Source: Adineta vaga (Eukaryota; Animalia; Rotifera). Taken from it: a stretch of DNA of 64,000 nucleotides. Each line of letters starts with the position of its first letter. The stretch's first letter is position 1. Location of the stretch: positions 10,974,001 to 11,038,000 of the forward strand of contig CP075496.1 in assembly GCA_021613535.1 (NCBI GenBank). The letters are read 5' to 3'. The notes beneath the pieces were generated by a model. It saw only the letters and a list, made by a program, of their open reading frames with translations, was not told the origin of the DNA and ran no database searches. Positions 1 to 64,000 of this stretch are shown here, in pieces. The translations under genes and the position numbers were made by a program.

Positions 1-1042
1 CTTTGTGATACATCAGTTGCTTCAATCATTGATTGTAATAAATCAACTCTTTCAATTCCATGTAAACAACGTTGTTGAATTATTTTTTTTACATGATACA
101 AAAGCCATGTATTTGGATCTGTATCAATAAATCGATTCATCAATGGTACATAATCATGTAACCATAATCGAAAGATATTTATGTATTTAAAATATGTTAC
201 CCATAAAAAATCCAATTCAGGTAAAAGTAATGAACATATAGTTAAACTTGTTTGAAAAAGATTAAATTCAAATACTTGTAAACATCGTTGAAAGAATGGT
301 TCACTTAATTTTTCATGTTTTGTTGGATTAATACCAAAAGCACAATTTAAAAGAATATTCATCGATGTACGTTTTAATAAATCGGTTACATCAAATTCGA
401 TATCGGGCTTTTGTTCATTAAATTTGTCGATTAATTCAGTAACACATTGATCAATGATTACACGCATTTCTTTTAATTTGTTTGGACTGAATGCTGGTTG
501 CATAATTGAACGTTGTCGTCGCCATTCATCATCTAAGCTAATCTTTCATTTAGAAAAGAATTCTTACAATCAAAATTTCTATCTCGTTTTAGATAGAATC
601 ATTGAAAACAACTAATCTCTTTTCGGTATCGTTTCACATTACCTGTCGATGCAAGTAAATGTCGAAGATCATGCTGTTGTAATGGTAATGGTCGTCGCGA
701 ATGAAAATGACTAAATTTAGTTATGAAGATCTCTTGAAGTATATCTGGATCAGATATACATATGATTGGTGTATGACCAATAAAATAACCATAGATTTTA
801 CCAAATCTATGTGTCCAATCTGCTAAACAAGCTGCTGAATGTTGATGATGACTAAATAATTCAAGTGCATTACCAAAAAATAGACGAGGTGTTGGTCCAG
901 ATAGGCCCATCTCGTGAAATATATTATAGATTTTCTTTAATTTATATAAATAGATTAATAGAAATAAAAAGAGCAGAAAGATTAATGTCGGTCGAATGAA
1001 AAAGCTAATCGTTGATAAATACGAAGAATCGCTAATAGACAT
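1..1042 (-). CDS. Cytochrome P450, CYP3 clan (5' part; continues off the window edge)
   Basis: N-terminal membrane anchor, GP-x-P-x-x-FFGN proline hinge, and FGKIYGYFIGHTPIICISDPD. Intron 533-642 (GT..AG) joins to DDEWRRQRSIMQPAFSPNKLKEM, containing the helix C WxxxR motif. Confidence 0.9.
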
Positions 1043-4000
1043 TAGTATTTTTTGTTACTGATACAGAAGAAGATCTGAAAAATGAATTTAATTTGAAACT
1101 TTTGTGATTTGACTAGTGTCTAAAATGCAACGCATATATAATAACCAAGCAACCAATGAAATTGAAGATTTATAAAAATGAGCTGCGTATTTTTTTCTAG
1201 GCTCTTTTTCGTTAGTCGTTCGTCACTCTCTTTTTCTATGTCTCTCGTTTGTGTTATTTGCCATCTTTCGTGTGGTAGTTTTCAAACTGACGTTGGTGCA
1301 TTACAAGAGAAATAGGTCATATTGTTGACAAGGAATTTTGTTTCGATCCATCATTAGATCCGTTGAATTCTCTCTGATCATTTTGACCAATTACTTAATT
1401 GCATCATTCAGGAAAAGTAGACTTTCACTCTCTCTCTCTCTTTCTTGAATATTCTCAATGTACGTGTAAAAATAGATAGCACTATGCGATTTTCTAAATA
1501 TGTAATGACTACAATATTTTAACTTGAATGTTTCTTCTGTGTATAGAATAATCTGAAATCAGTGATATTCCATGAAACATCAGATTTTCGAACACTATTC
1601 ACATGAATCTTGCCACTTACAACATGATCATGAAAGAAATCAATCTCAGATATACTAAGGAATATTAGATGCGTAATATTAATGCTACTGTAGAATTTCT
1701 GAAAAGAGTCAAAATATTCTCTAGTGCTTCACTCTATTCTTCGATACTAACTATACTCATATAGGCATGATATTTGTAGTATGTATTCTTATTGGCAGCG
1801 GCTTTATATCAAATAAAAATGCTCTTCTCTAGTGCATGAATCATGTTGATTAATATACTTCCAATGCAAATGAAGAATGGTAACTGTTTGAGTTCAATCG
1901 GTGCTTTTTTTCTATATCAACTAAAGAATAAGATGATTCATCGATTAATCACGTGATAAACTTTGATCTGATCAAATAACTATTTGAAAGCACATCATAA
2001 AGCTGGATATTTGACAAGATATTATTATTATTTCGTTTCGCAACTCTACTCAGAAAACGAAATGACATTCCGCAAGTTCGTTTGAACCATAATTCAGTTG
2101 AAACAGAAAAAAAAGATTTATATAGTTCTTTATTCTTGATGCTGTGTACTCACATTCGATGGTTAGCATTCGTAAGCAAAAAAGGATTATATCAACAATG
2201 ATGATAATAATGATAAGATAAAACTATAATATACACTTATATCTAATTCAAATGTCAAAAAAAGAGACTGTAAAAGGCTTAATGCAATAATTTATTTATA
2301 AGTTCGTATGACGGACGTCATTGGAATTTAATTGATTCTATAAATACTAATCTGTTGCTTATAGTTCATGCTACTAATTCATTTTCTTTTGTAGATATTT
2401 ATAAATGTTGTTCTTTTCTTCTAGATAACCTAATACTGACGTCAAGCATTCTATTTGCTAATAGAAGTTATATTAACGATAAGATTATACTCATTTTTTT
2501 TCTTTTCTTCTTTTAATATTTTACGAAGTTCTTAATATAGGATTAAAATGCAATAACTTTCCAGATGTTTGAAACACGTAAAGAGTGTACTTTTGAAAAT
2601 ATTTACTTTATACTTATTAAAATAAATAGGGTTTTTTTTCATATTAACGCAATATCACTAAAACAGGTACTGAATCTCTCTTCTCACAATGCATGTGAGT
2701 ACTCTCATTTATTCTAATCGAAACGTACTTGTTTCATATCATTCAAGGTCACATACTCAAATATTAGTTTTAGGAATACTTATCATATGATTTAGTTTGA
2801 TAATTCTATTCTTAATTCTAAGTACGTGTGTTGGCACGAGGGTTTATTTTTCACATCTTTTGCCTTCTTCGATATCTAACAGGCATTAGTCGAATATTTA
2901 TCTGTAAGAATAAAAACGAACGAATAAAAATACTTATATTTATACTATATAACTGAATATATTTTATTCTTTTTTCGAAGTTGTGCAAGTATGCAAAAGA
3001 ATTGAAATAGTCGTTCTTTTATTCTTTTTACATTTTAAAAACATATTCAAAAACAGAATGAAAAAAGTAGATGCACTCAGCAGTACCAGCTGTTAGTTAA
3101 GTATAAATATCCTTCATTCGTACTTTTATTATCATAACCTTAACAGGAATCGTAAGATAATGGTATCATAACCTTGATTAGCACGAACAGAACACGAAAG
3201 AAGTTCTATTGGATGAAATAAGTCTTGTAAGTTAGAACAGATAATAACTAAAAATTATATTGTCATTGTTTACAAATAAAAAAGAAATCAAGGCAAAGTT
3301 TATAAAAACATAATCATGAACTTAGATCATTCTGCGCACTGTTGTATGCTTCAAATGATTTCTTCTAATTCAGGTACATGAACAACAAGTATGTCATCAC
3401 CTAATGATATCGTATAGCTTGCAAAATAATTATTAAGATACAGAAGAATAAACCTATGGATATGGAATTTGTAATAATACTTTATAATGAAATATTTTCG
3501 ATTTCAACGATTGTTTTCACCATGACAATCGAAGTAGACTATATGAAATTTTTGTGCAAGAAGTGTTTTCGTGTTGCTGATTATTCATAGATGATCTGGA
3601 ACAGATTTACATTTTTAATCTTTCAATAATTCACTTTGTTTATCAGCTCTTCTGTTAACTCAGGAAAAACGGATCTTGTGTAAAAAATATCGAATCATAT
3701 TTTCATGAAAAATCGAGTTCTATGTCCTACATACGAATGATAAGAAAACATTTTTGGAATTCAGTTCATGATAATAGAATCACTTTCCTTGGTATCTTGT
3801 TTCATTTTTTGAAATTGATGATTCTTGGGAATGTCGAATAGAAGAACTTTCTCAAGAATATCTTGACCTAAAACTATTCCACATATTTTCGAATCGAGAA
3901 ATAAAAAAATGAATTTCTTGAGGCATTTGCTCTTAATAAGCCACAGCTTAAAATTAATGACCCATGAATCCTATATCTTGTTCCGAGTGGAGGTTAGACT

Positions 4001-4964
4001 TTCATTAAACTATTCAATCAAATTTGATCATAATGACAGACATTTCAATATTTTTCATTCAATAATGACGAATTAAAGAGAGAAATTAAATATTAAAAGC
4101 TAAGATTTACCAAACGTAATAAAGTCAAAATCTCTGCAAAAGATCGCTCTACTAATTTCACATTTGCTTCGTATAATAATTCAGATGAACGTATACTAGT
4201 CGATATACAAAAATGACTCAAAAACATTATTCAATTAAATTATTTAAATATATCTATAAGTATTGTCTCTTTCATATTATCTCTAATAAGATACGAGTTT
4301 GCATTCGATCTAAACATAAATAAAATATATTTATGTACGACGAAAATCATTTAAATAATTATTTATCTTAGGTGCTCACATCGGAAAGCAGCTGCTTCAC
4401 TTTTGTATTAGATGAATTTAGTACCGTCTTCTTAACAATGAACAATGATATAATAAATATTAACTAAATGTAGTTCTATTGTATATGTTTTGTAAATGCT
4501 GCATTAAATTAATTCGTCGGAATCTTTTCATCAACAATATTGCTTCGTTCTGAAGAATAATTTCCTACTCTAACTAAAACGTATCATATTATCGATGAGT
4601 CAAAGTGAGATAGAAATAGTGGCGTTGCGATTTCAATATATTATGTCAAAATATCTGATGATTGGAGAAACAAAAGACTGTTCAGATCCACCTCTACTTT
4701 ATAGTGATATCAAGCATCTTCTTTTGTAAACATATTATTATATGAAATCAGTTGCAATACGTAAATACTGTTTTTCCATCGCTTAATTGAAGTTGAGACA
4801 AAAAAATAACAGCATATTTTGAACTAGACGATCAAATCTATAAGGATTACCGTGTGATAATACAATGAAGCCTAATATCTTTCTGGTTTGTTTATATTTA
4901 AAATAAATACAAATTAGAAATCATTTTATTGATGATCTAATTATCCTTTATTTTTTAATAGTTT

Positions 4965-6372
4965 TTAAAGTTGAATAAGACCACGATTAAGCATTGCTTT
5001 CATACTCCAAGCATTGCGTGAACCGTCATCATTATAAAACTTCCATGTCCAATACGTCCAACCACCGGGTGATTCAGCAAATGCAGCAATTTGAGCACGA
5101 GCATATCGACGTAAATCATCATCATTGAAAGAAGCGGATGATGCAATGGACCATTCACCAAAAAATAACCAATTACCTTTCCACGCTTTTATATCATTTT
5201 TCAATTCATTTTCAGCATAACTGATCAATCGATCTTTATTCCAACCCTAGAAAAAATTCATAATTCAATGATCTATTGCAGAGCTAGAAAGAAACAATGA
5301 TGTCCTGTCTTACTTCGTATCCCCAAATTTGATAACGATGCCATTCATGTCGAATACCATGAAATTGAGGTGGTGGCATAAAACGCGCCCAATCACTATC
5401 GTAGGGTCCTTGTTGATAGAGTAAAGGTGCTACTGTCAATAGACAATCTGAAAATTGACGAATACGACCATAAGCATCATAATAAAATTGTTTTAAAACT
5501 CCTTCATCGGTTGTTCCTGGAAAACAAATTCGATTTGTATCAAAAGCAAACAAATGCAGTTACTTATACTTACTCATCGGTTCATTGATTAAACCAATAC
5601 CTAGAAATCCTACATCATTATTATATCGTCTTGCTAACCATTCGACAGCATCTAATGTATTACGAACATTTTCTGGATATTGAGACCAATGTGAATTGCC
5701 TGGATCTGATGGTGAACTATGATCATTACCATTTTGACTACCTTTTGCTGCATGAAGTGAAATCAATACGAGTACATTATTTCTCGGTGCCCATTCACGA
5801 ATAGCTCGATCTAAATAATTGATGCCACCAGGTGCATAAACTTTCCATCCATCTGGATCACCGCCAGGTTGATTATCAAAACCTGTAATCCAATAGCCAA
5901 CTGGAATACGAACTGTATTCATTTTAGCTGCAGCAATTTCACGAAAATCTTGTTCAGTAATATATGTATCACGATGTGTTTTGAATTGAGAATCACCTTT
6001 AGCATGACCTAAGGAGAAGAAAATTAAATCGAATTAATATAAAACAAAATCCATTGTTATTTTATACCGAGGTGTTGCATTGTTTTGAATTCACCATGAT
6101 TGGCAATACTTTCTGGGACTCCATTCCAAGCAGGTGAAGCTGATGTCATCCAGTATTCAGCAACAAGCCAACCACCAAGATTAACACCACGCATTGGTAC
6201 ACGACCAGCTTTAACATCATTTTTCAAATTTTGTAGTGCACTTTGAAATGAATGGGGAGAAAAACTCTACGATAATTGTTTGATTTCAGAATATTTACCT
6301 TTGTGCAGTTGCCATGAAAATATTAATAGCGAACAGAATCAGACACACATGCATTTTCATTAGTTTTGCCAT
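4965..6372 (-). CDS. Secreted GH5 glucan 1,3-beta-glucosidase (exo-beta-1,3-glucanase), 388 aa, 5 exons
   Basis: Exons 6372-6299, 6240-6068, 6008-5574, 5516-5314 and 5246-4965 total 1167 nt in frame. Signal peptide, RGVNLGGWLVAE, NTVRIPVGYW, HAAKGSQNG, catalytic NEP, nucleophile GEWS, and C-terminal GWTYWTWK. Confidence 0.93.
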
Positions 6373-6416
6373 TTTCAATGATTTTATCTACAATATTGTC
6401 ACATTTTATGGGCCTG

Positions 6417-6436
6417 TATATATATATATATATATA
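6417..6436. repeat. (TA)10 microsatellite in the GH5 promoter region
   Basis: Read directly; about 45 nt upstream of the GH5 ATG. Confidence 0.9.
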
Positions 6437-6992
6437 AGCGTGAGAGGGTAAAAAGTTTGGTAAGCACTTTCTAATGCGAACTATCGTATTACCAATCAGT
6501 AGACAATAGAGATTAATTATAATATCATAGGTTTTAATCGGACGTTCTTATTTTCATCGACCTTTAATACTATTTCAAACGTAAGTGCAAAATCGATTTG
6601 ATCAATAATACAGAATCTTTTCTAATAATAATGGATCTTTGTTTTTATTATTAGAAAAATATAGATGTTGATTATTTCCATAGAATGGATCAAAATACTT
6701 GATGAAGATGAAAAAACCCATTTCGTATTAATATGGTGATGCGGTACAAGGCATAACATTCATGGGTATATTCCCATTTCATCGACAAAATTATTTTTCC
6801 CATCTCATGGATCCTATCAGTGAATATTGTATAGCTAAAAGAAAATATGACGAAATGAGAGATAGCATTATATCAATTCAAATTATAGATAAGCATATAG
6901 AAGATAATTAAATTGGTTGTTAAGCATTTCTATAATTAAAATATAACACTCATAATCAAATTCTTCAAACAGTTAATGCAATATTTCTACTA

Positions 6993-8984
6993 ATGAATGA
7001 TAATTATTTAAAAAATTCAAATCATCTCAATTATCTATTCAATGAGTTTTCACAACGACTTACTAGAAGATATTTGTTCTGTTTTCAATTTAATAAACAT
7101 AATAATAATAATCAATTAGAACGTATACATCAATATTGTGACAAACATGGTTTCATATTACAGCATTCAACAATTCAAATGATACGAAAATCATTTACAA
7201 AGATGATGACATCAGCATTTGATTATGGAATTGAGCAGAAGAATTTGAAAGAGAAAAACATCGATATAAAACTGCAATTAACACATGTGAATGCATTACC
7301 TAGTCGAACTGAACAAGGAATTTTTCTTATTATTGAATTGGGAAATCTTCTAGAAGATGTTCGATACAGTCTTGTTTCATTATTAGGAAAACAAATACCA
7401 TCGTATGAAATATTACATAGTAAAGGTTATAATCTACCAGAAAATATACGAAAGAGTAAGGGTACTGTACTACTCGATCATTTAACTATGGGACTGAAAG
7501 ATTTTCTTAAACAAGTAAATTATCAAATTATTTCTAAATATATATATATATATGAGAAGAGATTACTTGGAGAAATGGCAAATATTGTTCTTATCAAATG
7601 TACAATTTCTTTTGTCAATTGTTTAAAAATAGTTGTTTAGATACCGTTCAATACAAAAACTTCTCATTCATTTCAACTTGGACTCTTACTTCATTTTCCT
7701 ATCAAACAAAATGATTTTCATCATACAGAAATTTTATCATGGTCAGATCGTTTTAATTGTCCAGATTTACTTCATCAAGATTTTATACGACTATTTCAAC
7801 GATCAATCGAATATGATATATCAAACTATCAAATTAACATTATTGCTTGTATTCAAGAAAGTGTTGCTGCATTGATTTCAGTTGCATTTGAATATCCGAA
7901 TACATTGATTTCATTAATATTCAAGCATACCTTTCAACTATCATTTGTCGAAGATACAGAAAACTTACGTCCGACAAATATTCATCAACAAGTACAACTT
8001 CGTGCACTTTATCGAACAATACTTTCAGTAAATGTTCATTGTTTACATTCAAATACATCTTCACAAAATCATGCTTTATTTCAAACCTTATTAACATCAA
8101 TTGACAGATATATTCTCAAAGAATTAAATGTCAATTATTTTGACGTATTAACATGTGATTCATGTTTACTTGAAATTATACGTATATTAATTCTTGAATT
8201 ATGTTTACATGAACAATTGTTACCATATTCATTATGGTCACAATCCAAATTGAATTATTCAGGATCTTTATGTTTAAATTTTCTTTCCTATCTTTTGCAA
8301 GGCAAATATACTAAATTGAAACCTTATTTGAATACATTAGGTTTAAAGCAATTGAAACAAAAAAATCTCATTCATCTGGAATACATCTGTCATATTATCA
8401 TTCGACGATCAACACAAATTTTATCTTGTTTAATTGTTTGTTTATCAGAGAGGTATAATGAAGAAAACTTAACGATTGCTATCGATAGTTATCTTTATCG
8501 TTTATGTCCAATTTATCAAATATATATGCACAATGAAATTGAATATTTATGTAAACGATGGATAACTATGTTTCATTTTGTCAATGCAACAAATATATCC
8601 TATGTAATTAAAAAAAAGAGAAAGAAAAAAATAGTCTGGCCGAGAAGTCCACTAAAATATATTTACATCGAGAATAGTATTCTGTATAATCTAAGTTTCT
8701 TACAAAGAACAATGAAGATATTCCAAAGATTATCTTCACACTAGATTAGATAGTGGCAGTTATCAACGAAGGAAATGAACAATCTGATCTTTTGAGAATT
8801 AAAGGTCCCATTATGACAACAGAATTTGTTATTTTTTTAGCTTGGTCCAGCAGTTGTAATGGGTTTACAAAAGACACAGAAAGCAATGATCAATCAAGAT
8901 GATGATATCAGTCGCTTGTATGTACGTAAACGACGACGACGACGACGGCGGCATGTAAAATCAACCAAACTATCTTATTCATGA
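6993..8984 (+). CDS. Hexokinase-fold protein with degenerate catalytic motifs (pseudo-hexokinase), about 542 aa; 5' end uncertain
   Basis: Exons 6993-7514, 7641-8603 and 8841-8984 join in phase 0. Colinear with hexokinase throughout: IKLQLTHVNALPSRTEQGIFLIIELG (~[26 protein letters not shown]), LGLLLHFPIKQ (~LGFTFSFPCQQ), ILSWSDRFNC (~LITWTKRFKA), NIIACIQESVAAL (~NIVAVVNDTVGTM), TIAIDSYLYRLCPIY (~TVGVDGSLYKTHPQY), LGPAVVMGL (~KGAAMVTAV). Confidence 0.8.
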
Positions 8985-11310
8985 CTTTCAACTAAAAATG
9001 GCTTCAAAACGATGCCTATTTTTTAAATTTCTTTCCTGTCTATATCATCACAAAGATATTTCGTGATGGACGATGAAACCGTTTTTGTTTGTATACGTAC
9101 TTGCATTTTTCAAAGAACTACTTGAGAAAATGTACATGCATTGATATTAATGAGATTGGATTGTCTACTGTAATTTCATCTTCAATCGACTAGGTCGATC
9201 ATATAGTTCCTTATGTATCCCACATAGTTTATGAACTACTTAATTTTCTACCAGCTGCTTTTTGAACAACTTATATTATCTAGTTATGAAAACTAAACAT
9301 CTCAAAACTATGCCTCATTAATTTCGTACAAAAGAGAAACATATACCAATTCAGAACTAAAGGAGCGAATGATAATTCATAATAACTTTGTATAAAACAT
9401 AAAGTACTTTTAAAATATTCCATCATAGGTCAATGTATCTTTAAAAACAGAACAATGTAACAAAAAATGTATCTGGTTTTTACAAGTATAACAAATATCA
9501 AAGACATAAATATGAATATTTAAATTCAATTATTCTTTTGTGAGTGCAAAAGAACACAAACGTACTGAACTTAAACAATTTTGATACTGAGTAGGATTGA
9601 GAAGATTCAATAATAAAAGAATTATTTAATAAGATTTATAGTGAAAATGTATTTATTAATTCCACTTGGCAAAAAACACTCGAACGTCATTGATCTCTTT
9701 TTCTTCTGCCTACGCATACAGATGATATGTTGGATAAAAATTTTTTTTAAAAATGAAGAAACTCGAGATAATTAAGCATCAAATTATATTCAAAACATGT
9801 TCATTTTTTCTATACTTCATTTTATATGTGTCTATTAATTTGTTCAGATTACCATTGAAAAATCTATGCAATAAATATTTTACTTCGTGTGTAAATATTG
9901 AGTAAATTAAATCTAATTTGTTTTTTGTTCTCATCTTCATCAAATTATGAGTCTATTAGAAAGAAGACTTATAACATTGTCTTACAGAGAAAAACAATAA
10001 TTGACAAATCCTGATCATTTTTTTGTTGTATCGATATAAATTCTCTTCTTTTTACATCTTTGCATAGATGACAATATGTAACTTTGCTGTTTTAACAATG
10101 TGCAAGTAACCTTAATAGAGAGAGAAAGTCGCATTACCGCTAACAATTTCCGTATATCAGTCACGAAAGTATGCAAATCTATAGATAATTTTTACGCACG
10201 ATCTTTCATTAGAAAACGTTCTTCATGGATGAGTTCATTTCAATAATAATGATTATATTTAAGAATCGTATGTTCTTCGATATTCGATATATTTTTTTGA
10301 CAAACGTACATACATATCTATCTTTTTATATGGTTATTGTCTTCTTGTTTTTAATCAAAGAAAAAAAGAATGTATTTATATATATATATATATAATATAG
10401 AGAAAATGAAGGCGTGTCACGATGTGAAATGAGAAAAAAAAGAAGAAATAATGGCAAGTTGGTGCCCATCATATATATATATATATATATATATCGAAGA
10501 ATTGCTTGTTTGACGTTCATATGGATGTGAATCGGAACTACAGAACGTCAACTAAGTATAAGTTCAATATTCTAGATTTTTTAAGCAAATGTAAAACGGA
10601 AAAGAAACGAAATATTATCGTCAACCATAAAATCCAAAAATATCGCTCGTCTTGTTTTCTCTCTTTCTCTCTCAATATATATATATATATTTCTTTCTCG
10701 CTTTCCTCCTTCAGATAACAAGAAGGTAAGTTAAGTATGGGAATTATTAATACATCTCATGGTTTCATTACATATTTTCTATTTTCGAGAAATTCTCATT
10801 AATCTAGTTACAAACAGACTTGTATAACACTTGGAAATTAATCTTCTATTAACTTTGTCGTTTCTCTAATAGATTCTTTTCTTTTTTTTCCTTCATATCA
10901 TATTGAAGATTGTTATAGACTTTTTTTCTGATATAATCTATGTAAATAGACGTTGCATTCAACAATCTCTGAATTCCTCTTCGGTTTTTATCGTTCTAAG
11001 TGGATTTTAGCCGGAAACAAACTGAAACTCCAGACAGAAGAAGCATCTTATTGAACATCTATTGACATCCGTCAATTCTTTTCAGAAGAGGAATGTTTCA
11101 ACAGTCTTGAATAAAGAAAAACATTTATTATCTTTCATTACTTTTTAAAATGACATTTAAATTATTACAAGTTAGTTGCATATTTCATTACCTATTTTTC
11201 TTTTACTTTTCTTTTCTATTTTCATCGATTTCCGATTGATTAATGATTACATTCAAAACAAGTCGATTTTTTCTAGATTTAAAACAATTATTTCTAATAC
11301 AACTGATCGA

Positions 11311-13691
11311 ATGAATACGTCTCAATCATTAACGAATAATTTTCGTACAAATACACCGTTATTATTTTCATTTCTATTTCTTTTTGCCTATGGAATTATA
11401 TTTCTTATTGGTTTAATTGCTAATATATTTGTCATTATCGTTATTATCAAATGTAGACGAATGCGTACATTAACAAATCGTTTTCTATTAAATCTTGCTA
11501 TATCTGATTTAATAGCAACATTAATTTGTTTACCACCAACGGCTTATCATCACTATGAAAAACGATGGATATTTGGAGAACTTCTTTGCCGATTTGTTCC
11601 ATTTATTCAAGGTATTTTTCTTCTTTAATAGATGGACATGTCTCATAGAAATGATTTATTTTTTACTAGAATGTTAGGCAAGAATGCATGAATAAACTAG
11701 ATAGATGAGTATTGCTTCGAGGCAAAGCAATAGTCGACTGATTTTCTACGTCCTAATACGAATGAATGATGAGAAAAAAAGATAAAGACAAAACTTCAAA
11801 CAAAGCAACATGAAATTGATTGAATTAATTCCGCTTTTAATTTCATATATTATAAAAAAGAATGGATAGAAATAGAATATATATTTCGAAATCATTTTTC
11901 GAATATATAACTAAGACAAAAAAAAACTTAATAGTATAATATTATTGTAAATAAGGAAATTATCATTGATTTTGTATGACAAGAATTCTCTACGGAGATA
12001 TTTTGATTAATCTTAAATGCATTTTTTTGAATATTTAATATCGCACGGTCGATATGAAAAGTTGACATTTTTCTCGAAAAAAAAGAAGAAAATCTCTATT
12101 CGTATATTTTGAATAGGTACATCTGTTGCTGTTTCAATTTTTACATTAATGGCTGGTAAGAATATTATATTTTTTAGAAAAGAAACATTTCGCTATTTAT
12201 CCTTATGATATTTTCTTTCGACAATAATTAGTCAGTATTGATCGTTTTCTTGCAATTCATAAACCAATTCATTCAAAATTATTTTGCACACCGTCTCGTG
12301 TCTTTATTATTATTGGACTCATTTGGTTTGTTTGTATGTTACTGATAAATAAAATTGAGTAATCATTTTTTCAAGGAAATTTTTTTCTTCTTTTTCTAGC
12401 TTTTCTTTTGATGATTCCTTTAATAGTACATCACCGTATAATTGATCCATTTGACATCACATTAACAGCATGTGCCGAAGAATGGCAACAAAATATGAAT
12501 GCTCGATTAGTCTATGATTTTCTTCTTCTTTTCGTGCTATTCATCTTACCATTAACATTGATGGCATATTGTTATGTTCGTATAAGTTTTTCTCTTTGGT
12601 TTATTGATTCACAAGCTCGTACATCATCATCATCAACAACAAATGCTGCACGTTATTCAACAATTTCAGAAGATTTTCCACAAGTCGATATCAATGATAT
12701 TCGAAGACAATCATCACAAAAAAATCGACCCTATTATATTCATTATCACAAGAAATATGAAAATGATCTTCTACGAAAACAAATCAATAAACCAAACGAT
12801 GAATACCATTCGTTAATGAATACTTCAGGATCAAAACTTCCATCACATCGACCACCGCGTAGTACAACAATGGATGATATGAAACCAAAATCATGTTCAA
12901 TTGGAACACCAACAACAATGAATACATCAGGTCCACATACATTCTGTCGCCGATCATCATCACTTATTGGTCGACGTTTTGGAGAAAATGGTTTTACTCA
13001 CCATCATCATCATTTCAATGAAATTCAACAAAATAAACAAGTTCCAACTCGCCATCGGCAATCGACTAGTCCATATACAAGTGGAACACTTCGAACAAGT
13101 CTTACATCTCTTCAAAGTCAAAATCGAATAATTGGAAATCTAAACAATAATACAAATCATCACCGTACAATTGTTGATGTTGAACGTGCTAGTCGATTTT
13201 TACAAAGTCGTCGACGTGTTGTGAAATTATTAATTACTTTAGGTAAGAAAAATTTGTTCTTTTTGTTTCTATCATACTAAATTCTTTCTTAATTAGTTAT
13301 TGTATTCTTCATAACACGACTTCCATCCAATATTGTTTCCATTTATATCGATATTACATCGAATACTTATATTCCAGATAATTCATTTACAAATGGAACG
13401 AAATCGGGAACAGTTGATAATTCATTAATAGATTTTCTATCACATGTTGCTAATACAGATAAGAAAATGACACTTGTTCTATATGTTAATCCAATTTTAC
13501 AATTATTTTCATTATCAAATTCAGCAATTAATCCTTTATGTTATTGTGTTATGAGTCATGCTGTAAAAAATCTCATCACACTTATTCGACAAAAATTACG
13601 ACGACGTGGACAAAAGAAAGCATCAGCGATTCCATTAACTCAACGACCTATTGCACTTAATCAATCATTAAAAATGTTGGCACATGATTGA
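11311..13691 (+). CDS. Class A neuropeptide GPCR (orexin/allatotropin or SIFamide/NPFF receptor-like)
   Basis: Exons 11311-11611, 12117-12155, 12232-12333, 12400-13242 and 13297-13691. Motifs: GLIANIFV, MRTLTNRFLLNLAISDL, WIFGELLC, SIDRF, FILPL, SNSAINPLCY. Confidence 0.9.
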
Positions 13692-14620
13692 GGTATACAT
13701 GAAATGAATTAAATAGATAATTGGTTGACTTTATTTCTTTTCTTTTTCTTTTCTTGAATTGTGAATAATAAAAACAAAGAATACTCGGATTATTCATAAA
13801 TCAGTTTGTTACAATTATCATCAGCGAAAATAGAATATTTTTATTAATTTGAATATTCTTTCAAATATTTATGTATGAAATGATATGCAAATGACGATAC
13901 TTATCGTCAAGATGTATCAGTTAATAAAGAAGTCTATATTCGCGAATAGTATATCTTTTTTTTATTAATATTTGTTCCAAATTTTTCATGAAAATTAAAA
14001 TATCTATTCAATATATGAATATCTGCGAGAAAAAAAGAAATACGTTCATTAATAAATTTTGACAAAATGGATAGATAAAAAGAACTTTTTTTTATAAAGT
14101 TTGTTTTTTCCTTTCTTACAATAGTATATACGTTCTCCTCTGCATCTCAATACAAAAAGAAAAAGAACAAGAAAAGTAAGAAATAGAAAATATTCAACAC
14201 AACACACACCGAGCAACAAGAAGCAGAAAATTTTTGAATAAATTTTAAAAAAAAGAGAGAGAAAAGAAGGATCTGTGCATGGTTAAAGATAAGGGTAACC
14301 GAATATAGTATATGTATATTGATATGCACGTTGATACATTAGAAGTTTCATTATCAATCAAGCACAGAGTCAAAGAACAAAAAAATAAATAACAAGAATG
14401 ATTAACGTACATTAGGATATATATATATATCATTTTTCGTTTTCTATTTCACTGTGTACATAGACATTGAATATCCAAGAAGAATCGGTCGACAAATTAG
14501 TTTCGTTTTGTACAAAGAATTGAATCGTATAAACACGCATAGAAATTGTCAGAAGAAAAGAAATAAGAAGAAAGACTTGCAACTATTGAATGATAACAAA
14601 GAACAGGAGAAAATCATCTT

Positions 14621-17996
<3,376 letters not shown>

Positions 17997-18533
17997 TTGA
18001 AATCTAGAAAAAATGAATGAATTAGATAAAATATCACCAAACAACTGAAGAGATTATTATCATTACTAATAACTTTTAGAAGAAAACCGAATGACAAAGA
18101 ATAAATAGAAAAAAAAAGAAAAAACAAACATCTAAAGGTACGTCAACATTGAAAAGATGAAATAGACAAAAAAAAATAAGAGTAGAGTAGTTTATTATTT
18201 AAAACAAAACTTGCTGCTTCACTAAATGACTACATGACAGACCAATCAGAATAAGATTGATAGATAGTTGTCGCAAGTTGTCATTAAACTCTTGAATAAA
18301 TATTGACTTACTTTTTATGCATTTCAAAGAGAAGAACTCAGGTTCGAGAAGATTGATAAATGAATTATTCACATGTAATAAAAAACTGAATCAATATGAG
18401 AGATAATACAAGTTAGTCGAAATTTTTCATAATGTTATTGGATTGTTTATTTTATAAATAATCATCAGCTGGAATATGAAAAAAAATAATAGAAAAATGA
18501 ATTTACGAATTAAAATATAATCGTAATTGAACG

Positions 18534-20376
18534 TTATTCGAAAGAAATACGGGTGCCATGTGTTTTTGGAATATTACTATTCACGGGAAAACCTGCTTTT
18601 AGATTTGAACGATTCCAAATGTCAACATCATCACTCTCATCTGGATATTCAGAATTTTGAAAATCATTTAATTGACGTCGACCATTTTTTGTATGCATAA
18701 AAACACGAATTTGTTGTCGTTTAGTAATAGCTAAGATTAATAATAACATAAGAAGGAAGAAGCATCCAATGAATACAATAAATTGAGATTTACTCAATAA
18801 ACCATCAGAATCTGATTTATGATGTTTACGACGTCGATGATGTTCAGTTGTACTGGTTCTCAAAGGAGCAGTATGATCTTCTGACTGAGCCGTTGTTGTT
18901 GTTGTTGTTGATTGTTTGTATTCCTCTAATGCTTTAGCTGAATTCTTGTTCGTGAAAATATATGGATATTGTTCTGTTGGACATTTCAATGTTTCACCCA
19001 TATGCCAAGACCATTGTTTAGCACCAACAGGTTCAAGCATATTATTCCAAAGTGAAAGAGCAGCTTGAGAATGACCTTTGCCTAGAAAAGAATTATCAGA
19101 AGATAATAAAAGAAATTTTGTATAATCTTAACGTAGCTTACCACTAAAATGAAAACAATCTGGTGCGAAATAACTAAAATCAATTTTATGATTAGGTTTT
19201 AATGGCAATTTGGTTTTAGCCAAGAATGGTTGAACAACAACTGTAAAATCATCGCGACCATCATAACGACCTGAATTGACAAGATCTATAAGTACTTGTT
19301 GATAACGTGGAATATAATCATCTAAAATTTTAGCTTGCTCTGGTGTTGGAAATGCAGCACATGGACATGTTCGTTTATGAAGTACTTGGCAGATAAATCC
19401 ACCACTATTAAGATCTTTAACACTACGAACATCAAGTGCAAGAACAAGATTAACAAGTGTACGTGGTAATGGAGCTGTATATAATTTATCAAGTGTATCG
19501 CGAACATAACTTAAATATTGTTCTGGTGTGTGCTTAGTAACATTTGGATCTTCACAAAAACTACATAAATCATTACCCTAAAGAAAAATTTTATAATTTA
19601 ATAATAAGAAATTATTATTGAGTTGGACTTACTCCAACGAAAAATGTTATCACTTTCCAGTCATTATCCCAATCGCATAGTTTTTCTTCTTTTAATCGTC
19701 CCATAAGAAGTTCAGCTTGATAAGGCATATGATTTGATCGATCACCCGATTTAGCTAATCGAAAAAACAAATATCAAAAGATTATCGAACGAATTAGAAA
19801 ATACTTACCAACATTAAGTCGATTATTTTTAGCATCTTGACCATTTAAAACCATAATTGATACTTTAGTAGAATAACCTTCGAGCTGTGAATTATATTGT
19901 CGAAGTGCATTAGGAATTGAAAGAACTTTATTATATGTATGATCTCCTCCAACTGACCAAGAAACACCTAAACAAAACATTTCTATTAAATGACATAGTC
20001 TAAGAGAAAACGTCAACAAACCTCGATTTTCGAATAATAAACCGATGGGTGTATGAGCATGCGCACCTAAACCAGCTGTTAAACTATCACCCATAGCACC
20101 AATACATTTTATATTACTTGGTCGAAGAGTGTGCACTGATGTTGGAACAGTTGATGAAATATTTGAAAGAGAGCATGGGAATTTTTTATTACGATCACCG
20201 TAAATATAATCTGGTTGAGAAAATAAATCAAAGGACCATTTGGCATATTCTTCAAGAAATGTTTCATTTAGACTCAATTCTTCAATATACGCTATATAAG
20301 TGCCAGCATCGAGAGCATAATTTCCACCGACAAAGAAAGCGAAAAAAACAAGAGTAGTGATGATAAATTTCATCAT
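18534..20376 (-). CDS. Phospholipase B1-like GDSL/SGNH lipase: one catalytic domain plus a C-terminal TM helix
   Basis: Signal peptide, PTSVHTLRPSNIKCIGAMGDSLTAG, DWKVITFFVG-NDLC, TVVVQPF, FAPDCFHFS, ALSLWNNMLEPVG, and TM segment FIVFIGCFFLLMLLLILAI. Confidence 0.9.
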
Positions 20377-21219
20377 AGTTAACACGTCGATGAATTTTTT
20401 GAATCTGCCTGTTGACTTTGATGAAACAACGAAAATATAACCTTTTTTTCTCGAATAGATGATAAATAGATAAGAAAAACAACGGAGAATGATAAAGATG
20501 ACTTAACAAAAACCTTTTTATTCATGTGATCATTTCTGCAAATGAATAGATTAGAAACATACAGAAAGTATGCTGATAAAATAAGAACTGTGAGATATGA
20601 ATGTACTTTGTGTAACGTTGACAAAACAAATTCCTTTAGAACGGGAAAATTCAAAGTTTATATTTTGTTCTTATGAAAGAATATCTTCTAGTATGAAAAC
20701 TAGCATTTTGACTCATTATCGATCTTCAGATTCTTGAACATGAATCAAAAACAAATTCAATGATATGTTTAGTCATATTGTTCATATAGATTGTATTAGC
20801 ACGTGGGGTTAGTCGGTTTTAGTTAAATTCGATGTGCGTATTACATCAGAATATATTTATGAAAAAATTTTTTAATATGTATTATGACTAATTATAGTGA
20901 TACTTAAAGTACATCTGTATTATTCATCTCATAAATAATTTACATCCAAATCTTTCTGTCCATATTTTTTCTATATATAACCTTTTATAATGATTTCTTT
21001 CACTCTCTTTTTCTTTGATTTCTTCCTTTAAATCAAAGCAAATATATGAGAAAGAACGACGAGAGAAAAAAAAGAACTTTATTATATTTCAGGACGAGAG
21101 CGATTGTTAAGCAAAGAGTATATAAAGAAAATATTTGTCGATAGAAGGCTATACTCTATATAAGTATACATAATCACATTGCACACGCAAAAAAAACACA
21201 TCAAAACATAAATCACGAC

Positions 21220-21534
21220 ATGTCATCTGCACAGGATGTAGCTCAAGCTTTGCCATCAAGTTTCGATATGAATGGTTTATCAGGTGCATTCAGTAATCCA
21301 GCACAAGCTTTTCAACTGTTAGATAAAAATAATGATGGACGTGTTACAAAAGAAGATTTACAAGCCCTATTAGAACAATTCGGTATTAATGGTATGGCAG
21401 CGAAAGTTTTATCGAAATATATTTTCAAACAATTAGATGCTAATGGCAATGGAACAATCGAACCAAGTGATCTGGTACATGCAAATGGTATTCTTACAAA
21501 TTTAATGAAAATGAAACAGAGTGGTGGTGCTTAA
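21220..21534 (+). CDS. Small intronless two-EF-hand protein (104 aa)
   Basis: EF loops DKNNDGRVTKED and DANGNGTIEPSD. TATA-like tatataaa at about 21119. Confidence 0.85.
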   Translation: MSSAQDVAQALPSSFDMNGLSGAFSNPAQAFQLLDKNNDGRVTKEDLQALLEQFGINGMAAKVLSKYIFKQLDANGNGTIEPSDLVHANGILTNLMKMKQSGGA

Positions 21535-21924
21535 TAAAAACGAAGAAAATAAACTAACTCTATATATGTTTATGTAGTGGTAAAATCATTTCATGTGAAT
21601 TCTTTTCTTTTCTTACTTCTATAGCTACGTAAAAACTGAAAAAGTATGAAAATAAGCAAATACATAAAGATGATTCATACTTATTTTTCTTATTGCTTTC
21701 ATACAGCGCCAAGTTTAGATGATGATAGATATTCAATATGTTTTTCTTTTATTGACAAATTGTTTATGAATGAATCAGTTCTGCTTACTATCATGTATGT
21801 GATTGTAAAATATTCTGTGAGAAGAAATCTTTCACATATTTATGTATATAATTACTTCTACTTAATACTAATCGTGTCTTTTACCTTCGTTTGTGAAGGT
21901 AACATATGATAAAGTGTTATTCAT

Positions 21925-22431
21925 TCATTTTTTTTCTTCATTAATTCTCTGACGACGTGCTTCAGGATGATTTAACAGCTTATCGTTTGATTTGGTATTC
22001 GTTTCTTTTTCATCTATTTTATCAGAAGGTTTCCGATGATTAGCATATAATTTAGGATATCGTGAAAAACAATTCTGCATTTGCATGAATTCTGCCATAC
22101 ATTCAGAGCCTAAAAGGATATGTAATTGAAGAAAATCTTCTCATATTTTTTTACCTTTTGCTTCTTTGTTACTATTTTGATAGCAAGTAAATGCAGCACG
22201 AAATTGACTAGAACAAGGTCCAATTGCTTGCGTACCTAGACATGGACAATCCCAAAGAATTGTACCATCCGATTTTACAGCGCCTTCATTTAAATTTTCA
22301 TTGTAAACATCAATCCATAACTGTTTTATACGAGTATCATTTTCATTCGGTGTAATACTTTCTCGATCAGCAAAAATAATTCGATGCCGCGCATGATTAA
22401 TGATTGTATTTGCAGTTTCACTTGTGGACAT
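21925..22431 (-). CDS. CHCHD4: Mitochondrial IMS oxidoreductase Mia40/CHCHD4
   Basis: DGTILWDCPCLG followed by twin CX9C (CSSQFRAAFTC; CMAEFMQMQNC) across a 45-nt intron at 22110-22154, then RYPKLY. The N-terminal RIIF segment resembles the CHCHD4 AIF-binding region. Confidence 0.92.
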
Positions 22432-22486
22432 TCAATCTAGTTAATGATAGAACGCGCCGTTTTCTCGTCGTATGATATTATAAATT

Positions 22487-22879
22487 ATGAAAAATCAAGA
22501 AGATCAATCGCTATTCAATAATAATAATCAAGTACCAGAGAGTGCATCGAATAAAGATGAATTATTTCCAGTAATTAAAGGAAAAATTGAATATGACTAT
22601 GAAACAATAGTACGTCAAATTAATGAACACTCTTACATCGTTTCATTTGATAAATTGCAACAAGATATAGACTATCATTCTGGAAAATCAACTTTAACAG
22701 ATATTTATAATGATTTTATTAGTAATAAAGAAAATCTTATGAATAATGACGGTGTTATACACATGAAAGAATATACTCTCGATAGTTATCAATGTCGATG
22801 TCATGAACATAATGAACTATTAGATGATAAAAAGATTGATCTTACTAAACAAATGTTTAACTATAAATTGGAATTTTAA
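22487..22879 (+). CDS. Uncharacterised 130-aa protein
   Basis: Uninterrupted ORF with protein-like composition; no motif recognised. Confidence 0.5.
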   Translation: MKNQEDQSLFNNNNQVPESASNKDELFPVIKGKIEYDYETIVRQINEHSYIVSFDKLQQDIDYHSGKSTLTDIYNDFISNKENLMNNDGVIHMKEYTLDSYQCRCHEHNELLDDKKIDLTKQMFNYKLEF

Positions 22880-25800
22880 TATAGAAAAACTAACATCAAA
22901 TAGTTTTAGTTTGTCTCGATTACCACTCCAAGGACAATAACAAAGTGTTTCATAATTAAATAAAACTCAGAACATAATATTACAACTTTGATATTGGTTA
23001 TGTAAAACGTTGACTTATAAATTATTTGATATAGAAGAAAAAGGATCAGCAATAATTGATGGATATGATTGACTTTGTGTATGTTGTAAGGATAAACTCA
23101 ATAAATAACTTCTGATATACTGAAAATCAGATTACTCTTCTAAAGAATAATTCTAATTATTTTTCATTCCATTTCCATTTCTAAGACAACGTATCATAAT
23201 GAATGAATTCAATGATGAATAAATAAGTTTGCAAAGTAAATTCCTTTGGAACTTCATACCATAATGTTTGTCGGCTATTTTTGAAAAGCCAATCTTTTAC
23301 TAATAAATTTCTCTAAAGTGCAAAATTTAAATATATATTTAATTGTTTCATTTTGTGTCTAATTTTTTGAATCATATGGAATAAGTTTCGACTAAATATA
23401 AAGAAAATCTTTAGTAAGAAAAAGAATTTGATTTTGTAAAGTATTAAACAACTACAACAAATAATTGTCGATAAAAATATCTTTTTACTGTCGTTATCGT
23501 GTACATGCTAATAAACAAAAAAACAAATGAACTAATTCTACATCTAAGGCATATTTCATAATGATATCCTTTTCAATTTTCGTCACTCTCCAAAAGATCA
23601 GAGTTGACATTAATTACAATAATTATGGAAACGAACGAACGATTTCCAAAACTAGAACTTTTGTTCAATGATGAAGATGAATAAAATCAAACTTATGCTG
23701 ATAAAGTGACTGTACATATCGTCTCATTCAGTAAAAAGTAAAACAGAATGAACATTTAGAATTCAATCGTTTATTTAGAAGTATACAGATTAACGTTCTT
23801 TTTTGACATAAAGTCAGTTTCATTTTGAATTTGATAAAATATATTACAATTTAAATCTATGAATTGATTTTCTATTCTGAAGTATGTAAATACAAAGACG
23901 TAGTTATAACAATAGTCGGCTATTTCAAAATGGACTAGTCAAAAAATACATCGAAGATACATTCATATTCATTGCCTGAAAGTACCAATCGGAACTGACA
24001 GAAACCTGGAAAAACTGGCAGTCGAATATGATCACCGGATTTCTGCTTTAGTAATCATCGTTCTGGATTTCATCATAAACAACTGTTTCTTTCCAAAATA
24101 AACATCGTTTCTTCACTAAACATATAAAAATATTCAACTACATGACAAATTTCAGAAATAGCAACTCCGAAATGTTGCATGTAAGAAGATATGCTGTTAA
24201 TAAATTAAACCTATTTTTATCTCTTTAGTTATTAAACAATTTAATTCAAACAAGTCCCGACGTTACAACTGCTCAGGAACATAGTTACAAACGGGTATAT
24301 ATTGATAGAAATGTATTCGTAATTCAATGAAAGAATCATTAGGAAGTAAAAGTAAGGAATCTTCTGGAATATGTCCGTGTATGAGTTGTTGTTTTTTCAT
24401 CTAGTTTTAAGCAACACCAATCTACTGAATCTTTTCTTCAATATCGACGTACCAGGTGTTCATGGCATGATTAATAGTGAGTTTGAAAGTCTGAAATAGA
24501 TATTTTTTTAATTTTTGATTTATTCTTTCTAGAAAAGCCGAAAAGCCCCAAAAATGGCCACAAATGAGACATTTATCTGAATTTTATTTTGTTAATTGTT
24601 TATTTGATTGAAAATACATAGAATTATCAATCATTTGTACACTGTAATTTAGTTTTTTCTATATTAATAAACAGATGGCCAATTAAAACTTGAACTAAAT
24701 CGTTTTTTCAAATATTTTCACTCTACTTTGATTGCCATCAGAACATATTAATTGAAGTGATTCCAATCTTGGATTTCCATCATATATTATTTGGATCAAA
24801 TATCAAAGTGTCAAGTTGTTCTGGTATCTGAGAATGATCAGGAAGTAAAATTTATGGAATATGAATACGTCGACATAATGGCATAACCAGGATTCATTCA
24901 GTGAATGAACAGCGTCCGAAAGATGATTTATACAATTTTAAAATCGCGTTTCATCCACAAAATGTATAGAAGATTCACCTGGGCGCTTTGAGACGATGTT
25001 GCCTGTAACGTCGGATACAGAAACACATCATACACATTTTTCGAACAGATCTTGATAAGAACATTTTAGAAAACTGTCATTTCTATGATTAGAATGAAAA
25101 GATTTAAGTGTATTGAATTACTTAATACATATACCTAAAAGTTCGAGTTTTAGACTTTTTCAATTATTTTCATATGGTAATGCGGAAAACGTTATACCTT
25201 CTATTGAAAAGTAAAGAAAAACTGATGAAACTTGTTTTGTTTTAAAAAATTTTCTGATAGAATTGACTGAAACTGTCAGCTCAGATCCTACGTTTTGATT
25301 TTTTTCTAAAAGGGGAAAACCGACAAAAAGACAGAGGGTGCAAAAATCTTTCGAAAAAACATCGCTGTGTGACTTTCGGACACATAAAATAGAAACTGTT
25401 TAAACCAAGGAGTATTCGGAACATATTGCTTACAGTAAATATCTATATTGAATTCTCTGCTGATAACAAGTCTGGAGGTTACGAAACTTCCTCTCAAAAC
25501 TCTACCCAGAAAGACAGAAAGAGTCGAATTGTCAAATATATTAGACGATCTATCATGTTATAATCTCTGTAGAGTTTCTGAAAACTTTTTTCTGTGTTTT
25601 CATAGTGAAAATTTTAGAAATTAGAAGATTTTAGAGTAAAAATTTATTAACTTCTTATCTGATGGATTTAACATCTCAAAGTTTCCATAAGTCTTTTGAA
25701 AAATTTTGATATCTAAAAGTTTTGAAAAGCGTGAAGCAATGTAAAATTTTCTCTGAGAGGCTTTATTCCTTTTATCTCATACACATATCGACGTCATCTG

Positions 25801-26214
25801 AAAGACAGGATGATATTGTACTGCAATTTCTCAATTTTTATCGCCTTTTAAAATTTTTTATTTAAAATTCTTAGTGATTGAACATAGCCCAAATTGGCCT
25901 ATCCTTGGTAACGCCATTAGTTTCTTTCATGTGATCACGAGGAGAATGATTCCATTATATAACATCTCTTTCGAAGAATTTGTAAAACTGATTCTATCGT
26001 AAAGTGTAAATGAATTAGTAGTTATGTTATTCAATTCTTTTACTTTATCATCGATGAATATCTCAGACATAGAGAAAGCATCGCTTCATATTTCACAAGT
26101 TTGTTACTGTCAATCAAGATTTTTTCTTTTCATCTCTACGAAAGTGATGCATGATTTCATTTCAAACAAGAATGAAACGATGTTAGTTTCATATCATCGA
26201 CAAAAAACAAACAC

Positions 26215-28816
26215 ATGTGTCGATTATCATTATTCTTAGTATTCAATCTATTATTTCAAAATATACATCGAGGTTAGAAAATATTCTTTCGAAAAACCAT
26301 TCTTTTCATCTTGTTTTTAATTCAAGGATCTGGTGAATATTTTCAAACTATTATCGTTCAACCAAAATCAGTTGAAGTACCAGTGGGAGAAACGGTGATT
26401 CTTGATTGTAGTGTTTTTAATCAATATGGTGAAGTTGCTTGGTAAGTCAATATATTCAGGAAAGAAAAAGACCGCGAACCCTTTCAACACTAGGTGTAAA
26501 GATGGACATTGTACGATGGGTCGTGAACGACCTTTATATTTTATTCCTCGATATGAAATTATTGGCGATAAACAAGCTGGTACGAGAACTTTGAAGAAAG
26601 GATATATAAACTAATTTATCTGGTTTTTTTTCAGGTATCAATAGTTTGAAAATTCGTAATGTCAATTTAGATGATGATGGTATCTATCAATGTCAGATTG
26701 GTCGAACTGTTGAAGCTCGTGAAGTTCTTTCAAATTTTGCCAATTTAACAATTCTTATTCCACCTGATCAAATTTCCATTAATTATGTTCCACCTGGTGT
26801 TGTTATTAGTGGAAAAGAATTTCGAATCAAATGTGAAGTATTAAATACACGACCAGCACCATCATTTACTTGGCAAACACCACCAAATACTCAGATAGTC
26901 AATGTTTCACAAGAGACAATACCAATGACAACAGATAGTAAATTATTGAAATCAATTTCAACTATCACACTCATTGTGGATACTAATCAACATGGACAAG
27001 AAATCAAATGTGAAGCAACTCATATAGCTTTGAATAAATCATTAGTATCAACAACAATTATTGCTGTTGATTGTAAGCGAAATGAAATTGCACATGAAAT
27101 CGAAACCTTTTTTTCTTTTATATAGATCAACCTGTGGTAAAGATTACTTTAAAACCAACACAAATGTACGAAAATAAAGAATATTGGTTTGAATGTATTG
27201 CAGAAGCTCGACCACCAATTACTGAACTTGTGTATGTATGATAAAAATTTATATTTCTTCGAAATCTATTCATTCGTTTTCATAGTTGGAAAACGAATAG
27301 TACTATTCTTCAACGTATGTCTCCAACGTTAGATGGACGATATTCTCTATATTTAAATGTAACACGTCAAATGCATAATCAACATCTTTCATGTTCAGCA
27401 TTGAATAGCGCTGGAGTAACAGAAGACATCGTCGTACTCAATATCAATTGTACTATCTTACTGATAGTGATCTTCTAAATTTTAAAAACTTCTTTTTTTC
27501 TTATATTTCATATAGATTCACCTGAATTCAAATCATTTCCATCACCATACACTCTTGCACGTTTAGGTGATCCATTAATTCTTTCATGTATTGTTGATTC
27601 TAATCCAATGGCAAATATTCTTTGGACAAAAAATGGAGATTTCGTCGGTGGTGGAAATCAATATCAAATACCGGAAGTACATGAAGATGATTATGCAGTA
27701 TATGCATGTATAGCCACACTTGGAGGACATTTTACTAAAATTATCGCATCAACAAAAGTTCATCCACCTGGTTCGTATTATTGAATATTTGTGTCGATTA
27801 TATTTGTTTCCTAATATTTCATAGGACCACCTCACTTCTATCCTCCACAACGAGTACTTGCATCGAAAGGATCTGAAGTTCTACTAAAATGTCAATTAGA
27901 AAATGATATTGAACCAATTGTCAGAGATTTCAAAGATCTTTCAAATTATAATCTTGATTCTTTTTTTATTTTTCAGAGTGCATTTTGGATATTTAAAAAT
28001 TCTACGTTGGTCAATAGCTTGAAATATACAATTATACCAGCTCGAGATGTAAAAACGATTCCTCGTTATGAAATTGGATTGATTATTCATGATGTTCAAA
28101 CAAATGATTTTGGTGAATATGAATGTCATGTAACGAATCAATATGGAACTGAATTTGCTCGTATCCGTTTAGAAAAACGAAGTATATGTTTTTCTTTTTC
28201 AAAATGTCATCAAAGTCTTGATTTCTTTGATAGGTAGTCGTCTCCTGATGCAATTAGCAACTTATGTTTGTACACTTCTTCTACTTAGTTTAATTCTGTT
28301 TTCATCGTATTTATGCTGCCATCAGGCTTGTCGAGCAGAAAAAAGTACGAAAAGAAAACTTTTATAAAGAATTGATATCTCTTCTGTTTTTTTTTCGAAT
28401 TAGAACGTACAACTATACGAAGAATGCGTCGAGTTCAAACTTGGTTAAAAAGTAAACCAAGCATGTGGATTCATAATCTAGCAGCCGCAGAAAAGGTTTT
28501 TTTCACCATAATGTTTCTTACTCTTGATTTCACTCATCTTTCTTTACTTTTTATCTTCATTCAGATTCCACTAACAGTTTATGATGTCAACTCAGGTGTT
28601 ACTCGAACAACTCTTGATCCACCCGTAGACATTGTGGAATGTTATATTGGAATGATGGATAAACAAAAAAATCATCATTTAAATCGACCATTATTACCAC
28701 CACCACCGCCTCCGCCGATGACATCTTTGTTTACACGAATGCCTTTTTGTGATGACGATCAATCAGAACAAATCTATGAAACACCTGATCCTACTTCTTG
28801 GCATATTGATGTTTAG
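26215..28816 (+). CDS. Kirre/Neph1/SYG-1-like Ig superfamily adhesion protein (5 Ig domains, TM, cytoplasmic tail)
   Basis: Signal exon MCRLSLFLVFNLL. Ig1 has W-x-KDG...PRYEIIG...DDDGIYQCQ, followed by a CD80-like C2 domain (RPAPSFTW) and three more Ig domains (ARPP, CIVDSNP, DFGEYECHVTNQYG). TM helix; the tail has poly-Pro, YETP and terminal HIDV. Confidence 0.85.
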
Positions 28817-29701
28817 AACGTTGACGAAATATGTTCAAAACTATTTTGTTTCTTTTTTTGTTATCGAGCAACACACACATTTATATATGTATATGAATAT
28901 ACAAATACATGGTTATTCGATTCACCAAATATCTTTTTTTTAATTTATAAATCGAAACAAAAACAACAGACGATAAAAAAATGCACGTCTATGTATGATT
29001 TTATCTGTACGCAGAAGAATACACACATGTACATACAATAACCAGATAGAATGAGATAAATATAAGAGGATTTATATACTATTGGAGAAGGAGAAGGCAT
29101 CAACTCTCACTTTATTGCTGATCAAAATCCAACTCACATCTTTTTCACATGTAAATGTATATATAATAATAAATATAAATAAACATGATGTGTTTTTCTA
29201 TCAATATATTCCGTGTCTGTCACTCTCTTTCACTTGCTTCACACACACACGCACACACTTAACAACATTCAAAGAAGAGATAGAGAGTAATCGAACAGAG
29301 AATAAGAACAGAAATGAAAACGAAAGAGAAGTAAGAAGAAAGAAAAACGGGAAACAACAATAAAAATAAAATAGTTGCTGTAACAGCTGTTCGCAAACGT
29401 ACAAGATGAGAATAAACAAAACAGAAAAAGACGAAGTTGTTTATATGTATACGCAGATCATGTCATCATCGAGAGTGAAAACAGATAAATTAAGGTTTTT
29501 TTTCTTCTCTTGTAATCAATAGGCAATGGTCAATCAACAACATTTAACAGTGCAAAGAACAACAGATAAACAGAAAGGAAAAAAAATGAGCCCATACATG
29601 TTTACATTCATAAAGACAGGGATGAACAGAAGAATAGATATTTAAAAAAAAACAAGAGAAAAAAGAAAAGCATTTTTTTGTTTTTTGAAATTATCTCACT
29701 G

Positions 29702-32700
29702 TTATTGTTTTATGCCGGGAGAAAACGAAGTAGAAGAAGATGAGGAAGAGGAAGAAGCATTATCAACTGATATTGATGAGCCGTTTGTATATTTTGAATA
29801 CATAAAATTAGCAAATATAGCGATAAATATTGCTAATAATGTAAAACCAACAAAGATGACAATCGCCCATTGTTGATCGGTTAATGTTCTGCTTTCAAAT
29901 AATTGAATGGATTTAAATTTTCTATTCATTAATAAACGATAACGATTTACTAATGAAAGTTTTTGTTGTTCTGAATGATGATCAGTATGGGATAGATGAG
30001 TATTCGACGATTTTGTTACAGATAGAGCTGCAGCTAAATCTTCTGCTCGTGGTAAAACAAAATGTGTTGCAGGACTAAATGGACTATTCAATATTAAACC
30101 TTCACTGGTCGAGCGTATAGCACAGACACGTGCTCGATAATCAACACCGGCTTCTAAATTTTTTGCACGATAGGATGTTAATTCTCCATGATAGATTTCT
30201 GTGTAATCATTTTCTTTTCGATAGATTTGTAATTGAAGAATGTAACTGATGGGATCGTTTCCAAGCGGTTTATGTGCTTGCCAATTAAAGACACAAGATG
30301 TCGAAGTGATTTCATTGATATTTGGAGCTATGAATAAAAAAAAAGAAAATTTTATAGATAATAAGAAATAATGAAAATTTCTAACCTTTCAATGCATTTG
30401 GTGGTGCTTTACTTGTTGTAAATGTATGAATGTCTGACCATAATCCTGCGCCTGAATCATTCTTTGCACATATACGAAAATTATATGGAGTATTTTCTTG
30501 TAATTTATTAATCTTATGTGAAAAGGTTGTTCCCGTATAAATACAATTGAAACTAAACATACATCAAATAACTATTGTAGTTAATGGGTTTTTCTCCCTC
30601 TCTTTATTTACCTTCCGTCTCTTCCTTCCATTTCAATGATGTATGTTATTGAGCGAGAAGTATTTACCGATGGTTCAGTTGCTGATGCTGATGCTGATGT
30701 TGATGTCGATAGAACGTGATTAGTTATACTATTACCCCATTTTAACTTTAATGAATTGCATGTCATTGCAATACATTCCAATCGAGGAGGATCTGGTGGT
30801 AAACTTTTCGTTTGACTTTTAACAATAGCTGAAAATTGACCAGGTCCTATTGTATTTACAGCTCGTATACGAATTCTATAAGAAAAAAATAGCAACCAAT
30901 AATTGACTTCAACTTCTCTGTAAATATGTCACCTGTAGGCAGTATCAGGTAATACTTCATCTATTGTGTATTCATTGAATTCAGCACTGATGAAAATCAA
31001 TTCTTTTTCACCAATATCGATATAATAACCAGTGATTGGTGATCCATTATTAGATGGTTCCTTCCAAGTTATTGTCATCGATGTAGATTTAGCATGTACT
31101 TTTACCGAAGTAACAACAGAAGGAGGTGCGGCTGGTGTAACACATGAGGCTGACATACTATATGGACCAGGACCAGCAGAATTTACTGCCTAAATAAATT
31201 AGGACACATTTATTGATATGAAAACTTAAGAACAATATGATTTTCTTTACCTGTACTCGAAAGAAATAATGTGTAACCGGTGTAAGACCTTTAGCTTCAT
31301 ATGTGCAATTTGTTCCACAATAGAGTTGCATAAATGAATCATTTTCTTTTCGTGACCATTCCAGACGATATTCTGTAATAGCTGCACCATTATTCACACC
31401 TTCTTCCCAACTAATCAAGGCAGTAGTCGCTGATTGACATTCTACAAGGAAATTTCGTGGTGCTTCTGGTACACCAGGACCAGATAAAACATCAAGATAT
31501 TCTGACCATGGACCAGCCTGAAAGATAATCGAAAAGAATAATTTAGTTAGAATTATAGAGAAAAACAACAACAACATACTCCTGCACGATTAAATGCTCG
31601 AACTTGAAATAAATATGGTCGACCGGGTAATAAACCAGCAACAGTACAATCAAGATCACGTCCACGATAGACAATACGCGATGAACTATCAGGATTAGTA
31701 ACTTGCACTTCGAATTCAATAACAGATGAACCGCCATCATAATCTGGATAGGCTAAAATAGTAAAATGTTTGATTGTAAAGTTTACTTTCGAAATTAAAT
31801 AATATGCAAATCCTTACCCCATCGAAGATGCAACGAATTAGCTTTCGCTTTTCCAGATAATCTCGGTGGATGACAAGATGCTGGTGCTACGGCAGGTGTT
31901 TTTATTTGTGTTATATCAGATGGATCACTAAGACCACCAATATTCGAACATGATAAACGAAGAGAATACAAATGGCCAGGTATCAATTGTTCAACTAAAT
32001 ATTCTTTTTCCAAACCATTATAGATAACATGAAAACCTATGCAGAAAAAAAACCATTGTGTTAATAAGAAAATTTGTTTTTGTTTTTATTCAATAAAAAA
32101 TATCTAAACATAACGAAATGGACAACAATATGTATACACCTACCATCTCCAGCTAGTAAAGCAAAGTCAAATAAAATCAAATTAGTAAACTAAAATAGTT
32201 GTTTTTATTCTTTTTTTTTCTTCTTCTTACCTTTTGATTCTTCTAATTCAAGATGATATTGTTGGATATCAGCACCACCATTATCTCTGGGTGGATCTAA
32301 AATATCATTCACATTACAAATCAAATGTAAAAGCACTCGATTCAATATTTCATACCCCAAACAATTCGACATTGTGTTGCTTGTATTTGTCCTTTTATTC
32401 TCGGTTTAGCTGGTGGATCAGGTCGATCAGGTAATGTTTTATATGTCACAGTCACTGAATAATTACTTTGTCCTTCCTGATTATGTGCTGCTAACTAAAT
32501 AACAAATACTATTCGATAAAAATTGAATTATATATGAAATTTGCATTACTCGAAATTTATATTCAGTATTTCTATATAACTCGGTTACTGTATAAGTACA
32601 TAGTGATCCCGCATATTTATTTCGAAAATAATTTGATTCATCATTCATTTGTAACGTAAATGTTTCATCAATCGGTCGTTGAGCCCATGATAGAGTTAAA

Positions 32701-35700
32701 TATTTCACACCTTTTTCAACTAATATTGGCGGATCAGGCTCGGAAGGAATCGTACCTAACGTACTATATCGAATGGATTCACTAAATTCACTACACAAAA
32801 GAAAACAAAATAAGAATAATTTTTAATTTTAATTTTACCTTCGTCCAATACTGTTCTCAGCAGCCAAACGAAACGCATAGAATGTTGCGGGAGTTAGTTT
32901 ACTTATTAAGAATTGTTTCTTTATACCACGATAAATTTCGACAAATTCTCGACCTTTACCCTGAAGAAAACAATTTAACATTAACAAAAACAGAAATCTA
33001 TCTAAATAATGATAACAAACTTCATCATATTCAAGAATATAATTCAATATTTTTGATCCATTATCAGCCGTTGCTGTCCATTTTAATGTCAGAGAATTTT
33101 TTAGTCGACTACCCAATACTTTGGGTGGAGTTGGTCGATCAGGTTCACATTGTTCAGTTGTAAATGAAACAGGATTGGTATATTCTCCTTTACATGAGTC
33201 AATACAAGCGCATACTCTAGAGAATAGAATTATACACGTTGAAAACTCGAAAAAGAAGTTTTTTGAATTGTTTACTTTAAATGATATTCTGTAGCAGGTT
33301 TCAGATCTTTCAAAGTTATTTCATTGGCATCACCACTAAAGAAAAAGAAAATATTTAGAAAAATGTCTAGCAATCACATTAGAAATTTAGTTCTGAACGA
33401 AGATTCTTTGAAAATATTCGTAAAGATTTTTTGATGATTGATTTGACATTTTTCTATATTTTTGCTATCAAAACATTATAATAATTTTTTTATCTCTGAA
33501 GAGTAATATGTTTCTATTTAATCTAATTATTTAAGATGATACAGAGAAAATCTTTTGACTCCTGTCAACTGTCGTAGATACATGTCATCTTATCATAATT
33601 ATAGTATTGTTTGATAGATATTAATCATATTTTTCTTCTAGAATAGACGCTTTGGTGTTGACATATATCGGAATTAGTAGAAGGCGAGACAGAACTGAAA
33701 ATAGAAATTTTTCCCACTGTCAAAAGGTTATCTTCGATACTATTTGTCCTCATAATTATTTTAAGCGAAAATATTTCCCTTCTGCTCCTAAGAAAATTTC
33801 CCATACTACAATCAATGGGAAAAAAGTTATAAAATATTATTCATACCAGTAAACTTGTTTATATTTGGCATCTTTGCCTTTATCTGACAACAGCAATTCG
33901 TAAATGAGATTAGTAAAATCAATTGAATAATCTGATTGTGATGATATTGATGAAGTTGAACGTGGTGGTTGTATTCTTACTAGTACACTTCGACTTTCAA
34001 TATCTTGAACCTGAAAAAAAGAGAGAAAAAGATATAGAAATGTTTCATATGAAAATAAGAACAAAACTTCTTACGATTGGTAGAGATAGTTTGGATAGAC
34101 ATGTTTCAATCGTTTGTCGTTCTTTATCAAATTCTCCTGAAGAAGTTAAATCAATAGGTTCAGTTGTTGACTGAACGACCATCTCTGGATAGAATGTTGA
34201 ATAATGTGTTGATGGTATTGAAGGTGGTGCTTGATGATGATGAGGGTGATGATGATGCTGAGATTTATCAGAACCATCTAAAATTAGTGAAAAAAAACAT
34301 TTTGTGTTATAATTCTCAATTGAAAACACATTTTGTTATAACTTACTTAAGGTAACATTATTTACATAAGAATTTGTATTTGTATGAGATGGTAGTATTC
34401 GCCGTTTTTGTCCAGGATTATTCAAAGTGCGTGTATTCGATGTTATACCTGTTGTTGTACAACTGTTTGTATTTGTATTATATACAGGAGAACGACGCTG
34501 TTGATTAGGTGTGGAATTTGTTGATGTTGTTGACATAGATGTATTTCCGCCTGCCGTTGTTGCTGTTGTTGATGTACCATTGCTTTCAGCTGGATGTAAT
34601 AAACATTGTGAAGCTAAATAAAAAGAAATCAAACAATTTCTATTGTGAAGCTTTATTTCGATCATACGATTTGTAGGAGATGAGGTATGATTACATGCTG
34701 TACGTGAAGTATATGATAATGTATCACCTGTGTAAGGTCCATATACATTTGGATTATGGTATTGATGTGGGTGACCATATAGACCATTGTAAGGTGATGG
34801 AGAATAACCGGTATGCTAAAAATAATGAAAACAGAACAATTGAGAATAAATTCTATTTAATTGCTATTGAAGTTTGTTTTTCAAGAAAAAAAATGAATTG
34901 ATTAGAATATATTATAAGATAATGTATTCTTCTATTTGCTTTTTTTTTCCTACTGTATATTCATACCATGTGATGATGGGGTGGTGGCGGTGGAGGTGGA
35001 GGTGGCCCTGGTTGTGACATAATAACATGTGTTAGTACACCATTCTCATCAAGAACTTGTTGAACCATATGTCCAGGTGGTAAATGTAAAGGTAATGGAA
35101 AGGCTGGTCCGTTCTCTGAGATCATTCTCACTGTTGCAGGACCTGAAAAACAAAAAAAAAATAGTATGATCTTGATCATGTTTATAGCTATAGAATCAAA
35201 AAGACACGCTGTCAGATTCTCTTTCGTTAATATTACAAACGAATCAAATGTTACCAATTTGATTTCTCACATCTAGCCGAACGGTTTGACGTATCAGCAT
35301 CATCGACGTGGCACATGGAAATTAGATGTAAAACAGAAGACAAAAAAAACAAAGAGAACTAGTAAAGAATGATAAACTGTCAGATTCCCTTCTTCTGTTT
35401 CATCGAAGGTAGAATAATCTAGCAATATGTCGACGACATCATATATATATATATATACACACATATACGTTGAAAGATAGGTAGCATAACGAGAGGAAGA
35501 AAAACAGTCGCTAGCTGTTACGACCAGTCGGATAGTAGACGAAGAGTCGATAGAAGAAATAGAACCATGACGTCATTCTAGCAACAATTATACCGACGAT
35601 TATCTTTATCCAGGCACGACTGCTGTCTGATTTATCCATTAGTAATACAATAATGAGTCGAACATTCTTTTTATTCTTCTTTTTCTGTTCTTCTTTTTCT

Positions 35701-38101
35701 CTCGATCTCTGCCTGATTATACTGAGGAAACACTGTTGTTACTAGTTCAACATCTCCCGTGGACGACTCATCGACGTTAACCACGCGCAATCCGCATCAA
35801 TCATAATCACGCCTTTCTCCTTCATTCACTTTGCTCTTTAGTAGCTACAACGAATACAATATTATAATGATGAATCACACATCGAGATGTATATACACAC
35901 GCACACATATATATATATATATATGTATATACGAGAAGGAGAAAGAAGGACTAGTAGAATAATTGAACTCTGTTCAATTTAGAGGACAAAAAAAATGGAG
36001 AAGAGAAAACTTTTTTTCTCTCTTCACATGTCGACATTAAGATGAGACAATTTCAAAGAAGGCAAAGAAAATTCTTTTTTTTTCATCTAATCAAAAGTGC
36101 AAAAGGTCATTTGAAAACCTACTCTGCTGTTGTGGTTGCTGTCCCGATGATGGAGCAGCAAGCCAAAGAGGTAATTGATCATGGCTAGAAGTAGTAGACG
36201 ATGATGACGAATGTATCTCGCTATTACCATTCGAATTACTATTATTGTTATTATTATTATTATTATTATTATGATTAAAACGAAAACGATGATGATCGAA
36301 AAGATACTGTTGTTGTTGCTGCTGCTGCTGTGGTTGTTGTTGAAAAAATGGATGATTCAGATTTGGCGCTGAAGGTGTTGCAGTAACGAGTAAACGTTGA
36401 TGTTTTAATGAATCTGGCGAAGAAGTATTTGAAGAACAAGATGATGTAGTTGGATAGAATCCATTCGCAGAAAAACATCCCATATCATACATGATCAATG
36501 AAATAATAATAATAATTATGAGATGAAAAATATAAATATAAAAAGGAAATCAATATTCACGATTGATTTTAATTATGATTATTGTTGTTTTTGTTGACAA
36601 TCAACCAATGACAAAGGCTATCTTTTGACAGGATGATGTTCTCTGCACGCATGCGTCTCGGCCATAGGTCGTAGTTGTCCAATGTATTTGGCTGTAGTAT
36701 GTATATATGTACTCTTGCTCGTCGTTCTTTTTTCTTCGCCTTCGTCTTCTTTTCTTTCGCTATTTCTCTTCTCTCTCTCTCTTTCTCGTTCTCTTTTTCA
36801 CTGTACATACAATTAGAACAACTGTAGAACGAGCGACAACGAGCACACACACACACACATACATACACTTATACAAAAAGAATAACGGAACACTCACTGC
36901 TGCCACCGCCCTGTTCGCTCGTTTGCCTTCAGTAGCGTACTTTTTCTTCTTGTTCTTCTTCTTTTTGTGCTTATTCTTGTTCTTTTTCTCTCAAACTTCC
37001 CATTTGGTAGGGTGTAGCGCATGAAAATAAACACACGCGAACATGCGATAGTCAGTCAGTCTATCATCAACTAAGAGTGATGTTTGTTTTCGCAAATAAT
37101 TCTTTCCTTTACTAAAAGACAAAAAACGAAGAATAAAAAATACGAAATAGAACATCGACAATGAACACACGTATATCGATAAATTTACACAGCTGATCAT
37201 CAAACATACATCTATATACGTTCATTGACGTAGATTTATTCTTATCAAAAACAAAAGAATTCACACACACAAATGAAAACTAGAGCAGACAAAGCAACTT
37301 TCAAAACGACTTTAACTCAAACTATTTATAAATATAGACGTTGTCATTTGTCACTTTAGATATGTCTGATATCTTGAGATCTAGGAACTAAAATGACATT
37401 ATCTATAGATGAAAAACACATTATAACTGTTGTATGTAAAATAACAAACATTTCATCGATCAATTATTAACAACTTTTAGATATTCTGCTCGATCTTGTC
37501 ACGTCTTATACTATATTTTTCAGTTATTAATAAATAAACTTATTTGAACAATTCGTATCGATCATGTGTTCAATCTTTTATTGCAATCGAGAATTAGTAT
37601 TATGTATTTTTTCATTGAATATAGTTATGATAATAATAATAATCATATTTTCATATCCGGATAAATAATATTATTTCTCCTTTTTTTCCTTTTTTTCCTT
37701 CTATATCAGTCAGAAGAGATTAACTTACCATGCACTTCTTTGACTTCGTTATCGACTTGGACACGAAAAATTTGTCCAGGCTTAACTAGAATTCGAGCAA
37801 TTGATGAACGAGGCGCTCCTAGTGGAAGATCAGCTGATGTTGCTTCTGAAAATGATGCTTCAGCGGTGACCATATTCATTGAATTGAATGTTGATGATGA
37901 TGTTACATCTATTTCTGGTAGTCCATCAATGGCATCACCAGTTGGAATATCAGCTTCTCCAGATACCGAAGATACGACTGGTTCTTGAATATGTTCTTCT
38001 ACGGTGGGTTCATCAGATGATGGTGACGGTAATAAAGCTGTATCATTATCTTGATTATTAAGATGATTCGATTGTTCAACAGATTCAGATGTCGAAGCCA
38101 T
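29702..38101 (-). CDS. FNDC3: Fibronectin type III domain-containing protein 3 (FNDC3/miles-to-go-like)
   Basis: Conserved N-terminal motif ILVKPGQIFRVQ...GPATVRMIS...LHLPPGHMVQQVLDENG (exon 38101-37729 spliced to 35142), a long tandem FN3 array, and C-terminal tail anchor LTDQQWAIVIFVGFTLLAIFIA. Confidence 0.9.
32144..32152 (-). CDS. Putative 9-nt microexon of FNDC3 (CTGGAGATG)
   Basis: Flanked by acceptor ttgactttgctttactAG and donor GTAGGT inside an unusually long 194-nt intron; phase 1 to phase 1, frame-preserving. Confidence 0.7.
36123..36498 (-). CDS. Putative alternative first coding exon of FNDC3 (polyQ/polyN-rich)
   Basis: ATG-initiated ORF in the intron ending CAG CAG A|GTAGGT. 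The phase-1 donor is compatible with the acceptor at 35142. Confidence 0.65.
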
Positions 38102-41100
38102 TAATATAGTAGAAATGTACGATAAACTATTACGAGAATAAAATAAAACAGTGTCGACCACGACGATGATTAGGAAAACCTATCCAAATCATCTGAAACA
38201 TATGGAGAAATAAGAAATAATTTGTAAGTATGATGCAATAAAAACAGACATTCTGCTGAACTCTCTTCGTCATCATCATCAGCAACAATAGTCCTCCGTT
38301 TTTTCTTCTTTCTTTCTTTCTTTCTTTTTTTTTTTTCTTAGTCTTGTCAATGATGAGAAACATACAGATAGACAAAAAAAAAACTCATGTGTGGTATTCT
38401 TGTGAACGACAACATCAACTAATCAAAAGCGAAAAAAGAAAAGAACCGTCAACGATAATAATCAAGCACGGACAGCTACTCAACGTAAAACAAGTTTTTT
38501 TTTGACAAGAAATGAATGATGTTTTGTAGGTAGAACGTGACTTCCACAATCCTTTCCTGTTAAATCCCTCTTTCTTTTTCTTTTGTTCTTTTTCTAACTC
38601 ATTTCTTAGTTCGAGACAATATTCGTCATATTGCCATCTGTGTACGGTCAAGAATAAATGCAAGAGAAAACGATCTCTTCAACATTACTTTCTCTATCTC
38701 TGTGTCAATATTTTCATTGAGATTCTTCACTAACGATGCTTTTTGCATTTTCTTTCTTTTCAGTACAAGAGGAGAAAAAAAGACGATACATACTAATCGT
38801 GAGGAAGTAAAAATGGGTGAAAACTAGACGAAAAAGAATTAATTCTCATAGAACATAATTTCCACTCGACTCATATTTCCTTTCTATGTAAAGTAACTAT
38901 CGATTATTCTTATCGTTTTCAATATATTTCTAATATTTGACTACACGTAATCTATAAACATACTAACAGAAGAGGAGAAAGAAGAAAAAAAAATCTCAAT
39001 AGGTTTTATTTCCTACTTATTTCAATCGTGTATAACAATAAGAATAATAGAATTACTTATTTCTGTGGAAAAGTCAGACATTTCTCTTCTTTCCTTCGTA
39101 TTCTTTACATATCAATAAACTTGAATCTGTTGTCATTGCTGGTTTTCATTCAACTCAAAGGGAAGAACAAATAAAAGGAAAGAATTACTAGTATGAAAAT
39201 ACTCTCAAAACAAACTTTTTCGTTTAATTCATCATTTGACATATTCAAACAAAGAAATCATTATTCTCATAGAAGAAGAAAAAAAAGATACATTTACGAA
39301 TTTAACTTCTATAAACTATTGATTATCTGATAAAGAAAAAACAAGAGGTAGTAGGAAGACAAATTTAGATCAGATTAAATTATCAAATTACTACCTTTTT
39401 TCTGTATCTAGTTTTCTTTTTGATAATAATAGAAAGAAAAGCAATTCATTTTTATGTGTCACAGTCACTAGCATGTTAATAAACTCACGCTTGACGTACA
39501 CCGAAAAAATGAGATGAATATGAAAAATATTCTGCTAAAGAACGGAAGCGTGTCGCGTAGGTGTTGACTCTCATCGTTTGCGTTCTCGCTAAAAAAATTA
39601 TTAGGTTGTTCAGCAAACGAGAATGAGAGAGAAGACGCACATCTCTCTTCTGTAGTATTTTGCCGAACCGGCAAAGACGAGTTGTTGTTAGTCGGAAAAG
39701 AGATGACGCGAAAAGGGAAAAAAAGAATATATATATATATGTAAAAAAACTTACATTCTGTTCTTTGTTCTATTCTACTAACTGGCTCGGGGCCGAAAGA
39801 CCTCAACGTTACACCATACAATGTGAATGCAAGGACTTGATAATCATAGAAGAAGATGAAATAAAAAAAACGAAGGAGAAAAAAAGACTTGTATAGCTGT
39901 GTGGGCGGAGGGAATAAAAATGGGAACGAGATAGAAAAAGAGACGTTTCTCTTACACTATATATATACAAGAATGAAACAATTAAAAATGTTACAAAGAA
40001 AATTTTCGAAATGAAATATTTATAAATAACATATTATCTCTCTTACGTTTGAAAGCAAGAAAATGTCAAAGAATTTTTACATTACTTTATTAACACCAGA
40101 TTCTTTTAAACATCTTTATATTCAAACGGATGTAAACATTAAATCTTTTCCTGAGGAAAAAAATGAATGAATAGGTTTACTTTTGTTTGAATAAACTACG
40201 TCATATCATCTCTAAACATTACTGATTAAACGACTAAATATATAAAACAAAATTCTGATTAGGATCAAAATCAAATTAATAATCTTCTAAACTAAATTTC
40301 CTTACAAATCGATTTCTAACTACTTCATTCATTGATCTAAAAATCAAATAGTAAAAACTCGTCGTCTATTCTGATAATGATTTGTTTTTATCAACAAGAA
40401 ACAGGTACATCTCTATCTGTGAATCGATTTAAAATGATTTTTCTTAACTAAATAACTTCATACCGACGAATCTATTTCGAATTATAAATAACTATAAATT
40501 ATCATTTCAACAAAATGTATATATTAATGAAAATAAAAGATGCATTCAGCCTTGTAATCGGAATAAAAAAATCTCATGCATCAATACGACACGAATGAAA
40601 TTATTTATTTATTTATTTATTTATTTTAATTACTATTCATTGGACGTTTCAGTTTTACCATTCAGATAGACTAAAGGTGTCGCCAAAGGCTATGAAAAAG
40701 ACTAAGAACTTGAACAATATTTCTGTCTGTCGGGAAAATAGAAGTCACAATCATATCATAGTATTAATACTTTGTTTGAAGTTTCCTACTATTAACCGTA
40801 GATAATGAAAGATAAATATATATATATATAAATACATGAATAAAGGTTAAACAGTTCTTCACCATTTCGATGATATTTCACATTAAAAAACTCTTCGAAG
40901 ACATTTCATAGTACTTGTTTTGAGTCATTTATATTATCCCACATGACATTACATTTGATTCGTCAAAACTATCATTAGGAACATTACTAATTTAATCTTA
41001 CTTCTTTCAATTACTCACTATAAAATGATACGAATGTCGTATATTTTGTTAATCTCTCTTAATTCTAATTAGATTTATTTATTTATTCATATAAGCTATC

Positions 41101-42188
41101 AAAGTGTAATTATAGTTAAAAAAAAGTTATATATATATATAATAGTCAGACATATCTGAATGCGTAGGACGCAATATTATAAATAAAGAACTATGCTTAA
41201 TTTGACAATCCACCCCCGTTTTTCGAAGGAAATAATGGTGAAGAACCAATGATTTTTATCTTCCATGATTCTGATCATATTCGATGGTAAATCATGCGAT
41301 GAAAAAAGAAACATTAAATTGCCATTCTTTTGTTTTGTTTTTTTATCAAATGAAGTATTTTAACGATACATTAATCATGATTTCGTTTTTTCGATTTTTT
41401 TTCAAAAGGAAACCTTCGATTTTTATTTGATGCATGTTATTACTACTTCATTTATTTAAACAAACATGTTTAGAATTCTTTCAAGTACTCGATAGTTTAT
41501 TCTATTGAATAATACTAATTTAAACTTTTAATTTTCCTTTTTATGAACTAATTCGAATAGATTTGTGTGTATATTTCTCAAGTAATGATTGCCTGATAGA
41601 AAATCGTTTCGTGAATCTACGGAATTCAAGAATAAAAAAGAAATTTAAATTGAAAGAGAGTTTGTTTCTTTCTTCAATATAGTTGTAGGAAAAAAATGTG
41701 AAGTATATGATAAACACTATTTGATTTTTGTCTACCTTCGTAGCGGTGTTTTCATCGTGTTTAAAAAGAAAGTAATGATACACCTTCTTTATTCGACGAA
41801 TGATGAAGGTTGTTGACTTTCACACCTTTTCCAGTTTCTTTTTCTTCTTCTCTTTTTATGTAACATTGAAATATTTTTTCTAGAATGAATCACTTTTTGT
41901 TATAAACGCCTGATAAATAAGCTGATCGTGCAAGTTAAGAACGATAATATCTATGCGCCAACTTGCCTTCTTCGCTCTCTCTCGCTCTTTTACTGCCTTT
42001 TTTCTCTAAAATCTCCCTGACAACGTCACTCTCATCATTTCTCTTTAAATAATCGAGAGCATTTGTAAGATTTCTTATTAGAAAATAATTTCCTGCACGA
42101 ACAAGTAAAGAAGTAGAAAAAGTGGCAAAATGATTATTTTTAGTTTTCTTTTTCAGAAATCAATTGTTATTTTTACTTAATCAAAAAA

Positions 42189-42866
42189 ATGGCATCAGGT
42201 GGTAATAGTGATTTAAAAGAAGCATTCGACAAGTATTCGAAATTCGGCAAAACTGAAGCTCAATTGAAAGAAAAGGATGTTCGAATTGAATCAAAAAATA
42301 TTCAAAAAATGATGAAAGATGGCGGTATTGTTGATAGTAAATATACTACTCAATTACTTGATAATGATATTGCACGTGTACTTGGAAAACTAACAACGGG
42401 TGGAACTTATCAAAAAGGCATGTAAGTTGAAATGAAATAGATTTCGTTCTTTTTATTTTCCTTATTGTATTAATATATGTAAATATTATTTTAGTAAAAC
42501 ATTTGAATTAAATGGTTTCAAACAACTGATTGATCAAATAGCAGACTCGAAAAAAACAACGGCTGATCATATTATTTCACAAATTAGTTCAACAGGTGGT
42601 CCAAGTTTAGTTCATGTTACGGTACGAAATGATTTTCTTTTGCTTGATGAATTATATATATTCTTTTCATATGTATTTAATAGGGTACAGCAAATAAGAA
42701 TATAACTGATCGTATGACAGATACAAGTCATTATACAGGCTCACATAAGGAACGTTTCGATGCTGAAGGCCATGGCAAAGGCAAAGAAGGTCGCGCCGAT
42801 GAAGCAAAAGCTAGTGGTTATGTTGGAAATTATAAAGGAGAAGGAACATATGATAAAAAAAAATAA
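42189..42866 (+). CDS. TPPP: Tubulin polymerization-promoting protein (TPPP/p25-alpha)
   Basis: Three exons. C-terminal signature [28 protein letters not shown]...[17 protein letters not shown]. Confidence 0.93.
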
Positions 42867-43585
42867 AGACGAATTCTTCAATCAAGATATTTAAAAACTT
42901 CTAAATATTTCTATGAACATATATATATGTGTCTATGTTTTGTGTATTGATCTTTTTATGTGATAATATTTTTCCTCAGTTGTATCTGTCTTATTCATGG
43001 CAATTTCTATAATAATCTTTCACATCTAGTAGTATAAAGACATTAGTAAAATGCACGGAAAATTGAAATAATTTCTTCATATATCTTTGCATAAGATTTC
43101 CTGACAAAAGAAAAGGACAATGATGTGAAACAATGACGACAACCTTAGCTGCTCTATTCTATTGTACACGCAACAAGAAAAAAAACTAGACTGTCTATAA
43201 TCATATTCTTCTCTTTTTTTCTCGTAATATACAAACGACGACTGAGAGAGTGAAAAAGAAATACTGACGTAAGTAAAGCAGGAAAGAAAGAAAGGAAGAA
43301 AAATGAAAATCGTAAATATTTTTTTATCGAATCTATATATATACATATAGGAATACATCTATCGTTTTTTAAAAGAAGCTCAAATTTTTTCCTTCTTCAC
43401 TCTTAATTGTTTACTGATTCGATAATATTATATTATCATCGTCTTAATCAATATTTAACAAGAATACTTGTTTCTGTTCTGCTGTCATTGTTACTTAATT
43501 GCTTCAAGTAAGTTTTTGCCGATCGACGACTTCTTTCTTTTACCATTTCCCTCCTCCGCCTCTCCCTCTCCCTCTCTCTCTTTCG

Positions 43586-43599
43586 TCATGACGTCATGA
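43586..43599. promoter_or_regulatory. 14-bp perfect palindrome TCATGACGTCATGA containing a full CRE, upstream of the bZIP ATG (probable first intron)
   Basis: Read directly; TGACGTCA is the CREB/ATF consensus. Confidence 0.6.
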
Positions 43600-44083
43600 A
43601 TGTTGGTGGAAAAAAGTTTTCTCAGTTATCATAGACATGAAAGATTAGGTAATATGTCATAATTTTTTATGACGAAAATAGAGTGAAAAAAAAAACATGT
43701 AATGTTGTGCTCATTTGTGTTTATTTTATATAATTGGGAATTTAGGGCTCGATATTTGAGATAAATCATTTGAAGAAAAGAGATAAAAACGAACAACATA
43801 AATCTGATTTTATGTTTTGATAGTTCGAATGATAATGAATTTTTCAAATATTTTACTTATGAATAACTACTGTAATCATTTTACCTCCGCCTTCACATAC
43901 CATCTACCTTATAGTTTGTTTCTTTTAGTGTAGGCGGTGCCGATAAGTTCTTTTTCGTTCTGTTATTTTTTTCTCCCACGGATGTCTTTTTATTCCAATC
44001 AATAAATGTTTTTTGTTCTCTAATAAAGATGTATATCTGAATATGATGTAATTCTTTTCTTTTCTAGTTATTTTCAAAAGCTG

Positions 44084-45154
44084 ATGAATTCAACCATTGA
44101 TAGCAAGACAATGTCATCAATGAAATCATCGTGTGTAAAATTTGAAACGATTGATTCTATCATTACTTATTTGAGAGCACCTTCACCACCAGAAGTAGTT
44201 TCTTCATCAACTACTTCTACAGTAATCGGTTCTACAGAATTCAATAATGGATCAAAAGCAACAACAAAAAACAAAAAGGAAAAAGAGCTAGGGCAAACAA
44301 AGGTCGAAGGTTCTGTGGAAGTTCTCGCATCGGGTCGTGTCAAGTAAAAAAGAAAAACTTGTTTTACAATAAATAATTATAAGAGTTTATATTAACTTAT
44401 TAGATATGGTCCGATAACTGTCAACCCACGTAAACAACCGTCTAAAACATTATTTACAGGACGTCGCTCGAAGTATGAATTTCTAACTGGTGATGATGAG
44501 CAAAGACGTCGTGTACGACGCGAACGTAATCGTGTTGCTGCAACAAAATGTCGTGAAAAACGTGAGAATGTTTTAGCATATCTTGAAATGGAACATTATA
44601 AGGAAACAGAACAATACAATCGTCTTCAACAAATGATTACGCAATTGAAACAACGTAAACAAAATCTTGAATCAGCATTTTCCAATCATTTAATTCATCA
44701 TGCATCACAACAGATAAATCCAACACCACTAAAACCATCAACGGCCTTTGGTGATCCAACTTTTCTTACAAATACTATAGAAACATCAGTTCTACCACTT
44801 CCTTCTCATCCATCACATATGATTTCTCATGATGAGAAGGAATTTAATAATTTTCTTCAACCAATATCAACACAATCCGTATTAACAAATTCAGCTTATA
44901 TTTCAGATCAACCGAATGGTTGTTTTCCAAATGACCAAGAATCTCAACAACAAATATTTTCGATGTATTCGAGTAGTATCAAACTTCTTATTAATAATTT
45001 ATCACCTCTATCATCAAATATTGATAGTAATAATAATGATTGTTCGGGTTTGTTTAATTCAGCATATGGAACATCAACATGTGCTCAGCAACATTCTAGT
45101 TCTAGTGAAGATGATTCCTTACCATCAATGCATAAAAATTCTTACGTATATTGA
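44084..45154 (+). CDS. Fos/ATF3-like bZIP transcription factor
   Basis: Exons 44084-44343 and 44404-45154. Basic region EQRRRVRRERNRVAATKCREKR followed by a heptad leucine zipper. Confidence 0.88.
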
Positions 45155-45260
45155 TGAAAACAATTCATTAATGACGCATTTAATCAATTAACTTTAACAC
45201 TCATTCATTCTCTTCATTGATTTCTAGTCTTCACTGACAAACTTGCAATGATCTCTTCGT

Positions 45261-45303
<43 letters not shown>
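45261..45303. repeat. (TCTT)n microsatellite, about 10-11 copies
   Basis: Read directly; lies between the convergent bZIP and calaxin-like genes. Confidence 0.9.
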
Positions 45304-45500
45304 GTCATAAATGTTTCCTTTTTACTAATCCTGATATCAAGACTAGACATTTCGGATGATCTTAATACCTATATATTAAAACCAATCAAACTGTTCTTTC
45401 TTTCATTGTGCGATTATGTTACTATTTGTGTTTTCTTTAGTTTCTCAATAAAGTTGCTTATGAAACAACGAAGATCGAATTCGTGTTTTTTTTTTCGTGT

Positions 45501-46145
45501 CTATTTGATGTATTTTTCTTTTTTTGATATAATTGATATATGTCCATTAAGCATAGATTTAACAATATGTTTTCGAAAAAGACGTGGTAGAACTTGACCA
45601 AAACATTGTATTAATGTGGGATTTTCTTGACATGTTCGATAATAATCATCAAAACTAATAACACCATCATGATCTTTATCAAATTTTTTAAATATTAATG
45701 TAATAAATTCATGTAAAATTAAGTCAGCATCTTCTTTTTCATTCATAATTGGTAGATCTTTTCGTAGAAATGTAAATAATTCTTCTCGTTGTAAATTTCC
45801 ATCAGCACTGACATCATAGACACGAAAAATAAATTTTATTTGTTCTTCAATTGATGCATATAATAATAAATTAATGGCGGATAAAAATTGTTTTAACGAT
45901 AGTGTTTTTTCACCTTGTCCAGTCAATATAAATAAACGTTCGACGATCGTTTCATCATTAAGATCAAATATTGTGGATAAAAAATCACGAAAATATTCTC
46001 GTGTTAATTGATAATTATCATCACATAATTTATGAAATATTAACGTTAAACGATTTATTTCAATTCCAGCTTCATCAAAATTTAATGAAGATAAAAATGT
46101 TCGATCAAATTTCTTTTGTTCAGCTTGTAAACGACGTAACGGCAT
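45501..46145 (-). CDS. Calaxin/EFCAB1-like EF-hand protein
   Basis: Intronless. EEQIKFIFRVYDVSADGNLQREE, DKDHDGVISFDD, and C-terminal LIQCFGQVLP resembling calaxin LLEAFGPCLP. Confidence 0.8.
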   Translation of the reverse strand: MPLRRLQAEQKKFDRTFLSSLNFDEAGIEINRLTLIFHKLCDDNYQLTREYFRDFLSTIFDLNDETIVERLFILTGQGEKTLSLKQFLSAINLLLYASIEEQIKFIFRVYDVSADGNLQREELFTFLRKDLPIMNEKEDADLILHEFITLIFKKFDKDHDGVISFDDYYRTCQENPTLIQCFGQVLPRLFRKHIVKSMLNGHISIISKKEKYIK

Positions 46146-46556
46146 TTTATTTTCATAAATTATGCGCGAAAATATCTATTTCTCTAATACAATGAACAAT
46201 CGAAATGTATATATATATAGATATTCAAATTTGATCTTTCAAGCATTGATATTTTTAACAAAAGCTTTTCTTTTCTATTGATTTGTCATTCAAATGGATT
46301 TTAAAGACAAGTCTCTCTTCAATTATAAAGTACACTTCAACTGTCTCATATCTTTACATATATATTAGTGACATCTCGTATTCATTTATTCTTTTCAGTT
46401 CTTTGTGATATAGAATATTCTCGAATAATGTTGAGAAATTTAATAGAATTATTGAATTGAATATCGAAAGAGTTTATTTCAAACGGATCGATAATACAAA
46501 TGATAGAACGGTGAAAAAACATTGAACTATAAATGATTTTCTGTGTTTGTAACCGT

Positions 46557-47798
46557 TTAAAACAGTCGAGCTCCATAACCAAATATTGATTTGATACTTT
46601 CAAAATAGAAACGTTTCCATCCTTCCTAGAATAGTCAGAAAATGAAATGGAATAAGAAACAATAATGAACTCTATAAGAACTTACCATTGTATTGTCATA
46701 GAATTGCGTTGGTACACCAGTTTGTTGTACGATTAACTTGGTTTGTTCTGTATCATCCTGAAAGATTAATGAAACGTGTGAATAATGTTCCCTAGGCCAT
46801 GATTTAAAACGCCACATCATATCAATACGATCACAAGGTATAATCTCAAGAAAACTTCCAGTTATATTATCACCAAATAATGAAAATTTTCCACCCTGTT
46901 GACAATCATACTGTGAAACGCTATTTTGTGTAAATGCTCTGACCATATTAATATCTGTAAATGCTTGAAATAATTCTGATCTTGGACATTTAAATGTATC
47001 TTCGACATGTAACTCTCGTGTTTCAAATGATGTTGATGTACCAGTCGCTGATGATGATTGAGAAGTTGAGGAAGATTTTGATGACGTTGCAGTATTTGTA
47101 TTAATTGAGGATGATGTTGAAACGGTTTTCGTGTTTGTAGTAGTAGAAGAATTTTTTGTCGGTAAAATAAGACCTTGAGAGAATTCTTCTTTGAGCTTAC
47201 GAACATATTCACCAAGTTTTTCTCGTATAATAGGTTCACCTTTTTGTTTCATCATTTCTTTTAATTTATCACCTTTTGATTTTTCAACTGAAAATGTTAT
47301 ATTCACTTCATGAATTTCATTCTCATCAGATAGATTTGGTACTTCAAATCCGCCTTCAAATTTTGTTCGATTTTCACCGGTACGAACTGATCCTTCCCAT
47401 TTACCTTCTATATGCCATTCATACTAAAATTTTAGAAAAAAAAATAATATCATTTTAATTAATATTATCATTGGTTTTTCTTTCTTCTTCTTACAAGAAA
47501 AACAAGTTTAGCCTTGCGATTATTTGCTGATGCTTCACCATCACATTTTTTCAATTCTTTTACTTCACAAATAAACTGTTCATCTTCAACTTTAAGACCT
47601 ATTAATAATTCATTCAATTTATCTTTTGACCACTGTGTAGCATTCTTTTCTTTCCAATGCCAATTATTTGGATTTGTAGCTGAAAGAAAAAAGTAATTTC
47701 ATTGAATTTACACAATACCAGTTCAGATTTATTTTCTACATACCATCAGGACGTTCTTCAACAATCCAACGTGGATCACCTTTTCCCCATTCAGCCAT
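46557..47798 (-). CDS. AHSA1: Activator of Hsp90 ATPase (Aha1)
   Basis: MAEWGKGDPRWIVEERPD-ATNPNNWHWKEKNA, NNRKAKL, PNLSDEN, START-like domain WRFKSWP, and end EGWKRFYFESIKSIFGYGARLF*. Confidence 0.95.
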
Positions 47799-48067
47799 TA
47801 CTTGATAAGTTTAATCTCTATTAAGAATTAATAATGCAGAGAAATGTTCAAACAAGCTCCTTTAGAAATGAGTTATTCAACAATCCGTCGGCCGCGTCGT
47901 TTGAATAGAAATGATTTCAATGACTTCTATCTGATTCGTTTTTAAAAACCAATAGAAGACAAACACGATTGGTTTTTTTTGTAGCCAATGATACGTATTA
48001 TATATTTTTTCATTCGCTATCTAATAACCAATTACATTTCGAAACTTATTGACATGACGTGATCATT

Positions 48068-48091
48068 TACGTACGTACGTACGTACGTACG
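48068..48091. repeat. (TACG)6 self-complementary tandem repeat
   Basis: Read directly; about 270 nt upstream of the AHSA1 ATG. Confidence 0.9.
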
Positions 48092-48993
48092 CATGAGCAT
48101 TTTCCAGCCAGAACAACACTTGATGAAAAGTTTTTTTCTCTTTCTTATAAAAATCAAAGAAATACTAAATCTATAATTAGATGTATTCAGTTTACGTCAT
48201 CGTTCACACTCTCAATTTGAATCTCTGACTGCTGGTTATGAACAAGATAATAAGCGTTCAATTTTCACATAAATTTGCCGTATTATCACTTGGCAGTCTA
48301 AATTGAAATTTTCACAGCTATATAAAATGTATCCACGAAGATCAACTTTCATTTAATTGTAATCGAATTTGCATAAAAATATTTTTGCGTAGAATTAAGC
48401 AATTTCTTTCTGATGAAAAGTTTGAAGTTGATGTTTTTATTATTGTCTAGATTCACTGCGGGATTTAAAGTATCCAAGGGAAACAACTACAATTCATTTT
48501 CATAGTCCACTTTTAAAAGAACAAATATACTAAAGATGTTGCATACTTTGTAGATTTTATTATAAAATTATACGTGAAATTAAAAAAATATCAAAAGTGA
48601 TCAAGGTCGATATTCTTTTAAGATAATATAGTGAATAAAAGTGTACTGAGAACTTTGAAAGGTTTTCGTTTCTACTTTCAGGATATCACATTACGTAAAT
48701 ATTAAATTATCGATATCGTTTAAACATATTGTTCGGCTCTTATTATCGTTCATTAGCGATACTCAATTTTGCATAAAATAATATCGTAATAAAAAGCTTA
48801 GCAGTACAGAAAAACAAGAAGTTTGTATTAAAACCATCTTTTACAATTTTTGTGTTCTTGATTCATTTTTTAATGTTACTATACACACTTGTTTTACAGT
48901 CGTCAACGTATAGGTAAATATTTCATTAATGAGTCATATCAATTCTCCTTTTACCAATGAATAATCTCATGTTTGTATGGACATTTACAAAAA

Positions 48994-49824
48994 ATGACGT
49001 CGAAATCAACAGTCGATATTCAACGCAATGCTTACGAACAATTATATTCAAAACATCAGACTACTAGACGAGAACATCAAGTCGACCTCGTTAAATCAAT
49101 ACAATATTTAAACGAAGAAGTACAAACTGCTTTGAGAGAAGATAAAAACACATATGAAAAAGCAATGGAAGACTATCATCAAGAATTTAATATTTTCAAG
49201 CGTATCTTTACCAGTGCAGCTTCAGAACATCAAAAACAAGCTGTTTTACCTGTGAAAGAAATATATCATGAACGAAAAGATCTTGCTAATAAAATTGTTG
49301 AATTACTTAATGAAACAATAGCTGAAACAAATCTCATTGAAACACGTAAATATTGGAATGGTTCAATTGCAGTTGTATATAATCCACTTACTGGTCGTGC
49401 TGAATGGAAACAAAATTGGCATGGTGGTATTCATGGTGTATTTAATCCTTCGACTGGTATCATCGAATGGCAACAAGAATTTCATCATGGTGTTTATGGA
49501 GTTTTTAATCCGAAATTGAATGTTGTCGAATGGAAGAATCATTTTAATGGTGGTATACATGGCGTGTATAATCCTTCTACAGGTATTATAGAATGGAAAT
49601 CAAGTTTTCATTCTGGTGTTGGAGGTGTATATAATCCACTTACTGGACAGGTAGAGTGGAAAACAAGTTTACATGGTGGCGTTGTTGGATATTTTAATTC
49701 TCAAACACAACAAGTTGAATGGTTAGAGTCGACATGGCATCATGGTATTGCTCTTATTCATTGGGATTCAAATTCTAAAACTTATTTAACTACTGCTAGC
49801 TGTGGTTGGTTTGATAATGAATAA
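48994..49824 (+). CDS. Intronless protein with an N-terminal helical/coiled-coil region and 6-7 tandem 21-aa Trp/His/Gly repeats
   Basis: Open frame from the ATG at 48994. Repeat consensus W-[KQ]-x-x-[FW]-H-x-G-[IV]-x-G-V-[YF]-N-P-x-T-G-x-[IV]-E, at 49342-49719. Confidence 0.85.
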   Translation: MTSKSTVDIQRNAYEQLYSKHQTTRREHQVDLVKSIQYLNEEVQTALREDKNTYEKAMEDYHQEFNIFKRIFTSAASEHQKQAVLPVKEIYHERKDLANKIVELLNETIAETNLIETRKYWNGSIAVVYNPLTGRAEWKQNWHGGIHGVFNPSTGIIEWQQEFHHGVYGVFNPKLNVVEWKNHFNGGIHGVYNPSTGIIEWKSSFHSGVGGVYNPLTGQVEWKTSLHGGVVGYFNSQTQQVEWLESTWHHGIALIHWDSNSKTYLTTASCGWFDNE

Positions 49825-50885
49825 GAAAAACATAAAAAGATCTATTTGATTTTGTATTTATTCCTTTTTCTTTCTTTGAATATCACAATTATAGCTTGAT
49901 TCTTATTATTTCATCTTTTATCTATGTAACAAATGAATTACGTCATGTTGTAAATAAAGTTCTGCTTCTGACACTGTCGCAATTCACAATTATTGTTCAA
50001 GAAGTGGTCTTCGAATTGTTCTGATTAGCATAATGATTTTTGAAGAATGTTTCGCAATATTTTTTCTATTGCATTTATAATAACAGCTTGATTGTTATCG
50101 TACAATACCAATAGACGAATAACTCATTTTGTCATGTTGTCGAACTTGTCTTTTACAACGCAATTCAATTATAAAGAAAGAACAATAGTTGAAGTCGAGA
50201 CGATTAGTGTTATGTTTTATTTTTGTTTTCATAACTCTACAATTGATTGAACAAGTCATTCTTATTCTTCATATGTCATCATAAATTATAGTATAGTCGA
50301 TGATCTCTCATGTTTAAAATACATATTTTTATGTTATTCAAAATAGGGAAGAAGATAATCTAAATTTACTCTTTACTACATTAACATGTTTTAAATAAAC
50401 GATTTTATTATTGAAACATAGGCAATTATGTAAATTTTTTGCATGAACAATGTACGTGAGAAATTTGATTTGGACGTGTCAAATCGAGATATACATCTTA
50501 ATTTACTAAAAATGATAAAAATCTAAATGAAAATAAATTGATCAACACCACTCTTTTCTACATAAAGAATTAACACTATTGTTATTATTTTCTTTCAGAA
50601 GAATTTATTCGTCATCTTTGATTATCTAAATACAGCATCGCTTTCTAAATGGTCATAAAAGAGCGAGAGAAAAAAAATGTATATACACATATAAACATAT
50701 ATCGGCTAGACGAGACTGCACATATATTCTCTTCTCTTCTGATCACGCCTATTCATTCATTTCTATTCAACAATTTGTTCATACATCAGTCACAGTCACT
50801 AAGGACAATAATAAAAAGTAAGATATTCCATTACTATTTTTCAAATAATTTCTTCTGTAATTTTTAGTTAATCCTCATTTTTCCA

Positions 50886-51962
50886 ATGTCTATGAATAAT
50901 AATAATACTAATAACAATAGAAAACTTCTTTTTTCAAATTTATCTTATAAAACCAATGAACAAACATTAATGAACTTGTTTTTAATTTATGGTTGCATAG
51001 AAGAATTACATTTAGATAAAGATGATCAAGATCAATCATTACGTAAAGGTTTTCTTGTTTATCAAGATATTGATTCTTTAAATAAAGTCATGTTCAAAAG
51101 GCCACATATTCTTGACAATAGACAAATTCATCTTCAACGAGAAATTCCTAATCAATATCGAAATAGTACACAAAATCTATCTGAACAAATGGGTTTAAAT
51201 TTAACAGTCAATGAAATCTTTATTAGTCGTTTATGTTCGGGAGAAAAACGTGAAATGTTTATAAATTATTTTCAATCATTTGGAAATATAATTGATTGTC
51301 GAGTATTTAATACTTATTCACAAAATCCTCGCCAAACAGGTTATGCATTTTTACGTTTCGCAGACTACGATAGTGTTGGTAAGGTTCAACTTAATATGAA
51401 AATTCAATTGAATATATTTCTTTCTATTTAGATCAAATTATTCTTTCAAGACCACATGTAATCAATTCCAAATTTTATCACATCAGAAAATGTATACCAA
51501 GAGAATATAATTTTATCCTATCGTCAACAAAACCTATCAGTCAAAGTAAACAAATCTGGCGTCATTTTGGATTCGGTTTAATCAATATGAAAACACATGA
51601 AATTACTTATCCATCTTTACCTTCTATTCGGTAAGTGTAAAATTTTGATTTTCGGTAAAACAAAACCGAAGATTCAATGGAATTATGTTTATAGACATGA
51701 AAAAGTTCAATCTTCATCGAATGGTTTTACAATGATTGATCCACCTGCATTAACTGTTTCCGTTGATCGAACAGAATTGAAAAAAACTTCTATAAATGAT
51801 TTTGAAATTGTTACAAATCATTCTCTATCATCCAGTAGTATTTCAATTGTCGATTCCAATGATGATTTTACTCCATTAGCATCACCACTCTATTCAACAG
51901 CTATTGCTTATTCACCAACAGCATTTGATAATGATGTTCATAAAAATTATGAATTGATCTAA
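50886..51962 (+). CDS. Two-RRM RNA-binding protein (divergent hnRNP A/B / Musashi-like)
   Basis: Exons 50886-51378, 51432-51630 and 51695-51962. RKLLFSNL, RKGFLVY, RPHILDNR; EIFISRL, GYAFLRFADYDSVD. Confidence 0.82.
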
Positions 51963-52274
51963 TTAAAAACGATTTCTTTTTTTTGTGATGATGAATATTT
52001 AAATGGTATCTGTATATATAAATACGATTACCTTTCTCTTTATATGATCGGATGTCATCAATCTTAATCTTATTGTTTCTTTTTCATAAAATTTGCTTTT
52101 CTTTTCATTCATATTAATGTGTATCTATATTTGGTAAATAATAAATAGTATATGAATAAGATTTCTTTGTTCGAATTGCTTTCATTTGAAAACTAGTCAA
52201 GTGTAATAACTTTCTGACGCAGTTACTTTTCCTTCGTTGATAATATTTAGATTATTCACTAACGATTTAACAAG

Positions 52275-52412
52275 ATGGAAGATATATGCACTTGTGAATG
52301 TCATAGAAATCCTGGTGTCCGACATATAATGGCATGCTGTAGACCTTGCCCAAGATGTCAACAACCGATTACCAATCAGCAATATCAAGCACATATACAA
52401 AAGTGTCGTTAA
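52275..52412 (+). CDS. 45-aa Cys/His-rich zinc-binding microprotein (not in the ORF track)
   Basis: MEDICTCECHRNPGVRHIMACCRPCPRCQQPITNQQYQAHIQKCR*. Good start context (caagATGG), more GC-rich than the flanks, and AATAAA about 105 nt downstream. Confidence 0.7.
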   Translation: MEDICTCECHRNPGVRHIMACCRPCPRCQQPITNQQYQAHIQKCR

Positions 52413-53916
52413 ATATGTTTGAAAGACACTTGAACTGTTTTATCGATATACATGCAAACAACGCTTAACGCTTCCTTTTTACTCAATAGACTGTTTATTT
52501 ATTTTATGATAAGAAAAATAAATATTATAATGTTCTTAAATAAAAACAAAAGCCGATGAAATTCTAAACATGGAGAAGATTTCTTTAAAATAATTATTCA
52601 AAACCCAAAAACATATTCTTTCTAATAAGCTCGATTGAAAATAGTTAGAAAATAAGTTTGTCAGGCAATGGATTATATTATTTCGACTATTTTCTATCTA
52701 CTGACAAAATATTGAATAAAACCGATTATATTATCATAAAAAACAAATTACAATGTATACCCTGGATTAATACGAGAGAATTGATTTCCATGATCATTAA
52801 GACCAAGTTCGTGATTTGGTTCGATAACAAAAACGTATCCATAAAATATTTGCATCTCTGAACAGATGATAGCTCTTTTTTTCTTCAGAAAAAGAAATGA
52901 ACAAGCACTTTCCTACAGCATAGAAATGTATCTTGTATGGATGATTTGATAAATTAACGAACTTGTCTAGAAATAATTGTCATGTGTAATTATGCATATA
53001 AAACTATTTGTTCGTACGATGTTTGTCTCTTGTTGTTAGTTAGTCGAGAGAACTGTCAAGTGAATGTTCTTAGGAGAGAAATTGAACGAACAAAGAATTC
53101 ACATTGTCATCAACTCAATAGATCTTCAGTTAAACTAAGAAATTGATTGGAAAGAATATGTAACATGATGTGTAATTATTCATTACAAATCGGACCGATT
53201 CGTGTTTAATATAAAAACGATGACAATAAAAAACAGAAAATTCTATGCAAAAAGAAAAAGAACTTCTGATTAATAATTGACACTTCATTCACGTACACAA
53301 ATAGTGCTGTTTTTAAATAGTCTCCGGATATGCATACAAAAGACGTGAGAGTAACGAAGAGTCAACAGTGGTGACATAGAGATCATAGATAAAAGAAAAC
53401 TATTCTATAGAGTTTTCTTGACATGACTTTGTATTAATAGTTTTTTTGCTCGTGTATCAAAATTTGGTCTTAATCTTCAATGTTCACCACTATATTACTA
53501 AATAAATATCAATTAATATATAAACGAACGTCCTTTTTCATCTCTTTTGGTTCTACATCCATACAATAACATCACAAGAAAGAAGAAAGATGTAAATGTC
53601 GTTGATGAGAAGATCGAGTGTTTCTAACACGAATCATAATATCGAGACTAGTTTTTCTTCATTGTTAAGAACGCTGAGAGAAAACAGAAATAGCGATCCG
53701 CCTCCGCCTTTTTTTCTACATTTTTTTTTCTTCTTTCTCTTCTCGCGCTCATTCTCGACGGCACGATCGAAGAAAGGACAACAACTAATACTATATATAT
53801 TAGTACGCGAAAAAACATTTCTTCTTCTGTTCTATGTTACTATTATGTGCTCAAGTTAGACAGACGTAGGCATCATTAGAAATATCCGCCTGAAAACTAG
53901 AAGACACACACACACC

Positions 53917-55793
53917 ATGGTACGTATCAGATTTTTTTCTTCAAGAAAAAAAGAAATTTTCTTAATGGAATTGAATCGATTAGTAATAACCAATGTCTAT
54001 TCTTTTCAGAGATAAGAATTATGAATGCATCATTGACTTTGAGATTGATTGACAACACTTCGATATAAAATTGCATAGAAATTAACTTTTGAAAAACTAC
54101 TTTTGTTTTTTTTCTTTCAAAAACAACCATGTTTTTATCGTTAGAATTACGTATATTTGTTCATTTCTTTAATTTAAATATTTAGAATCTTGATTCAATT
54201 CATCATCATTATGGTGTAATAATTGTTCTTATAACATTTCTAAGTCGAGTTGTATTTAATGGATTTTGTTGGAGTTATGGAACAGTTATTGTGGAATACA
54301 AAAAACAAAATTCAACTTTATCGGATACTGAAATGAGTATGTTATCTAACTTTCTTAGGACATAAGATAAGAAAATATTTTTTTGATTTAGGTTGGATTG
54401 GAAGTGTTGGTCAAAGTTTTGGTGGTATTCTTGCACCATTAATACTTTTGTGTAGTCATCGATTTGGATATCAATTATCATTTGTTGTATCATTAATTAT
54501 TTGTATTGCGTCTTTATTTTTCTCATCGATGGTAAAAAATCTTCATTGGCTTTTGTTAACATATTCACTTCCGTATGGTTTTGCTAATGCATCTATCTTC
54601 ATTCTTGGAACATTAGTTTGTGGTCTATACTTTCCTGCTGGTCAACACCCAAAACATATATTTGTCATGTGTATTATTTCAACTGGATTTCCAATTGGTT
54701 ATCATATCATGAGTGCATATATGTTTTCTACAATTCGAGAAAATGGTTGGCAATCAATGAAAAGACGTGTTGCTCTTATTGAATTACTAGTTACATGTCT
54801 TATTGGTCCATTATTTACAACAAAAGGTCTATTAAATTCTGCACAAGGATATCAATATCCAACGACACCTTTGATTCCAGGCAATAATCGAAAAATTTAT
54901 TATTCAAAACCGATCATTTATTGGATGTTAGGCATATTCTCTGCAATGTGTGCTGTGAACAATTTTCTTCTTCATTTGGTACGTATTTATCTATGAAATT
55001 TTGAGAGAGAAAAAAAAAAGAATCTACAAATAGCAATTTTTGAGAAACAAAAGATGCAAAAAGACATTAGTTTTTAATTGAAATAAAAATTTCCGTTTTC
55101 TATTTTCTTTTCAGCATAGTCATCTGGAATATTTACTTATGTCACCAGCACGCGCTGATCTTTGGTTTCGTTTACATGGTTTATTTGATGCATTATTTCG
55201 TTTATCAATTCCACTTTTGATTCGTTTTTATCCAATTGATATTATTTATTTATTTCCAGCAAGTGTTTTCACGGGTTTAATTGTTTTAACATTGACATTT
55301 GGTTTACTCTATACGAGTTTAAATGCATTAGCAATTTTACCAATTATTTGTAAGTGAAATTGTCTTTTTCTCGGAAGATTTTATGAATAATTTTGTTTTG
55401 ATTATAGTATTTAGCTTTACATCTGCTGTAGTCACAGCATTACAATATACAGTTTCGAATCGAATCTTTGAAGAAGATCGAACTGAACAAGGTTATATCT
55501 ATCATGTTATTATTACAAGTCTTGGAACAATTGTAGGTCCTGTTGTTGGAGGTAAGATATTTGAAGAAATGAAATATGAATGTATTGTATTTTGTTTTTT
55601 AGGTTTATTTCTTGATATGACAGGAAGTTATAAAGCAATCATTCCAACATCAATTTTCTTTCTATTCGTTAGTTTTATTTCATTTGGAGCAACAATATTA
55701 TTGTTAAATAAGAAAAAAGCGAACGAACTTGAAGAAAGTCAAACAGCATCGATTCATCAACATGATAATGTTGCATATGGTTCATCTTATTAA
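53917..55793 (+). CDS. MFS transporter, SLC16/monocarboxylate transporter-like
   Basis: ATG|GTACGT spliced to 54186 gives MNLDSIHHHYGVIIVLITF...SYG...EMSWIGSV...APL...HRFG. Also TYSLPYGF, multiple TM helices, and GPVVGGLFLDMTGSY. Confidence 0.8.
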
Positions 55794-55955
55794 ACTGATC
55801 AAAATGAGACAATTCTCATAGTAATCAAATCAATACTTTTGAACTTGTTTTCATTGCTTTAACATAGATACATATATCTGTATATGTAAAATCTTATTGT
55901 GAAAGTTAGATTTAGTTTGTCTATCTTAATGTTAAAAAAAAGCGTGTTCATTGTT

Positions 55956-56820
55956 TTATGGAATTTTATTTTCTATTTCTTGTTTTTTGTTTTGTTGTGC
56001 AAGTATTTGTGCGTTTCGATTTGGTTCACTTGTTTGAAGAAAGTGATCGTAACCATCACTATCACATTCAACTAATTGATCTAAACAGTTACTAAGAACA
56101 AGATTCATTCGATTTCGTTGTTCAATAGGTGATTGTGCATATTTAGTAATTAGTTTTCGTTGTCTTTCAAGACGTTTTTCATAATCTGATTGATTAGGAA
56201 GAGGATTTTGTAACCATTGATCGTTACTATTTTCTAATGGTGCTTTAAATTGTGGTAGTAAACAACCGTAGATATGCCGTTTTCTTTCATCAATAGGATT
56301 TTTTGATTGAATGTGAGATTGAGAATGATTAATTGAAGGAAGAGAATTTTCATCGATGTCGAGAATATGTTTTACACGAGTACGTTCTTTAATCGACATT
56401 TTTGATCGATAATAGATTTGTCGTCGAGTTTCTTTATGTAAATAATCAAACTGACGACGTAATTGTGTTCCACGAGCTATCTGTTGATGATCATACCAAC
56501 GTAGAAGATAAACAAGACGACAACGTTGTCGTTCAAATTCAGCAAAAAGTGAACGTTGTGTACGTGAGACAGGATCAAACCTAAAAAAAAACCAATTGAT
56601 TATATTGGATTTTCTCCATAAATCAAGTTTGGTAATCTTTAATGAAATAGAATTTCACAATCACCACATGCAAACAAAACACCGTAAGTGATTTTTCCAT
56701 ATCTTTTGGTTAAGAGTTCTCCACGTAGTTGAGTATCTAAGTGTCTATTGTGTATATTATTTTTCAACAATTAGAGCAATTGTTATTAGAATGAAATAAA
56801 ACTTCTTCTTTTATTTGCAT
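55956..56820 (-). CDS. Uncharacterised protein (5' exons tentative)
   Basis: ORF 55956-56399 extends in frame up to an acceptor at about 56580 (FDPVSRTQRSLFAEFERQRCRLVYLLRWYD). Two small upstream exons with compatible phases start at the ATG at 56820. Confidence 0.55.
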
Positions 56821-57444
56821 CGATGTATATGGATCTTTTTCGAAAATTTTTTATCGAACATATGGATGATTGCTTAGATAACGTCGTATAATAGAGATAA
56901 AAAAAAACATATTAACGCATAATGAAAGTCGTCAAGTACACTTTATTGTCTTCGTACAAAAATCTTTTTTCCCTTTCGATACATTTTGTGTATTATCTTG
57001 TGTTTTTTTTTCATTCATAAGATAGAAAGTATAAAAATAAATTTATGTTCATTTTCTATGAGAGAAAATATCTTTTTTATCACATATGTTTATATCGTGT
57101 TTTCTAACACTAAAAAGTATTACCGGAAAAATAAAACCTCTCAGTATATATAATACTGATATCAATCAATCGTATGAGAAGAATTATTTTACTTACTGTT
57201 TAAGAAGATCGTTAGGGTCGACGAGAACGTCATCCATACTTTCGATTGTTTGTGAAAAAAGAAAAAAGAAAATGAAATGAAAATAATACAATTGAAATTA
57301 ATCCAATTGCATTATGGACAAAATTTGCATATTTTTAATCATTAGAATTTGTTTGTTGCAAGAGAAAAAGAAGAAAACCTACACATTTTATTATGTATAA
57401 CAATAGTCGTCTGGTGACGGTTATTAGTTCGAGAAAGGCTGTTA

Positions 57445-58818
57445 TTAAAATCGTTGCTGTTGTGGTGGAATTGGAGGTGTTGCTTGTTGACGTGGTTGAT
57501 TGGGAAATGAACTTCTTTGTGGTCTAAATTGTGGTCGTGAATCTGGAAAAGGATGTTGTGGTCTCGGTGGCTGCGGCTGTTGTTGAAAACGTTGTTGTTG
57601 CTGTTGCTGTTGCTGTTGCTGAAAACGTTGTTGCTGTTGTTGTTGAAAATGTTGTTGTTGTTGAAAGAACTGTTGCTGTTGATGAAAATGTTGTTGTTGT
57701 TGTAGATTTTCTTGATAAGCTTGTTGTTGATAAACTTCCGTAACCAATTGTCTAACTTGTGCTTCGTTCATAACAAATCGTTGTCCATTCATTGTTACCA
57801 TGTAGTAAGCTTCCTGAGCATTACCATTAGTACCATCAGTACCATTAGTATCACTGGTACCATTCACTCCATCAGCACTGAAGCTAGAAGGATCTATATC
57901 ATCCATTGCTTCAATTAGAATTCCTTGAGCTGACATCATCGGATGATAATGTTGAACTCCGGGTTGATAAAACATCGGTCCTGGATGCATATGTTGCTGT
58001 TGCTGGTGAGCCTGAATAAATTCTTCAGGAATTCCTTGTCGGCGTTGTTGTTGTTGATGATGTTGATGGAAAAAGGCGGCAGCAGCACCGACTGGCATAG
58101 TTAGGACAGGTGGAGGAATGTAGTCTTGATTGGAAAAGAATTGAGAAGCATGCGAATGAAAATATTGTTGATGTTTATTACCATAAGCGTCAGACTGTGA
58201 TCTGTGGATTTTTGGTGGATCATCCGGTTCTTCGATGATTGGTTTTGGTGATGATGGATCTGGAGTATCATTTGAATCCTCATCAGGACCAAGTTCAACG
58301 ATCAGAGGACTCCTAACACCATTTTTATGTCCATTTTGATCATGTCGTGCTGAATCTCCTTTATTTGGATCTAAAATATGCGAAGATTAAAATGAATTGA
58401 TTTTCTAAACTAAACAAGACAAAATACGAACTAATTAGTTTTTGTAATGCATAGTAGAGTATTTCTCCTCCATCTGGTGAACGTCTGAGAAAATCATGTT
58501 TAGTTAATAATGCCAATGCTTGACCTTGAAGTTCCAATAACGGAAGAAAAGAAAATAATTACATAATTATCATTTCATATTTGACTTACCGTTCATTTCA
58601 AACTTTTCCACTGTTGCTTTTCTCAATTCAAATCTTTTACATTGTTCTTTTATCCATTGGTGTACTTCAATTGATGACCATTTTGTTACATCTTTCTTAT
58701 CGACAGATTTTGAAGGATGTTTGTCAATATCACCAACGGATAACGAATTTGCTATACCTTTCTTATTCCCGTTACCCATGGCTATAGCATTGGGAGTAGA
58801 GGTTGTTGTTGTTGTCAT
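57445..58818 (-). CDS. SAM/Pointed (PNT) domain protein with a Gln-rich tail and no ETS domain
   Basis: Exons 58818-58590, 58524-58432 and 58370-57445 join in frame. DVTKWSSIEVHQWI...[34 protein letters not shown] resembles the TEL/Yan PNT domain. Confidence 0.85.
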
Positions 58819-61800
58819 ATGCGTTATTGAATCTACGTTTTCTCTTTTCTCATACAATTCGACATTGATGTGGTGATGAATTGGCGACAAAAACCAATAA
58901 CAAACTACGAGACGTGTTGTTTATAGTCAAGAGCTGATGGTTACAACGTAGGAAATAACGAAAAAGAAAAAATATTAATATCAGAATAGACAAGTTTCTA
59001 CATTGAAATGAGTCAGCGAAAACGTCAGCAGAAAAAATACACAATCACACAGTCTCCTTGTTTTGTAACGTTTTTATTGTTTACCATATAATTGATCAAA
59101 ATTATCGATATATAATACAAAAGAAAATTTAGACATGGTTTGCTTTTCATTATTTTCACAAAACAAATGATATATTAACATATCTGACTAAAGATCAAAA
59201 TCTTTTTAGTTTTTTTTTGAACAGAATTAGATGACAGATATGATAACCATGACATCAGCCAATTTTTGTGAGGCTTTTTTTTCTATTTCATACCAACTAA
59301 TTCAGAGTCACTCAAGCATAGTTTTTCATTTAGGTATACAAGAATATGAAATATTTGATATTCACCTGTATACATGCATATTGCTTATTTACATAGATAC
59401 TATATAATTCAAAATTTGGTTCCGTAGTTTTTCAATTTTGTATAAAAAATAAAAGAAATTGAGCATCATCATTATTCAATATCGACGTCAATAATATACA
59501 TTATAATTTCTAATTATTCATCGATTGTACCGAGCAACAGACAGTTTCCTATTTTTTTTTATAATGATATAAATGAAGCAGATGTTAATTTGAATCGAAA
59601 GAGTTTCAATTGAAAATAATAAAGAAACATCGTTTTAATTTTATTCGAATATTCTCGGCGAATAATATGATTTACTGTAACTATTTAGAATTGAGCTGAG
59701 TATATGCTCAGCCGTTGTTCTTGAACATTTTATATGACAAAATATGTACAAAGCTGCAACAGAATCGAATATTTGTATTGATTTTTACTGTTTCAAATTA
59801 ATATAAAATAGATACCAAAGAAAAATGGCATGTGACATAAATCGTTATTACTAATTCTAATATTCATATAACTTAATAGTCATATTTCTGATCACAATGA
59901 TTTGTATTTTTTGAATAGTTCTGAGCAATGTTTGCATGTCATGTTATGAATGCAATTTTGATTTCATCAACTAATCGTTACTCTGTAGAGATTTATCTTC
60001 TTTAATATTCGTTGATAAATAGAACAACAAGTGAAGTAGAACAAATATATCAATAGAGATTTTTGATGAAGGATCGTAATGATTTCTCCAAATATAAATA
60101 GTATTTATGTACAAACAACGAAATCGTTCAAGAATATCGGATATCATCATTGAAGTTGATGTTCATAAGAAAACCAGGTTTGGATACGATCTATATCAAT
60201 AGGATGAATAGTATTTGTTCTCATCTTAATACTATGACACTGTTTCCTACATAACGTAGTACTCTATAAAAATACACAAATTAAAATTCGTCAGACATTT
60301 CGAGTCCTTTCAAAAGATTACTAATCTTAATACAACGAAGAAAAATTTACTATCTATTCAATTAAAATTAAATTAAACATGCAATTATAACGTTTAATAA
60401 TTGTTCATATTTACGAATAATACACACAATATTAGATCGTTACTGTTACTGAATTCGAAATGACTATGCTAACCAATGATTTGTTCTCTTGAGTACATAT
60501 AAAAATATAAATTAGTAATCGAAACTGTTAGCAGAATTGATTACTTAATTTTATAATGAATCTACAGTAGTAATTCTAGTTTGTAGGATATAAACTATAT
60601 TCAATTTCCGTTGAAAACATTTCATGCGACTTTTCATACGTACAGAATTATTTTCTCTAATCTGAACTTTTTTTGTCTAACCTCAATATGACGTATTCTG
60701 TATCTTTAGAGTACATTTTTTTTTTGAAAAGAAACACATTAACATTATCGAATCAATTAACTTGTCACCTAATATTTCTCTATCGAGATGATTGCCATTT
60801 ACATGGAATATTCAAGTGCATATTTAGTTGTTTGATATTGTCTCTTCTCAAATAATCTTCACATGTATAAATCCACTAACTGTCAGTATTTCTATAAGTA
60901 TAACTGAGTTATACAGATATTCTGTATACATATTTAACATCATTTCGATACGTATAAATCAATTTTCAAGGTTCGATCTATTAATATATAACTTGTTCAA
61001 TTGAACTACTAGTACATTTTGATATACATATCGTTCTATATGCTTATAAATGATGAAGCAACAATGTTTCGACCTTTTATAACTTTATATATTTATGCAA
61101 CTAGGAAAAAAAGACGTCTGTAGAATTAATTACTCATTTTCCTATTATTTTGACAGCTAGTTGATCAAATCGACAAAAAGACAGAGAGAGAGAGAGAGAA
61201 AGAAGGACATTCCCTCTGACGTCACATATTCTTTCTATGCTCATATATATTCTCACATTGATATAGATTCAAACCATATTATTGCACCTATACTTCACGA
61301 CATCAACGCAAAACGCTCATTTTCTACCAATCGTTATAACAGTGAATTTTGTTTCTTGGAACAAGAACGACAGTATCAAGTAAGATGATTATGATTATCA
61401 TTTGAATATGTAACTTCGAATAGGCCCCCTTTCTAAAAATCTGTAGTCAATTTTGATTGAAAATATTTCATATAAAATCAAACGATTTCGAGCTTGATTG
61501 ACATTTATTTGTCATATATAATTATAATCAACATCAAAACAACCATTCATTTGATTTAACAATTTCAAATGATCAATTTCGAATAGTTTTAAATAGTAAC
61601 AATTTTTCTATTCAAACTATAGTTTATAGAAAAATAAAAAGGAAGTCATGCTCATTTCTATACTGACTCATAATTCGTTTAAAAAAAATCGAAATTGAAA
61701 GACTATTAACATTATGGTTAGTAAACTGATTTTTATCAGTGCAAAAAAAAATTACTTTATGTTTTAGGAGCATTACGACTCAAGCATATAAAATATAGAG

Positions 61801-63308
61801 TGCTTTGAAAGATATCTGATAAGAAATCGGACATTTTGACTCAATACATTTGCACTATACACAATGACTTTTTAAAATCAAAATCGTTCTGTTCTTCCTT
61901 GACAAATGCAGCAAATCATTTGCTAATGTTAATTACTAGAGAAATTTATATATTTTGTTATCATAGTGATATATCATTTTTATATAAGATCGTCTAGATC
62001 ATTGTAATTACATACAGAGAACAAAACAATTATTTTAACAGTTGACAATTTCATATGACACCTGTACGGATAAATATTATATAAATGACAGACGATTTTT
62101 GTCGTTAATAATATTTATTGCGTCGAACGAAAACATATCAAAGTACGTAGATATTTTGTTTGATTTAGCCGTATTATTGTTAGTACAAAGAAATATTTCT
62201 AGGGCAAAGTATATTCGAGGTATTGACGTTAAAAGGTGATGACATGAATTGAAATGAACTTTCTTAATCGGAAACATTTTCAATTCCTTTTTCTACTCTT
62301 CTCTTCTCGTTTCGTTTCTTTAACAAAGCATGAAAAAAATTTATTTAAGGATTTAAGAAAATTGCCCTTGTTTAAGTCACATACACGGTAGTTATTAAAT
62401 GATGCAGACACTGCTTATCGTATACATCGTGTATATTTTCATTAACAGTATCTCATTTTAAAGCTCGAATCACATTTAGAAAAGTGCTTGTCTAAAGAGA
62501 GTGAAGCATGACTAAATGATATCTTAATATTCATCTATAAAATACAGATAAAGAAATATCATACTAGGCAGAGGTAAGTCTCTCTATATTTCACTTTTTT
62601 TCCTGTTCTATCAAATATTATTGAGAATGATAGGAAAAAATTGCATTGTAGACGCCTTCATTTCTGTCTCATCATCGAAGTGTCATGTATTGATGGCTAA
62701 TGGCAAGTATGGCCTGCCTAAATGAAACAAATCATACGATTGAATGCGGCGCGAAAAGAAAAAGAAAATGAATGTATAAATGGATAGATGTTTATCTATG
62801 TGCTGCTATATCGTGCCCATCAATCATATATAAAATATATATATGTGATTTGAAGGCAAGAAAACGTCAACACAGAAAAAGGAAGAATGAAAGAAGATTT
62901 GATGACGTCAATATTTGATAGACAATAGCTCATTAAAACCAATGTTCGTTTTCTTTTTTTTTTTTTTGAAAAACTGTCTTTTGATTTTGACCATGTCTGT
63001 TTGACAGAACAGAAAACAGGTAAGTATAGTTCTTTCTTTCCTCTCTTTCTTTTCGTATATTTGTATATATGTGTACATTTATGATCATAAACGTAATTAG
63101 ACGCCGCTCTTATGCTATTCATTGAAGCATGAATAAATGTATGGACGAATGTCTCTAGTTCAGATCATTTCATTTCATTCAGAAGCACACAAAGATGACC
63201 TCTTTGCTGTACCTGAATTACAAAATATATCTTGTCTTTTCTCTTTCATTGGTTTTAAGCACAAAGACGTCTTGATTATTCTATTCTCTTATTTCTACTC
63301 CTATAGAT

Positions 63309-64000
63309 ATGACTACTCGGGTCATTGATAGTCAATGGACAATTGAGTCTGTTCCATGGAGTATGCCACCACCACCACAACTTGTTTCAAGTAAAAATAA
63401 TTCACCTACCAATGCTTTTGGTGATTATATTTATCCAAAAAGTGAACGATTAGTAAGATCAATTGATTTCGTTTTTTGTTTTTGTCTAGTTTTGTTGATT
63501 AATTTCTTGTAGACGCCGACATATATGGGTAGTAATTTCCTTGAATTTCACAAGCTCTATAGCGATCGATCATTAATAACACCCAAACTACCAACAATAC
63601 AAAATGCAAACAAAATAATTAAAAAAACATTCAATCGAGAGTACCGAACATTAAATTGTTTGGGTAAGGGCGGTTTTGGACAAGCATTTGATGGACGACG
63701 ACGATCAGATAATACACAGGTTGTTATTAAATTTCTACCAAAAGATCGTATACTCAATTGGGGAACGTTCGATGGAGTATGCAAACGAATTTATTTCATT
63801 TCAAAAATCAATAAGAAAAGTTTTTTCATTTTCTTCTTCTGTAGAAACGTGTACCATATGAAATTGAAATTCTTTGGCGTCTTCGTGGTGTACCCGGTGT
63901 AATAAAAATCTTAGAACATTTTGAAGAACCAGATCGTTTTATTTATGTAATGGAGAAGATTCCTAATTCGTGTACACTATTCGATTTTGTGATGAAAAGT
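63309..64000 (+). CDS. PIM-like (PIM/PASK group) Ser/Thr kinase, 5' part
   Basis: LGKGGFG, GRRRSDNTQVVIKFLPKDRILNWG, RVPYEIEIL, VPGVIKILEHFE, VMEKIPNSCTLFDF. Runs off the window. Confidence 0.85.

Follow-up and report, generated by a model that had tools for sequence, protein, structure and literature searches.

The N-terminal halves of the mammalian 100-kDa hexokinases I and III are regulatory, non-catalytic fold units. The Drosophila protein Hex-t1 (HXK1_DROME) carries the Swiss-Prot name 'Hexokinase-like protein', and in the representative of its cluster, from D. subpulchrella, the phosphate-1 loop is degenerate and NVG stands where the catalytic NDT would be. HxkC and HxkD of the fungus A. 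nidulans are non-catalytic hexokinase-like regulators, of which HxkD is nuclear, and they share with the plant HKLs an insertion within the adenosine-binding domain that is accessory rather than defining (PMC3821154). Non-catalytic HKL1, HKL2 and HKL3 are established in Arabidopsis, where AtHKL1 is a growth regulator (PMC2755033).

Analysis of a 64,000-nucleotide stretch of the genome of the bdelloid rotifer Adineta vaga (the window; C4:10,974,001-11,038,000) identified a gene for a further stand-alone hexokinase homologue, called pseudo-hexokinase below. Its ATG start at position 6993 of the forward strand lies downstream of an in-frame stop, and the gene model consists of the following features, all of whose junctions are in phase 0.

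6993-7514, + strand: exon 1, 174 codons, encoding the N-terminal helices and the first half of the small domain
7515-7640, + strand: intron 1, 126 nt, GT..AG, phase 0, with donor context GTAAAT
7641-8603, + strand: exon 2, 321 codons, encoding the remaining half of the small domain and then the large domain
8604-8840, + strand: intron 2, 237 nt, GT..AG, phase 0
8841-8984, + strand: exon 3, 47 codons and a TGA stop (8982-8984), encoding the C-terminal helix of the hexokinase fold (LGPAVVMGLQKTQKA...) and then a basic tail

The joined product has 174 + 321 + 47 = 542 amino acids. Intron 1 holds an (AT)n microsatellite, and exon 2 is flanked by a TTTAG acceptor and a GTAATT donor. The gene is single-copy in its own genome (100.8 Mb in 6 contigs), and a search of that genome for an ohnologue or second copy found none. 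Its head-to-head neighbour is a GH5 gene, a pairing that is kept in Adineta and Rotaria; in Didymodactylos carnosus, which is without this pairing, the upstream neighbour is an NTPase_I-T gene.

The exons were searched one by one, unjoined. Both exon 1 (45.3 bits) and exon 2 (37.1 bits) matched the Pfam family Hexokinase_1 (PF00349), and exon 2 also matched Hexokinase_2 (PF03727; 43.9 bits), the cut-off being about 24 bits for each family. HMMER aligned exon 1 to residues 510-593 of human HK2, exons 1 and 2 were colinear with human HK1 and HK2, and hexokinases in the PDB were matched down to an E value of 6e-20. The PDB matches to mammalian hexokinases had E values of about 1e-20, versus about 1e-4 to 1e-6 for yeast and about 1e-2 for plant hexokinases. 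The fold was predicted with AF2 from a 47-row alignment for P0004, a full-length Rotaria orthologue that is 75% identical to the window protein over exon 2, rather than for the window protein itself. The model had a mean pLDDT of 87.4 and a pTM of 0.88, and only residues 1-9 and 523-538, the latter being the basic tail, fell below a pLDDT of 50. Foldseek matched this model at the top of its PDB list exclusively to hexokinases and glucokinases, with E values of the order of 1e-26, including the Schistosoma hexokinase (1bdg; E 2e-26, target TM 0.83) and human GCK (3f9m; target TM 0.83). The part encoded by exon 3 was modelled inside a long C-terminal helix (residues 490-527 of P0004), in which the canonical helix is extended by the tail. 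The bdelloid protein is thus predicted to keep the complete two-lobed, actin-ATPase-like hexokinase fold. The original prediction of three exons joined in phase 0 into 542 residues colinear with hexokinase was borne out by the Pfam matches and the HK1 and HK2 alignments, and the hexokinase profile and structure matches that it proposed as a check were obtained, the former above the Pfam cut-offs and the latter with the P0004 model.

The functional motifs were read by aligning the window's exons with HMMER to human HK1 and HK2; each catalytic motif was found to be substituted, as had been predicted.

7332-7361, + strand: phosphate-1 loop, DLGG-TNFR replaced by ELGNLLEDVR with a 2-residue insertion (HK2 alignment)
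7683-7700, + strand: FTFSFP replaced by LLLHFP (HK1 alignment)
7740-7748, + strand: WTK replaced by WSD (HK1 alignment)
7854-7862, + strand: catalytic NDT replaced by QES (HK1 alignment)
7923-7937, + strand: phosphate-2 loop, GTGxN replaced by KHTFQ (HK1 alignment)
8142-8159, + strand: EKxxSG replaced by DVLTCD (HK1 alignment)
8484-8492, + strand: adenosine motif, DGS/T replaced by DSY (HK1 alignment)

All eight canonical motifs were replaced both in the window protein and in every member of its family. Among the residues that contact hexose, the Ser of FTFSFP, the Thr-Lys of WTK, the Glu of EWG and the Glu of EK have become His, Ser-Asp, Asn or Asp, and Asp, respectively, in the family. The features that define a catalytic hexokinase, namely the phosphate-1 loop, the Asp base of NDT, phosphate-2, the adenosine motif and the hexose contacts, are therefore all absent. 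Judged from these motifs, the protein almost certainly phosphorylates no sugar; catalysis and ATP binding are predicted to be lost, and canonical binding of glucose is unlikely.

A word-indexed search with exon 2 recovered 31 protein clusters with 52-80% identity, and all of the named ones were bdelloid (Adineta steineri, A. ricciae, Rotaria sp. Silwood1, Rotaria sp. Silwood2 and R. magnacalcarata). An exhaustive profile search added an orthologue from D. carnosus, and neither search found a family member with a non-bdelloid name. The three exons were present and open in every orthologous locus, giving seven bdelloid species including A. vaga, and exon 3 was open also in A. steineri and A. ricciae, where annotators had missed it. 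Five other species of Adineta and Rotaria share the 174- and 321-codon exon lengths and the positions of GT..AG. The introns kept their positions while their lengths varied, from 75 to 1725 nt for intron 1 in Adineta and Rotaria and from 108 to 910 nt for intron 2 in the five other species. D. carnosus has no intron at either of the two junctions, and its DNA reads ...DFLLQIPTNEQ... and ...DKCYLGPAAVMGLQKTQKA... without interruption. Because it encodes both junction peptides in this way, both splices are confirmed independently of RNA, and the predicted junctions 7514/7641 and 8603/8841 agree with this uninterrupted DNA as well as with the conserved positions.

The analysis of selection combined the codon columns from all three exons, both for the dN/dS counts and for the codon-model fit. 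Pairwise Nei-Gojobori (NG86) omega ranged from 0.08 to 0.40, with Fisher p ≤ 3e-9 in all 15 species pairs; since GC3 is merely 5-35%, synonymous change is underestimated and these pairwise values are upper bounds. Each exon taken separately gave an omega below 0.4, and a maximum-likelihood GY+F3X4 codon model gave a tree-wide omega of 0.10. Within the species, DNA contigs from another A. vaga sample carried about 7 synonymous and 4 non-synonymous variants, and an Asn run showed a single 3-nt indel that keeps the frame. These contigs extend across both introns, and no splice joints were seen in them. The locus is well supported, on these comparative grounds, as a functional, selected gene for a pseudoenzyme under strong purifying selection across the sampled bdelloids. 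The selected pseudoenzyme of the original prediction is likewise upheld by the omega of 0.10, the intact gene in seven bdelloid species and the fold match at a TM of 0.83.

Seven further hexokinase loci were found in the A. vaga genome. Four of these (C1:6.06M, C4:6.97M, C3:9.96M and C6:6.00M) keep 9 of the 9 motifs scanned, C5:14.2M keeps 7, and C1:7.80M and C4:4.96M keep 6 each. The phosphate-1 motif DLGG[TS]NFR and NDT were retained in all seven, so catalytic capacity is supplied elsewhere in the genome. In a quick tree of 47 sequences, the ten pseudo-hexokinases that it contained were monophyletic with 100% SH-aLRT support on a very long stem, with D. carnosus as the first branch. Full-length family members scored 300-858 bits in the exhaustive profile search (fragments scored lower), and the best canonical hexokinase scored 160 bits. 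The family is about 20% identical to canonical hexokinases, and the named ones closest to it are animal: HKDC1 of fish and those of the acanthocephalan Pomphorhynchus and of Trichuris. The family is an old duplicate of an animal hexokinase that predates the split of the sampled bdelloid lineages.

A horizontal origin, as for the neighbouring GH5 gene, was rejected, since animal hexokinases are both the closest named relatives and the best matches in the PDB, and fungal and plant hexokinases score far lower. Two degenerate hexokinases with basic tails, P0040 and P0043, were considered as sister groups and rejected; P0040 groups with canonical hexokinases in the tree. P0040 belongs to a tandem array of hexokinase genes that lack introns, on contigs of a eukaryote from a gut metagenome.

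Comparison with the described systems showed resemblances to each of them. Like HxkC and HxkD, the bdelloid protein is a stand-alone hexokinase homologue without conserved sugar- and ATP-binding residues. Unlike them, it belongs to a family of independent origin whose nearest named relatives are animal hexokinases, and whereas HxkC and HxkD have lost some residues and gained the adenosine-domain insertion, it has lost every motif and has a gap. In the HK1 alignment this gap spans 6 columns of the window sequence directly before the DSY remnant; a gap there, rather than an insertion, agrees with an origin independent of HxkC/D and the HKLs. As in Arabidopsis HKL1-3, a hexokinase paralogue that is inactive (here by prediction) has been kept by selection. 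The HKLs, however, are about 50% identical to AtHXK1 and HKL1 is a predicted glucose binder, in contrast to the roughly 20% identity and unconserved sugar contacts of the bdelloid family.

Among animal proteins, Hex-t1, which was compared by sequence alone, is also a stand-alone hexokinase paralogue of roughly 50 kDa. Unlike the bdelloid protein, it retains the WTK, DG and EK positions and the N of phosphate-2, and it forms a lineage separate from the bdelloid clade in the tree. Given the degraded phosphate-1 loop and the NVG of its cluster, Hex-t1 sets a partial precedent among animals, so the statement that no stand-alone animal equivalent is known was too strong. The N-terminal halves of mammalian hexokinases I and III resemble the bdelloid protein as animal hexokinase-fold units, of which the bdelloid one is a candidate non-catalytic regulator, but each is joined to a catalytic half and still binds glucose and G6P. 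The combination of an independent origin, the loss of all motifs and a basic tail sets the bdelloid family apart from the HKLs, HxkC/D and Hex-t1. A literature search found no paper linking bdelloids to a hexokinase-like protein.

Constraint within the family was described from the 69 alignment columns in which canonical hexokinases are conserved to at least 85%. In 28 of them the family keeps the canonical residue, a Gly, Pro, Trp, Arg, Glu or Asp that defines the fold, and in 41 it has changed it. The changed columns had an entropy of 0.77 against a family average of 0.77, and a permutation test found no special constraint on the replaced active-site columns (p 0.49). The replaced motifs are largely conserved within the family. 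The Lys position of WTK is hypervariable (S, N, D, A, G or R), the Ser position of FTFSFP is His, Arg or Asn, and the phosphate-2 remnant varies. The predicted change of NDT to QES holds in the window but is not fixed in the family, where NES, QEN, EEN and EGH are also found; nine of ten members have Glu at the position of the catalytic Asp. Family identity reaches 95% or more in a single stretch, VAALISVAFEYPNT (7863-7904), which directly follows the NDT remnant. At the positions equivalent to N204, D205, N231, E256 and E290 of GCK, the family has Q/E/N, E, Q, N/D and D/E, respectively, so that all five positions, formerly sugar contacts, are still acids or amides but differ in the length of the side chain.

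The basic C-terminal tail showed much less conservation. Family identity over the part encoded by exon 3 was 0.45, versus 0.72-0.77 for exons 1 and 2, and the tails differed as follows.

8925-8951, + strand: R-K-R7 run of the window protein (RKRRRRRRR), codons cgt aaa (cga)5 (cgg)2
A. ricciae: HKRRQRRMK
Rotaria sp. Silwood2: RKKRHQR
Rotaria sp. Silwood1: RNKRHQR
D. carnosus: IKRIRSRRRLK followed by 28 further residues
Environmental member P0011: QRRRRRKER
A. steineri: weakly basic, 4 K/R in 19 residues
R. magnacalcarata: ends after RAKS, the basic tail being lost

The arginine run is a CGA/CGG expansion confined to the A. vaga genome, and neither its length nor its sequence is conserved in the orthologues; DNA contigs of the other A. 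vaga sample showed no indel within it. The monopartite nuclear localisation pattern K-K/R-X-K/R occurs in the window protein (KRRR); the tails of Rotaria and A. ricciae do not match it strictly. A basic C-terminal patch thus appears to be common in the family yet dispensable, and a role for the tail as an NLS is possible but unproven. The RKRRRRRRR tail of the original prediction was found where it had been placed, but the run proved to be a genome-specific codon repeat that the family does not conserve.

Several explanations can be weighed against these data. That the gene is a decaying copy of a hexokinase would account for the loss of every catalytic motif, but the frames are open in seven species that span crown Bdelloidea, conserved splice sites accompany an omega of 0.10 (Fisher p ≤ 3e-9), and the replaced motifs are largely held inside the family; the conserved frames and splice sites and the low omega lead to the rejection of a pseudogene, which has next to no probability left. 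A kinase that is still active through an unconventional active site might make use of the intact fold and of the Glu at the catalytic-base position. This is very improbable when the Gly-rich phosphate-1 and phosphate-2 loops have been replaced by bulky or charged residues, phosphate-1 carries an insertion, the Gly of the adenosine DG motif has become Ser and the Lys of WTK is lost. A non-catalytic sensor of sugars or polyols, in which the cleft would bind a polar ligand (glucose or another) and domain closure would signal, as proposed for Arabidopsis HKL1 and HXK1, draws more from the data. The five sugar-contact positions still have acid or amide side chains, so some polar ligand is possible, nine of ten members have the Glu, and the most conserved block directly follows the remnant of NDT. 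Against a sensor, the WTK Lys, a key hexose contact, is hypervariable, the FTFSFP Ser has become His, Arg or Asn, phosphate-2 is variable and the changed canonical columns as a set evolve at the family average. The sensor role suggested originally is weakened by the average rate of the replaced columns and by the WTK position, and such a sensor is rather unlikely. For these same two reasons a scaffold or regulatory role is favoured over glucose sensing, and by exclusion and by analogy with the known systems it is the most likely of the two.

A nuclear regulator targeted by a poly-Arg NLS at the C-terminus would be compatible with a scaffold or regulator. The window tail fits the monopartite pattern, with 11 K/R in the last 20 residues; basic patches are found in A. 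ricciae, in two of the three Rotaria species, in D. carnosus and in P0011; and the fungal HxkD provides an example of a nuclear non-catalytic hexokinase-like protein (PMC3821154). The arginine run is, however, a codon-repeat expansion specific to the A. vaga genome, the A. steineri tail is weakly basic and that of R. magnacalcarata is truncated to RAKS, exon 3 has the lowest family identity and the tail was modelled with a pLDDT below 50. Because the orthologue tails are shorter, variable or lost, the nuclear role remains unproven; having only a loose and variable basic tail behind it, this part of the original prediction did not advance beyond plausibility, and nuclear targeting by the tail is doubtful. 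A bolder proposal, in which a convergent dead hexokinase with a basic tail acts as a nuclear or chromatin-associated regulator of nutrient or stress responses, perhaps reading a non-glucose ligand in a remodelled cleft lined by acids and amides, is quite unlikely. If true, it would make the protein an animal counterpart, by convergence, of the fungal HxkD and the moonlighting yeast Hxk2.

The explanation preferred here is probably correct: the gene would encode a functional, single-copy, 542-residue pseudoenzyme, a hexokinase paralogue that has the whole fold and acts through its folded body as a partner or regulator. Its two phosphate loops and adenosine motif, together with the catalytic Asp and the hexose contacts of canonical enzymes, would have disappeared before the living bdelloid lineages diverged, after which purifying selection would have maintained the gene. 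The selected function most likely resides in the folded body, which would serve as a binding partner or regulator in the manner of fungal HxkC/HxkD and plant HKL. Constraint is strongest at the residues that define the fold and in the inter-domain segment behind the former NDT triad. The basic C-terminal tail would be a variable accessory that may aid nuclear, nucleic-acid or membrane association.

Databases now name the family 'Phosphotransferase' or 'unnamed protein product', and the former label would mislead metabolic reconstructions of bdelloids. By its sequence, the family qualifies as a new, bdelloid-wide member of the non-catalytic hexokinase-like proteins, a class already known in plants and fungi, and it would add a clear animal case to proteins that have been characterised so far in those two groups. 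Bdelloids are known for desiccation tolerance and asexuality, and the pseudo-hexokinase is a candidate regulator in these animals. As a family that is clade-wide and single-copy, with an omega of about 0.1, a rewritten active site and a conserved fold and inter-domain segment, it may serve as a clean natural experiment in what the body of a hexokinase does without catalysis.

The gene immediately upstream of the pseudo-hexokinase (window gene 6993-8984) was a glycoside hydrolase family GH5 gene, arranged head-to-head with it about 620 bp away, while the downstream place was held by rhodopsin-type GPCR sequence. Features in and around the pseudo-hexokinase gene were:

4965-6372, minus strand, GH5 gene (match to Pfam Cellulase)
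7538-7553, (AT)n microsatellite in intron 1 of the pseudo-hexokinase
11176-13280, plus strand, two 7tm_1 ORFs, rhodopsin-type GPCR (match to Pfam 7tm_1)

The two 7tm_1 ORFs are probably exons of a single gene. The head-to-head pair was also found at the orthologous loci of A. steineri, A. ricciae, and three Rotaria species, and in D. carnosus an NTPase_I-T gene was upstream of the pseudo-hexokinase instead of GH5. The 7tm_1 downstream neighbor was common to the A. steineri and A. ricciae loci; in Rotaria a SPATIAL-domain gene was found at the place that it occupies in Adineta. Within the gene itself, DNA contigs from another sample of the same species carried a 3-nt in-frame deletion at 7099 in exon 1, in an AAT repeat that encodes an asparagine run.

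One member of the pseudo-hexokinase family, P0033 (503 aa, from a Logan contig), had a very long branch in the tree, abundant Arg and Phe, and an aberrant N-terminus. Candidate explanations are that the copy is decaying, that it comes from a bdelloid of unusual composition, or that the gene was poorly called. Several other partly degenerate hexokinases ranked high with the family profile (P0040, P0043, P0048, P0062, P0070, P0111, and P0123; loci L023 and L024). In P0040, phosphate-1 is replaced by EVTGDNIS and the C-terminal tail is very basic; gut-metagenome contigs of a eukaryote carry it as the leading gene in a tandem array of three hexokinase genes that seem to lack introns.

The A. vaga genome contained seven further hexokinase loci (handles L002-L013): C1:6.06M, C4:6.97M, C3:9.96M, C6:6.00M, C5:14.2M, C1:7.80M, and C4:4.96M (contig:position). 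DLGGSNFR was present in the C1:7.80M/C4:4.96M pair, and a scan with simple patterns matched neither its phosphate-2 nor its DGS motif. Two segments encoding GSGxGA in L003 (C3:9.96M) suggest that this locus has alternative terminal exons. Judged by sequence, the seven loci appear to group as three pairs, with partners on different chromosomes, and one singleton.

Follow-up and report, generated by a model that had tools for sequence, protein, structure and literature searches.

The question raised by this locus is whether an open reading frame (ORF) of only 45 codons in the bdelloid rotifer Adineta vaga is a functional gene and, if so, what kind of protein it encodes and from where it was obtained. 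The ORF lies at positions 52275-52412 (plus strand, 45 codons followed by TAA) of a stretch of 64,000 nucleotides, hereafter called the window, which belongs to contig 4 (C4) of a 100.8-Mb assembly of six contigs. Local G+C is 25-33%. The original prediction, made by reading the sequence, proposed a hidden microprotein with two metal-binding clusters. Translation bore out the claimed composition, with eight Cys (residues 5, 7, 9, 21, 22, 25, 28, and 44) and three His (residues 10, 17, and 40) within 45 aa, as well as the claimed spacing, C-x-C-x-C-H-x6-H-x3-C-C followed by C-P-x-C-x11-H-x3-C, which was matched exactly. Cys and His together make up 24% of this 5.3-kDa protein. The start context (acaagATGg, with A at -3 and G at +4) and the downstream AATAAA, present twice (52517-52522 and 52539-52544), were also as described. 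The window contains 122 ATG-initiated ORFs of 40-60 aa, of which none but this one has at least eight Cys, the runner-up having six, and block-shuffled windows gave an expectation of 0.025 ORFs of such Cys content per 64 kb. The protein was missing from a collection of 5.8 billion proteins and therefore appears unannotated, as had been supposed, while its paralogue on chromosome 6 is present there as 'hypothetical protein I4U23_029909 [Adineta vaga]'.

The ORF represents a real gene, conserved and with a transcript of its own, and it is probably translated. The reading that best joins the findings described below, to which a probability of about 70% is given, is that of a genuine gene encoding a structural multi-zinc module, which would have been horizontally acquired by rotifers, then duplicated, and maintained under purifying selection.

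Transcription of the ORF

The contigs of four sequencing runs (X1, X3, X6, and X9) were compared with positions 50400-53900 of the window. Runs X1 and X3, which come from different studies, yielded one contig each at the gene, both extending exactly from 52261 to 52556 (about 296 nt), and no contig was found there in run X6, which carries a different organism label, or in run X9. The contig includes a 14-nt 5′ leader and a 144-nt 3′ UTR, although these are contig ends and maybe not the true transcript ends, and it covers the region unspliced, in agreement with the intronless structure originally proposed. In X3, the contig continues beyond 52556 with 16 A and then GAA, a tail absent from the genome, which places the poly(A) addition site at 52556. 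The AATAAA at 52539-52544, whose first base is 17 nt before the poly(A) junction, is apparently the signal used. Although contigs do not prove the strand, the orientation of the tail fits a plus-strand mRNA of about 0.3 kb that is monocistronic and intronless.

The upstream neighbor, an RRM gene at approximately 50874-51969, served as an internal reference. Its contigs had three GT..AG introns removed (50818-50867, 51378-51430, and 51630-51693), and the runs are therefore RNA. The possibility that the ORF is an exon or part of the 3′ UTR of this RRM gene was rejected, because the RNA contigs of the RRM gene reach no further than 51969-52062 and the microprotein has a contig of its own that differs in depth. 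Word depth was 98 and 557 for the microprotein contigs versus about 15 for the neighboring gene, contig depth being a poor measure of expression. Separate transcription is thus documented by the gene's own RNA contig in two studies, one of them poly(A)-tailed.

Orthologue, paralogues, and selection

A six-frame search of the A. vaga genome revealed two paralogues, on C6 (8418400-8418552; 49% identity) and C5 (3687710-3687868; 44% identity). Both start with ATG in an A-rich context, run for 50-51 codons, and are followed by an AATAAA. A search with the family profile found no fourth full-length copy in this genome, so that there are three only, on C4, C6, and C5. Among them, the eight Cys and three His are invariant, and likewise M1, D3, G14, A20, and K43. 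The comparison of 10 kb upstream and 1.5 kb downstream of the three loci revealed no synteny; these are dispersed copies and not visibly collinear duplicates.

Moreover, a 45-aa protein (P0005) with 76% identity to the window protein was found on metagenome scaffolds of 29% G+C. One of these scaffolds (L012, 29.5% G+C) is collinear with positions 51040-54629 of the window (3.6 kb), and P0005 is therefore the orthologue from a related Adineta-like rotifer. It retains the frame, the length, and all 11 ligands. Nucleotide identity between the two is 82% in the ORF, 69% in the 5′ flank, and 62% in the 3′ UTR, and the Nei-Gojobori estimates for the ORF were dS 0.80, dN 0.117, and dN/dS 0.15. The ORF is under purifying selection. 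The original prediction was made to depend on a transcript and on conservation of the Cys/His pattern in related genomes; a transcript was found, and the orthologue and both paralogues retain the pattern. The transcript, its poly(A) tail, the orthologue, and the signature of selection together establish the microprotein gene as real.

An uncatalogued protein family

An exhaustive search with a rotifer profile was performed against 1.84 billion representatives of clusters at 50% identity, and it returned 491 relatives at E<=1e-3 and 11 at E<=1e-10. The profile matched the homologues P0002 (3.8e-20) and P0004 (3.0e-18), both over positions 1-45, and in the reverse search the family profile (A2) matched the window at 8.7e-16. 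Most relatives are stand-alone proteins of 50-75 aa that align over the whole profile. The family motif, [E/D]-x-C-x-C-x-C-H-x6-H-x3-C-C-x2-C-x2-C-x11-H-x3-C, spans about 42 residues, occurs once in the window protein, and is complete in 131 of the 151 proteins retrieved, its commonest spacing being that of the window protein (6/11; 81 of 136 motif occurrences). Rotifer copies resemble phage proteins (36-55% identity) roughly as much as they resemble one another (44-49%), which counts against the preferred reading.

All 11 Cys/His are invariant across 88 aligned members. In a set of 138 distinct domains with 6/11 spacing, the first ten ligands are conserved in 100%, and the eleventh position is occupied by Cys (92%) or His (8%). 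Conservation in this set also extends to other positions, such as Ile32 (92%), position 20 (Pro or Ala in 85%), position 36 (Tyr, Phe, or Trp in 72%), Pro26 (63%), and the site two residues before the first Cys, which is Glu, Asp, or His in 82%.

The N-terminal cluster had been likened to small hypothetical bacterial or phage proteins, and this resemblance proved right: small phage, viral, and bacterial proteins with the motif over all its 42 residues number in the hundreds. The family is uncatalogued: Pfam, NCBIfam, PHROGs, and PADLOC contain no model for it. The window protein had no Pfam match at E<=10; NCBIfam matched none of the three rotifer proteins and, of seven homologues scanned, only P0002, with two sub-threshold matches (17 bits versus a cut-off of 109); PHROGs returned a single marginal match, phrog_10717 (E=0.0078), with no assigned function; and PADLOC yielded no relevant match. 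A word-based protein search found only the A. vaga paralogue. When the rotifer protein was compared by tblastn with 50,697 GenBank phage records, no match was obtained, and the phage relatives are so far metagenomic only. A literature search returned no paper with the motif and none on A. vaga microproteins of such a kind. What emerges is a sizeable uncatalogued family (491 clusters at 50% identity) in which a UBZ/TRAF-like finger would be joined to a novel Cys/His cluster.

Genomic contexts and distribution of the relatives

The contigs that carry close relatives have a phage-like architecture, with dense co-directional small ORFs, often with 4-nt overlaps and mostly lacking a Pfam match. The genes identified on them include a DNA methylase, a LAGLIDADG endonuclease, Phage_ABA_S, NAMPT/NAPRTase, PolyA_pol, Band_7, and AAA_28. 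Two of the phage-like contigs come from the same sample as IMG/VR viral contigs.

A degenerate pattern of the motif was run on prokaryotic genomes and on IMG/VR, and low-complexity repeats of Cys/His codons were discarded. In IMG/VR, 22 stretches matched on contigs of 11-470 kb, about 19 of them genuine and three repeats, and one contig of 447 kb presented gene packing of phage style. Across 185,579 species-representative bacterial and archaeal genomes, 98 stretches matched, of which about 77 were genuine and about 10 were Cys/His-codon repeats; by our own calculation, which assumed uniform base composition, about 0.03 matches would be expected by chance in those genomes. Many of the genuine matches belong to Patescibacteria (Saccharibacteria, Kerfeldbacteria, Buchananbacteria, and others), and others to Gordonia, cultured strains included, Nitrospirota, Gemmatimonadales, Myxococcota, and Singulisphaera, with one genuine match in archaea, a Nitrosotalea bin. 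The module was present in two of 301 sampled Patescibacteria genomes, and its distribution is therefore patchy. Taken together, its carriers are bacteriophages, huge phages among them, possibly giant viruses, and scattered bacteria, Patescibacteria above all.

The bacterial neighborhoods contained housekeeping genes only, and no recurrent gene partner was found in them. In one Patescibacteria genome, the homologue adjoins uvrC, uvrA, and uvrB. P0036, a close relative, adjoins a PARP gene and two class-I aminoacyl-tRNA-synthetase genes, a context that is suggestive of a giant virus.

Probable horizontal acquisition by rotifers

All of the non-rotifer contexts examined were phage-like, viral, or bacterial. 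No full-length eukaryotic relative outside rotifer-like DNA was found in the contexts inspected from the best 150 matches in a collection of 15 billion proteins, which includes NCBI nr, EukProt, and Logan assemblies. Two matches were eukaryotic by source name, a moth protein and an EukProt transcript, and both matched at the C-terminal finger alone, through repeated TRAF/XAF1-like fingers. Similarly, no full-length animal relative was found in protein databases or in 11 inspected contexts, small ORFs being rarely annotated in eukaryotes. Horizontal acquisition, raised originally as a possibility, is now the best reading, given that the full-length non-rotifer relatives examined were viral or prokaryotic.

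The strongest competing explanation, which is considered unlikely, is that the microprotein is of old eukaryotic or animal descent, was passed on vertically, and has been left unannotated elsewhere, in which case the phage and bacterial copies would have been transferred from eukaryotes or the similarity would be convergent. The under-annotation of eukaryotic small ORFs, the resemblance of the C-terminal finger to eukaryotic UBZ, TRAF, and XAF1 fingers, and the P0036 context, with its PARP and two aminoacyl-tRNA synthetases that look like those of a giant virus of eukaryotes, all speak for it. Against it, the contexts inspected lacked the full-length eukaryotic relatives that it calls for, whereas in phages and several bacterial phyla such relatives are plentiful and varied, and they also occur in one archaeal bin. 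Convergence, in turn, is opposed by the identity of all 11 ligands, their spacing, and the core residues.

Regarding the history of the horizontal transfer itself, a tree built on 43 columns had support for four of 209 branches; it is poorly resolved, and therefore neither the donor nor the number of transfers can be named from it. A single rotifer clade was not rejected by the AU test (p-AU 0.6), the constrained tree having a higher likelihood. As judged from these comparisons, the rotifer lineage would have made one horizontal acquisition from a bacterial or viral donor, followed by duplication to three dispersed loci, which would have been retained under purifying selection. One acquisition followed by duplication is the most economical reading and a provisional one, its animal side being drawn from protein databases. 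Contamination is excluded, because the rotifer copies are integrated, AT-rich, polyadenylated, and conserved; the window gene itself lies on host chromosome C4 beside a spliced host gene.

The foreign genes described in bdelloids are mostly enzymes of ordinary size. The window gene resembles them in that its full-length non-rotifer relatives are non-metazoan in the contexts inspected, in its chromosomal position beside an intron-bearing host gene, and in being AT-rich like its host, transcribed, polyadenylated, and duplicated. It differs from them in being a 45-aa microprotein below annotation cut-offs, with relatives that are largely phage genes. Horizontal acquisition in bdelloids appears to reach microproteins, which lie under such cut-offs and are invisible to standard screens for foreign genes.

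Predicted structure and zinc sites

An AlphaFold2 model built from the alignment of 88 sequences had a mean pLDDT of 86.6, with values of about 90 in the C-terminal finger. The predicted elements are a short helix (residues 8-11), a β-hairpin (strands of residues 22-24 and 31-33), and a second helix (residues 34-43). The half containing C25, C28, H40, and C44 (52347-52406, plus strand) is modelled as a classical ββα finger of C2HC type and weakly resembles fingers of the UBZ, TRAF, and Sgf11 types. The N-terminal cluster, composed of D3, C5, C7, C9, H10, H17, C21, and C22 (52281-52340, plus strand), in which the seven Cys/His are invariant in the 88 aligned members, had no counterpart by Foldseek or VIA-align, the structural neighbors aligning only to approximately residues 13-45.

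The neighboring residues C9-H10 and C21-C22 are unlikely to be ligands of the same ion, and this, together with the CxCxC arrangement, suggests that the C2HC site is accompanied by a further site, or a binuclear cluster, in the N-terminal part. Zinc would probably be bound at two or three ions per 45 residues, i.e., one or two beyond the C2HC site. In the mechanism proposed here, the seven N-terminal ligands and the usually acidic residue would hold one or two zinc ions, C25, C28, H40, and C44 would form a C2HC finger of the UBZ/TRAF/Sgf11 kind, and the whole peptide would be a rigid multi-zinc knot.

Domain combinations and proposed function of the module

The module occurs in prokaryotes and phages in several arrangements. 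It is duplicated inside single proteins, such as P0002 and P0004, and in a Buchananbacteria genome of 0.9 Mb there are five tandem matches, of which one is weak (E=1e-4) and another continues across a stop codon. Moreover, it is fused to Smr in Nitrospirota (E=4e-24), to NUDIX (E=2e-12), to a YAcAr/DprA-like SLOG domain in phage contigs (E=1e-12), and to YunG (E=3e-32), and in at least seven Gordonia genomes it is accompanied by a hydrophobic C-terminal region that is apparently membrane-spanning. Such promiscuous fusion beside catalytic domains leads to the expectation of a binding or adaptor module. Whether alone, tandemly repeated, or fused to effectors (Smr, SLOG/YAcAr, NUDIX, YunG, or a membrane anchor), the prokaryotic and phage modules may act as a binding or adaptor unit for a protein or nucleic-acid partner and not as a metal store. 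The mean net charge of the module is +0.75, near neutral, without a clear signature of nucleic-acid binding, and because of this the interpretation is carried no further than a structural multi-zinc binding module, which is how the protein probably acts. As a separate observation, the lack of a conserved gene partner in bacteria weakens the adaptor reading.

The original prediction had named metal buffering as one alternative, in which a metallothionein-like peptide would sequester Zn, Cd, or Cu with no specific partner. Its Cys and His content (24%), its CxCxC and CC motifs, which are typical of thiolate clusters, and the high word depth of its contig in the RNA runs would suit such a peptide. 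Nevertheless, it is opposed by a ligand spacing fixed over hundreds of diverged relatives, a conserved non-ligand core (Ile32 at 92%, the aromatic residue 36, and Pro/Ala at 20), and the confidently modelled canonical ββα finger, and metal storage makes little sense in a module that is also fused to enzymes and carried in phage genomes. Metallothioneins are Cys-rich and largely devoid of His, aromatic residues, and regular secondary structure. The window family shares with them and with other CxC thiolate clusters the high Cys content and the CxCxC and CC motifs, but departs from them in its three invariant His, its hydrophobic and aromatic residues, its fixed spacing, and its predicted secondary structure. 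Buffering is consequently disfavored and regarded as very unlikely.

About as unlikely is a role as a UBZ ubiquitin-binding adaptor, ranked just after buffering, in which the rotifer finger would read ubiquitin as the UBZ4 domains of RAD18 and WRNIP1 do in DNA-damage tolerance. The C2HC spacing, the predicted ββα fold, the weak zf_UBZ matches, the presence of RAD18, WRNIP1, and Pol eta UBZ domains among the top structural neighbors, and the homologue beside the uvr genes of one Patescibacteria genome can all be cited for it. In the structures of RAD18 and WRNIP1, an Asp of the UBZ4 helix contacts ubiquitin. As originally noted, this Asp is absent here, residues 41-43 being I-Q-K, and it is not conserved in the family, where these positions are V/L/I, K/E/A, and R/K/E. 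In addition, the family is found mainly in phages and bacteria, which have no ubiquitin, and the structural scores were non-significant (Foldseek E of about 1; Z of 2.1-2.4). The structural multi-zinc module is thus preferred, metal buffering and ubiquitin reading both being less likely. The weakest alternative, a chance ORF in non-coding or 3′-UTR-derived RNA, draws on the very short length of the ORF and on an AT-rich genome with many spurious ORFs, and is effectively refuted already by the expectation of 0.025 per shuffled window, the intact frame in the orthologue with dN/dS of 0.15, the motif kept in two paralogues and hundreds of homologues, and a transcript distinct from that of the upstream gene.

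A more ambitious version of the preferred reading is offered only tentatively, as possible and rather doubtful. According to it, the module would be an undescribed zinc-finger architecture in which 11 invariant Cys/His and an acidic residue hold three zinc ions and the N-terminal cluster, rich in thiolates, is joined directly to a UBZ-like finger, and it would have been born in phages as a small host-interaction factor, captured by bdelloids, and turned into an abundantly expressed microprotein. In that case, few functional genes known to have been gained horizontally by an animal would be as small as this one, which would moreover be of phage type. With 45 residues, the peptide is an easy test object for synthesis, metal loading, and NMR, and its function is open to probing in phage-host pairs and in a rotifer that survives desiccation and radiation.

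Relation to known C2HC fingers

The C-terminal half had been compared with UBZ/TRAF-like C2HC fingers, and several weak but consistent lines of evidence agree with this comparison, namely the zf_UBZ matches, the TRAF5 alignment, the ββα model, and the Sgf11, TRAF4, WRNIP1, and RAD18 structural neighbors. The Pfam zf_UBZ model matched one rotifer paralogue at E=0.0033 and the bacterial homologue P0002 with 26.2 bits (cut-off 25.6). The Foldseek neighbors, all non-significant at E of about 1, were Sgf11, TRAF4, the UBZ domains of WRNIP1 and RAD18, CEP104, and NEMO, with Sgf11 and TRAF4 at the top and the TRAF4 finger at E=1.4. VIA-align pointed to the UBZ domains of Pol eta and RAD18, to Gtsf1, and to Sgf11, also at non-significant scores (Z 2.1-2.4). 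A fold search of the ESM Atlas found only look-alikes of the C-terminal finger, and a feature search found only unnamed clusters, with a score of 0.83.

The UBZ4 domains of RAD18 and WRNIP1 (zf_UBZ, PF18439) and the window protein have in common the C-x2-C-x11-H-x3-C spacing, the predicted ββα fold, and a conserved hydrophobic residue after the second Cys. The window protein differs in its lack of a Pfam match at E<=10, being below the gathering threshold of zf_UBZ, and in its lack of the helix Asp, and its mainly viral and bacterial family adds the seven-ligand N-terminal cluster, joined through the CC dipeptide. Linking a eukaryotic type of finger to small phage and bacterial proteins bears on the origin of UBZ/TRAF-type fingers.

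Likewise, the C2HC fingers of TRAF, XAF1/TRAFD1, and Sgf11 are alike in finger type, with non-significant similarities, and unlike in being repeated fingers of large eukaryotic signalling or chromatin proteins, whereas the window gene encodes a single stand-alone 45-aa protein with a unique CxCxCH...H...CC cluster. The TRAF5 finger aligned to residues 22-44, weakly (E=0.13) and with no zf-TRAF match in Pfam. The Sgf11 model reached E of about 1e-3 for several homologues, and multi-finger eukaryotic proteins matched positions 16-45 of the profile.

Proteins combining the zinc module with other domains

The zinc module, a Cys/His motif of about 42 residues for which zinc binding is predicted, was found joined to several partners among the relatives recovered by profile search (P-numbers) and the DNA loci carrying relatives or motif-pattern matches (L-numbers). 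In Nitrospirota, it was joined to the C-terminus of an Smr domain (L034:5155-5619, minus strand; likewise at L021, L049 and L052), and the gene encoding this fusion adjoined an SLT/LysM transglycosylase gene. Proteins from phage contigs combined the module with a YAcAr/DprA-like SLOG domain (P0139; L122:5947-6468, plus strand). Further fusions joined it to NUDIX in P0015 and to YunG at L024:3590-4159.

A conserved chromosomal protein of 177 aa was found in Gordonia (L050:5130-5663, plus strand; also L015, L025, L041, L061, L080, L108 and L109), in which the N-terminal zinc module is followed by a hydrophobic C-terminal region that apparently spans the membrane. Several of these proteins presented a variant of the C-terminal finger and failed the full-motif check. 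At L050, the sole Gordonia locus scanned, the gene was flanked by DUF3710 and by a gene with a weak RecG-wedge-like match.

Twelve other loci were excluded as false matches of the motif pattern (L022, L023, L030, L042, L043, L058, L060, L090, L096, L105, L120 and L129), which were caused by low-complexity TGC/CAC-type repeats encoding poly-Cys/His in some frame.

Tandem and half-module copies

In the 0.9-Mb genome of a Patescibacteria member, Candidatus Buchananbacteria, reached via L077, five tandem zinc-module matches were observed within 1.1 kb (G005:C10:410075-411205), one of them weak (E=1e-4) and another read through a TAA. Separately, P0010, a protein of 163 aa from a Logan contig, carried the N-terminal half (C-x-C-x-C-H...H...C-C) twice and lacked the C-terminal finger, an architecture hinting that the N-terminal cluster may be able to fold or act alone.

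A relative on possible giant-virus contigs

The closest relative of the A. vaga paralogue on chromosome 6 was P0036 (53%), found on contigs ENA ERZ27253656 and JGI 3300050821. These contigs look like giant virus because the neighbouring genes encode a WGR-PARP protein, an acetyltransferase and two class-I aminoacyl-tRNA synthetases.

Transcripts at the rotifer locus

Upstream of the microprotein gene, RNA contigs revealed a spliced gene (window 50790-52062, plus strand), from which the GT..AG introns 50818-50867, 51378-51430 and 51630-51693 were absent, the 3′ limits of the contigs falling between 51969 and 52062. Judged by the look of its translation, its product seems to be a putative RRM-type RNA-binding protein. 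In the microprotein gene itself, RNA contigs from two runs of different studies, X1 and X3, both differed from the assembly by a synonymous G>A at 52403 (Lys43), and the X3 contig alone carried G>A at 52489 and 52493 in the 3′ UTR; these three mismatches are probably strain or allele differences.
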